DNA of 61,944 bases, filler included, from Circinaria calcarea (Eukaryota), in assembly GCA_051942165.1 (NCBI GenBank). It is 3 parts of 3 records of this genome, joined end to end, with 100 filler letters (N's around TTAATTAATTAA, not from the genome) between each part and the next. Parts side by side here need not be neighbours in the genome. Positions count along the whole stretch, not along the records: positions 41,369 to 61,944 come from JAVECS010000172.1; 2 more parts are not named here. One strand, written 5' to 3'. The stretch's first letter is position 1, and each line of letters begins with the position of its first letter. Under the pieces are notes generated by a model. That model was not told the origin of the DNA. It saw only the letters and a program-made list of their open reading frames with translations, and searched no databases. Shown in pieces: positions 1 through 61,944 of this stretch. A program made the translations under genes and the position numbers.

Positions 1-1153
1 ATGATGTGTTGGGCACTTGATGATACCCCCTGTTTTTGGAGTGGGTGTGAGCTGCTTTTCTTATTATTTGTCCAAAAAGGGAGGTTTTTTGGTTTGTTGC
101 TTTAGCGGTACAGTGGCAATCGGTCTTGTACAGGGAGATTCCCGACGTCCACACCGGGACAGGGAAGGGGAGGATGGGGAGGATGGAAGGATGTCCCCAT
201 GGATGGAATGATGGAATGATGGATGGATATAGGGGCCTTTTTTTTGGGTATATCTGCCCAGTTGGAGATGTACAATGTAGATACAAATGTCCGAAACATG
301 ATCCTCGGTACCACGAAAACACATAATACAACCAACTCCTTGGTGAGTTCCCTTTTTTGCCGATCCCCCAATTCCATGGGGTCCCCATGTTAAGATGGGT
401 TTTTACTATTCTCAGGCGGAAAAATTTATGCAATTTCATATCCCCGAGAAAATTTTTCTGGGGAGATATGCAAACTTCATACAGAGTCCCCCCTCCCCTC
501 ACCAACTTTGCATTGCAAACTTTCCAATCCCAAGAACCTCAACGCAAGACCTCCTATTTCCGCTATGAAGTGGAGGGAGGGGGAGGGAGGAAAGGGAAGC
601 CCCTAAAGAACATAATTACCGACTGCCTAATACCTACTATTACGGAGTACCGTTAAGATAGAATGGGATAGGATCGGGGTTATTGGGTTATTGGGCCTGG
701 GAAAAAAGAGGAAAAACCCCCCTTGGCCCTTGGCCCTGGCCTCTGAGGGTTTGAGGTATTGGAATGGAATGGGGGGCCTAGTTCAGTGATTCGAGAGATT
801 GGGATTGCCGGGGGTTTTGGGTACGGAGGAGGGTTAGGGTTAGGGTCCGAGTTCGAGTTCAGGATGAGAAGGGGTCCAGGGGCACTCGGGAGACAAAAGA
901 GTATCAAGTACCGAAATACCGAACACCAATAAGGGGATACGGATAACGAATAACGGACAGATACCAGGGTGCGAAAATTGAAATTATCCACATTCAACTC
1001 CGAACAAGTGACACATTTGGATTGAAAGAAAAAAGTGTTCCTATATAGAATCTGCATTGTACCTCGCCCATCTCCATATTTATTTATTTATCCTCTGATA
1101 GTTACACAACAAAGGAGCGAGGAGGGGATTCGAAGCAAAGCAAGAGCCAAGAT

Positions 1154-1178
1154 GAGCTGAGCTGAGCTGAGCTGAGCT
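1154..1178. repeat. (GAGCT)5 microsatellite downstream of the bZIP gene
   Basis: gagctgagctgagctgagctgagct read directly. Confidence 0.9.
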
Positions 1179-1365
1179 AAAGTCACCGCATGTAGCCAGG
1201 CTACCATCTATCCCAGGAGAAAAGCACATCCCTGCCTTTGCCAAATCGTAACGGTCGTTTTTTGCTGCCGAGTATCCAGATATTCAAACCGAATACCTTC
1301 TCTCCTAACCCACCCAACCCGAACGAATTCCCAGGATTCTAAAACATGACATCGAATGTAGAAAT

Positions 1366-3373
1366 TCACAAATGTGAGGTGATGGCGGCAATTCGCGATG
1401 AGGTCGCCTCGATGTTGAAACACATACACTCGAAGCGGGCCATCACAGCGGAACTGACAGTACCGTCTTCACTACTGTCATTAATTCCGTCATCGATGAT
1501 GATATCAAAGCGCGCAACAGCTTTCTCTAATTCAATCGCGCCAAAGACTTGGTATTCCTCCTCGGTAGGAGTAGGCTTGGATTCCGAGGGAGAGTCGATA
1601 AAGAGAGCAAAGGCAGGATCGGATTCGTCGAGTCCGCAATCATCCATTGATTTGACGCATTCCGACCTGACTTCAGACACTCCCTGGGCAATCGGCATAG
1701 GTTCAATCAATGGTGTGGTATCCTTAACTTCTTCGCGAGGGTAAGGTCCGACCCAGTTTGACGATTTGCCAGACAAGATACCACAGTCGATACCATCGAT
1801 GTCTGGTTCCTGCGGAAGCTCCATGACGGAAAAAACTTGAGCGTGGTTAAAGCCATAATCCATGTTACCGGCCCAAGTATTGCTGGTGGGATCGAAAGCG
1901 GTAAAATCCATTGTGTTTTCAGGGATCAACGCCATGCCAATCTGAGTATCACTTTGTTGCTGGTTTTGCATGGTTTGATGGTGAGGATTGGCATCTTTAC
2001 GAGGCTTCGGCTGCATTTGCTGTTGAGTTGCAGGAGTGTGGTTTGACGAGGGGATGGCCGGTGCATTCATGATTGGACCACCATTGCTACTCAAGTCGTT
2101 GAGGAAAGTAGAGAAAGCAGATGACGAAAGGAGCATGCGGGTAAGGTCGGTCAATCGGGTATTCTCTGCTTTGAGAGCGTCGTTCTCGGATCGTAAATCA
2201 TCGGCCTCCTTGACCTTGACGGCGATCTCGCCTTCAAGTTGTCCGATATATTCTAATCAATCGTTAGCTATTGATTAGTAACCACAATGCGATAACAGTA
2301 CCTTTCCGCCTAGACCTGAAAGCTCTTGCTGATACTTTGTTCCTTAATTGCCGGCGTTCCTTGCTGCTCAGCTTCTTTCCTTCCTCGCTGGCAAGCAGAC
2401 GCTCATCCTCGTCCATGTCTTCTTCCTCCTTCCTCTGCCTTGCTAGATGTGGCAACCCACTTCCCGTAGGTGTAGAAGGATCCTCGTGCGAGGTTGCCTC
2501 ACTGTTCTGTCTCATTTGATTCAGCAGTCGAGAAATACGTTCCTCCACAATGGGATCAGTGGGAGGACGACTCGAGCTAGCGGCGGGGCGAGTAGCAGGC
2601 TGTCGGGGCTGAGGAGGCGCAACGCTTTGACGTTGTTGTAAGACTCTCTGTTGTGACTGCTGTCTCTGTTCTGCTTGAGCTTTTGCCATGGCCGCTTGCT
2701 GTTGATGCATGCCAGGCCAGAGGCGACCGACATTGCTCTGAATAGGCGTACTTGACGCTGAAACGTCTTCTCGTCCTCCGATGGTGTTCGGATCAATGAA
2801 ATCATTGTCTGCTGACTGGGTATCGTTATTGAGGGAGAAGAAATCTTGAGTCGGAGAGTCGAAGTCCATGTCAGTGTCGACCGAGGTACCAAATGATGGA
2901 TTGTGACTTGGCAGGGTATTGAAGTCAAACATGTCATCGACGACCGTGTTCATTCCAAAGTAGCCATCCGTGACGGGAGTGGCTCCATAATCTTGCTGAA
3001 TCTGATATCCGCCGAAGGGAAAGGCGTTGGGCTGGTTGACCGCCAAGGTACTCGACAAAGCTCCCACAGGGATACCCGTCTGTTGTTTGTGCAGCTCATA
3101 CTGGTGACTCGGGCCGGCGAAGATGGGCTGCGAGCTTGACTGCGGATGAAGAAAGGTGTTGTTCGGTGTTCCCGTCGCAAACTCTGGAGTTGCGATAGCT
3201 TTCCCTCGAGATGACGGTGATGGTGATAAAGACGTTGTATTTGAGGGCGATGGATAGATGGCTTGATCGAAATCGATATATCGGTCAATGTCGAGAGGGT
3301 CCAAACAGGATGACGACTGGGGCCTGGGCGAAAGCGCCGACGACGACGACTCTTGCTTGAACATGGCCGACAT
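1366..3373 (-). CDS. bZIP transcription factor (resembles the Ada-1/Zif1 group); exons 3373-2302 and 2252-1366
   Basis: Basic region KKLSSKERRQLRNKVSARAFRSRRK is joined by a 49-nt GT-AG intron (2301-2253, GCTAAC branch) to the zipper EYIGQLEGEIAVKVKEADDLRSENDALKAENTRLTDLTRMLL; Q/S/P-rich N-terminus. Confidence 0.93.
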
Positions 3374-4290
3374 GACCTTTCTCAGGCAAAGCTATACGTA
3401 ATCCGAAAGACAAGAAGTGATCTGTCGTAGAGATGGGATGATGGATGATGGATGGCGGATGACACTCTTCTGGTTGTTATGGTTGCCTGGAGTTATCCCG
3501 TTCTCAGCGGCCCCCCCCTTCACGGCGTTCTATTTTGGTCCGAAGACTCGACAACGACCACAACGGCTTCTCTCTCAACAATCGTTCTCAATTGTGGCAG
3601 GAGACGGATGTGAGCATTCAACGATGATAGAACCGTCAAACTATTGGATTTCGGCCTACGACGTATAGATAGAGTGGATGTGAAGACTTGGAAGGCCTGG
3701 GGGATCGGGGCGGTAATCGTTTCGAAAGGGAAGGCTGAGCTCCTGGCGCTAGTGGAGCATAGCCACGCGTCTGGCTGCAACAGTCGAGCCGACTGTTCAC
3801 ACGAGAACCAATTCTCTGCCCACCATTTGTCCGAGCCGAATACTAAGGTACTCCGTGTGCAGTAGATCCTATCCAGCGCCCACTTCTGCAGCAGATGGTA
3901 CGGGCCTATGGTATCTCTACTGCCCACAGAGGCTTTTACGGTCGGCGAGCGTCGCAAGCATTCATACCACGGACCCTCCGAGTCACCGACCGCCGAAGTC
4001 AACTCCGAGTACGTTTGAGGACCGTCTGAGAGGACTGTCGCAGTAGGAAGGGTCGGAGGTTTCAACGTTGGATCAGGAGAGACCTTTTCATCTTGGCAGC
4101 CATTTGGTGTTTTCTCTGCCGTCGCACAGATTACAATCTGGCACAAGAAAACCACGATCGTGTAAGCTTCATCATGTAGACTGATCCCTGATTACTCTCT
4201 GAATCGATGACGAAAGCGGGTGAATGAATGCCTTTACTCCACACGAGGCGGTGAGCAAAAATCTTTTGTGAAAAAAAAAAGTCCTTGTAT

Positions 4291-4420
4291 TACTGTGGTC
4301 GGATAGGAAATAATCCATAGTACGATCTGCAAATACCGGGGCACTAATTGGTCGTTACATACAATATATACCTTGTTTTGCCAAATCCTACTATGAATTA
4401 TTTCCCCTGCGACCACAGTA
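4291..4420. mobile_element. 130-bp MITE-like hairpin A, TA at both ends
   Basis: Left arm TACTGTGGTCGGATAGGAAATAATCCATAGTACGATCTGC matches the reverse complement of the right end at 33/40, first 10 nt perfect. Confidence 0.75.
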
Positions 4421-4546
4421 TACTGGTCTACAATCATATCAGTCGTTAGTAAGCTTGGCAAAACAGGGTAGATTTTGAGCACAGCGACCAATTAAATCCC
4501 CGTATTGGCAGATCACACTAACGACTGATATGCTTGTAGACCAGTA
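4421..4546. mobile_element. 126-bp MITE-like hairpin B, TA at both ends, directly abutting A
   Basis: TACTGGTCTACAATCATATCAGTCGTTAGT (4421-4450) matches the reverse complement of 4517-4546 at 29/30. Confidence 0.8.
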
Positions 4547-4675
4547 CTAGAAGTCTTGTACTAGAGGACCCATCACAGGAATCATCATCGCTGGTCGAAC
4601 TAGATCAGATCTGGGTTGGATAGAAGCCCTGTTTGAATGATTCGATCAATAAGTACCGAGTAATGACAACCCTCA

Positions 4676-4975
4676 TACCGATGTTCTCATAATGATCGGC
4701 GCTTTTCAGGTTTCCAAACAGTTTATTTTCGTTAGGTTAGGCGAAAGCGCTAGCCAGAATTGCTGTAGTATATATATTTATTAATAATATACTCCTGATA
4801 AGCCAATCGGACCCTCCGCACAGGTGGTAAAATGTGTACCGCTTGAAAATCTATTTACCAGTAAGTGATTATACTACGGCTATTCTGGCTAGCGCCTTCG
4901 CCTAACCCTTGCGAAGAACCCTAAAAAAAATGTTGGAAACCTGAAAAAGCGTCTACCATCATGAGAACAATGGTA
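4676..4975. mobile_element. 300-bp MITE-like element C with ~95-bp imperfect TIRs, TA-flanked
   Basis: TACCGATGTTCTCATAATGATCGGCGCTTTTCAGGTTTCCAAACA and GGTTAGGCGAAAGCGCTAGCCAGAAT on the left pair with ATTCTGGCTAGCGCCTTCGCCTAACC and TGTTGGAAACCTGAAAAAGCG...ATGAGAACAATGGTA on the right. Confidence 0.8.
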
Positions 4976-6612
4976 CACTGATTGTACTAGTTTGTCAGGC
5001 AAAATAAATCCCAGCGCGAAATTTTAACAGCTTTTACAGCACACCCAAACCACTCTTTAAAACTCTCAGAGAAACATAGATATACTCCGGATTATGCGCT
5101 TCTTATAGCCCTCTCCTTTACCATTCTTTTTACGGGGTTGTGGTTGAGGTTTCTGGGGGTATGAAGAAACCACGCTAGGGATTGTTTTGCCTGATATCGT
5201 ACTAATATTCGAGCCTGGATGGGGTCGCCGAAAAGTATCCTTCGTCGGCAACGACTTTTGCACACCGGCCTCGATAACTCGGGAGAGATTGAAGACAGGA
5301 GCTGGAGAAGGAGAGCCTATCAAGGAGAGCTCTAAACTCAGACCCGGTATGACCTCGTCCTTGGAATGAATAGCGAGCGTAGCGGTATGTCCATTAGATA
5401 GTGTCTGAGTAGCGTGGGTACATCCTCGTCATAGAACTCCCCTTCCCGCTCTTAATATTAAACACAAGCGCTCATGGTGGCAGCAATTACCGCCTGGGAG
5501 TAGTCACAACGTGTGAGGAGACTTACTATTCATACTCTTTGGAGAGTCCTTACACACCAACTCACAATCACCCTGATAAACACCGAATTGTTCTGGGGCC
5601 ATATTATCCTTTTTCCTATCAAGTATTTCACCAAAGAGCATCTCCCCTCAGCGGCCATTCCCATCATGTCCGGCGCATTCATACCAAGGCAAAAATAGCA
5701 AGTCGGTACCTTGGAGCTTGGATATCTATCGTAGTTTGAGGAAAGGGAGCCTTCCGGATTGTGATACTAGGTAACAGGCTAGACATTGAGTGTGGGGGAT
5801 GTGATATGGAAAGTTGAACAGGACTGTCAACGGACTAAGCCGTACAACAGGTAGAGCCAAATTCTACAAGAGCACAGACGTCAGATGGAGAGACTTCTCG
5901 GACGGCGAGGGTCATCTAGAGTAGAGTAGGGCCATATCACATCACCACTGTCCTGGAATGCCGATACAATCCTTGAATGTTACATATTATCTGGTATACA
6001 GACTTGATAAATTTCTAGTTGTGAGGAGCACACGCTATCATCTTGCAATATAGATGATATGAAAACCATAGCTTTTATTTGACTAATTTACAGATGCAGC
6101 AGAGATTGGTACAGCGCGAGAGTAGAGTGGACATGTAGAATGAATAGAGTAGATAATGCCATTCCATTGCTATACACCCATTAAATGCCTAGGCATGCCG
6201 TGCATATTGATCAGACTGTCTCATCCAGACGTAAACCTTCCTTCCGTATTGGAGGGTGGCACATGCAGCAAATGTGACTGGTTGGGTATGTGAGGAAAAT
6301 GCTAAGCCATGCCACGCAAACCGCTCATTCCATTGTAGAATCGTAATGCTAGTATCATGCCAACTCCCAGCTATCAATGCGTAGAGAGATTTCAGTACCA
6401 GTTTCCCCAGACGTAGGTTGAAGTACGTTTAGAGTTAGTATTCACCAGCCGTCCAGGAGAAAGCGTATTCTCTGCACTGCACGCTAAATCCGGAAAACCA
6501 GTAGTAGAAGTCCCTATCCATCCTGGCTGCTCCACCTTCAACGTTAGCAGATACAGCGTTCACTGTCTGCCTGCTAAGATGGTGGTAGCATAAGCAGGCC
6601 CGGATACTGCAA

Positions 6613-7802
6613 CTATCGGCCACGATAACCCCCGTATGGATTACCATCTTGATACCGAGTCAAAGACCTATCCCGGTCGTCGTCTTCATATCGCGCCGGT
6701 CCACTATCCCGAATTCTCCGGTTCGAGCTCACATCAGAACTGTAGCCCCTCGTGATTTGCGGCCTACCCTGGGGACTTGAATGCCTACTCCTCACTTTCT
6801 CCAATCTCTTCAAATGCCTTTCCTTTCTCGTCCGTATATACTCTTTATAGCCTTTGTGGGACGCTTGCACACCTTGCCACTTTCCATATGCGCCTTTGAT
6901 CCCGAGCGCGGCAATACCAATAGCTGCCGCATCTTGCAGTCTAGCTTTGTTTCTTTCCCTTTTTGCCTCCTCGGGTGAAAGGTTCCCCTTCAGGACCGCT
7001 TCCAGTCGCTTCTCACGTGCTTCCATGGAGGAGTAAACACCGGAAGCTGCATGAATGGTTGCGACAGCTGCTAGGCCTGCCGTGAGCATCGCTTTGTGCT
7101 TGATCTTCCTCTGCTGACGTTCATCCTCCGAAGACGAGATGTCATCTGACGAGCTGCTACTGTCTGAATCCTTGTCCTTTTCCCTATTTCTGGTAGCAAC
7201 CTGATTCCTCGAGGTCCTCGAACCCCCATCAAGTGAGCTGGCACGACGCAGGTTCCGAGGTCTAAGGGGGATGGAAGACTCCGAATCCGAAGAGTCGTAG
7301 TCACGGCCACCACCTACAGCCAGGTTAGAACAACATGTTGGAGTGTGAGCTCGGCTAAAGACGTACCCCTTGGACGGTACATTTGTCTTCCACCCCGTTC
7401 ATTTTCGGTGTAGTAGCCGTCACGTTCAGCAGATCTCGCCCGTCCATTGGGCAAGGTGGCGGCTCTACTGGGAGGATGATAATCTCTTGAGATCCTTTCG
7501 CCACTATCGCGAGGTTGTGCGTAGCTATCGCGAGGTTGCGCATAGCTATCACGGCGGTCATACGAAGAGTTCTGCCCATAATCGTCACGGTAATCTCGCC
7601 GATGTGGTTGGCGCTCAGTATTGCTGCGGCGGGGCGAGTCGTAGTCATCCATGTCGTACTGGCCTTGGGACTTCCGGCGGTCTTTCCTACCTGGGAAAGG
7701 GACCTTCTGGATCTTTTCTCTCGATTTCTCAAGAATGACGTCGTAATTCTGGATTAAGGGTACAGCAGCATTGAGCCCAAGGGAGGCAAACTGAGCGGCC
7801 AT
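6613..7802 (-). CDS. DUF3824-like fungal R/D/S-rich protein; exons 7802-7367 and 7313-6613
   Basis: A 53-nt GT-AG intron (7366-7314) joins two ORFs in frame; C-terminal motifs LTAGLAAVATIHAA..VYSSMEAR and ARLQDAAAIGIAALGIKGAY; short RDSYAQP tandem repeat. Confidence 0.85.
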
Positions 7803-9803
7803 TCTGGTGGATCTGTTTAGGGATGGTCGGTTGGTTTATGTACCTTGGTTGTTTCAATGAGGATGTCGGTGCATGATCTCTTGGGGTTGAATGTTGGAGT
7901 GTTGGCTTTTTCAGTGAAGATGAGAGTGAGAGTGACGGTGACGGTGAAGGCGCCGGGAAAGGATGGATGATGAAAAGGTTGGTGCGGGGAGCGTCTAGCT
8001 CTGCTTCCGAATTACCTTATCACGTAGTAGGCTTAGGGCCACTGCAGCATGACGATGGCAGGTCCGGTGTAACAAAAGGAAACTACTCGAATCCCGCCGC
8101 CTGCGTTCCAGACTCGTTCCAGATTGGCCCTTCACGGCCGTAGCTCGATGCAGAGTGAACGCTGAACTGTCATCGTTGATCGCTCCGAGGGGATGAAGAG
8201 GAAATCATATTCGCACTGCAGCTCTCCAGCGTCATGTCCGACGTTACTCCTTATCTATCAGTCCCATGACATGACGCGACTGATCCTCTGATGTGGCCAT
8301 GTCACTATGTTTCGCGCATCTCCGAAAATCATCAAAGATTCCCCAAACACACCTCCCAGAATTATCTACCAGGGTATTCCTAACATGCGCCCAGCTTCCC
8401 TGGAACCGGGATAAGCATTCGGGCAGGTGCATGTAATTTAAAAAATAATGTATATTAATTAATAGAACAGGCTAGCTGCAAGGTACATTGTGCTCTCCCA
8501 GACTCGCGGACTTGAATCTATTGCACGCCTTCCATTGGATAGCTTCGTCGAATCCTCGGCCTCGTGGAAATGGCTACTTTTTCAAACCGCATCAGAGGTC
8601 AGAGCTCGGTGAATAGTGAAAAACGACAGTCAAGCTACTACTTGTGTTTCGTATACCATCTAGCTCACAATATTGCCGTAGCTCGCTCAAGCGATGTATC
8701 CAGCTACACCATGTTCGGACAGCAATCTGTTCGAGGGGTGTCGTTTCAAGGTTGTCGGTAGAAGGATAGACCAACCGTGCCCATTCCGGGAACCTCAATT
8801 AGAGCCGGGGGAGAACTTTCTGCTGCCTCTCGCCTTTGCCCGTGGGTACGACGACGGACTTGAAGCGATGGAGAAGGGGACTGTTGCTGCTCCACTCACT
8901 CTGTTTGCAATATCGTGGCCTTCTGCGCAATAATTAGGCAGACGCAGTCGTCTGAAGCTCTCCCCCTTCAAACCACTTCTGACATCCTCGGTGGCAGCAG
9001 GCATCTGGATCGAACACGCTTTTGCTGCTTACGAAAGCTTCGCTGGATGAGAGGCAGTGGGCTGCGATCCCAATCCTCCTTTGAAAGTTCCGAAGATGGG
9101 TACCGCTTCAGCTCCATAAGTATACCAAAAAAGTTTTTATTTCACTGGTAGCTTACGTGTCGGCCCAGCGCGCATATCTTGAGGAAGTTGATCCATCGAG
9201 AAAGCGAGGTGATTCACGATAGAAGTCTTCCATCAAAGGCCGACTGCGAGGAGGTCGTTAAAGGGACACTCTAGAAAGTGCCGTTGTAGATTTGGTTTGA
9301 GTGCTCGGCCCTTTCAGTGCTCAGCGCTGAAGCTAAAGCCTTGCTTGTCCTCGGGTTTGCACCAGGAAAGGAAGAGCTGTAGTCTCCAGCTGGGATGCCT
9401 GGGATGCGTGCTCTTACCCTTCAATCCGAACCGCAGACTTCGGGTTGAGGCCGAAGCGTAACTATGATATATCTAGAAGCCAGATAATGGCTTTCGGCTT
9501 GCTGCGGCTTGGTAGGATTAGAAAATGACGGATAAGGCAATGTATATAAATATATAATGAAGCTGAATAAGACGCCTGAGGCTAAGGGTACAAGTGGTTC
9601 TAGTTGCGACACTCCATTGCGCTGAAAAGAAGATAGTAACAGTGGGATGCCTCAGTGTTTACAATCCATTTTCAGCAACTCTTTCATGTAACAACAAGGC
9701 ACTTGGGGGGAAGTCGTTCGGTTTTTTTTTTAAGTAATTTACCCGGTGGCGCAAAAAAGTAAAATTCAATATAACATGATTTCTGAATCTCCGCTATTAC
9801 ATG

Positions 9804-10033
9804 TAAGAGTATGGAGCAAAAGTCACCGGACACCCTGAATTTCTTCTAAGTTCGCCCGCCGTAGGGTAAGTTGATAATACCGGTAAATTACGTATGGCGT
9901 TTGAATTTTGCGCAGAGTTGTCCCGGCTAATTTGGCCAGGTGGGCCGTAATTTACCAAAATTATTAATTTGCCCTGCGGTGAGCGAACTTGAAAAAGTTC
10001 AGGGTGTCCGGTGACTTTTGCTCCATACTCTTA
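9804..10033. mobile_element. 230-bp Tc1/mariner-type MITE with TA target duplication
   Basis: Perfect 37-bp inverted repeat GTAAGAGTATGGAGCAAAAGTCACCGGACACCCTGAA (9803-9839 vs 9998-10034) with imperfect arms to ~90 bp; TA at 9804-9805 and 10032-10033. Confidence 0.9.
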
Positions 10034-10220
10034 CTTCGTGGCTGATGCGTTGTACATTTTGTATGCAATACCCACTAAAGATCTACAGGTTGCAAGCATC
10101 GAGTGACATACTTAGGTTGTAATGCGTATAAGCGGTGTAGAATCGATCGCGATATCGGAAGTTCGAATTCAAATCGCCAAATAATCATAAATATATATAT
10201 AGTCCCATAATGACATTGAT

Positions 10221-10736
10221 TTGCCTGTTTTATATCCTATACACACATTGAACTTGAAAATAAACGTTTCCATCCATCCTCCAACCTTTCAAGCCTCCGC
10301 TAACCCTCTTTCCACTCCATGGGTACACTCCCGGACACCTGGAGGACTTCCAAAAAGCTTTACGGGGTATTCCAACCTCCCGTTTACTTCCTTTGACGGT
10401 AAATGCTAGCGACAGAGAGGAAACATCGCCGAGGCAGCGAAGGTCGTGAAGGCGGCGGCAAAGAACGCCAGGACGAAGGAGCGTGTTTCTAGGAAGCAGC
10501 AGAGGGGGGATGAAAAGAGGTCGAAGCTCGAGGCGAAGGAGGAGACAGCCAGACGGAAACGGCGAGCAGAAAAACACGCCCGCGAGTCGCAATTAAATAT
10601 TAACGCGTTGATGGAAGAAACGCTTCGATTCAGACGATGGATATCCCACTGTAGAAACGATATTAGCAGGACATTCGCAAAGGAGACGGGGGTAATCATA
10701 GATTTCAGACTACGCCATGAGCCCACAGTAGAATAG
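10221..10736 (+). pseudogene. Interrupted ORF inside the TIR element, K/R/E/A-rich coiled-coil-like half (transposase tail or captured fragment)
   Basis: ORFs 10221-10409 and 10446-10736 are in the same frame, separated by one TAG at 10407-10409; no DDE core seen. Confidence 0.35.
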
Positions 10737-12631
10737 ATAGTATCATAGTTTTCACTTAACTTATTAAGAGTTGTGGTTGTTAAGCGGTAAGCATATTCAA
10801 ACCAGGGAGTTCCACCGTACCTTTGTATATAATTCTAATTATTTTAATTTCGCTAATCGTACCCCGCTACTAGATTTGTAACGTGTTAGTGCCTTTGAAG
10901 AATTTATTTCGCGAAATAGTTTTTCCAAGTTTACCTTTGGGCACGATTACCGGGTAAAATTACTTTGAAAAAACCGGACCAATTTTAAAAATAGGACACC
11001 GCGGATGACGCTATGCTCTGACCTCGAAGACCAACACCGAGTCCATGCCCATCTCACATCAGCCATTTGCACCAACCGTCTACTTTCAAGCGACAGCGTT
11101 GGTATACGAAGGGGTTATCAGCACAGACCGGGTGAGGCCCTTGACATACCGGGATGGAAGAAGAGATTGTAAAAGACGCTGCTACCGGCGAATCACCTTC
11201 GACAGTAGACGGCATACGGACCTTCTAGAAGGTCCAATGCTTCCTCGAACGCGTGGCTGACTGCAGTAGTCAGAAGAGATACTGCTCACTGCATACAGTT
11301 GTGTAATACCCCAGACCCCTTCTCTGTTATCAGACTCACCACCGTCTTCGTATCTGCACGAGGGTTTTGGTGCTTATCAGGCCCATAGCGCCGATGAGTT
11401 GTCTGGCCTAAAATCTTAAGCACCTCCTACATCATACCTCTTCTATCCTCTGACACTCCATCAGCTTCACCCCGGTCTCCCACGTTGTTGACTCTACCCA
11501 ACAGCGCTGGACCTGGAGATTCTCCCGACTGATGTCACAGATCCCAGCCTGTCACTTTGGATCGCTGAGTCTCACGTGTGAAGTGAATTATGCATTCGCT
11601 ACCTAATGCTTTTTTAGGCACAGTGCTGAGCCTGCGTGGTTGGAAACTCCCCGAAATATGTCTGCTCCGATCAGGCACATCGCACCGGTCTCCAGATTCC
11701 TTCCTAGCTGGGGATTCTTATCATTGATGTTGGCATACAAGTTACATTCTCCATCCTGAAATTCCAATTAGACGCGGACTCTGGGATTCAAGGCTGACAG
11801 AATTGGAATACTGCTGATGCACATTGACCACTTTGACCAGCCTCTGTTTTCTCTTTACATGTCTTCAAGGTCCGGTGGAGCTGGTAGGCCGACCCAACCT
11901 TTCTTGTTGACGGCTGGCTATGGCTGGTGGGGTTTTCATAAGACCGGGAACGGTCTTCTTTATTCGTACTGAGCATATACTCGTGTGTTTTGCTATTCTC
12001 CTGATCCTTCTATCCCCTTGATCCAGCATCCCCATTCGAAAGTTACATTTTACGTCATATTGCTTTCGCCACTCCTCTCTTTAAGCCCTGAGTAATCATC
12101 CTAGAAGTCATACATGCATAATTCGGGGGATAGGGCAGCAATACGAACAGCCATTCAGCTTGAGGGTGTGTGGCCAAGTAGGGAAGGATGTCCCCCACAC
12201 TTTGGCGTACGAGTATTTGATCTATAAGACCTCGCTCATCTGCCTCCACATGAATGTCTCAACATCCTCATCTAACAGTCCCCTCCGCCAGGGAAGAACA
12301 TAGCATACCAGCAGAGCAGACGGAGCAACATTAAGAAGACAACTCGAATCCTCAACCCTCGGAATCCGAAGACCTTAGAGATCTCGCACCACTATATCGC
12401 TCATCCCATCCTTACGTCTCCCCTTACGCCCCGCTGCCTGAAAGACAAGGTCAATTACCTTTGACTTCAATTATTCAATCACAACACACTCCATCCTTAG
12501 GACCTTCAGTATTTGCTTCGAGTGGAGCTACACTTTCTGCTCCCACGTTAGGGTATTCGTCATCATCCCAGGACGAGACAATCTACAGAAACCCAGGCCC
12601 AAGACAATACAGATTCAATCTTTCAAGTACT

Positions 12632-13450
12632 ATGGGTCGTTCACTTAGCCAGGTCAGTGCCTGTTTAGATAAAATCCATATACGTGTCTGGATGTTTTAA
12701 CCCCCCTCGTCTTGACGTTCGAAAATGATCGAAATGCATATACCTACACCATTCCTTTGTTCATTCAGTTCTCCCTCGCATCTATCTGGCCTACCGCCGT
12801 TATGGTTTTCAAACTGTTACGCTGACTTACACTTAACCAACCCACAGTCCGAAAAAGAAACCCTCGTCCAATCCTTACGCACCCACCGCGTAAACACCCT
12901 GATCGAGCTTCGCCGCATTGAGCGCATACTTGCCAAGCATGCTTCTCCTGATATTACCGAGCCTATGACAAGCGCCTGGGCGTACTATGTCAACTCCAAC
13001 AACCTGCTTAGCGAACTACGTGGTATAACGAAAAGTTATCCCTTTAGCTCGGAGTGTTTAGATGAGGCGAAGTGGATGGTCATTGCGGATCCTGAAAGTA
13101 TGAGAAGTTGGAATTTCTGCTGGCTCGTGCTGGTAAAAATTAGAGACGAGTATGTGAATCCACCACTGCCCCGGTCATTGCCCTCCTTACCACACGCCTT
13201 CTCCAAGTCTCAATACATATCATTCCCAACATATAGCATGGTCAGCCTACTAAACACTATGCCCTATTGCAGATCTCTTATTGCTACTCACGCCCGCGCT
13301 CAGGCCGTCAAACCCGTCATGTGGGGTGGGCGTACCCCCAGTGCGACAAACGTGCAGCAACTAACAGCTGCGTGCGTGAACGAATGGACTAGGGCGCTTG
13401 GTCAAATGCTAAGGCATTGGGAAGAGCCGCCCACAACAACGGGCAATTGA
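12632..13450 (+). CDS. Small hypothetical protein (~166 aa); exons 12632-12652, 12848-13149, 13273-13450
   Basis: Canonical GT-AG introns give MGRSLSQSEKETLVQSLRTHRVNTLIELRRIE...SWNFCWLVLVKI...MWGGRTP...EWTRALGQMLRHW, a globular-looking Trp-rich sequence. Confidence 0.8.
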
Positions 13451-14029
13451 AACCCATGGCACGTGCGCAGATACGGAATGTACGATCTTAGGATTCGAAA
13501 CCGGGCGAAGGTTCTGTTTGAGTAAGCTCGAGTGTACGATCAGTGCTTCATGTGTAGGACGGAGCTATTGGGACGGCCAGAGATGGATCGCTGGCTGGGC
13601 CCATGTCTCTGGGCATACCGTTTCAGTATTTCCCTATCACTTTCGTTACTGGATAACGTTGGGCTATAAGAACATAGATCGCTGGCCTACCCTTTTCCAT
13701 TCCGGCTCTCTTTATTCTGGGCGTGTATTGTGTTACTACGAAAATTAGATAGACCACCCCAGTGATAGAATTTATTCTGCGAATCCGAAGGGCAAAACTC
13801 AGTGATCCATCGACCAAGTATCGAGGTGACGTCTAGCGGATGGCTGCTACGAAGATAAGACGAAAAGGATCAAGGGGGGAGTTTGATTTACAACGCTCAA
13901 GTAGTACAAGTGTTTATTTGTCACATTTCCGTGTCACAATCGTTTGATTCTTGGATCACATATCCCATACCCAAGATACACGGTTTTCAGTTCTGCACGA
14001 CACATGCCAGAACCCATTGTCGATAATCA

Positions 14030-15424
14030 GCCGTCCCTTTCGCCTAGCAAGAGGAGGCGTGCTGCAGCGTCTTTGAACCAGCAATTGAGATTCGTCTCCA
14101 ATTCCAGGTCCTTGTACTGTGAGACAGCCTTTTCTTTTTGCATTGGCCCTTTTCACCGGCATACGTTTGACCAGACGCTCGATAACACACTCACTTTTTC
14201 AGCCTGCATCTCCCTCATGAGCACCAAACAAAAAGCTGCCACAGGTCTTTCCCTGGACCCCGAGTAATCCACAGCTGGTGCGAGCTGTAGTTAAGACTGT
14301 CCGGAACTTGGTGTCACAGTGCCCCGAACGTTTGGTTCTCGTTCGCAGTTGCAGGAATCCAGCCAAGCCAGAAGCTCGGGCGATGGACATGGGTATCAAC
14401 AGCCAAAATATGGAGCTTGCATCCGGAAAAGGACGTTGGATGCCCATATTAATGCCGTGCCAAACTGGCTGCCGTGCTAAATTGCTGCCCTTTCGACAGA
14501 GAACCGAGCTGGCTTTCAATCTATCATTCAGCTGTCGAAAGATACGCCTGAATTGTTGAACCCTAGCGTCCTTCGCAGCGGCGGCTTCCGCAGATAAATT
14601 GAGCGGTCAAGAAATGACGGAAGCCCCAGTTAGAGGCGGTGAGCAAAGGGCGTATAAATAACACTGCAAATGAAAGCAGAATGTTCGGCAAGGCGTTAGT
14701 TTTAGATTGTCCTTCGGTCTCTTTGACACTATTGAAAATATCTTTCTAGCTATGTTGAAGGTCCTTACGGCCCTTAAAATGGCAAAGTATATCGGAAACA
14801 CTCGCATGATTTGCAGAAATGCAGTGAGACGTTACGAGGCGGCATTTCAAATCTTCCAGTATCTGGGATTAAGAGAGGGAAGGACGTCTGACAAACGATA
14901 TCATACTTGCCGTGCGCCCCTGTCAATTTTTCTCTCCACCGCCTGACATTCTTGCCGCGTTGGATGGTCCCAGGTAGGATATGGCGTCGGTCCCAAGGTA
15001 ACATGACAGCTCGGCGGGGAGATTCTCTAGCGTAGGCTCCTAGACACGACCCGGATCAGCTTTGATGTATGACAGCTAAGCCCCTGGTAGATATCGAAGA
15101 GGAGACGTGCCGGTTTATGGGATGCGTGCTGTGTCGCTGCAGGTCGCCATGATGTTATAGACGGATAACAGGCAGGACTAACAGGGTCTTTCGGGGTGCC
15201 TGCGTTGTTAGGTCAAGTAAATACTTAAATTTGCGTCTTTGGGACAGTCAAACTCAAGTACCGGACCTTTCCCCGCGTCGCTTGTGATCTTTATATCATT
15301 CGCAGCAGCGGTCGTTCTTCTCTTACCTAATGCATGCGGTTAGCTCGTCAGGGTCCGTTTAAAGCCTGATGGTATCCGTCCTTTTCCGTTTTGAAGCCCC
15401 TTGCGGTGTAGAACGAGTAGTCAT
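14030..15424 (-). pseudogene. HhH-GPD (endonuclease III-like) DNA glycosylase pseudogene; 3' end approximate
   Basis: Ordered fragments across frames: MTTRSTPQGASKRKR...DPDEL/PHALG, TPYPTWDHPTRQECQAVERK/LTGAHGKY, LAVDTHVHRPSFWLGWIPATANENQTFGAL*HQVPDSLNYSSHQL, GKTCG, CVIERLVKR; several stops and frameshifts. Confidence 0.8.
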
Positions 15425-16254
15425 ATCTGCACGAGATGGAATTAGAAAGACCAGCCTCAGCAATGTGTTATAAGTTGATGCCGACAAGGTGTTCTCGTCC
15501 AGGACCGGCTGAATCAAGTACACCGCAGTGTGACAGGAATTTGCAAAGAGAGGAAAGAATACGCACAATATCCGAGGTTGTTACCGAATAATACGGAGCT
15601 GATCATGCAAATGCAAGAAAGTGCTCCATTCCGCCAAGGGTTTCAATGTACGTAAACATCAATCATGTTACATCCAGACCCAAAGATAGGCATTATCGTT
15701 ATTAGTGCTGAATACATGAGCAATAAGACAACCAGATCCGGTACAGCTCAACGAAGACGGAAGAAGAGAAACAATCAAAGGAAGACAAGAGCAGAGAGAA
15801 GAGTTAGAGAATATAGAGAAAAGAAGAAGATGGTTGCAAGGAAGAGGTGTCATGTATATCGCCTCAGCTGATCAAGCAGAAGCTAAAGGGATACCCATGT
15901 ACACACATGAAATTCGAAGAGGACATTTGATACCAGCCCGATGACAGCGAGTGAAGGAAGCATGAAACAGACTGAATGCTTCCCTGTGTTGAGAAAACGC
16001 GGGGAATGAATGGGATGGCGAGTTTAGTTTTGGTGATTTAGCAAAGAGGCGAATAACTCCCAGTTCCTGATTTCCTGACTGCTGCTGCGGACAATAATTT
16101 CAGGAGCCTCCTTACATGTACACACCCCTCGGGGCTTCGCTACAGTAGGTGCTCGATAAGGATGCAAAAGTCTCATTTAGCTTCTATCCTATCGATTTTT
16201 CTATGGCACTATGCGGCCAACGAGCTTGCTACCCGGGATATTAATCAAATTCCC

Positions 16255-18179
16255 TCAGTCATGTATACCGTGAGAATAGTCGCCAAAATTGCGCAGACTG
16301 ATGTCCATCCGTTCCTTCGACGGCGTACTGTCCCTGTCGCCCTCTCGCAGTCTCTTTCCGTCTGAAATCCACGCTGAATGCTTCCCGTTGACCGCGGCAA
16401 CATCTCCCGCATCGATTTCAGAAATAGGCACTAGTTAGCCTTTCCCATCAACCTCGACTCTGTTGGTAACTATACGAATCTCGTCTTCGCCCGCTTGACC
16501 ATTGGCCACCGCCTCCCTGGCGCTTTCCAAAAGTTTCATCTTTCTCGTCTTGGCCCGAACCCTCTCCAGGTGTTTAAGAAACACGGGCTCAACAGGGGTA
16601 ACATGGGTACCACAAAAGACGCCGACCTCGATCTCTTAATTCTTCCGAGGTGACAGCTCAGCACAGGCTACTTTGAGGTCGTTCAGGGATTGAAAGATGA
16701 CCTTGACTGCTCCGATGTGCTTTGCTATAGAGTCTTCGCCACGGTGATGGGCTATAAGCTCTGAGGGCGACGCCAAATCAATGCCACATATATGCGCGTA
16801 TCTATATATACTTTAGCGTGGACGAGCAAAAGAATTGCGTAGACTCTGGTGATACGAGGAGCGCAACTGGCGAAATATATCTTGCGCGGACCAGTCTCTC
16901 GGGCCATGTTGATAATCTCGCGATCAGTAGTGTGGTGAACGATACTCTCATCGACGAGAAGTACACTCCTTCAAGTTTGATTTTCATGGGATTCAGCCTT
17001 CGCCGAACTGACTTCTCACGAGCTTTCTGAGCCAGCATGATAAATTCGGAATATGTATCAGTTTTTGACGAATCCTTGACAGTAAGGTTTCTTCAGGCGT
17101 TCAGCAACGCATGAAGCTGATGTATTGCAGTTTGTGGGATTGGGATGACGACATCGATACCTGCCACGTCTGAAGCACTCAGACGTTGGACGATGGTATA
17201 TGCCAGCTTGGAACCTGTCCTTTGTCTGCTTTCCTGCACACTAATTCCGTCAATTGGCTCTATCCGGTCGAGCAGAGTATACAAATTCGAAGATGTCAGG
17301 TGCATAGCCTTTCTCTCCTTGAACCTGGCAGGAAAACGGGCGCCATGCCTCTTCGTACGATGACTGCTTGACCAGGTAGAACATCTACCACATTGGCAAA
17401 CCCACGTTGATCGAGCGCCAGCGATTCAGAAGCCATTATCCAATCTGTTCCAGGACCGTTGTCTGATAGCCTGGAGCCCATGACCAGAGGTAGAATGCCA
17501 TAGGAATCACGAAATCCAATCAGACCTAAGCCTATAGAACATTGAGCATCCCATGTTTTCGAGTATTTGTAGATCAACATACCTGCGGGCATCGCCGTGC
17601 ATGCCCATGCACCAACACAACGATTGTACATGCGGTCAACTGCAGCAAAATGTCTCTATCATTGACATGGATGGGCCTTGCATGTTTCATTCAATTCGTT
17701 GGCGAAGATGTTCAGCATCAGTTCACTATCACTCTCAATGTTGATATGTCGATGTCCTTCGTAATCCAAGAAATGCTTTGGCTCTGGAGCATTGATGAGG
17801 TTACCGTTATGTCCGAAAGCATAAGACTATTTACGTAGAACGGTTGTGCTTCCGCATTCACCAACTACCCGGCGGTGGGGTATCGGGGGTGCCCAACGCC
17901 CATGTACCCTGGCAGGTCCGCAACACGCCCACCGTCTTCATGGAAGACCTTTGCTGCCATTCCATTGCCTTTGAATTGGTGAATTTTACCACCTGGTGCA
18001 CAGGTCGCAATCCCGTATCTGATCCCGTTAACCATGATACGACCTGTGATCTTTTGTGGGATGAGGACTACTCATGGGTCTTGCCCCCGATGCTGCAGCA
18101 GATAAAGTGCTTCAGGGAGTTCGCTGGCCGCCGAAGTCTCGGATGCATTTGCATGGATCAAGGCCAATATCCCGCACAT
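16255..18179 (-). pseudogene. ADE4: Amidophosphoribosyltransferase pseudogene, full length but broken
   Basis: MCGILAL...[32 protein letters not shown] (TAG at 17865-17867), [53 protein letters not shown]-terminal MDISLRNFGDY; multiple frameshifts. Confidence 0.92.
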
Positions 18180-20589
18180 GATTGGAAAACGAAGACCGAC
18201 GACGTTACAAGGACCTGGCGAAGGAAATATTAGCAAGTTCCTCTAATCTAGTATACGATTCGGCTGCCCAGCGAACAGGACTGTTCAGATCCAAAGTGCA
18301 TCCGCATTCAATTATCTCGGAAGTCTAACATCTAAAAGTAAAAAGAGATCATCTTGACGTGCAGGATGTGAGGTGAGTGAAAGCACATACATTAATCATC
18401 GAACGGAAGACGGATCAGATGGCAACGACGGTGTACTCGAGGCCAGTCAAGTAGATAGACAGAGCTCGGTCGACGTCAGTTTATTTTCCCACAATATCCG
18501 ATGAATCGTCCGGTCAATGCAACGCCGGTCAGCCTAAGCCGCTATGGCGGTCGCTCTGAAGGCCATTCTTGGAGGCATTTGGAAGAACAATCTTTTTCCC
18601 CACAAATTAACAATGGAAAAAAGTTTTGCGCCGGGACCGATGTCAGATGGCTTGGCGCTGCGCTAGGATAAGCATAGGATACAGACATCACTCAACTGTA
18701 TCTACCGTCTCTCCCCGGAATTGCTGACGAGTAGACACAGTCGGCGTCTTCATGTCTCTGGTCAGAAGGCGACGTGGTTTGTATCTGTTTCCAGATTTCT
18801 TTCCACCTCGCTATGGTAGTAATGTGACCCATCGGATGTCACCAAGAAAGCAAGGCAAACACGGACATCTCGTACCGCATAAAATGGCCAGTGTCCTCCG
18901 CAACGGAACCTTTGCCAGGCTGGCATCTCTTGGTCTAGAGATGACTGCTCGCCTATATAAGAATGGCCTTTAGCAGTCATCCGTCGTCGGTCATCGTCCC
19001 CATCCCTGACCTTGAATGTGGCGGGAAGTCCGCCAAGCTGTGGTCTTCCATTTCTTGACAGTCTATTCTTCTTTACTTCTTCGGATATCTGCACCATGTG
19101 TTATACTTGGCATATATTTAGCGGTTAGAATGATAGTGACTTGGCAATTGTCCCGTTCATGTTCAGATCATTGCAACAGCGTCTGGTGCGAAACTGTCTT
19201 AGTACACTATGAGGAGGGATCGCTGACGAATGCAGTCTCTTGGGAGAGCCGGGAAGTCATTGCAATAGACCCAAGCGTGGAAGGGTGTTGCAGACAACTG
19301 CGATGACACTATTAGTATACCGATGGGGGATCGTGAATCTTCTGATGCTAACTGTCTGAGCTTACAACCACCCAAATGCGGAGACGCTGGAGCTGTTGGC
19401 TTTGCGGTAGTCTCAGATACCCGATGAGCTGAGTTTCTATCCATCATTTTTTACCCAGGACAGGAGCTATAGACTGTCGGTCAATGTCTTCGCTACCCGG
19501 CTAGGGTTTGACCGACCCATAGCACACAAAGGGCTTTCAGCCTCATTCAAAATTCCATAAACTCGCCATCATAGTTCAAGCTCTCACTTTCCCTCTCACT
19601 CGTTCTCATCAGCACAGTGTCAGCTGACCCACGGCTTCTCTCACAAAGCCTCACTCATCCTTCATTACTTCACATGCACAGATTACTTCAAATCCTACCA
19701 GGCACGACGCCGCTGATCCTGCCTTATGTTGCATCTACGGCATCTTTCTAGCTCTAGCTAGAATCTGCCACCATACTCTTTTGTATCCCCTTCAAGTGCA
19801 GTTAACTACATCCGCGATAGATAAGGCTACCCGACAACTACAAACTTTAATTTAGTTGGAACATACGACAGCAACCAGAGACCGGACTGCAGCGACTACA
19901 GTTATGCAACCTTATCGGCCTGATGGGAATAAGGCCATCTTGATAGTAGACGACGACGAGCCGATCAGACCAAAAGAATCAGGTATGAAACTTCCCTAAT
20001 ACCAAGGGCAGTCCCTACTTCACATTGAATGTCTTTTTATACACAATCTTCTGAACTTTCGACCCTTATCTTTTTGCTTCACTTCTCCATTCTCATCTGC
20101 GCGGCGGAGTCTAGGATTTACAGGCCGCACCTCAGCTACTCCCAGGTCTTATCAGTCTCCATTCTAATGTTTCACGGCTTCCCTAAATTTAATGTTGTTA
20201 ACCTTTAGTGAACAGAGCTCCAGTTCCCTCATCCGCGATGGTCTCACAATACCTCAAAAAGCATCATGCCAACGAATGTGCCCTGTCTTGTTCCGACAGT
20301 GAAAGTTGTTAAAGGCTCTAAGCCCTCAGCAGCGGATCTCCAACCAAAGCGCGTAAACCCGCCACGCAAATTTATAGCTTCTAAGTGGTCTTTCCCGTCA
20401 AGCTCGACCACATCAGCATCAGCATCAGCATCATCATCATCACATTTACCGCTCGTTTCTCCGCCTTTAAACCGATGTCAGACCACCTTCTCCGATTATG
20501 CTTACAAGCTTGCCTAGTGCAGCGTATAAGCGTACCTTTCAGAAGGTGTCCGAGATTTCGTCCGATATCCCCAAGGGACAGAGCATGAC

Positions 20590-20689
20590 NNNNNNNNNNN
20601 NNNNNNNNNNNNNNNNNNNNNNNNNNNNNNNNNTTAATTAATTAANNNNNNNNNNNNNNNNNNNNNNNNNNNNNNNNNNNNNNNNNNNN
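20590..20689. other. Artificial contig-joining linker
   Basis: 44 N + TTAATTAATTAA (stops in all six frames) + 44 N. Confidence 0.97.
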
Positions 20690-20690
20690 G

Positions 20691-21005
20691 GAGGAGTGCT
20701 TGGTGTTTGAGGATTCGGTGCCCGGGGTGGAGGCGGGAAGGCGAGCGGGCATGAGGGTGGTGTGGTGTCCGCATCCGGGGTTGCGGGAGGAGTACAGGGG
20801 CAAGGAGAAGGAAGTCTTGGCTGGGCTGACGGGGCAGCATATCGACGGAGAAGTGGAGGATACGTTGGAAGATGCCGGTGCAGCGGGGAGGGTAAAGGGG
20901 AAACCGGGGAAGATCGATGACGGCTGGGGCCAGTTCCTGCAAACGCTGGAAGGCTTTCCCTACCAAAAGTACGGCATAGAAATCAGCCGGCAGAGTTTAG
21001 TTTGA
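20691..21005 (+). CDS. HAD-superfamily hydrolase (HDHD1/pseudouridine-5'-phosphatase-like), 3' part only
   Basis: [31 protein letters not shown] is HAD motif IV; truncated by the contig start. Confidence 0.88.
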
Positions 21006-21597
21006 AAATCAACCATGGCACAAAAACGGCACAGCCCGACTTTTGTTGCAAAATAAATTCTATTCGTGAGTTGTTCTGTCTGTTTCTAGTGGCTGGCAAG
21101 CTATAAGCGAGCAAGCCAAGTCGTACTAGTTGTACAAGAAGAACAGCAGCAAGTTTCGTGTTGCGGGCCTTTGAACATAGCAAAAAGTCTTTTGTGCACG
21201 CACGCACGCACGCAGGGAAGACAGGACAACATGCCAAACACATTCGCCCAGAAAGCAGCACAGTCTAAGTCTCTCTGCGCTATTGGGATGCAAATGCAAA
21301 GGTTTCGTGAGCGGACGGCGCCTCATGTACAACGCGGTTATGCATTCTCATCCCGTATTTCCTCCATGCATGCTTCCGTTGTACAAGGGTCACTGATCGC
21401 TGGTGCAAATGCAAAATGTTGGTCAAAGTAAAAAAAGGCAAACAGGGTTTATGCAAGTAGTATCCAGCAAGAAGAAATCGTGTCGTCGTCAAAATCGTCA
21501 GTTCTATCCTCGTACCTTTTTTGGAGGGGGCCGTTGGGTTTTTGTGGGTTTTGTTGGGTTTTGTGAATCTGGTTGTGCAAGAAGAAAGACTGGGAGA

Positions 21598-21632
21598 TGC
21601 TGCAAGGTGCTGCAAGGTGCTGCAAGGTGCTG
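21598..21632. repeat. (TGCTGCAAGG) x3.5 tandem repeat
   Basis: Read directly. Confidence 0.85.
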
Positions 21633-21645
21633 GGGGAGCAGACCC

Positions 21646-24026
21646 TCAGCGTCTCCTGTTCTGGTGCCTACGAGAGCTTGGAAGCGTAGGCTCAGGGGTG
21701 ATTTCGGGATCCTCGTCCTCCTCGTCAGGACCAGATAGTTGGCCGGTGGCCGGGTACTGTCCATGCTGAACCTGACGATAGGGCGAGGGGCCTAATTCAG
21801 GGTCCACAGGGCCCAATGAACGTGAAGGCAGGTTCAACGTCGAGCTTCGGCGACGGCTCTCTGGATCGGGCCGACTGCCAACCGTATACGTCCCGGTGAT
21901 TGGGTCTTGAACGACCTCATAGATGGAAGTGTTGGAACGCTTCTTCGGCCGAGATCTAGTGCTTGACCTAAAGGCAGCATCGCCAGCGTCCATTGACTTG
22001 CGCTTCTTTGAAGGCTTCTTCGACTTTGACGAAGACTGGGGCTGACGGGCGTTTGTTTGTTCAGAAGATCTGAAAGTCTGATAATCCCCGTTGTCATCGG
22101 CTGCGTCGAGAAAAGGATCCTCCTCGCCATCGTCATCGAACGTGTCGAGTTCATCATCCTCGCCATTGTCGCTGCCTCGCAGCAATTTCTGTGTAGCCTT
22201 TTTCTTTTTCAGCATAGCAATTCGGCCAGCAGTGATTGCGACCTTTTTACCGTCGTTCACCTTTCGGTTGTTGGCAATCCGCTACATAGGAGTCGTCAGT
22301 AATGGGTACTCCACAGCTGATTTGAGATAGTATCACTATACTTACATGAGCAGAACCGATGGGGTCGTCCACAAGCTGATAGATGTATGGAGGTGCAAAC
22401 AAATGTTTGCAGATTGTCTTTTGTAAGCGCATACTTTCACAGATATCGTAAATATGATCTTGAAAACACTTGTAATTCTTTCCTTGCTTCCCACCCATCA
22501 CGAGGGGTTCACTCTGTCTATGGGACTTGATGCATGCTTTCTAGGTTCAAGTTAGTACTCTCGTTCTCCCTTAAAATTGAGCACCAACAGCATACCAGAA
22601 TGTCCCAACAGGTGAGCTCAACCTCCCTCTCACGGGTCATGAGTCGGGACCACATCGCTACCATACCAGGATTGTCTAGAGGTGCTTCCATGTCGAGCAT
22701 CGCATCATAAAGCTGTTCGACATACATACATTGCATTTCGTTGGTCGTTGGCATTGTGTGGTCGTTAAATGGCCACGCAGTTCCTTGAGTAGCGCGCGCG
22801 GAATCGGCCGCAGTCATGGACGGAAAGTACAGTTGATTTGGAGGTCCGGAGCCCATGACCTGCTCTATAGGATAGGCATGTTCATCATAAGTAGATGGCG
22901 GCTGCCGTTCTAGCTGAGCCTGCAGTAAATCATTATGGGACACTGAGTGTCCTGTATGATTGGGCGTGTATTGTTGCACCTGGCCAGCACCATCATTCGG
23001 TGCCCAACCACCCGTGTTATCATCATACCCAGTTTGACTGGAGACTGGCTGACGAGCATAGCCGTGTAGCTGATTCGAATTTGATCCATGTGGATGATGA
23101 GTTGAGCTTTGGAAATATGGCTGTTGAATAGATGACGAAGGATCCCGAATATTATTATGACCCCTGGCGATAGTCCCTTGAGATGGATCGTACGAACTCA
23201 GTGATTGTGGAACTGAGTTTGGAGTATGAAAAACCTCCCTGGTGTCTTGCATTTGACCATGTCGGGTCCTCGGGGTACCATAAGCTGGGTGCTGCAAGCT
23301 CTGTGCGCGGATTCGATTTCCACGAGTGTCCGAAGGTGATAATGCGATCGGGTTCTCTCTAACTCCGCTATGAGACAACCCTGAATGTTGAGACTCGACA
23401 AACGAACGCGAATGGTGAGCCCTATTCAAAATCTGACCGCGGGATTCTGTTGTTCGTAAGGTTCTCTGCTTCTGTGTGTCAGTGGGAGACTGAGACTCTA
23501 AGTTAGTAGGGAGGTCGTCATCATTCTCGCCGGATGCTTGCACATGTTGTAACGCCGGCAGTGCAGTAATAGTTCCTGTGTTATTTGTGACCGCCGCAAC
23601 AGGTGCCAGGGGAATAGGGGCTGCAGAAATTTCTCCAGGTGCACCGGTCGTATAGTGGGCAGGAGGTACAGGCTCGCTAAGTGCTCGACTCATCTCTTCA
23701 AAATCTGCATGCATCGAGAAGTTTGTATTCCCTAGCTCATGATACATATCAGATTCTAGGTCCTGGCCATCTTGGCTCTGGCGATTGTAATCTTCGGCTT
23801 CTGTCAGTGACCCTTGCATAAGGTCATCAAACCGCTCCATTTGGTCCGCTTGGAGTGCAGTGTCGCCGTCGCTCTGTAGATCGGTTGGCAAATCTCGGAT
23901 AATCACTGTGTTAAAGTTAGTTTCATAGACACAATCCGCCTTAGTGACAGATTTGGATGAGAGCAGATTCCAACCTAGGTCCCAGTCAGATGAGCTGTAA
24001 TCTTCGGACTTTAGACGATTCGCCAT
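21646..24026 (-). CDS. Hypothetical protein (~753 aa), mostly disordered with a central helical domain; exons 24026-22596, 22540-22346, 22281-21646
   Basis: Two canonical introns (22595-22541, 22345-22282) join three ORFs in frame; folded-looking core YVEQLYDAMLDM...VELTCWDIL...ICESMRLQKTICKHLF...DDP...RIANNRKVN; basic NLS-like patches. Confidence 0.8.
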
Positions 24027-27000
24027 AGCATACGCTTTGACTTAGTCCTATGTGTATGCTGGTGTTGAATGTCCTTTGCGGTGATCTTTATGTGTTTGAG
24101 ATTTCTCACTCCGCGAGTATCGCAGAGACCTTCTTAGCTGTTAGCCACATAGAATGTATTGTACGAAGACTTACAACTGTTATGATGCTTTCAGGCAATG
24201 ACTCTGGTGTTATTTGAAAGTGTTGTTCATGCGGTTCAGAATTTGTCTTGATAACAGGAAGTTTCAAAGGTTCCTTCGAGCGTTAATTTAACCATCACCG
24301 CGGTGACCATGATCATGAAACAATGTACTTACAGAGGCAAGATGTTCGAATGTTTCTACAACAAAGTGTAGAAGATCACAACCAAGACTTAACTTGTATT
24401 TATGCTGAGATCAAGCGAGTCGCAACCCTAAGACGGAGAATCAGCTTCGCACTGCGCGGAGATTGCCATTAAAGAATGAGAACACAGTACAACGCATGAT
24501 CCTGAATTCTGCCGCTATAACATTGAAATCAATAGGGCTATTGTGCCATATTGTTTAGGCCAGTGATGGTTCGTGCTAGCAATGTTACATACCTTGGTTG
24601 AAATGTGGAGCAGGTCGTTGACTTTGTTGGTCCTGCTTGATGACTCGGGAAAGGTCAGCAAGTTGTCTATTCAAGTCGGTCTATTGAGCGCCAAAAGATT
24701 TGTTTATCTAAGAAATTGCCAGTACAGTTATGTTTAACGCTTATCGCTATGGCGATACATAGTAAAACCCAGCGCTATTGTGCCCCTGAGTACTTATGAC
24801 CACGGAGGCCATATAATACCGTGAAAATATAGTGGGGAAGTGTATTAGAGACTTGATACGTTACTTACTTCTTGACGTATCTTTGGGCTACTTGGTTCAC
24901 TTGGGTATCTCCTCGACTGTTGAGGTGGACGCACCCAACAACTCCTACCTTCGCAGACGGGGTAATAATAACATCGTAGTGCGTTCTTCTCTAATAGATT
25001 AAAGATATGCTTGATGGAATAGATGATGAATAGAGGTTGCGAGTGTGTGATGGGCGTATGAAGGAGAGAGCAAGTGGAGGAGACTGAGAAGATACATGAG
25101 CCAGAGAATGACTAGCAGATTCATCAGGGGCAGCAGTGAATCATGCTAGCCGAGTTGCTGCAACAAGGTGATCGTAACAGTGACTGATTCGACTCCATAC
25201 TCAATGATACCTGTTAACAATAGCGTCAATAGGCCCAGTGCAGACTCAATAGACAGGTTCTCTTCTTCCAAAAGGATAATCTGTGTATGGGGGAGCATGA
25301 CCCCTGAACCAAACCATGGCTTTCTAGCTGCAACTACATCACAAGCAAGAAAGAGGGTCATCACTGTGATATCCCACCTCGGCATGCTGCACCCTGACCC
25401 CTTGGTGAACGCCTATGAGAGGAGTCATTGCCGAGTACCCGACTGTGCCAAACCCCGAAGAATGTAAAGGAGTAAGCACCCTCTGAGCTCACCGAGGCAT
25501 TCTGGTTGCATTGGAGTTGCAAGAAATACAGAAGCCCCCCATTGCTGATATCCTCATCTTGGCAAGTTGTACCCCCTCTCTGGATGTCGGCAAGAATGTC
25601 TCTAACCATGATCGCCCGGATGCGCCGACCTCGTCCGACTCTTTAAGAAGTGAGCAATCTAAGCTCACTCAGGTTTGATGCATCAAGATCACAAGGCCTT
25701 CGAGAGACTACCCATGGCTCATGTCCTCACTTCGACAGGCTGTATCCTACCCATTCCTCGAATACGGACAAGAATGCCCCTGACTTGAGCCCCCGGACGT
25801 GCCCGGACGCAACCATCTCGTCCTACCTTATATAGAAATGAAGACGGAGCAGAGTAGAGATAGTGTTTGTCTTCATTGACTGCTTGCAGAGACGAAACCA
25901 TCGTTCTGTACGATGACACCAATAAAGCGAGTTGGGAAAAAAGGGGTCACAACGCAAAGGCATGAGGAAAACTTCAAAAAGAGATGGTGAGCTGCAAATA
26001 GAAAACATATCATGCTGCCAGAGCTAACCTTCATTCAGTATTCATGCCTTGAACGGCTTGGTGAGCCTTCCATCTTCCACGCGCAGTACCATAAAATGGT
26101 TTCTTGGCTGCCTTTTTCATCTGTTTCGAGGAAGCTTGAGGGTCTTAATGTCGACATGAGAGAGGACTGTATGCACCGAAAATTTTGGCGTACAGCGGAG
26201 TTCCTGTCCATTTGTGATAAGGTCCTTGGGCGGCACAGTTTCAGGCATTACGAATTAGCATTAGTAAGAGCACCGACATAAGCCGTATAAAGGAGCAAAT
26301 TTCAGAAACAGCTTCAAGAACAAGCTGCATGATCCATGATCGAGCAGACTATCATACAGGACACTGATCAATTAAACTGCGGCCTCATACGAGACAAGGG
26401 CACGCAGCCATCAAGATATCTCCTGGCGCTGTGTTCCATTTATGACTGGTTGGTGAGCAGCCCATCTGCGCGACAGAGGCATGCAGTGATAACATCTTTT
26501 GGGCCTGGCCCCTGTCGCTCATAGATGCAAAGCTTCGGCGATTAGCATCATCCCAGATTCGCTATCTATAGAGCATGCAAGATCCATGTCAGACAGCGAA
26601 TGAGTATAAAGATGGAGAGTTTGATGTATTAGGGGTGTTTTGGAGTACGGTAAGAATGATTAAAAGGGAGGAAAAAGGCCTTGCATCAACTAGATCCAGC
26701 AGCAATATCTAGGCACAATAGACGGTCACAAATCCCAGATACAGGTTGACCGGGCTGTCTTCAGGAATCCTAAGAGATTAAGAGATGAGAGACTTAGGAG
26801 CCCGAGGATACGCAATTGATTTTTCCGGAGCGCTGTGTTGGGTTTGTCTTTATTAGTAAGAAAGCTAAGCCTTAGGGCTACCTCCGTTTGAGTGCTCGCG
26901 CCTGGGGACAAAGGCGTTAAGGGCGAGGAGGTCGAAGACGATAGACGCGGGCAGAGCTGGTAGGTGACAGCATGCATGGACTGAAAGTCCGCCGGTTGAA

Positions 27001-27656
27001 AAGATGCCAATTCCAGGTGTGATTGGGATTAGACTCAGACGATCGAGAGCACTACCGCAATACGAAGTTAATGAGCTCGTGGCCGGGTTCGAAGGAAGAC
27101 TTCCTCCGCAAATGCTGCGAGGAACGGGTTGACGCCGAGAGCGAGAGTGACGGCGGCAGAGATCCAAGGCGACACTAGAGTAGCCGCTCTTCCCGCCGAA
27201 GCTACGGCTGTGGCCAGGGGTGCAGGGCACTTACGAGTGATATGTGTTGTTCAAACGGAAGTACATGGCAGTTCCTTCATACTAAGACAGTCAAGTAACA
27301 CCATATCCAGAGTAGGAACGATACCCCATTTTACTGACGGACCTATGCTCATCCTTCTACCTTGGACTTCGGAGTCGGCTCTACCGTCAATTGCTAGCAT
27401 TATCAGCATGCACATACACATATCTTCGTCTCTTATCTCGACCAGCGGCGCGTGGATAGAATGCATTTCCGCCCATGCATAGTTTTCAGAATGCGTGTTG
27501 AATATTACAGCATAGCCAACGGATGCTTATCATGACAACCACTGACAAAATATTCAACTGTCATGTATCAATTATTACATGACCTATATTTCTACCATAG
27601 CAGGACAGGATGAATTCTTCCGGGTCCAGAAATCTGAGCAATGCTTTTCTTTTGGT

Positions 27657-29307
27657 TCAGGTGAAACATCGATCCCAATTCCCGCCTTGCATCGCAAAAC
27701 CCAAACTTCCAATGAATTTTCCGAGCCTACATCTTCCCAACGCATCGCCGCCACATGTCGTCAAAGGGAGTACTCGATCATTGATGAGTATCCGTACAAG
27801 CTCCTCATCTTCCCCTAGGCAGGTCATCTTTTCAAAGTAGGCACGTGCTGCGAAGGGAACCGTCCAGCTTGCACTATATCCCTTGGTTTGTGCAGTGGAT
27901 TCCATCGAGGTATTGGACAATGGTGACGTGGAGTTATACAGCCCCATTGCACTGTAAATCGCCATCATGTCGCTATGCATGTATGCGTTAGAATTCCGCT
28001 CTGAGCAAGAAAATGCATAAGAACTCGATATGGCGTACTTATCGTGTGAGAAGTCAGCATATAGAACCTGCTCAACCCCAATTGGGAAGGTTGCCTGTTG
28101 GTCGTCTAAAGTGTGATTCACGCTCGTATGGTCATCGACTGGCTTCTTTGTCATCCGCGCTATGAGCTCGTTTGTGAAGCCCACACCTTGGGTAGGGCCA
28201 AGGGGATTACCATGGCTATATCCATAATATTTGTTTAGTGACTGGTAGTAGTCATACTCCCGCCATTCAGTCTTGGTAAATAGGTCACAAAATGGAGAAA
28301 TCTGGCCTGTGGAAGAAGCCACCGTGTTGAAGGGACAAAGGTCCATCATGGAGATAGTGTCGAATGCGTCTAGATTCGCCCCTTTTAAACCGGCGTTTAA
28401 ACGCGCAGTTATCGGTGGTGTGAAGATGGCTTGCCACGTCTTCTGAGCGCTATTAGCAATACCGGAATCCGGGCCACCCTCGAACTCAGTGCAAAGGCCG
28501 TGACTTAATGTATTGTTGCTACCATCGGCTTCGCTGATGAGAGTCATCGGATACTCATACCCGTCTGGAGCTGTCGATGTGTTGTCAGCTAAGCGGGCTT
28601 GGTGGTAGCCCAGAGTGAAGTTCTGGGCGGATTCTACCACTCGTGCCTGTCCAGAAGAACGGACGAAAGGTGTCGAACGTCTGGCCAAGCCTTGATATCG
28701 GGTATAAAACTTGAACCCCGAGTCTACCATTTCTTGCTGACCGAAAGCAGTCAGCTGATCGGCCCCTAAAGTGTACTCATACTTTGCGAGGAAAGCATAA
28801 GCCCCGGAGAACTGCGCTACGTTGTTTTTGATCTTCTGTATCGTCATATTGTAAGATGCGGATTTGGAGGCCGTTGGATCCCTAGCCCCATGTCGAGACA
28901 GGATTTGAACGAATGAGATGTGACACCCATCAGGCAACCCTGCAGGAATCTCCGAAGGTACTGAGTAATAGGGAGAGTATTGACCCCAGAGGTGTGATAT
29001 TTCCGGCCGGCATTGATAGCCTCGGTCAACAGAGTTGCATTCCGCTGCAAGCTTTGCGGGCGTCGCGATACTGATGACTTGTCAACTTTACCCCTGATGG
29101 ATGTATTTTATATACCACCTACATAGATTTCAAGAATAAGCCAAGGATGAGAAAACTTGCAACAGAACACATGACTGCAATCCCAACACTCTTACGCGGC
29201 TTCCACAAGACTTGGAGTTTGGCTTGGCGGGAGTGCCATGATGAAGCAATATCATCTTCGCTCGAGGGAACCGGACCATATAGGTGCCTCGATTGGTTAT
29301 TTCGCAT
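27657..29307 (-). CDS. phyA: 3-phytase / histidine acid phosphatase; exons 29307-29123, 29070-28039, 27972-27657
   Basis: LWGQYSPYYS, catalytic RHGARDP, YADFSHDN after splicing 28038-27973, WTVPFAARAYFEKM, VRILINDRV. Confidence 0.95.
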
Positions 29308-29894
29308 ATTGCCGTTATTATCAGATTGACTGGTAGTATATGGATAAAATTAAAGGCACGGTCCTACGAGAGGACATGCTTATCCAGTTGGATCAAGTTG
29401 AACAGACAGTTTAATAGACGGGAAGGAAAAGTATGTCACCCTCAAGACATGAAGGAAGTAAGAGAATGCGGTATTCGGAGGGACGGCATACGTGCATTAC
29501 GTCTGAGATTAAAACCATAGAACAGTAACCAACGATTAGTAAACGTGGCTGCGGATCAAGAAAAGCGACATCGACCACTCGGTCCCTCCAGCATGCTGAT
29601 TGAAATGTATAACCTCCAGAGCTCTACAGAGTATATGAGAAGTAGTTTGGTCAAGCAATAGTATGAAGGCACACCGTTTATCATGGGTATTGGTGCCACG
29701 TCTACCAAGTTGTTATCCTCGCTCTAATCTCTATTCGGACATCGCTACATGCCTAGCTCTATGCTGATTTTGACTTGATTTCATATTTGAGTTGACTTTT
29801 GATACTAGAGGTTCGTGGAGTATCTGTTGAGATTTGCTTGTTTGGATTACGAGCTGCAAATTCCCTCCGTAAGTATCTGGATGCCATTGTGACC

Positions 29895-31026
29895 CTACCA
29901 GCCGCGGCGGTTTTGACCGCGCCCGCCCTGGTTTCTATTGCCCACACCAGCTCCTGTACCTGTGCCTGCACCTGAATTCCCATATCCAAATCCCATTTGC
30001 TGTTGACCCTGGCCTTGTTGGCCGAAGCCCTGCCCGCCCATACCTCCTGAACCTCCAGACATCATATGCGCAAATGTACTAAAATCCATTTGAGATGGGT
30101 CCATACCTTGGGCCATCATCTGTTGCATTAATTGCTGCATCTCGGGGGGTACCTCTCCAGCTCCACCCATTGGAGGGATGATAGACTGAGTACCAGTGGG
30201 ACCAGGCATGCCAGGAACAGGCACAGCCCCAGGCATGCCCAGGAAGCTCTGCATGTCTTCCATCTGCTTTTTCTGATCAATAATCTCTTTCCGTAGAGAG
30301 TTTTGCTTGAGACAGTAACTAGCCCAAGTAAATTCGTCAAATCCATAATTAAAGTAATCGGTAATATCAGTGCCCGGGCGACGCCAGGGTTTGTCGTCCT
30401 CGGGGAAATCTGAGAAGTCAGCGTTAGCAATTGATTCCTTGGGGCACCGGATTGTATATCGGGACAGACCGGCATCCATATCAATCTCGGTAATTGGCTT
30501 CCCGTTTGCCTCGTATACCGGTTTGGCGTCAATATCGAGTGTCGAAGTCTTTATTCCTGGATACGATGATCCTAATCGAGCCGCTCCTGCTTTGCTGGGA
30601 AGCTCGGCCTTGACAGTTTGTGGAGGTAGGGATTTCGAGCTTGTGGTAGGCGAGGCAGTCCTCCTAGGCTCGTTCTTTATCGCATTTACTCGTTGAGTTT
30701 GTCTGGCGTATATGAGCAGCTGTTTATGCGTCCTACTAGGGGACTTACGGGGGTTCCGGCTTGAGTCCGTCTTTTTGTTCGGTGATAATGTCTATGTCCT
30801 ATATTGTAGAATATCAGGTAAGTGAAGTGGCAGTGTGAAGAGTATCCTGTACTGAATCGCTGGCATCTTCTTCGGCCTCCTCTCCTTCTTCCCCGCCAAC
30901 GATGAGAGAATCATCTCGGTTCACGTTCTCGATGGCCGTCGAACGAGACTCATCAGCCCGAGTAGCTTCATTACCTCCCAGCCCGTCGTCTGGTGCATAG
31001 ATATCTTCTTCTTCGTCCTCCTCCAT
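29895..31026 (-). CDS. FIP1: Pre-mRNA polyadenylation factor Fip1; exons 31026-30853, 30798-30749, 30702-30470, 30409-29895
   Basis: Fip1 motif KPWRRPGTDITDYFNYGFDEFTWASYC; acidic N-terminus, G/M/Q-rich tail; three canonical introns keep the frame. Confidence 0.95.
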
Positions 31027-31260
31027 TTAATTTGGATCTACCTACGGCTGCGGTTGACATCCAGGATAACTTAGGATATGACCTTCTTCCTCGGCTAATT
31101 AGATAGATACCATTGGAAATGGACAGGGATTGGACTTGTTATGCGAGGCGTTTAATAACACGGGCCTCTGAAGATTAAGTTACTACTCCGTTCTTCTTAC
31201 CTGCGGACGCGTTCAACATTCCTCAAATCTAAATTGATCCAACATTCTTCAGATCTGAAA
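31027..31260. promoter_or_regulatory. 234-bp divergent promoter between FIP1 and NUP49
   Basis: Head-to-head start codons; one ACGCGT at 31207-31212. Confidence 0.6.
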
Positions 31261-32813
31261 ATGTTCGGGCAACAGCGGTCGCAAAGTGGACCAAGCGGCC
31301 TCAGCATCAATACCAATTCTGCCAATTCTCTACCGTGAATATATCATTCCTAATTACTATCAATTTACTGATTCAAGGCTGACCTTGGGAATACAAGCGC
31401 TTCGCAAGCTCCGCAGTCTGGTGGAGTATTCGGTACCTCCAAGACCAGCCTGTTCGGCTCTACGAATACCTCTCAAGCATCTCAGAGTGGCGGGCTTTTC
31501 AGCACATCTTCAACAAATGCCGCGGGAGGGCTGTTCGGCTCACAAACAATGGGTAATCAACCGCAGCAAGCTGGTGGGGGACTGTTTGGCACTTCATCAA
31601 TCAATGTTCAACCGTCGCAGCAAGGAGGTGGACTCTTCGGGCAAACGAACAAACAACAAAGCGGAGGCTTGTTTGGTTCTTCCAGCGCTCAGCAGTCACA
31701 ACCCCAGCAAGGTGGGGGTCTCTTATTCGGATCTTCTACTAGTCAATCGCAACCGCAACATAGTGGGTCCCTATTCGGCTCTTTAGGACAAGGGCAGGGC
31801 CAAGCCCCGCAGCAAGCACAACAAAGCAGTAGCATTTTCGGAGGAGCTAATAACACCGCCAGGTCCACGTTGTCGTGAGTAGGTCAGGCCTAGAGTTACA
31901 TGATGGCGCTAAATTACGTCCTAGTGGGAGCAACACGAACCAGGCGCGGCCTCCCTTTGGGTCTCAGCCCTCTAATATGGCTTCGACACAACAGCCTCAA
32001 AGATCAATGTTCTCCACTAGCATAGGGCAGTACTCTCAACAGCAACAGTCAGTTCCTGGTGTGCGAGTGGATTTGAGTGGAATTCGCCCCACAACGCGCC
32101 ACAACGACCTTTACGAAGATGTACAGAAGATAGTTGAAGGCGTTGATAACTTCATCCTTACACAGATGCACCTCAGTGACGAATGCGAACAAGCCATGCC
32201 AAGGATCGAATCTGCCTTCTCTTACATCCCCAGTGATGTCGAATTCTGTTCGAGAAAACTCGAAGTCATGCAGCAATCGTTGGAAAATGATGCAACGGCT
32301 ATCGACAGCGCGAAGAAACTTGTCAAATCGGATGCGGCAGATGCGAGATTGAGCTTCAAGGCCATACAGAATCTTCGCATGCCGCCTCAATTTCACCACG
32401 CAAGCCTATGGAATACGCCAGCAACTCCGCACAATGCGGGTCTGGCATTACCGGACGAGGATACAGAACACGGGGCCAGTACGGATTTGGTGTCCTACTT
32501 CGCCAAACAAGTCGACGATATGTCCAGGACGCTGGAAAACTACAGGCGTAATATCGCGGAGGTGGAGGCGTACTTGAAAGGGGTGGAGGCAAGCACGGTT
32601 CAGCAGGTGCAGCGAGCGCAGTTCACTAGAGGTAGAGATGGGGGAGAACGAAGTGCCGACGATCAGGTCAGGGAACTCGCCGCGGTACTAAGGGAGTTTG
32701 AAAACGGGATACTTGGAGTGGCTGGCAAGGTTGGCGGGGTTCGGGAACAGGTGCAGGAGGTAATGCTTGGGGAAGGAGGGATGGTGGGCAGAAGTCGCCG
32801 CCGTGGACCATAA
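31261..32813 (+). CDS. NUP49: GLFG nucleoporin Nup49/Nsp49; exons 31261-31334, 31398-31874, 31925-32813
   Basis: GGLFG repeats, then VPGVRVDLSGIRPTTRHNDL and coiled coils ending LAAVLREFENGILGVAGKVG. Confidence 0.88.
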
Positions 32814-35184
32814 AAACATCCTGCATTCCGACCATCTATTTGTGATACCACTGTTTCTCGACCGTAAGCTAGAGGGGAAACCCCGCGCCAATCAAACCTC
32901 TCATCTTTTTTTAGTTTCTTCGGTAGAATGTTCTAGGGGCGTTCTAGCTGTTTCACGGTACATTATCCGCTTCCTAGCGCGTCTTAAGCTTTGATCACGA
33001 GGATCTGTCAAGCTTCCCACCCTCCTCTGCCGAAGCCGTGCGCACCTTCAGCGACTTACTTCACGGGAATTTGTCTACCAGTAAAGATAGCCGTTGAAGC
33101 CGTAGGATTCATTAGAGTGTGGGACAAGAAAGTAGAATTGGTATTCGATTCCACAATATACTTGGTGTTATGTTTAGTATCTGCCTTGGGAAAGGTCCTG
33201 AGCAGTCGGCTCCCTCCAACGTGCCATCTGCTTTTTGATTAGAGGATATCTCGACTGCGTGACAGCGTCTTGAAACCGAGGTCATCACGAGAAAAAAAAG
33301 CCTGTGTAACCTCAGGGTCGGAAGACCGGCATACAAGTTCCGTTTAGAAGCAAGACCGTTCGTTCGTTGAGTTTTCCAGCCCGTCGAATCTTCAGCCATT
33401 TACGCTTCTTACGCTTAATTATGTTTCAGTGGAATCTTTGGTAGGCTTACCGTTCCGGTGCCTGGAGATAATTGGCGGTGGCGTGATCTGCTGTAGTACG
33501 GATCGAATAGCTTCTGAGATGGGATCCCTGGCGGCGCCTTGCCGGCCAGTCGGAACAGTGCTAACGGAGCCACTGAACAGGCTCAGTGTATACAAAGTAC
33601 TCTCTGCAAGAGTCTGGCTGGTTACATGGTATAATTCATTAAGACGGCAGGCTCCACGGCCCTGCTGGTTCTTGGCGGAAATAACGAGCAGTACAAGAAG
33701 TCGCGTTGCACGCTGGTCTCGAGGAAAAGAAGTCGTCGAGACCCAAGGCATGCAACTCTCATGCTTTCCCCCCTGCCATACCTTGACGTCCCGAGTGTTG
33801 AAACCAACGCCGCTGCAGGCATTCGAACGCCTTTTGCTTTTGCGTCTGCGAGTCTTTCGGATATGCAGTTTGCAATTCCTGCACGCCCTCTCTTTCTGAT
33901 ATGCTATTTTTGGACACATCGAGCTGGGATCTGTTTACTCGGACTTTTAAAGGACAAACCGCCAAGTTGCAGCAGCAGATCAGCCGAAGTGGCGTAGTAC
34001 CTTCGGCAAGCCCTGTGTAGCCTGCTTCTCGCGCTTTTAGGTCTGGAAGAGCCCTGCTTCCGTATGGTTCGTCGCATGGATTGCAATTTTTTACGGTGGC
34101 GGTAAGCGACGTATAGGCGTCTTTTCGAGCTTCTCGCTTCATTCCGGATCATCGATCTCCTCCTCACCGAGTCAGTTCGGACTTTGCCAGGCGAAAATCG
34201 CCGGGCTTGGTTGTATTCGGTCATGGGGGCGTTGTCAGCTCCGTTAAGATGTGTATCAGGTATCGCTGCGACGACGACCTCCGGGGATTGGGCGGCGTCG
34301 GTTTGTTTGGAGGCAAAAGACTCGTGCGCTTGTCGGCTAGTAGCCTGATTAGGTCGGAACTCGCAAGTCCAGCGCCCAGCACCATAGGGCAGACGCTTCA
34401 CAGCGTATCGGAGCTTTTCGACCGCTCAGGCCCATGGAGTCTGACGGTCCACTGCTGATGACAGTGGGCCGACCTGCAAATGGGAGTCTCTGGAAATCCT
34501 TTGCACAGCCATAGGTACCGCTTGATGCGAACTGGGAGCAAGAGCTACTTTCTCCCAGGGGCTAATCATATCATGGTTACAGTCAGGCACCATGCCTGGA
34601 CTGATTCTTTTCATAGATCACACAAGTATACATGTTATGTTCTGTCATCCCTTTGGAGACCGTTTAATCGCCAATCGCCCTGAAACAAACGGATATAAGG
34701 CCAATTGTCGAGTCCATACAAAATCCCCCAACGGCTTTGAGATTAATGGCTGCGGGAATGACAATGTCTACAAAATCTCCGGATTTTGCCGGCGGATATA
34801 ATAAAATATCATTACGAGCCTCCCCGAAGGTTGGGAAAGTGTTTAATATATCAGTTGCGCTTAGGGTAATCTTCAGGAAAGGAACTTTGGTTATCTTCTT
34901 CTATTCCAGCTCTACTCGTCAGTGTCCGTCAACCTCCATCAACCGATTCCTTCTCCATTAAGCCTTACTAATATATAGCAGCACAATTTCATAGACAGAA
35001 ATACCTTCGAAGTGATATTTAGAAAAGAGTCAGAGGGGGACATGATCTCGTGACAGCGGTGCCCCCGGATCCAGTTACGCATTCGAAGCCTACTTTTAGT
35101 CATCTACGTGTGGAGGGGCTGCTGGAAGACCCTGTGAAGAAACTTCGTGGATCACTGCACAACGCAGAAATTTGGCTGGACCAG

Positions 35185-37057
35185 ATGCCCTCTCCTGCGA
35201 ACTTGGATATTAGACTGTGTCGGATGCAGATATCATCCCCCAGATCGCCTTTGGACTGTCAAGCTTTATCCTTGGATCTGCCTCTACCGTCCGACCCATA
35301 CAGATCTAGACCAAGCGCCCGTCTACCTCCTATGTCAATACCACCAATACACCCAAATGCACTGCAGTATCGTCAAAAACCCGGCACGCCACGGTACAAC
35401 CCGATCTCTCCAAAGTCACTCGCCGGAAATGAGATTCGCAGCCCAACAAGTCACCAAAGTAGGGTGGTTGATCACGCCGGGTCTCACATGTCATCAGACT
35501 CCCCGGAATACACGGTTGAAGCACAAAGGGGCTCTTTGTATGCTAGCACGGAGTCAGGCCCGGACGTTGAAGGACCGTACGACGTCACCAGCTCAGCCGC
35601 TCTAAATTCACCTGGGACCATGAACCTGACAATGGACTCTCCTGGTGTGGCTCGAAGAGCGAAGGCCCATGTGCCTTCTGCGTGTGTGAATTGTAAGAGA
35701 AAGCATCTAGCGTGTGAGACCCGGCGTCCATGCAATAGATGCCTTCAATCTGGCAAAGAGGTAAGCCCCCATGTACCGAAAGCCTTAAATTCCCGCTGAT
35801 AAGCTTTAGGCAACCTGTATCGATGTTCAGCATAAAAAGCGGGGCCGACCAAGGCTTCGTGATGAAGACAATGCCCGAGGCGTGAATTTCGGAAGCGAAT
35901 ACCCTCATCCACAAATATTTCCTGCCCAACCCGATATGCTCACATTACAAGGCCCTTCGCAGCACGGTCACCATCGAACGCTGTCTTACCGCGAACTTCG
36001 ATCTCAGCCGGATAGTCCCTATGGCGAAGTTATGGGTGAACGATCGAGCCTCAACCGAGGTATCAACCCCGGTTTTCCTGGTATAATGACTTCGCAGGAT
36101 GGTATGGCCCCTCGAGGCCTGAGAGCGATTCGATATCTGCCGGAGATCAATCCTACAGCCTTACTTACGCTGGATTTCGTTATCTGCCGAAGCAACCACG
36201 CATTCAGCGATGCTCTAGCTCTGAGAACCAACGCGGAGGGCAAACTGCTGAACGACCTAGTCATTCCATCCGAAAAGGAGAAAATACAACGTCTTCAGAA
36301 CAATCTCAGGGTAGAAATGCACGAGTCCACGCAAGCACCTTACCCTCGCGCCTCGATGAATGAGTATGTTTCAAATAATAACCCCGAAGGGCAAGATATA
36401 TTCGAATCTACCGTTGGATTCGAGCCTCGATCAGAGTATTGGACATTCCGCTTGCCGAACGGTCAATCCAGAGGATATCCTATATCGATCAGCCTAGCTA
36501 AGACCGATGCGTACTTTGTTGTCCTGACTCTAGTCTCAAGTGCAAAACCAATGCCGATACTCCCCGCATCTCATGGAGGCTGGATACAACCAATGTCCAT
36601 ACCTACGTCGGCTCACGGCGTGCAGCCAGTATATCCCGATCGGTTGGTTGAGAGACCTAGAAGCCGTGAAATCAATGCCATGGCTCTCCCTTACCAAGGG
36701 CAGGCACCCAAATCAGTACCCCAGGGTTTCTCGACTGGGTCGCGCGGGATGGAATCATCCTACGGTCCAGACCTCCGACAGTATCGGCAGCAATCTCCAT
36801 CGCAAACCTACGACAGTGGTTCAGCTGGGTCGGTGGAGACAAACAGGTCCTCGCCTCATGGCTATGAGGTTCCGGAAGAGAGCCTTCGCCATCTGCAGCT
36901 ACCACCAATCCGGACTGATTCGACAAGAGATAGCGGCAGATTAGAGTCGTCGAAGACTAGCACATCGACGTGGAAGGAAAGTCCTGGTAAAGCAGACCCG
37001 CAGAGCGGCAAGCGAAAGAAGAGACGGAGGGTTGATATCGGGGAAATGCTACGCTAA
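35185..37057 (+). CDS. Zn(II)2Cys6 transcription factor with a possible PAS-like middle domain; exons 35185-35760 and 35810-37057 (start codon uncertain)
   Basis: ACVNCKRKHLACETRRPCNRCLQSGKE/ATCIDVQHKKRGRPRLRD across intron 35761-35809; C-terminal KRKKRRR. Confidence 0.9.
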
Positions 37058-37548
37058 TAGCCAAGTGGCAGGGACACGATAAGATGCAGTGTAAATCATG
37101 CTTCCAATGGATTGGTAAGAAAGGACTGATGACTGTGACGACTTAAACTAGACAGGAGAGGCGTGGCGTTCTAATTCAACGAATCTGTTTCTGTTCTCTC
37201 TTTGTATCAATTATAGACCATAGAACGTACCAAAAGTACTAGATTTCCGAACTGGAATAGCCGCTACAACGAAAAGTATCAACAAAAGAGATCGATTGAT
37301 TGTTCAAAGAATGGAAGACTGCCGAATCCCGAACTAGAAAAGACCTCGAGTCACACACGCAGGTAGCGCCCTCGGCACCATGTAGAGGATGGTCCCACAC
37401 ACATACTATAGCAAGATCTCGTGAGCCCACAAGTACTTTCTATGAAATTCATGTCTCATCTATGAGCGGCAACTAAACCTGTGTGTCACAAACCATCACG
37501 CCTTTAACACCACGCTCCCCAAGTAATCATATTCAAATCACCCCCGCC

Positions 37549-38359
37549 TCATCCCAACACCTTCATCTTCTTTTTCTTCTTCCCCGCCTCCTTGCCAGCC
37601 ACGGGTCCTTTCCCCCCCTGGAAGTCCCTCCAACTACCGATCCGAGTTTCCCTCGTCTCCTCCCATGCGACCTCGTGCTCCCTCCTCCGCTTCCTCGTCT
37701 CCACCTCCTCGTCCACCTTCCTCTGTTCCCTGCCCTCCTCCTGCATCTGGGCCTTCAACTGCTTCCTCCTCCGGTGCTCATTATCCACCAGCACCTCTAC
37801 CGTCTTCTTCCTCCATGCCTCCTTCAACTCGGTAGTCATATTCCGTATCTCTTCCGAGTCGACGGTGAGTTTGCGCTCGCGCATCAGGAGCATGCGGGCG
37901 TCCGCGATGCATTCGTCGAGACGCTGGCGGGACTTTTCGTCCATGAGTTCCGTTTGGGCTTTTTTGAGACGGTCGAAGGCGTCCGGGGCGGAGGGGTTGG
38001 AGGTTTTGTCCGGGTGGATCAGGAGAGACTTTTTGCGGTATTGGATTTTGATATCAGATTCGGGGACCCCGGGTTGGAGGTCGAGCACGGCATAGCTGCA
38101 GGCAGAGCTGGGTCAGTGTATCGAACTTGGGGAGGGTGGACGGAAGGAATTCTTTACGCATCGAGCTTGAAGGCTTTGAGTATTCGATCGATCTCCGCAT
38201 CCTATTGGAGATGTCAATACAAATCCAATGCAATAATTGAAAGGGTAATCCGACTTTATTGAACTCTGTGGCCTCCTTTTCCAGCGCATCTAAAGCGGCA
38301 AGCTCGTCCTTCTCATTATTCTGCTCTCCCTTCACTTCAACTTCCTCTTTGACGGTCAT
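37549..38359 (-). CDS. SPF31: J-domain protein, Spf31/DNAJC8 family; exons 38359-38255, 38201-38158, 38095-37549
   Basis: DAEIDRILKAFKLDAYAVLDL...YRKKSLLIHPDK; WEETRETRIGSWRDF. Confidence 0.9.
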
Positions 38360-38589
38360 TTTGGTCGTAGAACAATACGCAATCTACGAACAGACGTTGT
38401 CGACGGTTAAAGATCGACAAAGCATTGCATTAGTGAATCTCGGGAGGCGTCACGACCCCGGCAGTTGTGATCAATCGGCATGTTATCGATAAAGGCATGT
38501 AATTTAGGGCTTAGCGTTCGAAAGTAATGGAAAGAAATTCCTAAAAGTCCGAAACTCGAGGTAGACGTCCCCCCGCAGATCCAAAGCAG

Positions 38590-40920
38590 ATGGCACCGCC
38601 TTCTCATGGTCGTAGGAGAGCTTTGGGTGCAAAGCCAGATCACAAGTCTCTGAAGAGGAAAAGGGACGTGGAGGATCTGACAGTTTTAGTAAAAAGGGTC
38701 AAGGAGCTCAATCCAAAAGAGAAGGAAATCAAGGAATTTACCGACCTACCGCTCTCGCAACCAACTTCCTCCGGTCTGGAGGCTTCTCACTTTAAGTCAC
38801 TTACAGATATACAGCAGAAAGCTGTTCCCCTGGCACTGCAAGGCGCAGATATTCTAGGTGCAGCCAAGACAGGCAGTGGCAAGACGCTTGCCTTCATTGT
38901 TCCCGTCCTTGAGAACCTCTACCGCAAGAGATGGACCGAATTCGATGGATTGGGCGCTCTGATTCTCTCGCCTACAAGGGAACTTGCTATACAGATCTTC
39001 GAGGTCTTGCGGAAAGTCGGACGCTATCATACCTTCTCTGCAGGCGTGGTGATTGGGGGTAAGAGTCTACAGGAAGAGAGGGATAAGTTGGGCCGGATGA
39101 ACATATTGGTCTGTACGCCGGGGAGAATGCTACAGCATATGGATCAGACAGCTGCATTCGAAATCAACAATTTACAGATGCTAGTCCTGGACGAGGCGGA
39201 CCGGATAATGGATATGGGTTTTCAATCGACCGTGGATGCTATTGTTGAGCACTTACCCAAGGGGAGACAAACTCTACTCTTTAGTGCTACACAGACGAAG
39301 AAGGTTTCCGATCTAGCACGACTAAGCCTTAGGAATCCTGAGTATGTCTCGGTTCACGAGGCAGCTATCAGTGCTACGCCTTCGACCCTACAGCAATATT
39401 ACATTGTTACACCACTTCCAGAGAAGCTGGACACGTTATGGAGCTTCATCCGTGCAAATCTCAAATCGAAGATTCTGGTATTTTTGTCATCATGTAAGCA
39501 AGTGCGGTTCGTCTACGAAAGCTTTAGACATTTACAACCAGGTATACCTTTGATGCAGCTGCATGGAAAGCAAAAGCAGACCAGAAGGCTAGACATCACT
39601 ACAAAGTTCTCTGCAACGAAGCACTCATGTCTTTTTGCTACGGATGTGGCCGCGCGCGGACTGGACTTTTCTGCAGTTGATTGGGTTATCCAGCTGGACT
39701 GCCCAGAAGATGCAGGCACATATATCCATCGTGTAGGGCGGACGGCGCGATACGAGCGAGCAGGAAAAGCTGTGCTGTTCCTTGAACCTAGTGAGGAAGA
39801 AGGCATGCTAAAAAGATTGGAGCAGAAGAAGGTGCCGATCGAGAAGATCAATGTAAGGCAAAACAAACAACAAAGTATCAAGAACCAGCTTCAACACATG
39901 TGCTTCAAGGATCCGGCGCTAAAGTATCTCGGAAAGAAAGCCTTTGATTCGTACGTGAAATCGATTCATATCCAAAAAGACAAGGAGATTTTCAAAATCG
40001 GCGAGTTGCCACTGGAAGGCTTTTACGTAAGCTTGGGTTTACCACCCGGAGCGCCCAGGATCAAGTTTCGCAAAGGCGATAATGCTAAAGAGTTGAAGAA
40101 CGCTCCAAGGCATTTGCTTTCTTCTTCCGATGAAGAAGATGCGCCGGCAACTGGCAAGTCCAAGGTGAAGAAGAAGGTGGCCGTGAGGACGAAAGACGAT
40201 CGGATGTTTGAGCGGAGAAACCAGGACGTGCTTGCAGATCATTACACCAACCTGGTTGATCAGGATCCCACGGCGGGTAGAAACGGGAATGCGGGTGATG
40301 GAGAGGATTTCTTGAGAGTGAAACGTCGTCTGAGCGAAGCGTCGGATGTTGGCGACCTCTCGGGGAATTCCGCTACGGCCGTGCCAGCGGTAAGCAAAGA
40401 CGCTCTACCCATCCCCTCCAAGCGCCGGGAAGCGAAAAAAGCCATGAAGGGCAAGGGCACGAAGCTTGTTTACGACGACGACGGCAATGCGCACCAAGTA
40501 TACGAGCTCCAGGATGAAGGACAGTTCCAGAAACAAGGCAGCGCGGATCAGCAACGGGCCCGGTTCCTCCACGAGGAGCGAATGAGAGTCGAAGCCGCCG
40601 ATTTACTGGACAAGCAGATGGCCAAGGACAAGAAGAGGGAGCGCAAGGCAAAGAGGAAGGCAAGGGAGGCATTGGAGGATGGAGTTGAGGAGGGAGGAAG
40701 GCAAGCAGTTCTGGTACCTTGCGACGATGGCGAAGACGGGGACGCGATGGACGAGGTGAATCATGAACCGGTTGTGAAGAGGCCGAAGAAATGGTTCGAA
40801 GACGACTCAGATGGCGACGAGCAGGGAGGATCGCGAACAGGTCGCAACCACAATAGCCATGTGGAAGAGCCAGAAACCCTCGAAGATCTCGAGGCTCTGG
40901 CGTCTGGGCTTCTGAGATGA
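38590..40920 (+). CDS. DBP4: DEAD-box RNA helicase Dbp4 (DDX10), single exon
   Basis: [33 protein letters not shown], and the Dbp4-type [12 protein letters not shown]. Confidence 0.97.
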
Positions 40921-41268
40921 TTTTGGGGGGGGGGAGGAATTTCGCCGGCTCATTTTTATATTCTCCCATGGAGCTTCTTATTCACCCTACTTAGTGACCA
41001 CCCCATTCCGCAAAAGAAAAATACCCAACAGTCCCACACAACTTGCCCCCCCAGACCATATTTTTGCTACTATAAGAGTAGGGGTATTCACTTCACTTCT
41101 TGTCTTTTTGGAAACGAAGACCGACGGGCACCCGCAACTGCCACGAAAAAAACCTCCTCTACCGTATCGCCCCCTCTCTTCGGTTGCACTCGAGTTCTCG
41201 AGTTCTCGAGTTCTTTTCCAACTCGAATCACCTCCCCCTTCACCCTTACTTCCCTCCTCCCACCACCC

Positions 41269-41368
41269 NNNNNNNNNNNNNNNNNNNNNNNNNNNNNNNN
41301 NNNNNNNNNNNNTTAATTAATTAANNNNNNNNNNNNNNNNNNNNNNNNNNNNNNNNNNNNNNNNNNNN
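41269..41368. other. Artificial contig-joining linker
   Basis: 44 N + TTAATTAATTAA + 44 N. Confidence 0.97.
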
Positions 41369-42652
41369 GCCAGTACTATTGAAGCTGGAATGAGGAAGAG
41401 AAATTTGATAAAACAAGTGTACTGCTAAGTTAAATATGTTTGTTTCGGCACCTACCTACCAAGACCTCAGACCCTTTTCAATATCCCAGTTACTAAGCAT
41501 ATGCCACCAGCTGAAAGATGTCAATTTGTGCGTTGGGTGGTTAAAGCATGGAAAGAAAACCAGAAAGCTCGTATACAGCGGCATAGCCAGAGGAAGCTTT
41601 TTTCCGAACAACGACAGGCCAAGAGAAGCAGTGAAACGTTTGAAATCGCAGCAAGAACTCCACACAATGGGATGAATGATATACCTCTTCGAGATATAGC
41701 CAAGAAAAAGACTGATAATCATAATTCGTGTGGGGATTGATCGTGTCCATAAGCTTAAGCTGGACTGGATATTGATGGCGTTGGGCTGGCGAGACGGGCA
41801 AAAAGCTTGAAGAGTACGAGGGATTCGGATTTCAAGGCCGACCGGGAAATCGAAGAGAGCAGCCAGCCTTCCGGAGCAAAATTGGATCAGGTAAAGTAGC
41901 AAATTCTGGTCATTATAGCAATCGATCCGAAACCATGCAATAAGGAGCTAATACGTAAGCTCGACTACATTGAAAGTTTCAATAGCAATACCTCCACCCT
42001 ATGCCCTCTGGGTGTCACTCTCATCCCCCTATTCACCCCGGGCGGCCTGGATTTGACATCCTACCCCAGAGGGCCCCGGGTAGGGGCTAGGTGAGGCCTC
42101 TTGAACCGTTAATCTGAGACACCAGAACTATCTAAACATATTATCTTTCCGTCCACTCACCACGTTGTCTCTTTATACTTTTAATTGGAACTCCAAAAGA
42201 TTGTCAAGTCTCAGCAAGTACGCTTGGACCGCGTATGTTCAGCACCGCTGCTCGGGCTCTTATTCAATGCACACGCAATAACGCCGACAAGCAACCAGAG
42301 ATTTTGGGAGAATTAGTCGGTAAGATGACGCATTGAAAAGTTATGTCTGCTGATGATAGCTCAGCTCATATGAGGCATCAAATCTAGAAATCAAGTCCGG
42401 ATGATGGGCTATCGGAGGGGAACGTTTGCGCGAGCTTGAAAGGACATGGACGATAAAATTCCAAGAAGGGGCTCGGAGGGGTTGTCTTCACGACATAATC
42501 CAGTCGGTTGAAATGCCCAACCTTGGGGCAGATGAACTCGGGAGATATATAACAGCGGGGTCGTTTCGGAGAAGGCTCCTAAATTGGCTTCACCTATGAT
42601 GATGTACTGGGGAGATTCCAACTGCGACGTATTATAACCACAGGCCTGGGGA

Positions 42653-43126
42653 TGTACAGAGACGAGATATTAATAGATAGATATTCCTGAGCTGATAAAT
42701 ATGCATAAATCCTAGGAAAATAGATTATATTTTGGCTATACGCCTAACAGCCTTAAGGAGTGCTGATACCACCGCTTCTCTTGCGGGCACCGTGCCTTTT
42801 TCGATCTGATTGGTGAAAAGGGGATAAAAAGTTTTTGCTCGGTAGTTATCTCGCCTTCCTTTTATATCAATAGGCGCTAATTATATCTGGGCATTGTTTT
42901 TAGCCAAGGGCTCTCAGAATAAATCTTGCCCAACGCTTAATCATTCTAATGCGGCTTCAATGCTGAATATGCATGTATCCTGTATATACTACTGGCCGCC
43001 ACGTGTCAGTCCGGAAACTGAGTTGAGAGAAGAGAAAGAAAGCGGCAATGTCAAGAGGTGAGGGATTCTTCATATTGTCTATACTAAACTGCTGCCTCTA
43101 ATATACATGTTTCCCCCCCCCCCCCC
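42653..43126 (-). mobile_element. Possible retrotransposon 3' LTR remnant (42653-43107) with polypurine tract
   Basis: TGTA...TACA ends; on the minus strand G14AAA lies 2 nt before TGTA, and there is an internal TATAAAAG at ~42860; no TSD and no second copy. Confidence 0.35.
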
Positions 43127-43660
43127 TGTCAGGCTCTACGCTTAGGGGGTGGCGATACCTCGTTTAGTTGGCGTCTTGGCGTATAATGAAAACCTTTCAC
43201 TCGCATATTTCTTCTTCTATAATGATTAGTTCTCTGTAAGGGCTCTACCCGAGAACCCCTACGAACCCTACGGGTGAACTATACACCGAGGTCACGAGGT
43301 GTTGGCTTAGCGAGAAAGGTTTTCTTCGCGAAATGTTATACCAGAATTCTTTAGTAATAATTCATACGCTTATGCGAACCCATTGAGCTCATTATCACAC
43401 AGTTTACCGACCCTTATCATAAGATCATTATACTAGCCGTAAAGGATCCTTACATTCTCGCACATACTGCGTATAGCCATCGTATTGCTCGTGCCTCACA
43501 TTACCACATACCTTAGCTTTAGATACTTTTCAAGTAAAGTATTCTACGGCATTACAAAAATATCGAATGTTACTATGGTAAAAAGATATCAAGCAGAGAC
43601 GAGGGATATACTTTCATATAATATTTGGATTTTTTGTCCCCCTAAATTCGTTTCACGGTT

Positions 43661-46600
43661 TTATTTTCTCTCCTCTCGATTCGCCCTCTTTCCCACCCCT
43701 TCCATTTTCATCCCCTCCGCCGGCTTCCCTTTCGCCAGCCCCCTCTGCGGCGTCCAATACTCGTCGTTATCGTCATTATCAATATCATCATCCTCCTCCT
43801 TGTCCTCTCGTCCCCTCTTCTCCTCCTCCTCCTCCTCCCCCCACTCCTCCTCATCGTCAAACTCATCCCCTCTCTTCATCCTAGGGGCTGGGCTTCTCGG
43901 AATCCTGGGCCCTCGGGCACCCCTTACACCATCTGCCCTCAACATTCCCTCCCCCCCCGACGGTACCTCATGCGAATGAACCACGCGCTCTTGGGCTCTG
44001 CGGGCTAGATCATTTTCGCTGTGGCCGCCCCACACGGCTTTTAGATATTTGTCGAAGTCTTTGGACGCGCGGGCGACTTGTTTGAAATGGGAGTCCTTGA
44101 GGTGCGGCGTTTCGGCGACGTTGTATTTTTCTTTGACTTTGTAGGCATCGTATTCGGCAAGGGCGACGGCGGTTTGGAAGGCGTTCCGGATCTGATGGTA
44201 GCGGTCAGAGAGAGCATGAAGCGAGCTGGGTAAGGGAGACGGAGGGGAGAATTGATTTAAGGGCCCAACGTACCTGACGGCCATTCCAGACAGCTCTTTC
44301 GCGCTCGAGTTCTGCAAAGTGCGTGAGAGCGAACCTGAAAATTTCTCTCTTGTCGACTTTCATGTCCTTTTTGTTCTTGATCACATTGTTGATGTGCCAT
44401 CTCCAGATTTCCCGTGTGGCGTCTTCATCGAGGGCGGGATAGTAAAGGCTCATGTGGATACGGGATTTGAATGCTGGATCAATAGTGCCCATGCGGTTAG
44501 AAGTCAGGAAGAGAATCCCCGAGTAATATTCGAGCACGCGAAGGAAGACGCTGACGATGCTGTTCCTTTGCAGGTCAGTCTTGTTGCGTCGTTGGAGGAA
44601 GACGTCTGCCTCGTCAAGTAGGAGAACACAACCCCATTTGTGGGCGAGCTGGAAGGTGGACTTCAGCCTTGATTCCACTTCATCTGCTGTCTCACCGATG
44701 TCTCCTGTTTGTTATAGTGTCAGCAACGATACATGTACGGTTACCTTCTATATTCCACCTCGGAACGGATAGAGAACAGCCATACCACATGTAATAGGAA
44801 ACAGCGGTCGATGAGTATGAGCAGCAATACTTTCAGCTGTTGAAGTCTTTCCGACACCAGGATCTCCATGTAAAAGAACAATAAGTCCTTTACCCTTACC
44901 AGGGATCAGATCAAATTGCGTCTGTTCATCAGGCTGGTGCTCTGAGCTGGCGGTACCCCGGGAGTGATTCCGGACTAAGGCTAGCAAGCTGTCTTTATGA
45001 CCTTTCGGTAGGCACAATGCGTCAAGCCCTGCGTCCAATGGTTGAACTTCAATCACCTTGTTAATGTCAAGCATTGCCCAATTCCGATCACGCAAGACAA
45101 ATCCGATGACCGTAATAGGAAATAGCATGAGGTCTGCCTACTAATTAGAGGAAGTTAGTAGGAAATTTGGTAAATAACGTACCTTCGTCGGTTAATATAT
45201 TAGGATCCTTAAACGAAAGCATTATGTCCTCTTGCTCAGAAATTAAGTCTCGTGCATGTCCAAGATCGAGATCATGGTCTTTGTGAATATAGTCATTATC
45301 ACAGCAACCAGGAATGGTGCAAGGACCGTCGCGATGATGATTAAATTTGGTATCAACCCAGGCGGACTCCTCTTTCGTTTCTCGATTATCCCCTTCGATC
45401 GGTTTCCTTATGCTCAATGCTTTCCTCCAATCCCTATTCTGCTGTAGGCCTAAAGTAAAATCGATGATTACTTGAGAGTCCACCTACGGTAAATGTGTTA
45501 GCAGAGCCATTATTTATCGCATTATTGCGAAATAAAATAGAGTCTTCTTACTTCGTCGCCAGTCCTAATACATTGCCCTTTGTATTGCATATGTGCTACT
45601 TTCGAAAGGCTAACAAATCTCTTTCCACGCTCAATCAATTCTTCTTTCGATGGCATTGGCTTGGATGCTTGTGAGTGACCCCGACATTTCACATCATGAA
45701 ATCTATATGGAAAGACTGTAAGGTTATTTATCGGAACTTCCCCATCATACCAGTGAATCGCGAATGTCTGTTGCGTCGGTCCATAAGTGACACCATCATA
45801 ATCAAATGAGAAGCATTGGACAACGAAGTGGTTACCTTTCCGCGAAGGGGCGAGGTACTGCATATCATCATCGTCGTCCTCGTATCGAAACTCATTTTCT
45901 GGATAAGCGGGAGTGGGTCTTGGGACCCTCGTTCTGTCCCGACGAATCACGATCCGTGGTTCATCTAGATCACTGAGATACTTTCGACCCCCTGCAAAGT
46001 TCAGAACGCGGTATACTTGAGAGCAGTCTGCACTGCAACAGACTTCTTCATCATGGCTAAAAAGATGCCAAAGATCGGTAAAGGCTATCATCTTCAGGGT
46101 GCTGTCTTTGATCTGGCGACGTAGCTCAAATAAGCCTTTCAAGTCAAAGTCGAACAAACTGATCAGAAGACGCAATTCGTTTAATGCTACTTTTGAGATA
46201 GTGACGTCCTCCGCTGGAGAGCTGCTATCTCCCTCGCCTTGAACGGTAATTGGAATTACAGCTTCTCGATTTTCGTCGTTTGCCCCTAGTTGTAGTTGCA
46301 GTTCTTCGGTGTATTTTCTGATCTTTTTTTCAAATTCCATGAACAGCTTGTAAGGTCGAAGGAATACCATTGGTTGATAATCTGGCAGGGTCAGAAACTC
46401 ATCTATTTTATAAGCAGGTTCTTTTCGGTCTCTTGAGTAGATCCTACTAGGTGTTGGAATTGTGAATTTGCCTTCTGTAATCTTCTCGAGAGTCTTCAGA
46501 AGAACAGTGGAGCGAATTCGCACGCGTTCGGGCACGCGCGCCATGAGATCTGGGTCAATGGTAGAGTCTAACCGCCCGTCAGGTTCCTCTGCAGAAAATA

Positions 46601-47429
46601 CTGAAGTATGACGATTTCTCATCCGCCGTCTGGCACTCGGCTCAGAAGACTGCGCGGTGGCGACTTCGATGACATGCCATGGAATGTGTGGTGGGTCAGC
46701 GGTCAAATGTACACTGCTGTCATTACTTCTCCGATCGTCAAATGTCTTAGGCTGGGGAGGGCGAAAGTCCGCCATCGGAATTCTTGCAATTCCCAGAGCC
46801 AAGTTGAAACCACTCATTACTTCCTCGTCTCCAAGAGATGACCGACGAGACCGTGTTGGCGATACCGGTCTAGACATGTCATCACCGTCGTCGCTCTGGT
46901 ACTTCTGATGCTTCTCGATACGAGCTAAGGCTATTTCCAAAGACGCCAGGCGATCTTCGACAAGCCGCACGTACGACTGATGCTGTAACACTCTCTTCTG
47001 TCCCTTCCTCTGACGCTCCTGCAAAGGAGGAAGAGATAAACGCTGTCTGTTATGCTCGTCGACATCGCTTATAAGGTCGAGCGAGTCCTCGCTACTATTA
47101 TCATCAACTTCGGCCTTTTTATTTCCTTTTGTAGTGTTTGAGAGATCTCCACCGACTCCTGATCCTGCATTCTTGGCCTTATCTGAACTTCTCGCTAGCA
47201 GTTCTCCTTTTCCTACAATGATATGGTGTTTAGCTCCTACTTTATCAGTAACAATTAAGGAGTCCAGTGTATCGTTAGGCGCTTCTTTCGGATCTTTGAT
47301 GACATTAAACGAGTCCCCTAAATTGTCTGCTCCAGACGCCAATGTTGGCTGGTAGGTTCCATTCGAGATCCCGCCATTCATATGGGAAAGCTGGCCTGGT
47401 TGTGTGGGGCCGGGAAGCTCGCTCGACAT
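43661..47429 (-). CDS. Large fungal AAA+ ATPase (~1162 aa, DUF7025-type N-terminal region); exons 47429-45552, 45483-45183, 45133-44786, 44704-44274, 44191-43661
   Basis: GKGKGLIVLLHGDPGVGKTSTAE (Walker A), VLLLDEADVFL (Walker B), FLRVLEYYSGILFLTSNR, DPAFKSRIH, WNGRQ/IRNAFQTA; IAFTDLWHLF; four canonical introns, spliced length 3489 nt. Confidence 0.93.
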
Positions 47430-48006
47430 TTCAATCGCTTGTATCAAAGGGCTCCCTAACAATCCACTCCGTGTGTATGTCTTACCACAATGTAAATCAG
47501 TCGCAAAGAGAGAGTAGGCAACAATAAAGCTCATATACGTCAAATAGAACAAGAACAATATGTACAGCAAAGAAGCAGTCGGGGGATAAGAAATGGGGAA
47601 TCCGCGGCCCCCACGACGAAGCCTCGTCTTTTGCGCCCGCGATTGCCTGGAGCTGAGTTCTTCTAGTGGGGTGGGGCTAGTGGACCGCAACCCTGTCATG
47701 TAACCCAGCTTGTTATCCAAAAAGGTGAACGGACTCTACGAAGCGAGGGGAGGGGACCAATTACATGGGCAGAAGGCTTTGCGACAGCTCGAAGAAGCCT
47801 CCAGAGTCTCCTCTTCATCTGCAGGGTGCGGCGAGCACCCAGTCTTTGGCGCTGACACCAGATGTCTGGTCTGGAACTCCCAAAACCTGTGCATCTTTCG
47901 AACAGTTGGCACCTATTCTTGAGGCCATTGACGCAATGTAAACATTTCTGAGGTTATGGTGTAGGTCGGCCGACCACCAGCTTTTTATTACTACGGCAGA
48001 GCTGTC

Positions 48007-50071
48007 ATGACTACTTTGATGCCAATGATTGCCAGTGGAGCTCAACTATCAAACATCCCTGCCGACTTCGTTCAGAACCACCTAGACGCAAACACTCACC
48101 CCGCCTTCGGAGACCCTTCAGCCCATTTCATCATGGATCTTGGACGGTTTGGTGGAGAGGACGAGGAGAAGGCTTTGGCAGATCTAAAGCTCTGGGAAGG
48201 CGCCGATGCGGAGAAAGAGAGACTTTATCAGGCTATAGAAAAGTACGAGCGGAGTGTGAAGACAAAACACAAGATCTGCAGGTCGTTGTCAGAAATTCGA
48301 AAGGGGCAGCATACCTGGGCTGATATCTTGGCCGAAGCAAACAAGGCCACGGAGCAGCACGAGGACAAGAATATCGTGATCAAGTACATGAGGAAGCTTC
48401 GCGATCATGCTGATTCCTTCAAAGACTGGACCGATCTGCTGCCTCAGGGGGATTATTCAGGTGTCATTAGGCAAGTCGACAGCTAATCAAGCGTGTAGCT
48501 CCGGCTAATTGGACTAGTCTCGGGTTTAAGATGGCTTTGACGGCTGCTGCAAGAATGAGCGATGTACATAACATTCTCTTCGAAGTCCTGGGCAGTATAC
48601 CAGAGTACATAAGCAATGCCGAGCGTTACAAAAGGATTTACAAATCGACGCGGAATGTCAAGCTCGTCAAGAAGACAGCATCACTGTACACCACAATTGT
48701 CGTGGCATTGGCGGAGGGTTTTGCATACCTGAGAGAGCGTTCCACTATCGCTCCTGTTAAAGCGTTCTTCATGGGCCAGAGATACCAGAAGAACTTGGAA
48801 GAAACCCTCAAAGCCGTTCGAGCCGCTACAGAAGCCGTCAGAGCTGAAGCAGAACTTTGCCTTCATGAAGTCAGTGCTGAAGGACTGGGGAGAACAATCG
48901 CCAATGAGGACCAAAGTAGGTACGGCAAATGCCCACGGCTATCTCCGGGAAGGCTGATTAGATATTTGTAGGGCGTCAAGACTGTACCGAAGCGCTGATA
49001 GAGAACAGAGAGTCCGACCAGAAGATCTATCAGAAGGTTGAGAGTGTAGACGAGAAGGTGAGCTATTTGACCAGTGCTCTAAATGCAGTATACCGGCAAC
49101 TTCGCAGTAGCCAACTTCTAAATCCAGTATCCAATTTACCAAATCGATTGTATGCTGAGCAAGCCGACACATCGCGGTCTGCTAGTCCTATGGCAATCGC
49201 CAGACATGCAAGCATATCTGTCAAGCAGATTGTCAGGAGTCTAGGCTTCCGCAAAGACGGGCCCTACCGCGACTTGCTAGATCGACTCCAGCTTGGCCAT
49301 TCAATGCCCTTGAATCAACAATCCAGAGCCGTCGACCTGATCAATTCCGAGGAACTGAAGAATTGGCTCAAGGTCACGTCTTCCGATGCGCTTTTGATTC
49401 ATGGTGGTTCTACCGATGATGATACCGAGGAGCCCCTCTCGTTCATTTCATCTAAGATTATCACTACCTCACAAGACCTGGAGCCAATCATAACCATCCA
49501 CTACTTCTGCGGCTTACATCGAGACATGAGAACCGAAAGCGAAACCGGGGGCGACGCTCAGGCCATGATGAATAGCCTGCTTGGTCAACTTCTGACGCAG
49601 GAGAGATACGATTTTGACCTTGCAAATGTTACACGGCACGATCTGGCTTTGCTTGAGGTCGATGACATGAAGACGCTTTGCGTCATGTTTGGAAAGCTCG
49701 TCAAACAGCTGCCTCCAGCGTCTGCATTATTCTGCATCATCGACGGCGTTTCAGCTTTCGAAGACTCCTTGCGGAGTAACGACACTGTCAAGGCATTGCG
49801 TCATCTGGTACGCTTGGCTCGCAGTTCGAACAATGTGTCTTTCAAGTTGTTACTCACATGCGCCGGTGAAAGCCAAAACAGGCGAAGATACGAGATATCG
49901 GAGGGGCAGGAATTGATAATGGAAGAAGAACTCGTCGATGACGAAGGACATGGTTATAACGACGATCTCTTTGACGAAGATATGGCTACTTCAGTCTTGA
50001 ACGAGAGTGAGGAGTACCACGGAGCCAGGACACCGAGGCTACCCCTGGCCGACTACCCAGACGACTTTTAA
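48007..50071 (+). CDS. STAND/NACHT-like protein (~653 aa): helical Goodbye-like N-terminus plus degenerate P-loop domain, no repeat domain; exons 48007-48470, 48518-48915, 48972-50071
   Basis: WTDLLPQGDYSGVISLGFKMALTAAARM; LKNWLK..SDALLIHG, IHYFCGLH, MMNSLLGQLL, LFCIIDGVSAFE, FKLLLT in NACHT order; GC-AG intron 48471-48517 and GT-AG intron 48916-48971 restore one frame (1962 nt). Confidence 0.8.
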
Positions 50072-50775
50072 TGAGCCCACCTAACCTAAAGCCATAATAC
50101 ACTATGTCAAGGACATCGTGCAGCCTCAACCCAGCCTAACCTTTCCTTCTGGTATGGATGAGTTGTGGTAGTTATGAGGATGGAGAAAGATGAGTGGGGC
50201 GGAGGATGATTATGGAATGGCATTACAGCTGGGGAATGTAAGCGAGTGTGGTCTCCAAATCGTGTGATAGGGTATCGAGCGGGACTTTTCTTTGGCCACC
50301 AGGAGAAGTACAATAGCGATCCTCATATTCGAGCTCCGGCCTATGTCGGCCCCTTTGAGAGGCTTTTTGGTAGCTTATATTAAGTACCTGGTCGGGAAAT
50401 AACTCTTGCTAGGATTGATGATTCTAGTTAGAACACGGCAGCAGGCTGTCTATTTTATGATGAGCTGTGAGATCATGTTGCTTCGACCAGTTGATGCCCG
50501 TAAGCGAACTAAGGGGCCCTAACATGATAATCCTGCGGGGGCGCTAGAAGCTGTAAATGCTGCACCAGACTCCTGAGTGGTGTACGGAGGTGAAGGGAGC
50601 GTAATGAGGACATGACCTCTAGGCTGAGACTGTGGGTTTGTCCGAGCAGCCTAACAGGAACCAGCCAGACTGGCCTCAAAGCATTTTAAACAGACCTCGC
50701 ATTTTCTGGATCATCTTACTAGGCTAGAGAATTCCGGTAGCCTGACAGATAGCGAAGAAATGTACTAGATCGAAG

Positions 50776-53700
50776 CTATCCAGTCGTTATGAATTTCCTA
50801 GTCGAGGTACACCAATTCAGGTAGTCTGAGAAAAACGCCGTTCTGACCTTGCAAGCCGGATCGGTAAGGAAAAGCAGTTGGGTATCCGCATAACGTTGAG
50901 TGACATCAGCAGGTCGACCTCCATTGGATATGATGAATTTCGAAACCAATATGCTGGCTTGACTGCATGCAGTACCATATGCATTGGAGCCTTCTTTCAT
51001 TGCTGCTTTGTGTATTTGTTCGAATAACGCAAGAAGGCCATGATTGTCTGGGAAGTAGTTGTGATGCTTCAATTTAAGCATTTTTGAGTACTCTCGGATC
51101 AGGCTACACGCTTTCTCGGAGACTTGTTTGCTGCTCGTCGTGTGAACTAGTGTAAGCAGAGGCACAATTATACCCAATGCTAGCTCCTTTGAGTATTGAT
51201 GCTTGATGTAGATCTCCAAAAGCTCCAAGACCCGCGATTTAAAGAGTACCACATTTTCTTTAGCATCTTTTTTCTCCGTTTTCTTGCTGGTTACCTTCTT
51301 CCTTTCTCTGAATACTTTCTCCAGGTGTTTGTCAAGAGCTTCCATTTGCTCATCATTCATGTCTTCGTCCGATGACTCATGCTCATTACTTACTGCAAGA
51401 TCTTCATCCCCTCTTCTGGTACCTAGAGCTTGTGCAAGTTTGGCATCGAAAGCAGCCAGTTCGTCGTCCGTTACTTCAGAATCATCACCACCTTCTTCCC
51501 CACTCCCAGATGACCCATCTGTTTCTGAACCATCGGAGCCATCACCATCAACACCACCATCTATGCTCACTTCCTCAACATCTGACATATCTACATCGCT
51601 CCGGTCTTCATTGGTGGGCTCGAACATCAATGCTTGGCCCACAATGCTTTCGTTTGTCTCAAGAACCTGCACCTATTAGCAAACTAGTTTGACGTAGAAC
51701 AATCTGGGGAATGAAGAACTTACTCTGATCATCGAGTGTAAGCCATCAGCCGTGATGATAGACGTACACACTGAAAAGACCTGCTGAGCGAGTCGCCGAA
51801 ACAAAAGTGAAGGTTTCGACACGAGGGTGAGCAGAATTTCTACTAGAATCTCAGAGCCCTTTTTGTGTGTATCTTCATCTTTGTGCTTTAGCAAGCCTTT
51901 GTAACAATCTTGTAATTCATCCAGCATATTTACTGCATCCGCATCGGCATTGTAAACTTGTAACATGGTAAGGCAATATAATAACTCAAAGGCGTTGAAA
52001 AGATCCTTCTTTGTCTTATCCTCCACCTTCCCTTTAGCGTGGATCTTTTCGAGGATCTTCCAAGCACGTCTTATTTGTTTGTAAATCCTGTCGTCTGTAC
52101 CGAAAGTAATCAATGTTGAGTCACCCAGAGTCTCACGCTTATGTATTATAGACACTATGTCATATGGATAGTTCGAAAGATCAGCTGTTTTTGCCATGAG
52201 GTGAGCCAAAGCAGATGCTATCCTAGATCTGAACATCTCACGAGACGCCTGACTAATGGGGGGTTCGGGAGCCTTCCGCAGACCATCAATGTCTCCCTGG
52301 GTCTCGAAATATGCGTACTTAGCAAGTAAGCCAAGGATCTGTAAAATTACCATGCGGCAGTCGGAGACTGTACTCCCCCTTTCGTCTTGTATCGGCTTAG
52401 ACCGTATGACCATGATTAGGTAGTCAGCAATGACTCGTCTTCTCGCTGAAGCAGCTTTGTCATCGGTTATCTGAGGATGTAGGATCATCTGATCAAATCC
52501 AGGTACAATAGCTTGTACCGTATGAAGTGAAGCTTGATAAATCAGTTTTTCTATTGTCTTTGTCTTCGTAACGATATCAAAGTTGATATAACCGTTTGTG
52601 ACCATTATCTCCTTGATGATAACAGGTATTGAGCTCGGATGGTCTAATACCCTAGAATATATGGACTTGAGGCTCTTCTCGGCGATGCGATGGAGGTACC
52701 TTTCCGGGGAGGCAAGCTGATTGGCAAGACACCGTACGAAGTTCTTCCCAAACAGAACAGGCAAACACTCTGGCGGAGCAGTTTGCACGTATTGCTGGAA
52801 GAGGAGAAATCCCCAGTACTTTCGTTCGTCGGAAGAAGATACGGCGAATAAGATACCTTGTAGAGGTAAGCGCTGAATTCAGTAACGAAGATGGGACTCA
52901 TCATCACTCACTATCCACAGCATCCGCCCATAAATCTGCAAACGTGACTCGCTTGGAACCACTGACATCATTAACCGGTGGTATGTTAAGAAGAGTAGAA
53001 AGCACGATGCTCCAGGCAAAGTGCAACTTCGGAGTCCATGTAGCTTTCTGGGTGACATTGTCGTTGAAGTTTTTGGAGTCTTCCGTGGCTGAAGCCTCTT
53101 TCAATATCATAGCAAGTTTGGAACGTTCCTTACGATTAAGAGGGTCTTCGTGGTGCCATACCCCCTTAGGCTGTTGAATCTCTGGAAAAGAGCTTGACGC
53201 TGTAATCCAAATCGCTATCCCTTCTGGTGTCTTCGCTAACCCACTCGCATGCAACTTCTCAAGAAGAATCTGAGCATAGCCAATGCCATTGGCTTCTTTG
53301 CTTAAGCTCCGAAGGCCCCCAACCAGGACCCACCCACATTCTTCGCGGAGCCATGGTTTCTTCTTTGCTAGGTCGTAGACGAGATCGAGTATATGTTCCC
53401 ACTGTCCGGTATTTCCATCGGTATTGGAAAGAATTCTAGACTTGATGATTGCTTCTGCCCCAAATAATCTGCCGAGGTAGTAATCTCTTTCTTCCTGGGC
53501 TCACATTAGTCTCCACCAATACCCTCTGTGGCATGGGCATCTCACCTGGCCAGACACATTACCACTAATCCGGGTCCGATCTTCCAGAACTTCGATTATC
53601 CCGGGGACATTCGGGAAAGAGCCTTCCAGGTATTCTTTGCCTGGGCCAAAGAGCTGGACCAGAAATTCCGTCAAAGCTACAGAGAAGCCTAGCCGAGCTG

Positions 53701-53908
53701 CTTTGCGACCACTACATAAGCCACGGACTAATCGTTGGAGAATTCTATTCAATTGCTCGATTCCAGGGTGATTCTTGTAGGAGCTTATAGCAAGTAGCGC
53801 TTTGGCGGCCTTCAGGCGGATCTCTTCGTCCTCATTCGCAAGATCTTCAAAGGTTTCAACCGTCTGAGAATTTGCGCTTACTTGCTCCCGGCGTCGCTTT
53901 TTGGACAT
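50776..53908 (-). CDS. POL5: DNA polymerase phi / Pol5 (MYBBP1A family, rRNA biogenesis); exons 53908-53546, 53494-52912, 52856-51724, 51666-50776
   Basis: LQRLVRGLCSGRKAARLGFSVALTE, ERKYWGF, ERYLHRIA, MNDEQMEALDKHL..VF, FKSRVLELLEIY. Confidence 0.93.
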
Positions 53909-55542
53909 GATTTAGAGGTCAACTGTGTTCTGATCATCTACGTATCTCAGAAAAAGTAAAATGATATCCATGTGGCTGCAAACCAGGTAAACAACTTTGA
54001 GACCATAGCTTAGCTCGGCGTTAACACATGCCGAGCCGATAGGGCAGTGCTTAAGGGGTAGGTATTTCCTTGTAGAGGTCCCTAGTTCTCTGTCCGCTTC
54101 CAAAGTAAACATGCGACTTTAATGCTTCTGCTTTTCAAAGGATATGATATCCTCTCCGCGAATCTCAATCTTGATTCGCATTTACCAGCAAATACATTAG
54201 ATCATGACCTGTCTGGGCTATTTCATTGATCTCAACTGCTCCGTGGAACATGTCGATTGCCCAAAATAGTGTTAGATGAGATTCTCTACTATCTTCTTCT
54301 ACGGCCAATGCAGAATGTGGTTCTCAGTTGATTAATACCCTCCCATTGCCTCCATTACGTTCTCCACATTTCTAGAAACAAATCTACCTGCATACTTCTG
54401 ACCTTACTCCTAAACCCCATGACTGTTGGGCATTCTTGCTGGTGAAAACCCAAATTGAGATTGAATTCTCTAGTCAAGTCCGTTATAGAATTACTGCTGA
54501 GCCAGGAAGCTATAACATAAACGTTGTTAGAACATTGAGGGTTAGGTATCTGAGGGGAGGGAAATTGTAGGCTGTACAGACCTACAGGAGACTGCTTGAA
54601 ACCGCGGAGGTTGTGCTTTGGCGGAGTATATATAACCTATACTATAAAAGAGAACGAAAGTTATAGGTATCCTGACACAATTAGCAAAATTCGAATTTCC
54701 TAGACAGGACCCATGGAGATGTCCTGTTGTTTCTTCAGCATCTTCCTTGCTCGTTCCAACTAACTCTACACTCTCCTTTCACCCGTTCACTCGTTCCGCA
54801 GGGCGGAATCGGCCAACCTGTTCAGCTCCAGATGCCTAAGATCGGTGGAGGTCAAAGCTTCAGCCGTATCCATCTCTCTACCATGTGGGGAGCGGCGGCA
54901 TCAGAGCTGGGCTGGGGAATTGTGAAAGACAATCGAGAGGGAACTAGCCATTGGCCTAGATTTCATAAATAATGGCACAAGGCAAAGACTGCCCCACCGG
55001 CCCCTGAGGTAGAAAGCAAGGGAGAAGGGAGAAGGGAGTTTTGCGAGAGGTGAGGGAGTGGAAAAGAGTGAAAGTAGTGTATTATATAGTTAAATGTGTT
55101 TGGTACACTAGCAGTGTATGGACTGCTCCTATAGTCTTCGATGCATCAATCAGTCTTATTCTTCCGTACATGGCGGGGACATTCAAGGGATTTCAAGAAT
55201 TACGCCCGTCAAGCAGACCTCGGCACGCTTGAACATCTCACGCCTCATTCAGATGTACGGAGTCCACCGTGATCTCCATTTGTGGCATCGCAGAGCAGCT
55301 TATGGCATCTGAAATCAGGCCCATGCGATCAAGGTCCTACCAATTGAAACTTTTGAAATTACTACACAGATAGTGATGCGAAGGAATACGAACAAAACGT
55401 GACTATAAGGAGTCCAACATGCTCCGCTCTAAGCCTATACCCGGGTTTAAGTATAATATGGTGTTTGTTCGGGTACCTTCTTGATTTTTTCAGATCGCAA
55501 TTGTAATTGGATGGGAAGCGGGAGACTACGTCATGTTCCACG

Positions 55543-55573
55543 ACGCGGCTGTTTGTTTACTTTGACAACGCGT
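55543..55573. promoter_or_regulatory. Candidate cell-cycle element: MCB-like sites flanking a forkhead site, in the POL5/CDC25 divergent region
   Basis: ACGCGG-C-TGTTTGTTTAC-TTTGACA-ACGCGT. Confidence 0.4.
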
Positions 55574-57601
55574 TAACCTCAATCCGATCAGGTTTTTTCG
55601 ATCTTTCCGGTCAGTGGCTTCCGACCACGACTGGATAGGCTAAAAGACGAGGGCTGCGGAAATTGGAAACGTACATTGGCCCATAAACCAGTGGGTTACC
55701 CAGTTCATCGGCGATGCTCCCGCCCCTCCCTTGCGCAAGATGGTCCAAATGTAGATGGATGCTTCGATTTTAGGCCGTATGAACAAATAGGTAACGAATG
55801 ATGATGAGTTGTCAGTCACGGCGTTATTTTGTTAACAGCTTGTTTGTTTTCAATATCTCCGAGAACAACCTGTCACACTTTGGCTTGCTGCTCGAGGTGA
55901 CGTAGAACTCGTCCGATGCCAGATCGAAGATCTGACGGAGCCGGGGAGGAAGCCAACAGTCATAGCAGCCAGACAAAGGCCCAATCAGTTCCATCCTGCC
56001 AATACGGACCTGGAGTCCGCAGACTCTGCCAGCGCCAAAGCACAGGCGTTTCAGGAAGGCCTCCGAAATCCGGAAATCCGAGAAGCAGGCTGCCCCATGA
56101 TCGCCAACGCGAGTGGGAGAGGTAGTTTGGTGCAGCGCTTCTATATCCTGGCAACAGCATCTTCTCGGGCCTGAGGCTGAGCCGTAAGCGACCCTAAAGT
56201 AAGGCCGGGTGGAATGAAGCTATCTTTCTTCGAGTAGCAGCAGACGGCAGCCACTTTGGGAAAGATTGCGCTATTCTCGATAGCAGATTGAGCTAGACAA
56301 GGCATGCCTGTGGCCTGGACAACTCGGCTGTCGTGCAGTATGCACATCCATTGCTGAGGGTCAATTGAACATTCCTGAGCACCGCTGGAGAAGGAGTCGA
56401 AGCAGCTGGAGAACGAACGGTGATTCTGTGCTCCACGATGTCAGCCTTGATCTCAGGAACGGTTTGAATCTGGATCAGGGTTCGGAGCAATAGAGCGTCT
56501 CCCATGTGGCCGCAAGGGCGCATATGAGAGTAAGGGAGAAGGAGTGCCAAGGTTTTGCTTGCTTTCTTATCCGTCGACTCCACCCCACCTATGGCAACCG
56601 GCAGAATCCCTGCCTTACCAACGGAGAGAATGATTGGCATGTCTCGCAGCGCCGATTATTGCCTTGGCGAAAGATGGTCTTCCGTAGGGCCAGTCCTAGA
56701 ATAGAGCGACTCCCTTTGTAGATGGATGCATGCATCATCATCACACAGCGATGGAAGACTGTTGCTCGGTGACTGAGGGCGTCTGAACGTGACCAAGTGT
56801 GTAGCGTGGCCCAAAGTGGCAGAAATTGGTTAGCTATTGCTCAACCGGTTACCGCTGAGATAACCGCCCTACGCTGCAGTCCACCGTAGAAAAGGCTTGC
56901 AGGATGCCGTGTCTTTTTGCGGGCCTCATCAATGCAGGCAGCCAATTGCACGGGCAAACCCTAGAATCCTACATACCTTAATCGCATTTCCCCTTCGCTT
57001 GCCAGGGCCTGAGCTCGCTTCTGTAGGGAAGCCCGGGACAACCACCATGGATACCGGCCTGATATGCAGCACGACTGGCCAAGCCAGGGCCATCCCCGCC
57101 AGTTGCTTCGACAACTCTAGGAGCTCCAGCTTCAACCCATATTCGGAGCTCTTCACTCTTCTACTTCTTCTTCTTCACGAGCTTCCTCCTCTTTACCTCC
57201 TCCTCTCCGCCCTCTCGTGAAGCACCACCCTCCTCGACGGCCTCTTCATCACCGTCGCTCGCTTCGTTGCTCAGCCCCTCTGTTCCCCCGGACCAGCCTC
57301 ATCCCACGGCCTCTAGATTCCGGACGACGAAGGAGACGAAATCCGTACCATGCTGTCTAACTACTAGTAGTTTAGACCTTGGGCATCCAAGACGTTAAAG
57401 ATTATCGGGATTACAATTGCTTCGAATTGGATCTTGCTTCTCGTCAGGCCCAGCTGCCTTTCTGCACCACACTCCAACATCACTGGCTTTACAATTGCTT
57501 GTACATACGCGTTGGAATTTACACATTGAAGGAGCCGTTCACAATTGCTGTCAGCTTGTTCCAATTTGGTTACCACAGATCCATTAGCAAAGGCTTGAAA
57601 G

Positions 57602-59464
57602 ATGGAGTGTTCGTCCCCCTTGGCTGCTATGCAGGCTCAGACGCTACCGTTTGGCAATTGGGGCTTCCGGTTGAATGCACCTACGTCCAATCCACATTGC
57701 GGGGGCAGTGCCAATCTTGGGGCAGGTAGCTTCAACTTCAGGGACCTCAGCATGAACAGGCCCCCGACGGATTACTTTAACATAAAGCCCGTCCGTGGAT
57801 CATCTCCAACATCCAGCCTAGCAGCAGACTTATCCCAAAATTTTCACATTGATCGAAGGTAGGAAACTATGCCCTTGGTCGAGATGGGAAGGAAGCACTA
57901 ACTTGTAACAGTCCACAGTTACCCACCCCGAGACGATCCTTGTTCTCTTCCCACCTCTTAGGAGCGCATACCGGGCGGAGTATGAATCTTGTAAAGCGTT
58001 GATAGTATGGAGGCTTACAAGAGATAGAAAGTACTCTCACACCACCGTTGCCCTCATCCTCACCGGGTCCGGGAAGCGACTCCATGGATATTTCGCCTCT
58101 TCCCCACAAGGTGCCGTTTGTTACAACGCGTATCCGGATCCAATCGCCTACGCCTGAGCCAACCCCGACTACCAATTCGATGGACTACACACCATGCCAG
58201 GGACCTCAGTCACCGCCAGGTTTGGTCAAACCAAATGCTCCAATTGAGTAAGGTCCTCATTTGTCTCGTGTAAGTATAGCAGACTGACAGCCTACAGACG
58301 CAAAAGGCCTGCTATGCTCCGACCGAGTCTGTCCCGCACGAAAGGTCATTCCACCACGGCCGTGTCGATTAGGTCCGCTGGACTCGACAACCAACTCCCT
58401 GCCTTCAAATTCGGCAATGGACCATCGTCTGGCTCTGGATCTCTTATGTCCCTTGAAGAATGCTTCGTCGAATCACCACAACAAACTGCGTTCCTGAATT
58501 CTTCCACGACAGTGATGGGACCTCCCAAATCAAGATTGGCTTTCTCTAACTTAGGTACAAACACTCGCTCAAGCAATTCACCTCTGACTGGTCACATCCG
58601 GAAGCCAAGTGGCCCTACACAACGACCTAGGAAACAGTTCCGTCGATCTCTAAGCATGTTCGAGCATCCTGCCGAAATCATGAAACAGCCAAAGCCTGAT
58701 CAGCTTGAGGACCATTTACAATCGATTATGGACGTTGATGACGCCCCAAAGCTACAGCTTCCCCATTTTGTACCTGAACAGGATGTGATGCCCCGGATTA
58801 CCAAGGAAACAATGATCGACATCCTAGACGGAAAGTACGATCAGTGTTATGAAAAGTCACTAATAATCGACTGTCGCTTCGAATACGAGTACAAAGGGGG
58901 TCATATAGACGGAGCTATCAATTTTAACAACAAGGAGGAACTGGCAAACGAGTTGTTCCAACAAACCTCGTCTCAGAAAACATTGCTCATTTTCCATTGT
59001 GAATACTCTGCGCATCGAGCCCCTATCGCGTAAGGTTTATACCACCCTTCGTCTTGTACAGTACTGATTCAGAATACAGTGCTAGGTTTATCCGTCATGA
59101 AGACCGTGCCACGAATTCTCATCAGTACCCGAAACTGACGTTCCCCGAAGTTTATATCCTGGAGGGTGGATATAGCTCCTTTTTCAAAGATTATCGGATT
59201 CGTTGTTTCCCTCAGAATTATGTCGAAATGAACGATAAGGAGCACTCCACTGCCTGCGAACGAGGTTTAGGACGAATGAAGCAGCAGCGTGGGAAATTGA
59301 GCAGGGCGCAAACATTTGCATTTGGCCAACATAGTCAACCATTAGAGGACAGCCCGACCGCCGTGAATCGGCATTGTGGCGATATCATGATGGGTATGGA
59401 CCTTTCTCTTAACCAACAATTCGACCTTCAGCGAAACCGTGCTAGGCGAATGGCATCCTATTGA
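57602..59464 (+). CDS. CDC25: M-phase inducer phosphatase (Cdc25/NimT/Mih1); exons 57602-57858, 57912-57979, 58028-58247, 58298-59029, 59080-59464
   Basis: IIDCRFEYEYKGGHIDGAIN, catalytic HCEYSAHRAP, YILEGGYSSFF; N-terminal RGSSPTSSLAADLSQNFHID. Confidence 0.96.
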
Positions 59465-60600
59465 CATTTGCACCGTCTTCCCCAACTCGGCACCATTACG
59501 GCGTTACGTTAACCGGCGCATATCTCGTTTTCAAGGAGTTATTACTGTCAGCAATGCCGTTATGAATGTACAGTACGCAACCGAATCCCGCATCGGCTGG
59601 GGAATTGCCCTATTCGGACACCAGCCCGACAGTCAATTCCGATTAGTCTCATTCTTTCAGAGGTCTTATCAACAATATCCGTCAGACCTACGGCTACCCG
59701 TCGCTATTCGAGTTTTCTTCACGAGTTTCCTACCCAGAGAGCTAGACTCCCTGTCTCCTGCTTGCAAGGCATAAATGCATGTTCCGCTTGGAGCTGATGT
59801 ACCGGTTGCTGCGATTATGACCATGTTCACCTATCGCATTGCGAACGAGGCATTTCGTTGTTTCCACCTAGCAATTCTGTCATCACCATCGCCACCCTAT
59901 CCGCTTGAATACCATCGACTTTTCGTATTGTACTCGGTCATTCAGCGTCATCTCATCCCGTAGGATTCTCCAATTCAGAAACTCTCGACGATTTCTCTCT
60001 GTGGAGAATCTTAGAGGGATTGTCACGGGATTCTCACTCTTCGAACCTATCATCGTCGCCACGTACCGGGAATACTCAATGCCTTTACTGACCTGAGTCT
60101 GAGGTTTTCCATTGTTCGTCTAATTGTCGAGCTCTGTGCACTTGGTGTATGCCATTGTTCTTGATGGGGAGGCCACTCTTGAGGCTTCTCATGCAGTATC
60201 GGGATTTGGATTCTCGGTTGTATACATGACGGTGTACGTAAAGCAGGCATAGACCGAGGGTTATGAAGGAAAAGCATGGATCACTTTTCGGTCCTTTAGT
60301 AGTAGGTAGACCATGGTGGAACTCGAGCAATCAAAGAATTCAAACCCATTAACTCCAAAATCTACTAGATTAAGTTCTTTTCTCATGCTAGAGGTATATG
60401 CTGCTAGTCATCCCATCAGATGCTAGACCTAAAGTCAATGCCCGAAACCATCCGAGCGTAGCGCCGATTCGTAAATTCTAAATCAACTAATACGAATGGA
60501 GAGTATGAAACCCAAGTAAGATTGTTCATTACCAGTATCGAGTGTAAATCAACAAACACACGCCTTCAGTTTTCTCGATGTTTTCTTTCGGACGGTACCT

Positions 60601-61396
60601 ATGGACATTGATGACATCCTAGCCGATATCGACGGCCACGGAGAGCCCCAGGAGACGCGCGACTTGCAAGAACTTACCCGTGCCTGGGTAATCGAGAGGA
60701 GTGCCCCAGAAGTACTACCATGGCCCGAATCCTTGATGGGGCGCGTCTTGGAAAGAGTCCGCCAACAGGTCAGCTGCTTGATTAACGATGCTCAGGGCAT
60801 TCGTTTATACTGAAGAGCTAATCCTCGAGGGTTTCCAAAAGATCGAATTGGTCGAGGAGCAAACGGGCGACATGGACCCCAAGACCAATTTCCGTCTCAT
60901 CATCCTCCAAACCGAGCTCGAGCGGTTCAAATTCCTCGTCCGCTCTTTCCTACGTGCAAGAATCGCCAAGGTACCCATGGCTCCTAGACAGGTCGTCTTG
61001 GGAATTTCTATCCTCTCAGCTAACAGCACAATCTAGATTGACAAGCACGCGCTTTACTACCTCACAAACCCGACCCAAAAGGCTCGACTTTCGGCATCTG
61101 AGCTCCAGTACACCACTACGCATCAGACTCTACTCCAAGCTCATTATCATTCCTCGTTCCTGTCCCAATTCCCTACCTCCCTACAACGATTGGACGACAC
61201 GGTCGGCGGCATAGCTATGATTGAGCAGCCCGACGTTGACAAAGCAGTTTTTGTAAGGGTGTTAAAAGATGTCCGAGAGCCAATTGTTATGGATGGGACA
61301 GATATGGATTTCACCATGAAGAGGGGCGATGTTTATGTTGTGAGATGGAGTGCCGTCCGAGACAGCGTCATGGAAGGCGATGCAGAGCTCATATAA
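60601..61396 (+). CDS. SLD5: GINS complex subunit Sld5; exons 60601-60768, 60842-60970, 61037-61396
   Basis: [62 protein letters not shown]. Confidence 0.95.
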
Positions 61397-61595
61397 GCGT
61401 CCTCTGGTTTGGTATTGGCTAAAGAATGCGCATCACTTGGCCCATACAGTTGTGTGCTCTCATTCTACCGGAAGCTGTCAATCTCCAGCTGGGAAGAATA
61501 AGGAGAAGTGGATTTATTCGATGGCAACAGGGCCCTACGACCCTGGATGGAGATGGATTCCGTCCTTGTATCTTATTAACCGCTCACATTTTAAA

Positions 61596-61944
61596 CTATG
61601 CAGCTGCAGAAGAAGAGCTCTCATTGCCGAGCAAGGTATTGCTTTCCACGAAAACAGCATGTACCGCAGCAAAGGCAACACCCTTTAGTCGGGTTCTCGA
61701 CAACAAGAAATCTGTGTCCTCACACTGCGGTGGCCGAAGATATCTCAACTCGGCGAGTATTTGTAAAAAGCGCTACACTAACAGCGAAAAAGGGTAGAAA
61801 ATCCTACAAGGGCTCCAAGACGCCCAATCAGGGATCTAATAAAGTACAAGATAACAATAGAGATGGTAGGAAGTACTGATGCAAGTATGGCGCTCATAAC
61901 TCGAGCAGTGTCTGCAATCTTCGAGTCCTCATAGTTCACCAATC
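61596..61944 (-). pseudogene. 3' end of a DUF6594-like membrane protein gene, frameshifted, cut by the window end
   Basis: LVNYEDSKIADTARVMSAILASVLPTISIVILYFIRSLIGRLGALVGFSTL, +1 shift in the A5 run at 61787-61791, then FAVSVALFTNTRRVEISSATA and, after an intron-like gap, FAAVHAVFVES. Confidence 0.7.

Follow-up and report, generated by a model that had tools for sequence, protein, structure and literature searches.

The pair of head-to-head genes reported in Circinaria calcarea is real, both genes lying where the original prediction had placed them, and it consists of an AAA+ ATPase (gene 1) and a NACHT-type protein without a P-loop (gene 2). We consider it probable (about 0.6) that these are two separate genes of a lichen-forming ascomycete that have a common divergent promoter and have come down side by side within a single lichen subclass, without necessarily being partners; conserved local gene order accounts for their adjacency more simply than direct functional coupling. 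The original interpretation of the pair as a two-component defence or allorecognition module is, overall, partly supported.

Gene models and setting of the pair

The window, that is, the whole stretch of 61,944 nucleotides that was analysed, joins three pieces separated by runs of N; the pair sits on the last piece (41369-61944), and the DNA to the left of 41369 is unrelated to its locus. Two intact spliced genes had been predicted, and full splice models were obtained for both, each matched by a database protein (Table 1). The gene 1 model was identical at 1146 of 1146 residues to the NCBI protein Q9187_001547 (P0004, from a C. calcarea MAG, 1146 aa), the sole difference being that the annotated start of the latter is the second Met, 16 codons downstream of the start in our model. 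Over its whole length, the gene 2 model could be aligned with protein P0001 of Xylographa opegraphella (443 identical residues, one gap of a single residue), a full-length orthologue of the same length to which it is 68% identical.

The distance of 577 bp claimed between the start codons was exact. Head-to-head orientation alone is common, no more so than expected by chance. Divergent genes with a short common promoter are a frequent arrangement of co-regulated partners, and co-regulation of genes 1 and 2 via their common 577-nt upstream region is plausible. The transposon-like debris described beside the pair was not recovered: none of the 14 ORFs tested within 41412-44008 matched a transposon family, and a repeat search found no repeats of at least 20 nt. 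On the pair's other side lie the housekeeping genes POL5, a rhodanese-domain gene and SLD5; POL5, correctly named as a flanking core gene, is the next feature after the gene 2 stop at 50071. An S8 protease or other third partner, which had been named as something to look for, was absent from the pair's contig.

Table 1. Positions of the features of the gene pair, counted along the window
Feature	Position	Strand	Basis or remark
Gene 1, DUF7025-AAA-AAA_lid_13 ATPase, 1162 aa	43661..47429	-	5 exons, splice model
Gene 1 exons	47429-45552, 45483-45183, 45133-44786, 44704-44274, 44191-43661	-	splice model
DUF7025 domain, within large folded N-terminal region	45693..46100	-	PF22942, E 1.6e-19, 70.4 bits vs cut-off 27
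AAA domain, interrupted by intron 3 (44785-44705)	44439..44879	-	PF00004 on two exons, E 2.8e-6 and 5.4e-10
Gene 1 Walker A, GDPGVGKT	44844-44867	-	motif reading
Gene 1 Walker B, LLLDEAD	44604-44624	-	motif reading
Gene 1 sensor 1, TSN	44493-44507	-	motif reading
Gene 1 Arg-finger region, KSRIH	44454-44468	-	Arg aligns with Cdc48 GRFD arginine finger
AAA_lid_13 (fungal AAA+ lid), interrupted by intron 4 (44273-44192)	44033..44432	-	PF23232, E 4.2e-14 (exon 5), 0.0052 (exon 4)
Shared divergent upstream region between both start codons	47430..48006, 577 nt	.	direct sequence reading
Gene 2, DUF7708 and P-loop-less NPHP3_N (NACHT-type), 653 aa	48007..50071	+	3 exons, splice model
Gene 2 exons	48007-48470, 48518-48915, 48972-50071	+	splice model
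Gene 2 intron 1, GC-AG boundary, donor GCAAGT	48471..48517	+	only junction giving the orthologue's ...GDYSGV(V/I)SLGF...
DUF7708-like helical region	48525..48857	+	PF24809, E 6.5e-4, 20 bits, below cut-off 25
NPHP3_N domain (fungal NACHT-type nucleotide-binding-domain fold)	49337..49861	+	PF24883, E 4.4e-7, 30.7 bits vs cut-off 24.8
Former P-loop site of gene 2	49391-49444	+	reads LLIHGGSTDDDTEEPLSF, no lysine
Walker-B-like motif of gene 2, LFCIIDGVSAFED	49727-49765	+	motif reading
POL5 (DNA_pol_phi)	50776-53911		confirmed; 3' end at 50776

Domain composition of the two proteins

The gene 1 product is a classic-clade AAA+ ATPase and belongs to a Pezizomycotina-wide DUF7025-AAA-AAA_lid_13 family, which is very large (2650 matches among 8000 candidates scored). 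Pfam returned the AAA and DUF7025 domains that had been foreseen, and the catalytic motifs described as complete could all be aligned or read in the sequence, with Walker A, Walker B and sensor 1 intact and a single arginine finger (the SRH arginine). The large N-terminal region was likewise recovered: residues ~190-775 of Q9187_001547 are folded in the AF2 model, mostly with high pLDDT and with DUF7025 inside, and the region is conserved: among 112 family members it has residues that hardly vary, from position 288 on. Cdc48/p97 D1 is the closest relative of the AAA domain both in sequence (E 1.8e-14) and in fold (Foldseek E about 1e-12), and the pore loop, GDIG, is without an aromatic residue, as in p97 D1. 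From this likeness we infer that the gene 1 protein would form a ring and spend ATP on remodelling or extracting client proteins, which may be chosen by its large conserved N-terminal region, DUF7025 included.

For gene 2, the helical N-terminus, the NACHT-like fold and the missing Walker A lysine were borne out by the DUF7708-like region, by an NPHP3_N match above threshold and by the former P-loop site (LLIHGGSTDDDTEEPLSF, without lysine); the lack of repeats was confirmed as well. The predicted NPHP3_N/NACHT-like domain was thus found, but the Goodbye-like domain expected before it was not: the N-terminal domain is DUF7708, which was matched by 28 of 32 aligned relatives, Goodbye appearing weakly in 2 of the 32 (best E 0.02). 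The AF2 model of the NPHP3_N domain (pLDDT 83.7) had ORC4 and Avs3 (Z 13.6) and ZAR1 (Z 12.5) as best structural matches and shows a STAND/ORC-type nucleotide-binding-domain fold. No Walker A, winged-helix arm or repeat domain was found in the sequence, by Pfam or in the AF2 model.

These features are shared across a family that comprises 1448 representative ascomycete clusters at E <= 1e-3 and 627 at E <= 1e-10, of which gene 2 is a member and not a decayed orphan. GxxxxGK[ST] is absent from the P-loop site in all 144 aligned members. Of these, 140 retain D257 and 134 retain E263, and F178, C179, H182, Q205, L206 and K291 are, like these two, nearly invariant. At most 127 residues follow the last core strand in every aligned member, and the long members match only DUF7708 and/or NPHP3_N (41/45) or nothing (4/45), repeat domains being absent throughout the family as covered by the domain search of the 45 long members and the C-terminal extent of the 144 aligned ones. 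The family traces back to the NACHT domain found in fungal NLRs but no longer has a P-loop, winged-helix arm or sensor repeats, and because of these losses gene 2 cannot itself run a nucleotide-driven NLR switch. The family retains the helical DUF7708 head and the alpha/beta core, along with the first aspartate of Walker B, and gene 2 may serve as a scaffold, adaptor or decoy that works independently of nucleotide.

Conservation of the linkage and rival readings

The linkage anticipated in the original prediction was found at orthologue level: in all three species with both orthologues identified (C. calcarea, X. opegraphella and X. trunciseda), a single contig carries the two, either side by side or at a distance of two locus tags. 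By locus tags, the X. opegraphella orthologues are adjacent (MMC26_004912/004913, one 246,356-bp contig) and those of X. trunciseda two tags apart (MMC11_002089/002091, one 166,722-bp contig), with a protein identity between orthologues of about 56-68% (62-68% for gene 2 between genera). Neither gene is a core gene, core status having been foreseen as an objection: AAA identity drops from 65-71% to 45% or less beyond five Ostropomycetidae species. Each of the two is restricted to certain lineages and comes from a family with fast turnover, yet the same taxa have retained both. The arrangement would date back to the last ancestor shared by Circinaria and Xylographa, and its conservation may reflect nothing more than the descent of these genera from that ancestor.

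A functional pairing would go further, with the gene 1 ATPase binding gene 2 via its N-terminal region and supplying the ATP-driven conformational change or disassembly lost by the P-loop-less NACHT core, thereby restraining, resetting or releasing the DUF7708 head as a possible cell-death or signalling effector. The head-to-head layout kept in Xylographa, the similarly narrow distribution of both orthogroups, and a nucleotide switch missing from gene 2 and complete in gene 1 are consistent with such a two-component switch; we nevertheless hold it to be rather unlikely, since several observations on relatives speak against it, as does a pore loop that, without an aromatic residue, differs from the processive unfoldase signature. 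More distant gene 2 relatives (21-49% identity) occur in Loxospora, Trapelia, Umbilicaria, Plenodomus, a Mollisiaceae species and Xanthocarpia, but no AAA from these six fungi was among the best 120 of 2650 AAA matches, an absence that, coming from the best 120, is weak evidence; had an AAA been inherited together with the closer relatives, those in Loxospora and Trapelia (42-49%), its identity should lie at 50-60%, enough for sixth place in that ranking. Nor did 10 Teloschistaceae AAA clusters include a Xanthocarpia lactea member beside Q9172_001609. No AAA/pseudo-NACHT fusion was seen: all eight unusually long AAA relatives lacked an NPHP3_N or DUF7708 match and carried a second DUF7025 stretch, which makes tandem duplications likelier than fusions. 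On these points, and on the third partner, the claim of functional pairing found no backing.

A heterokaryon-incompatibility or allorecognition locus, in which gene 2 or the pair would be polymorphic within the species and kill on fusion of unlike strains, is very improbable. Some fungal NACHT-type NLRs govern allorecognition, according to the cited passages of PMC4986451 and 10.1101/2025.09.29.679196, and gene 2 descends from this type and belongs to a lineage-restricted family; however, it is without a sensor repeat domain, which in known het NLRs is the polymorphic part, and orthologues 62-68% identical between genera are unlike hypervariable alleles. Still less credible is a decaying NLR remnant, truncated, being lost and without a function of its own. 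The missing Walker A, winged-helix arm and repeats would fit such decay, but the reading frame is intact over three exons, an orthologue in another genus has kept the full length at 68% identity, the domain model is confident, and the same architecture and missing P-loop recur in 144 aligned members with nearly invariant residues of their own; family-wide conservation largely refutes this reading.

Comparison with known systems

Like fungal NLRs, as portrayed in the cited parts of Dyrka et al. (2014; PMC4986451) and Wojciechowski et al. (2022; PMC9815663), gene 2 has an NPHP3_N domain above the Pfam threshold, a STAND/ORC-type fold and a helical N-terminal domain of the type that precedes fungal NACHT domains; it also keeps the FFCG..H and SL..QLL blocks, together with the first aspartate of Walker B. 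Unlike in these NLRs, Walker A is missing from its family (0/144), as are a winged-helix or helical arm and repeats of the WD, ANK or TPR type, and its Walker B reads D-G-h-S-x-x-E, not the consensus hhhhD[GAS]hDE quoted in a passage of PMC12258605. In their cited parts, two Podospora/Sordariales NLR surveys demand Walker A and/or C-terminal repeats, and such filters would therefore drop the gene 2 family.

Gene 1 finds its best sequence and fold matches in classic-clade AAA+ proteins (p97/Cdc48 D1, Rix7, Msp1 and the proteasomal Rpt subunits) and shares with p97 D1 the non-aromatic pore loop. It differs in having a single AAA module, with a family-specific N-terminal region of ~600 residues, DUF7025 included, ahead of it and, behind it, the fungus-specific AAA_lid_13 and a charged disordered tail.

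The immediate adjoining of a putative partner gene to an NLR-related gene recalls plant RRS1/RPS4, bacterial IetAS and NWD2/HET-S of Podospora. Both members of the plant pairs are NLRs, whereas gene 1 is an AAA+ ATPase; in IetAS the AAA ATPase has a protease as its partner, and the contig of our pair holds no protease. NWD2/HET-S is described in the cited part of PMC4344463 as an adjacent NLR/partner gene pair, but HET-S, the partner there, acts as a pore-forming effector connected through an amyloid motif, and the putative partner here is an ATPase.

Gene 2 also resembles the Sir3 AAA+-like domain (3te6) and ORC4/ORC5-type subunits, Sir3 and ORC being among its structural matches. It differs from these scaffolds in having no detectable sequence relationship to them, as well as in its partners and cellular role. 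To our knowledge, Sir3 does not bind nucleotide, and by analogy the AAA+/STAND core of gene 2 may have been kept as a putative scaffold after the loss of nucleotide binding.

Gene models and surroundings of the divergent pair

Joining the open frames of five exons through GT–AG introns gave a product of 1162 aa for the minus-strand AAA+ ATPase gene (gene 1), and three exons on the plus strand gave one of 653 aa for the P-loop-less NACHT-type gene (gene 2). All 1146 residues of the NCBI counterpart of gene 1, Q9187_001547 from a Circinaria calcarea MAG (P0004, 1146 aa), were identical to our model, the sole difference being that the NCBI protein starts at the second methionine. Two methionines in frame, separated by 16 codons, could serve as the start of gene 1, and NCBI uses the downstream one. 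The gap between the start codons of the two genes, read from the sequence, was 577 nt, reproducing the spacing given in the original prediction; with the NCBI start of gene 1 it is 625 nt. Intron 2 of gene 1 keeps the frame only via the third AG (CAG) after a TACTAAC branch site, two nearer AGs being skipped, and the acceptor choice is identical in the NCBI model.

Gene 2 aligned end to end with P0001, its orthologue from Xylographa opegraphella (654 aa); 443 residues were identical, and the only gap was one residue long. Both exon junctions recreate the P0001 sequence, and it is from this orthologue alignment only that the splice sites, the GC–AG intron included, are taken. The GC donor of intron 1 was chosen because nearby GT donors yield products that mismatch the orthologue. 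The deposited gene-2 protein of the window was not among the proteins of at least 640 aa returned, and the deposited model may differ from ours.

The window is composed of three unconnected pieces, each about 20.6 kb long. The pair sits on the last of them, whose 20,576 bp agree exactly with the length recorded for the contig of P0004; the distance from the pair to the end of its contig is therefore 2.3 kb, and all sequence left of position 41369 is unrelated to it. The rhodanese-domain ORF and SLD5 lie downstream of POL5, so the right flank of the pair consists of housekeeping genes. These three are the genes besides the pair that could be named with Pfam on this contig; Pfam analysis of the remaining genes gave no protease or other third-partner candidate there, and the suggested S8 protease thus found no counterpart on the contig. 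The description of the left flank as TE-like debris was not confirmed, as the 14 ORFs tested there gave no match to any transposon family and the flank showed no repeats; apart from this point, the observation of the gene pair was confirmed. No further copy of either gene family was found within the window.

Coordinates of the gene models, flanking genes and filler in the window
Feature	Position	Strand	Remarks
N runs	20590-20633, 20646-20689		paired runs of 44 N with 12 bases between
N runs	41269-41312, 41325-41368		paired runs of 44 N with 12 bases between
Third piece	41369-61944		carries the pair
Gene 1 exons	47429-45552, 45483-45183, 45133-44786, 44704-44274, 44191-43661	minus	GT–AG introns joining open frames
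Gene 1 start candidates	47382-47429	minus	in frame
Gene 1 intron 2	45134-45182	minus	CAG acceptor
Gene 1 charged C-terminal tail	43661-43985	minus	residues ~1056-1162
Gene 2 exons	48007-48470, 48518-48915, 48972-50071	plus	splice model, 653 aa
Gene 2 intron 1	48471-48517	plus	GC–AG boundary, donor GCAAGT
POL5	50776-53911		on the 3' side of gene 2
Rhodanese-domain ORF	58248-59033		downstream of POL5; Pfam
SLD5 (GINS complex), C-terminal part	61037-61396		downstream of POL5; Pfam

Domains and motifs of the two proteins

The exons of gene 1 carry DUF7025, AAA and AAA_lid_13 in that order, each above the Pfam threshold, as had been predicted for the first two, and the same set is precomputed for P0004 and for 120/120 listed relatives. 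The complete Walker A/B, sensor and arginine-finger motifs claimed for this protein were all recovered. Walker A (GxxxxGK[ST]) is GDPGVGKT at residues 816–823, with its lysine (K806 in P0004 numbering) almost invariant across 112 relatives, and Walker B (hhhhDE) is VLLLDEAD, with D857 and E858 invariant in the family. In the alignment to Cdc48, sensor-1 (TSN) falls on ATN and the arginine of KSRIH on that of GRFD, and the position of the first SRH arginine falls in a gap. D2-type pore loops bear an aromatic residue at the pore-loop-1 position. This residue, typical of processive unfoldases, is absent from gene 1, in which GDIGET aligns to KMAGES of Cdc48 D1 and the isoleucine of GDIG occupies the position of the D2-type aromatic. 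The nearest solved relatives were Cdc48/p97 D1, Rix7, Msp1 and the proteasomal Rpt subunits (sequence E 1.8e-14), and the fold agrees. An AlphaFold2 model of P0004 (mean pLDDT 73, pTM 0.71) showed disordered ends (1–117 and 1043–1146), a long helix (120–162) and a large folded N-terminal region (~190–775) that includes DUF7025, followed by the AAA core and lid; much of the N-terminal region is conserved in the 112 family members. The C-terminal tail of gene 1 is disordered and highly charged, with runs of E/D/K/R, and is kept only partly in the Xylographa orthologues, one of which (P0007) lacks the last 36 residues.

Gene 2 had been described as having a NACHT-like fold, no Walker A lysine and no repeats, and this description proved correct. 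NPHP3_N (PF24883) scored 30.7 bits against a gathering cut-off of 24.8, and a DUF7708 match of 20 bits lay under its cut-off of 25. No Walker A P-loop is present at the NACHT P-loop site, which reads GGSTDDDTEEPLSF / LLIHGGSTDDDTEEPLSF. The sequence around Walker B is LFCIIDGVSAFED, and the site itself, CIIDGVSAFED, does not match the NACHT consensus hhhhD[GAS]hDE as quoted in the available text of PMC12258605: the first aspartate and the glycine are kept, the DE pair gives way to S..., and a conserved glutamate stands six residues past the aspartate. The exon 3 model, built with 146 sequences (pLDDT 83.7, pTM 0.74), consists of a five-stranded alpha/beta core, one helix after it and a disordered acidic tail. 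This core has the fold of a nucleotide-binding domain, with best structural matches to ORC4 (Z 13.6), Avs3 (13.6) and Cdc6 (13.3), followed by ZAR1 (12.5), NRC2 (11.2), CED-4 (11.0) and Apaf-1 (10.5), each spanning 156–191 aligned residues and in agreement with Foldseek. A STAND protein needs a winged-helix arm. In gene 2 the helical and winged-helix arm is missing as well, since after the last core strands only a helix at 330–347 precedes the acidic tail that runs to the stop, and Pfam found no sensor repeat family (WD, ANK or TPR). A sequence search of the PDB with the gene-2 family profile returned only coiled-coil matches at chance level (E of at least 0.67).

With exon 3 as query, HMMER run in full against 1.84 billion representatives detected 1448 proteins with E ≤ 1e-3, of which 627 had E ≤ 1e-10. 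We aligned 146 members, of which 144 cover the domain. None of these 144 carries GxxxxGK[ST] at the aligned P-loop site; the P-loop expression matched only twice among 153 sequences, both times outside that site. The Walker B aspartate is kept in 140/144 and the glutamate six residues on in 134/144, and the longest stretch past the core measures 127 residues over all 144. No repeat family was detected in 45 long relatives, 41 matching DUF7708 and/or NPHP3_N only and four matching nothing. In an alignment of 32 family sequences, DUF7708 was found in 28, NPHP3_N in 21 and Goodbye weakly in two, so that of the domains foreseen for gene 2 the NPHP3_N/NACHT-like part held and the Goodbye-like part was weak. 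Near-invariant residues specific to the family are F178, C179, H182, Q205, L206, D257, E263 and K291. We rejected the reading of gene 2 as a broken NLR, because the missing P-loop and the family's own near-invariant residues recur across the aligned members. A protein atlas search with gene 2 gave only unnamed Ascomycota clusters annotated with NPHP3_N/DUF7708. The alignments place gene 2 in a conserved pseudo-NTPase family, and the size and uniformity of this P-loop-less, sensor-less NACHT family are the most solid new point of the analysis.

Linkage of the two genes in other fungi

Orthologues of gene 1 were identified in Xylographa pallens (MMC27_008241), X. opegraphella (MMC26_004912), X. 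trunciseda (MMC11_002091) and Lambiella insularis (MMC13_001227), with 65–71% identity over the conserved part, the next relatives among 2650 family matches reaching at most 45%. Linkage was judged from the source locus tags and shared contigs. The gene-2 orthologue of X. opegraphella (MMC26_004913) shares a contig of 246,356 bp with the AAA gene, and that of X. trunciseda (MMC11_002089), a 479-aa model without the N-terminus, is found together with its AAA gene on one contig of 166,722 bp. In X. trunciseda (proteins P0010 and P0005), the annotated gene-2 model begins inside DUF7708 and its locus tag is two away from that of the AAA gene; the intervening tag, MMC11_002090, may be the split-off N-terminal part of gene 2. 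The two genes were thus adjacent or two tags apart in 3/3 species with both orthologues identified, a count that leaves out X. pallens and Lambiella because the gene-2 listing was limited by a length window and 50% clustering. The conserved adjacency in Circinaria and Xylographa may be plain common descent.

More distant gene-2 relatives (21–49% identity) occur in Loxospora ochrophaea (MMC20_004967), Trapelia coarctata (MMC30_008154), Umbilicaria vellea (LQ347_005628), Plenodomus biglobosus (J1614_001175), a Mollisiaceae species (EG329_013911) and Xanthocarpia lactea (Q9172_001609), and among the best 120 of the 2650 AAA matches there was no AAA protein from any of these six species or from the same contigs. 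An AAA gene co-inherited with the Loxospora and Trapelia relatives (42–49%) would be expected at 50–60% identity and to rank sixth. As a weak negative, no AAA gene next to the X. lactea relative Q9172_001609 was found among the members of ten Teloschistaceae AAA clusters. A metagenome scan with a closer gene-2 alignment (A2) gave two short contigs, of 5633 bp (L001) and 2871 bp (L002). On neither did tblastn with gene 1 find an AAA gene, and since the relevant flank is cut off or about 1.3 kb, both are silent on linkage. Fusions of an AAA with a pseudo-NACHT were absent from eight long AAA relatives (P0174, P0178, P0215, P0219, P0226, P0253, P0254 and P0272; 1513–1926 aa; from Xylariales, Apiospora, Gaeumannomyces and Lasiodiplodia), each with two DUF7025 and five with two AAA stretches. 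Because they contain a further DUF7025 stretch but neither NPHP3_N nor DUF7708, these proteins look like tandem duplications and not like fusions, and the DUF7025–AAA family has apparently undergone tandem duplication inside a single gene. As to a general link between AAA and pseudo-NACHT genes, the evidence is weakly negative.

Interpretation and relation to known NLR systems

We favour, with a probability of about 0.6, a reading in which two separate genes have been passed on side by side and share a divergent promoter. From what is known of the families, gene 1 would be an AAA+ remodeller resembling p97 D1, its family-specific N-terminal region binding clients, and gene 2 a scaffold or decoy that derives from a NACHT domain, works independently of nucleotide and bears a DUF7708 head. 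The original prediction went further, proposing that the AAA+ ATPase and the pseudo-NACHT act together as a two-component switch; the linkage in all three species with both orthologues is consistent with such a switch, the distant gene-2 relatives and the long AAA proteins offer nothing in its favour, and we consider it unlikely. Bolder still is an undescribed split immune switch in lichen-forming and other ascomycetes, in which a large NACHT-derived family without its own nucleotide cycle or sensor stands, in at least one lineage, permanently head-to-head with a dedicated AAA+ ATPase that activates or resets it in trans, the AAA+ protein replacing the STAND switch of NLRs. This proposal appears improbable. 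At present the locus amounts to a lead open to testing and falls short of a demonstrated system.

Our literature search found no paper mentioning DUF7025, DUF7708 or AAA_lid_13, and none describing the gene-2 pseudo-NACHT family. According to the available text of a recent preprint, InterProScan now puts most fungal NACHT proteins under PF24883 (10.1101/2025.09.29.679196). As far as their available text goes, two NLR surveys require of their candidates an intact Walker A, C-terminal repeats or both (10.1101/2025.09.29.679196, PMC12258605), and the gene-2 family would therefore be missed; a family of 1448 representative clusters, P-loop-less and sensor-less in all 144 members inspected, would fall outside such filters. 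Fungal NLR-like proteins make up a large, mostly uncharacterised share of fungal biology, and if pseudo-NACHT proteins regulate NLR assemblies or act as decoys for them, they would represent a layer of fungal immunity that is still unexplored. Should the AAA+ neighbour prove to be a genuine partner, fungi would have their first case of an NLR-derived protein coupled to an AAA+ remodeller, and the pairing would give a first functional handle on the DUF7025 AAA family, which has thousands of members. Among known systems, the gene-2 domain matches in fold both Avs3, a bacterial STAND protein, and ZAR1, a plant NLR, and gene 1, without an aromatic residue in its pore loop, aligns its GDIG with the MAG of Cdc48 D1.
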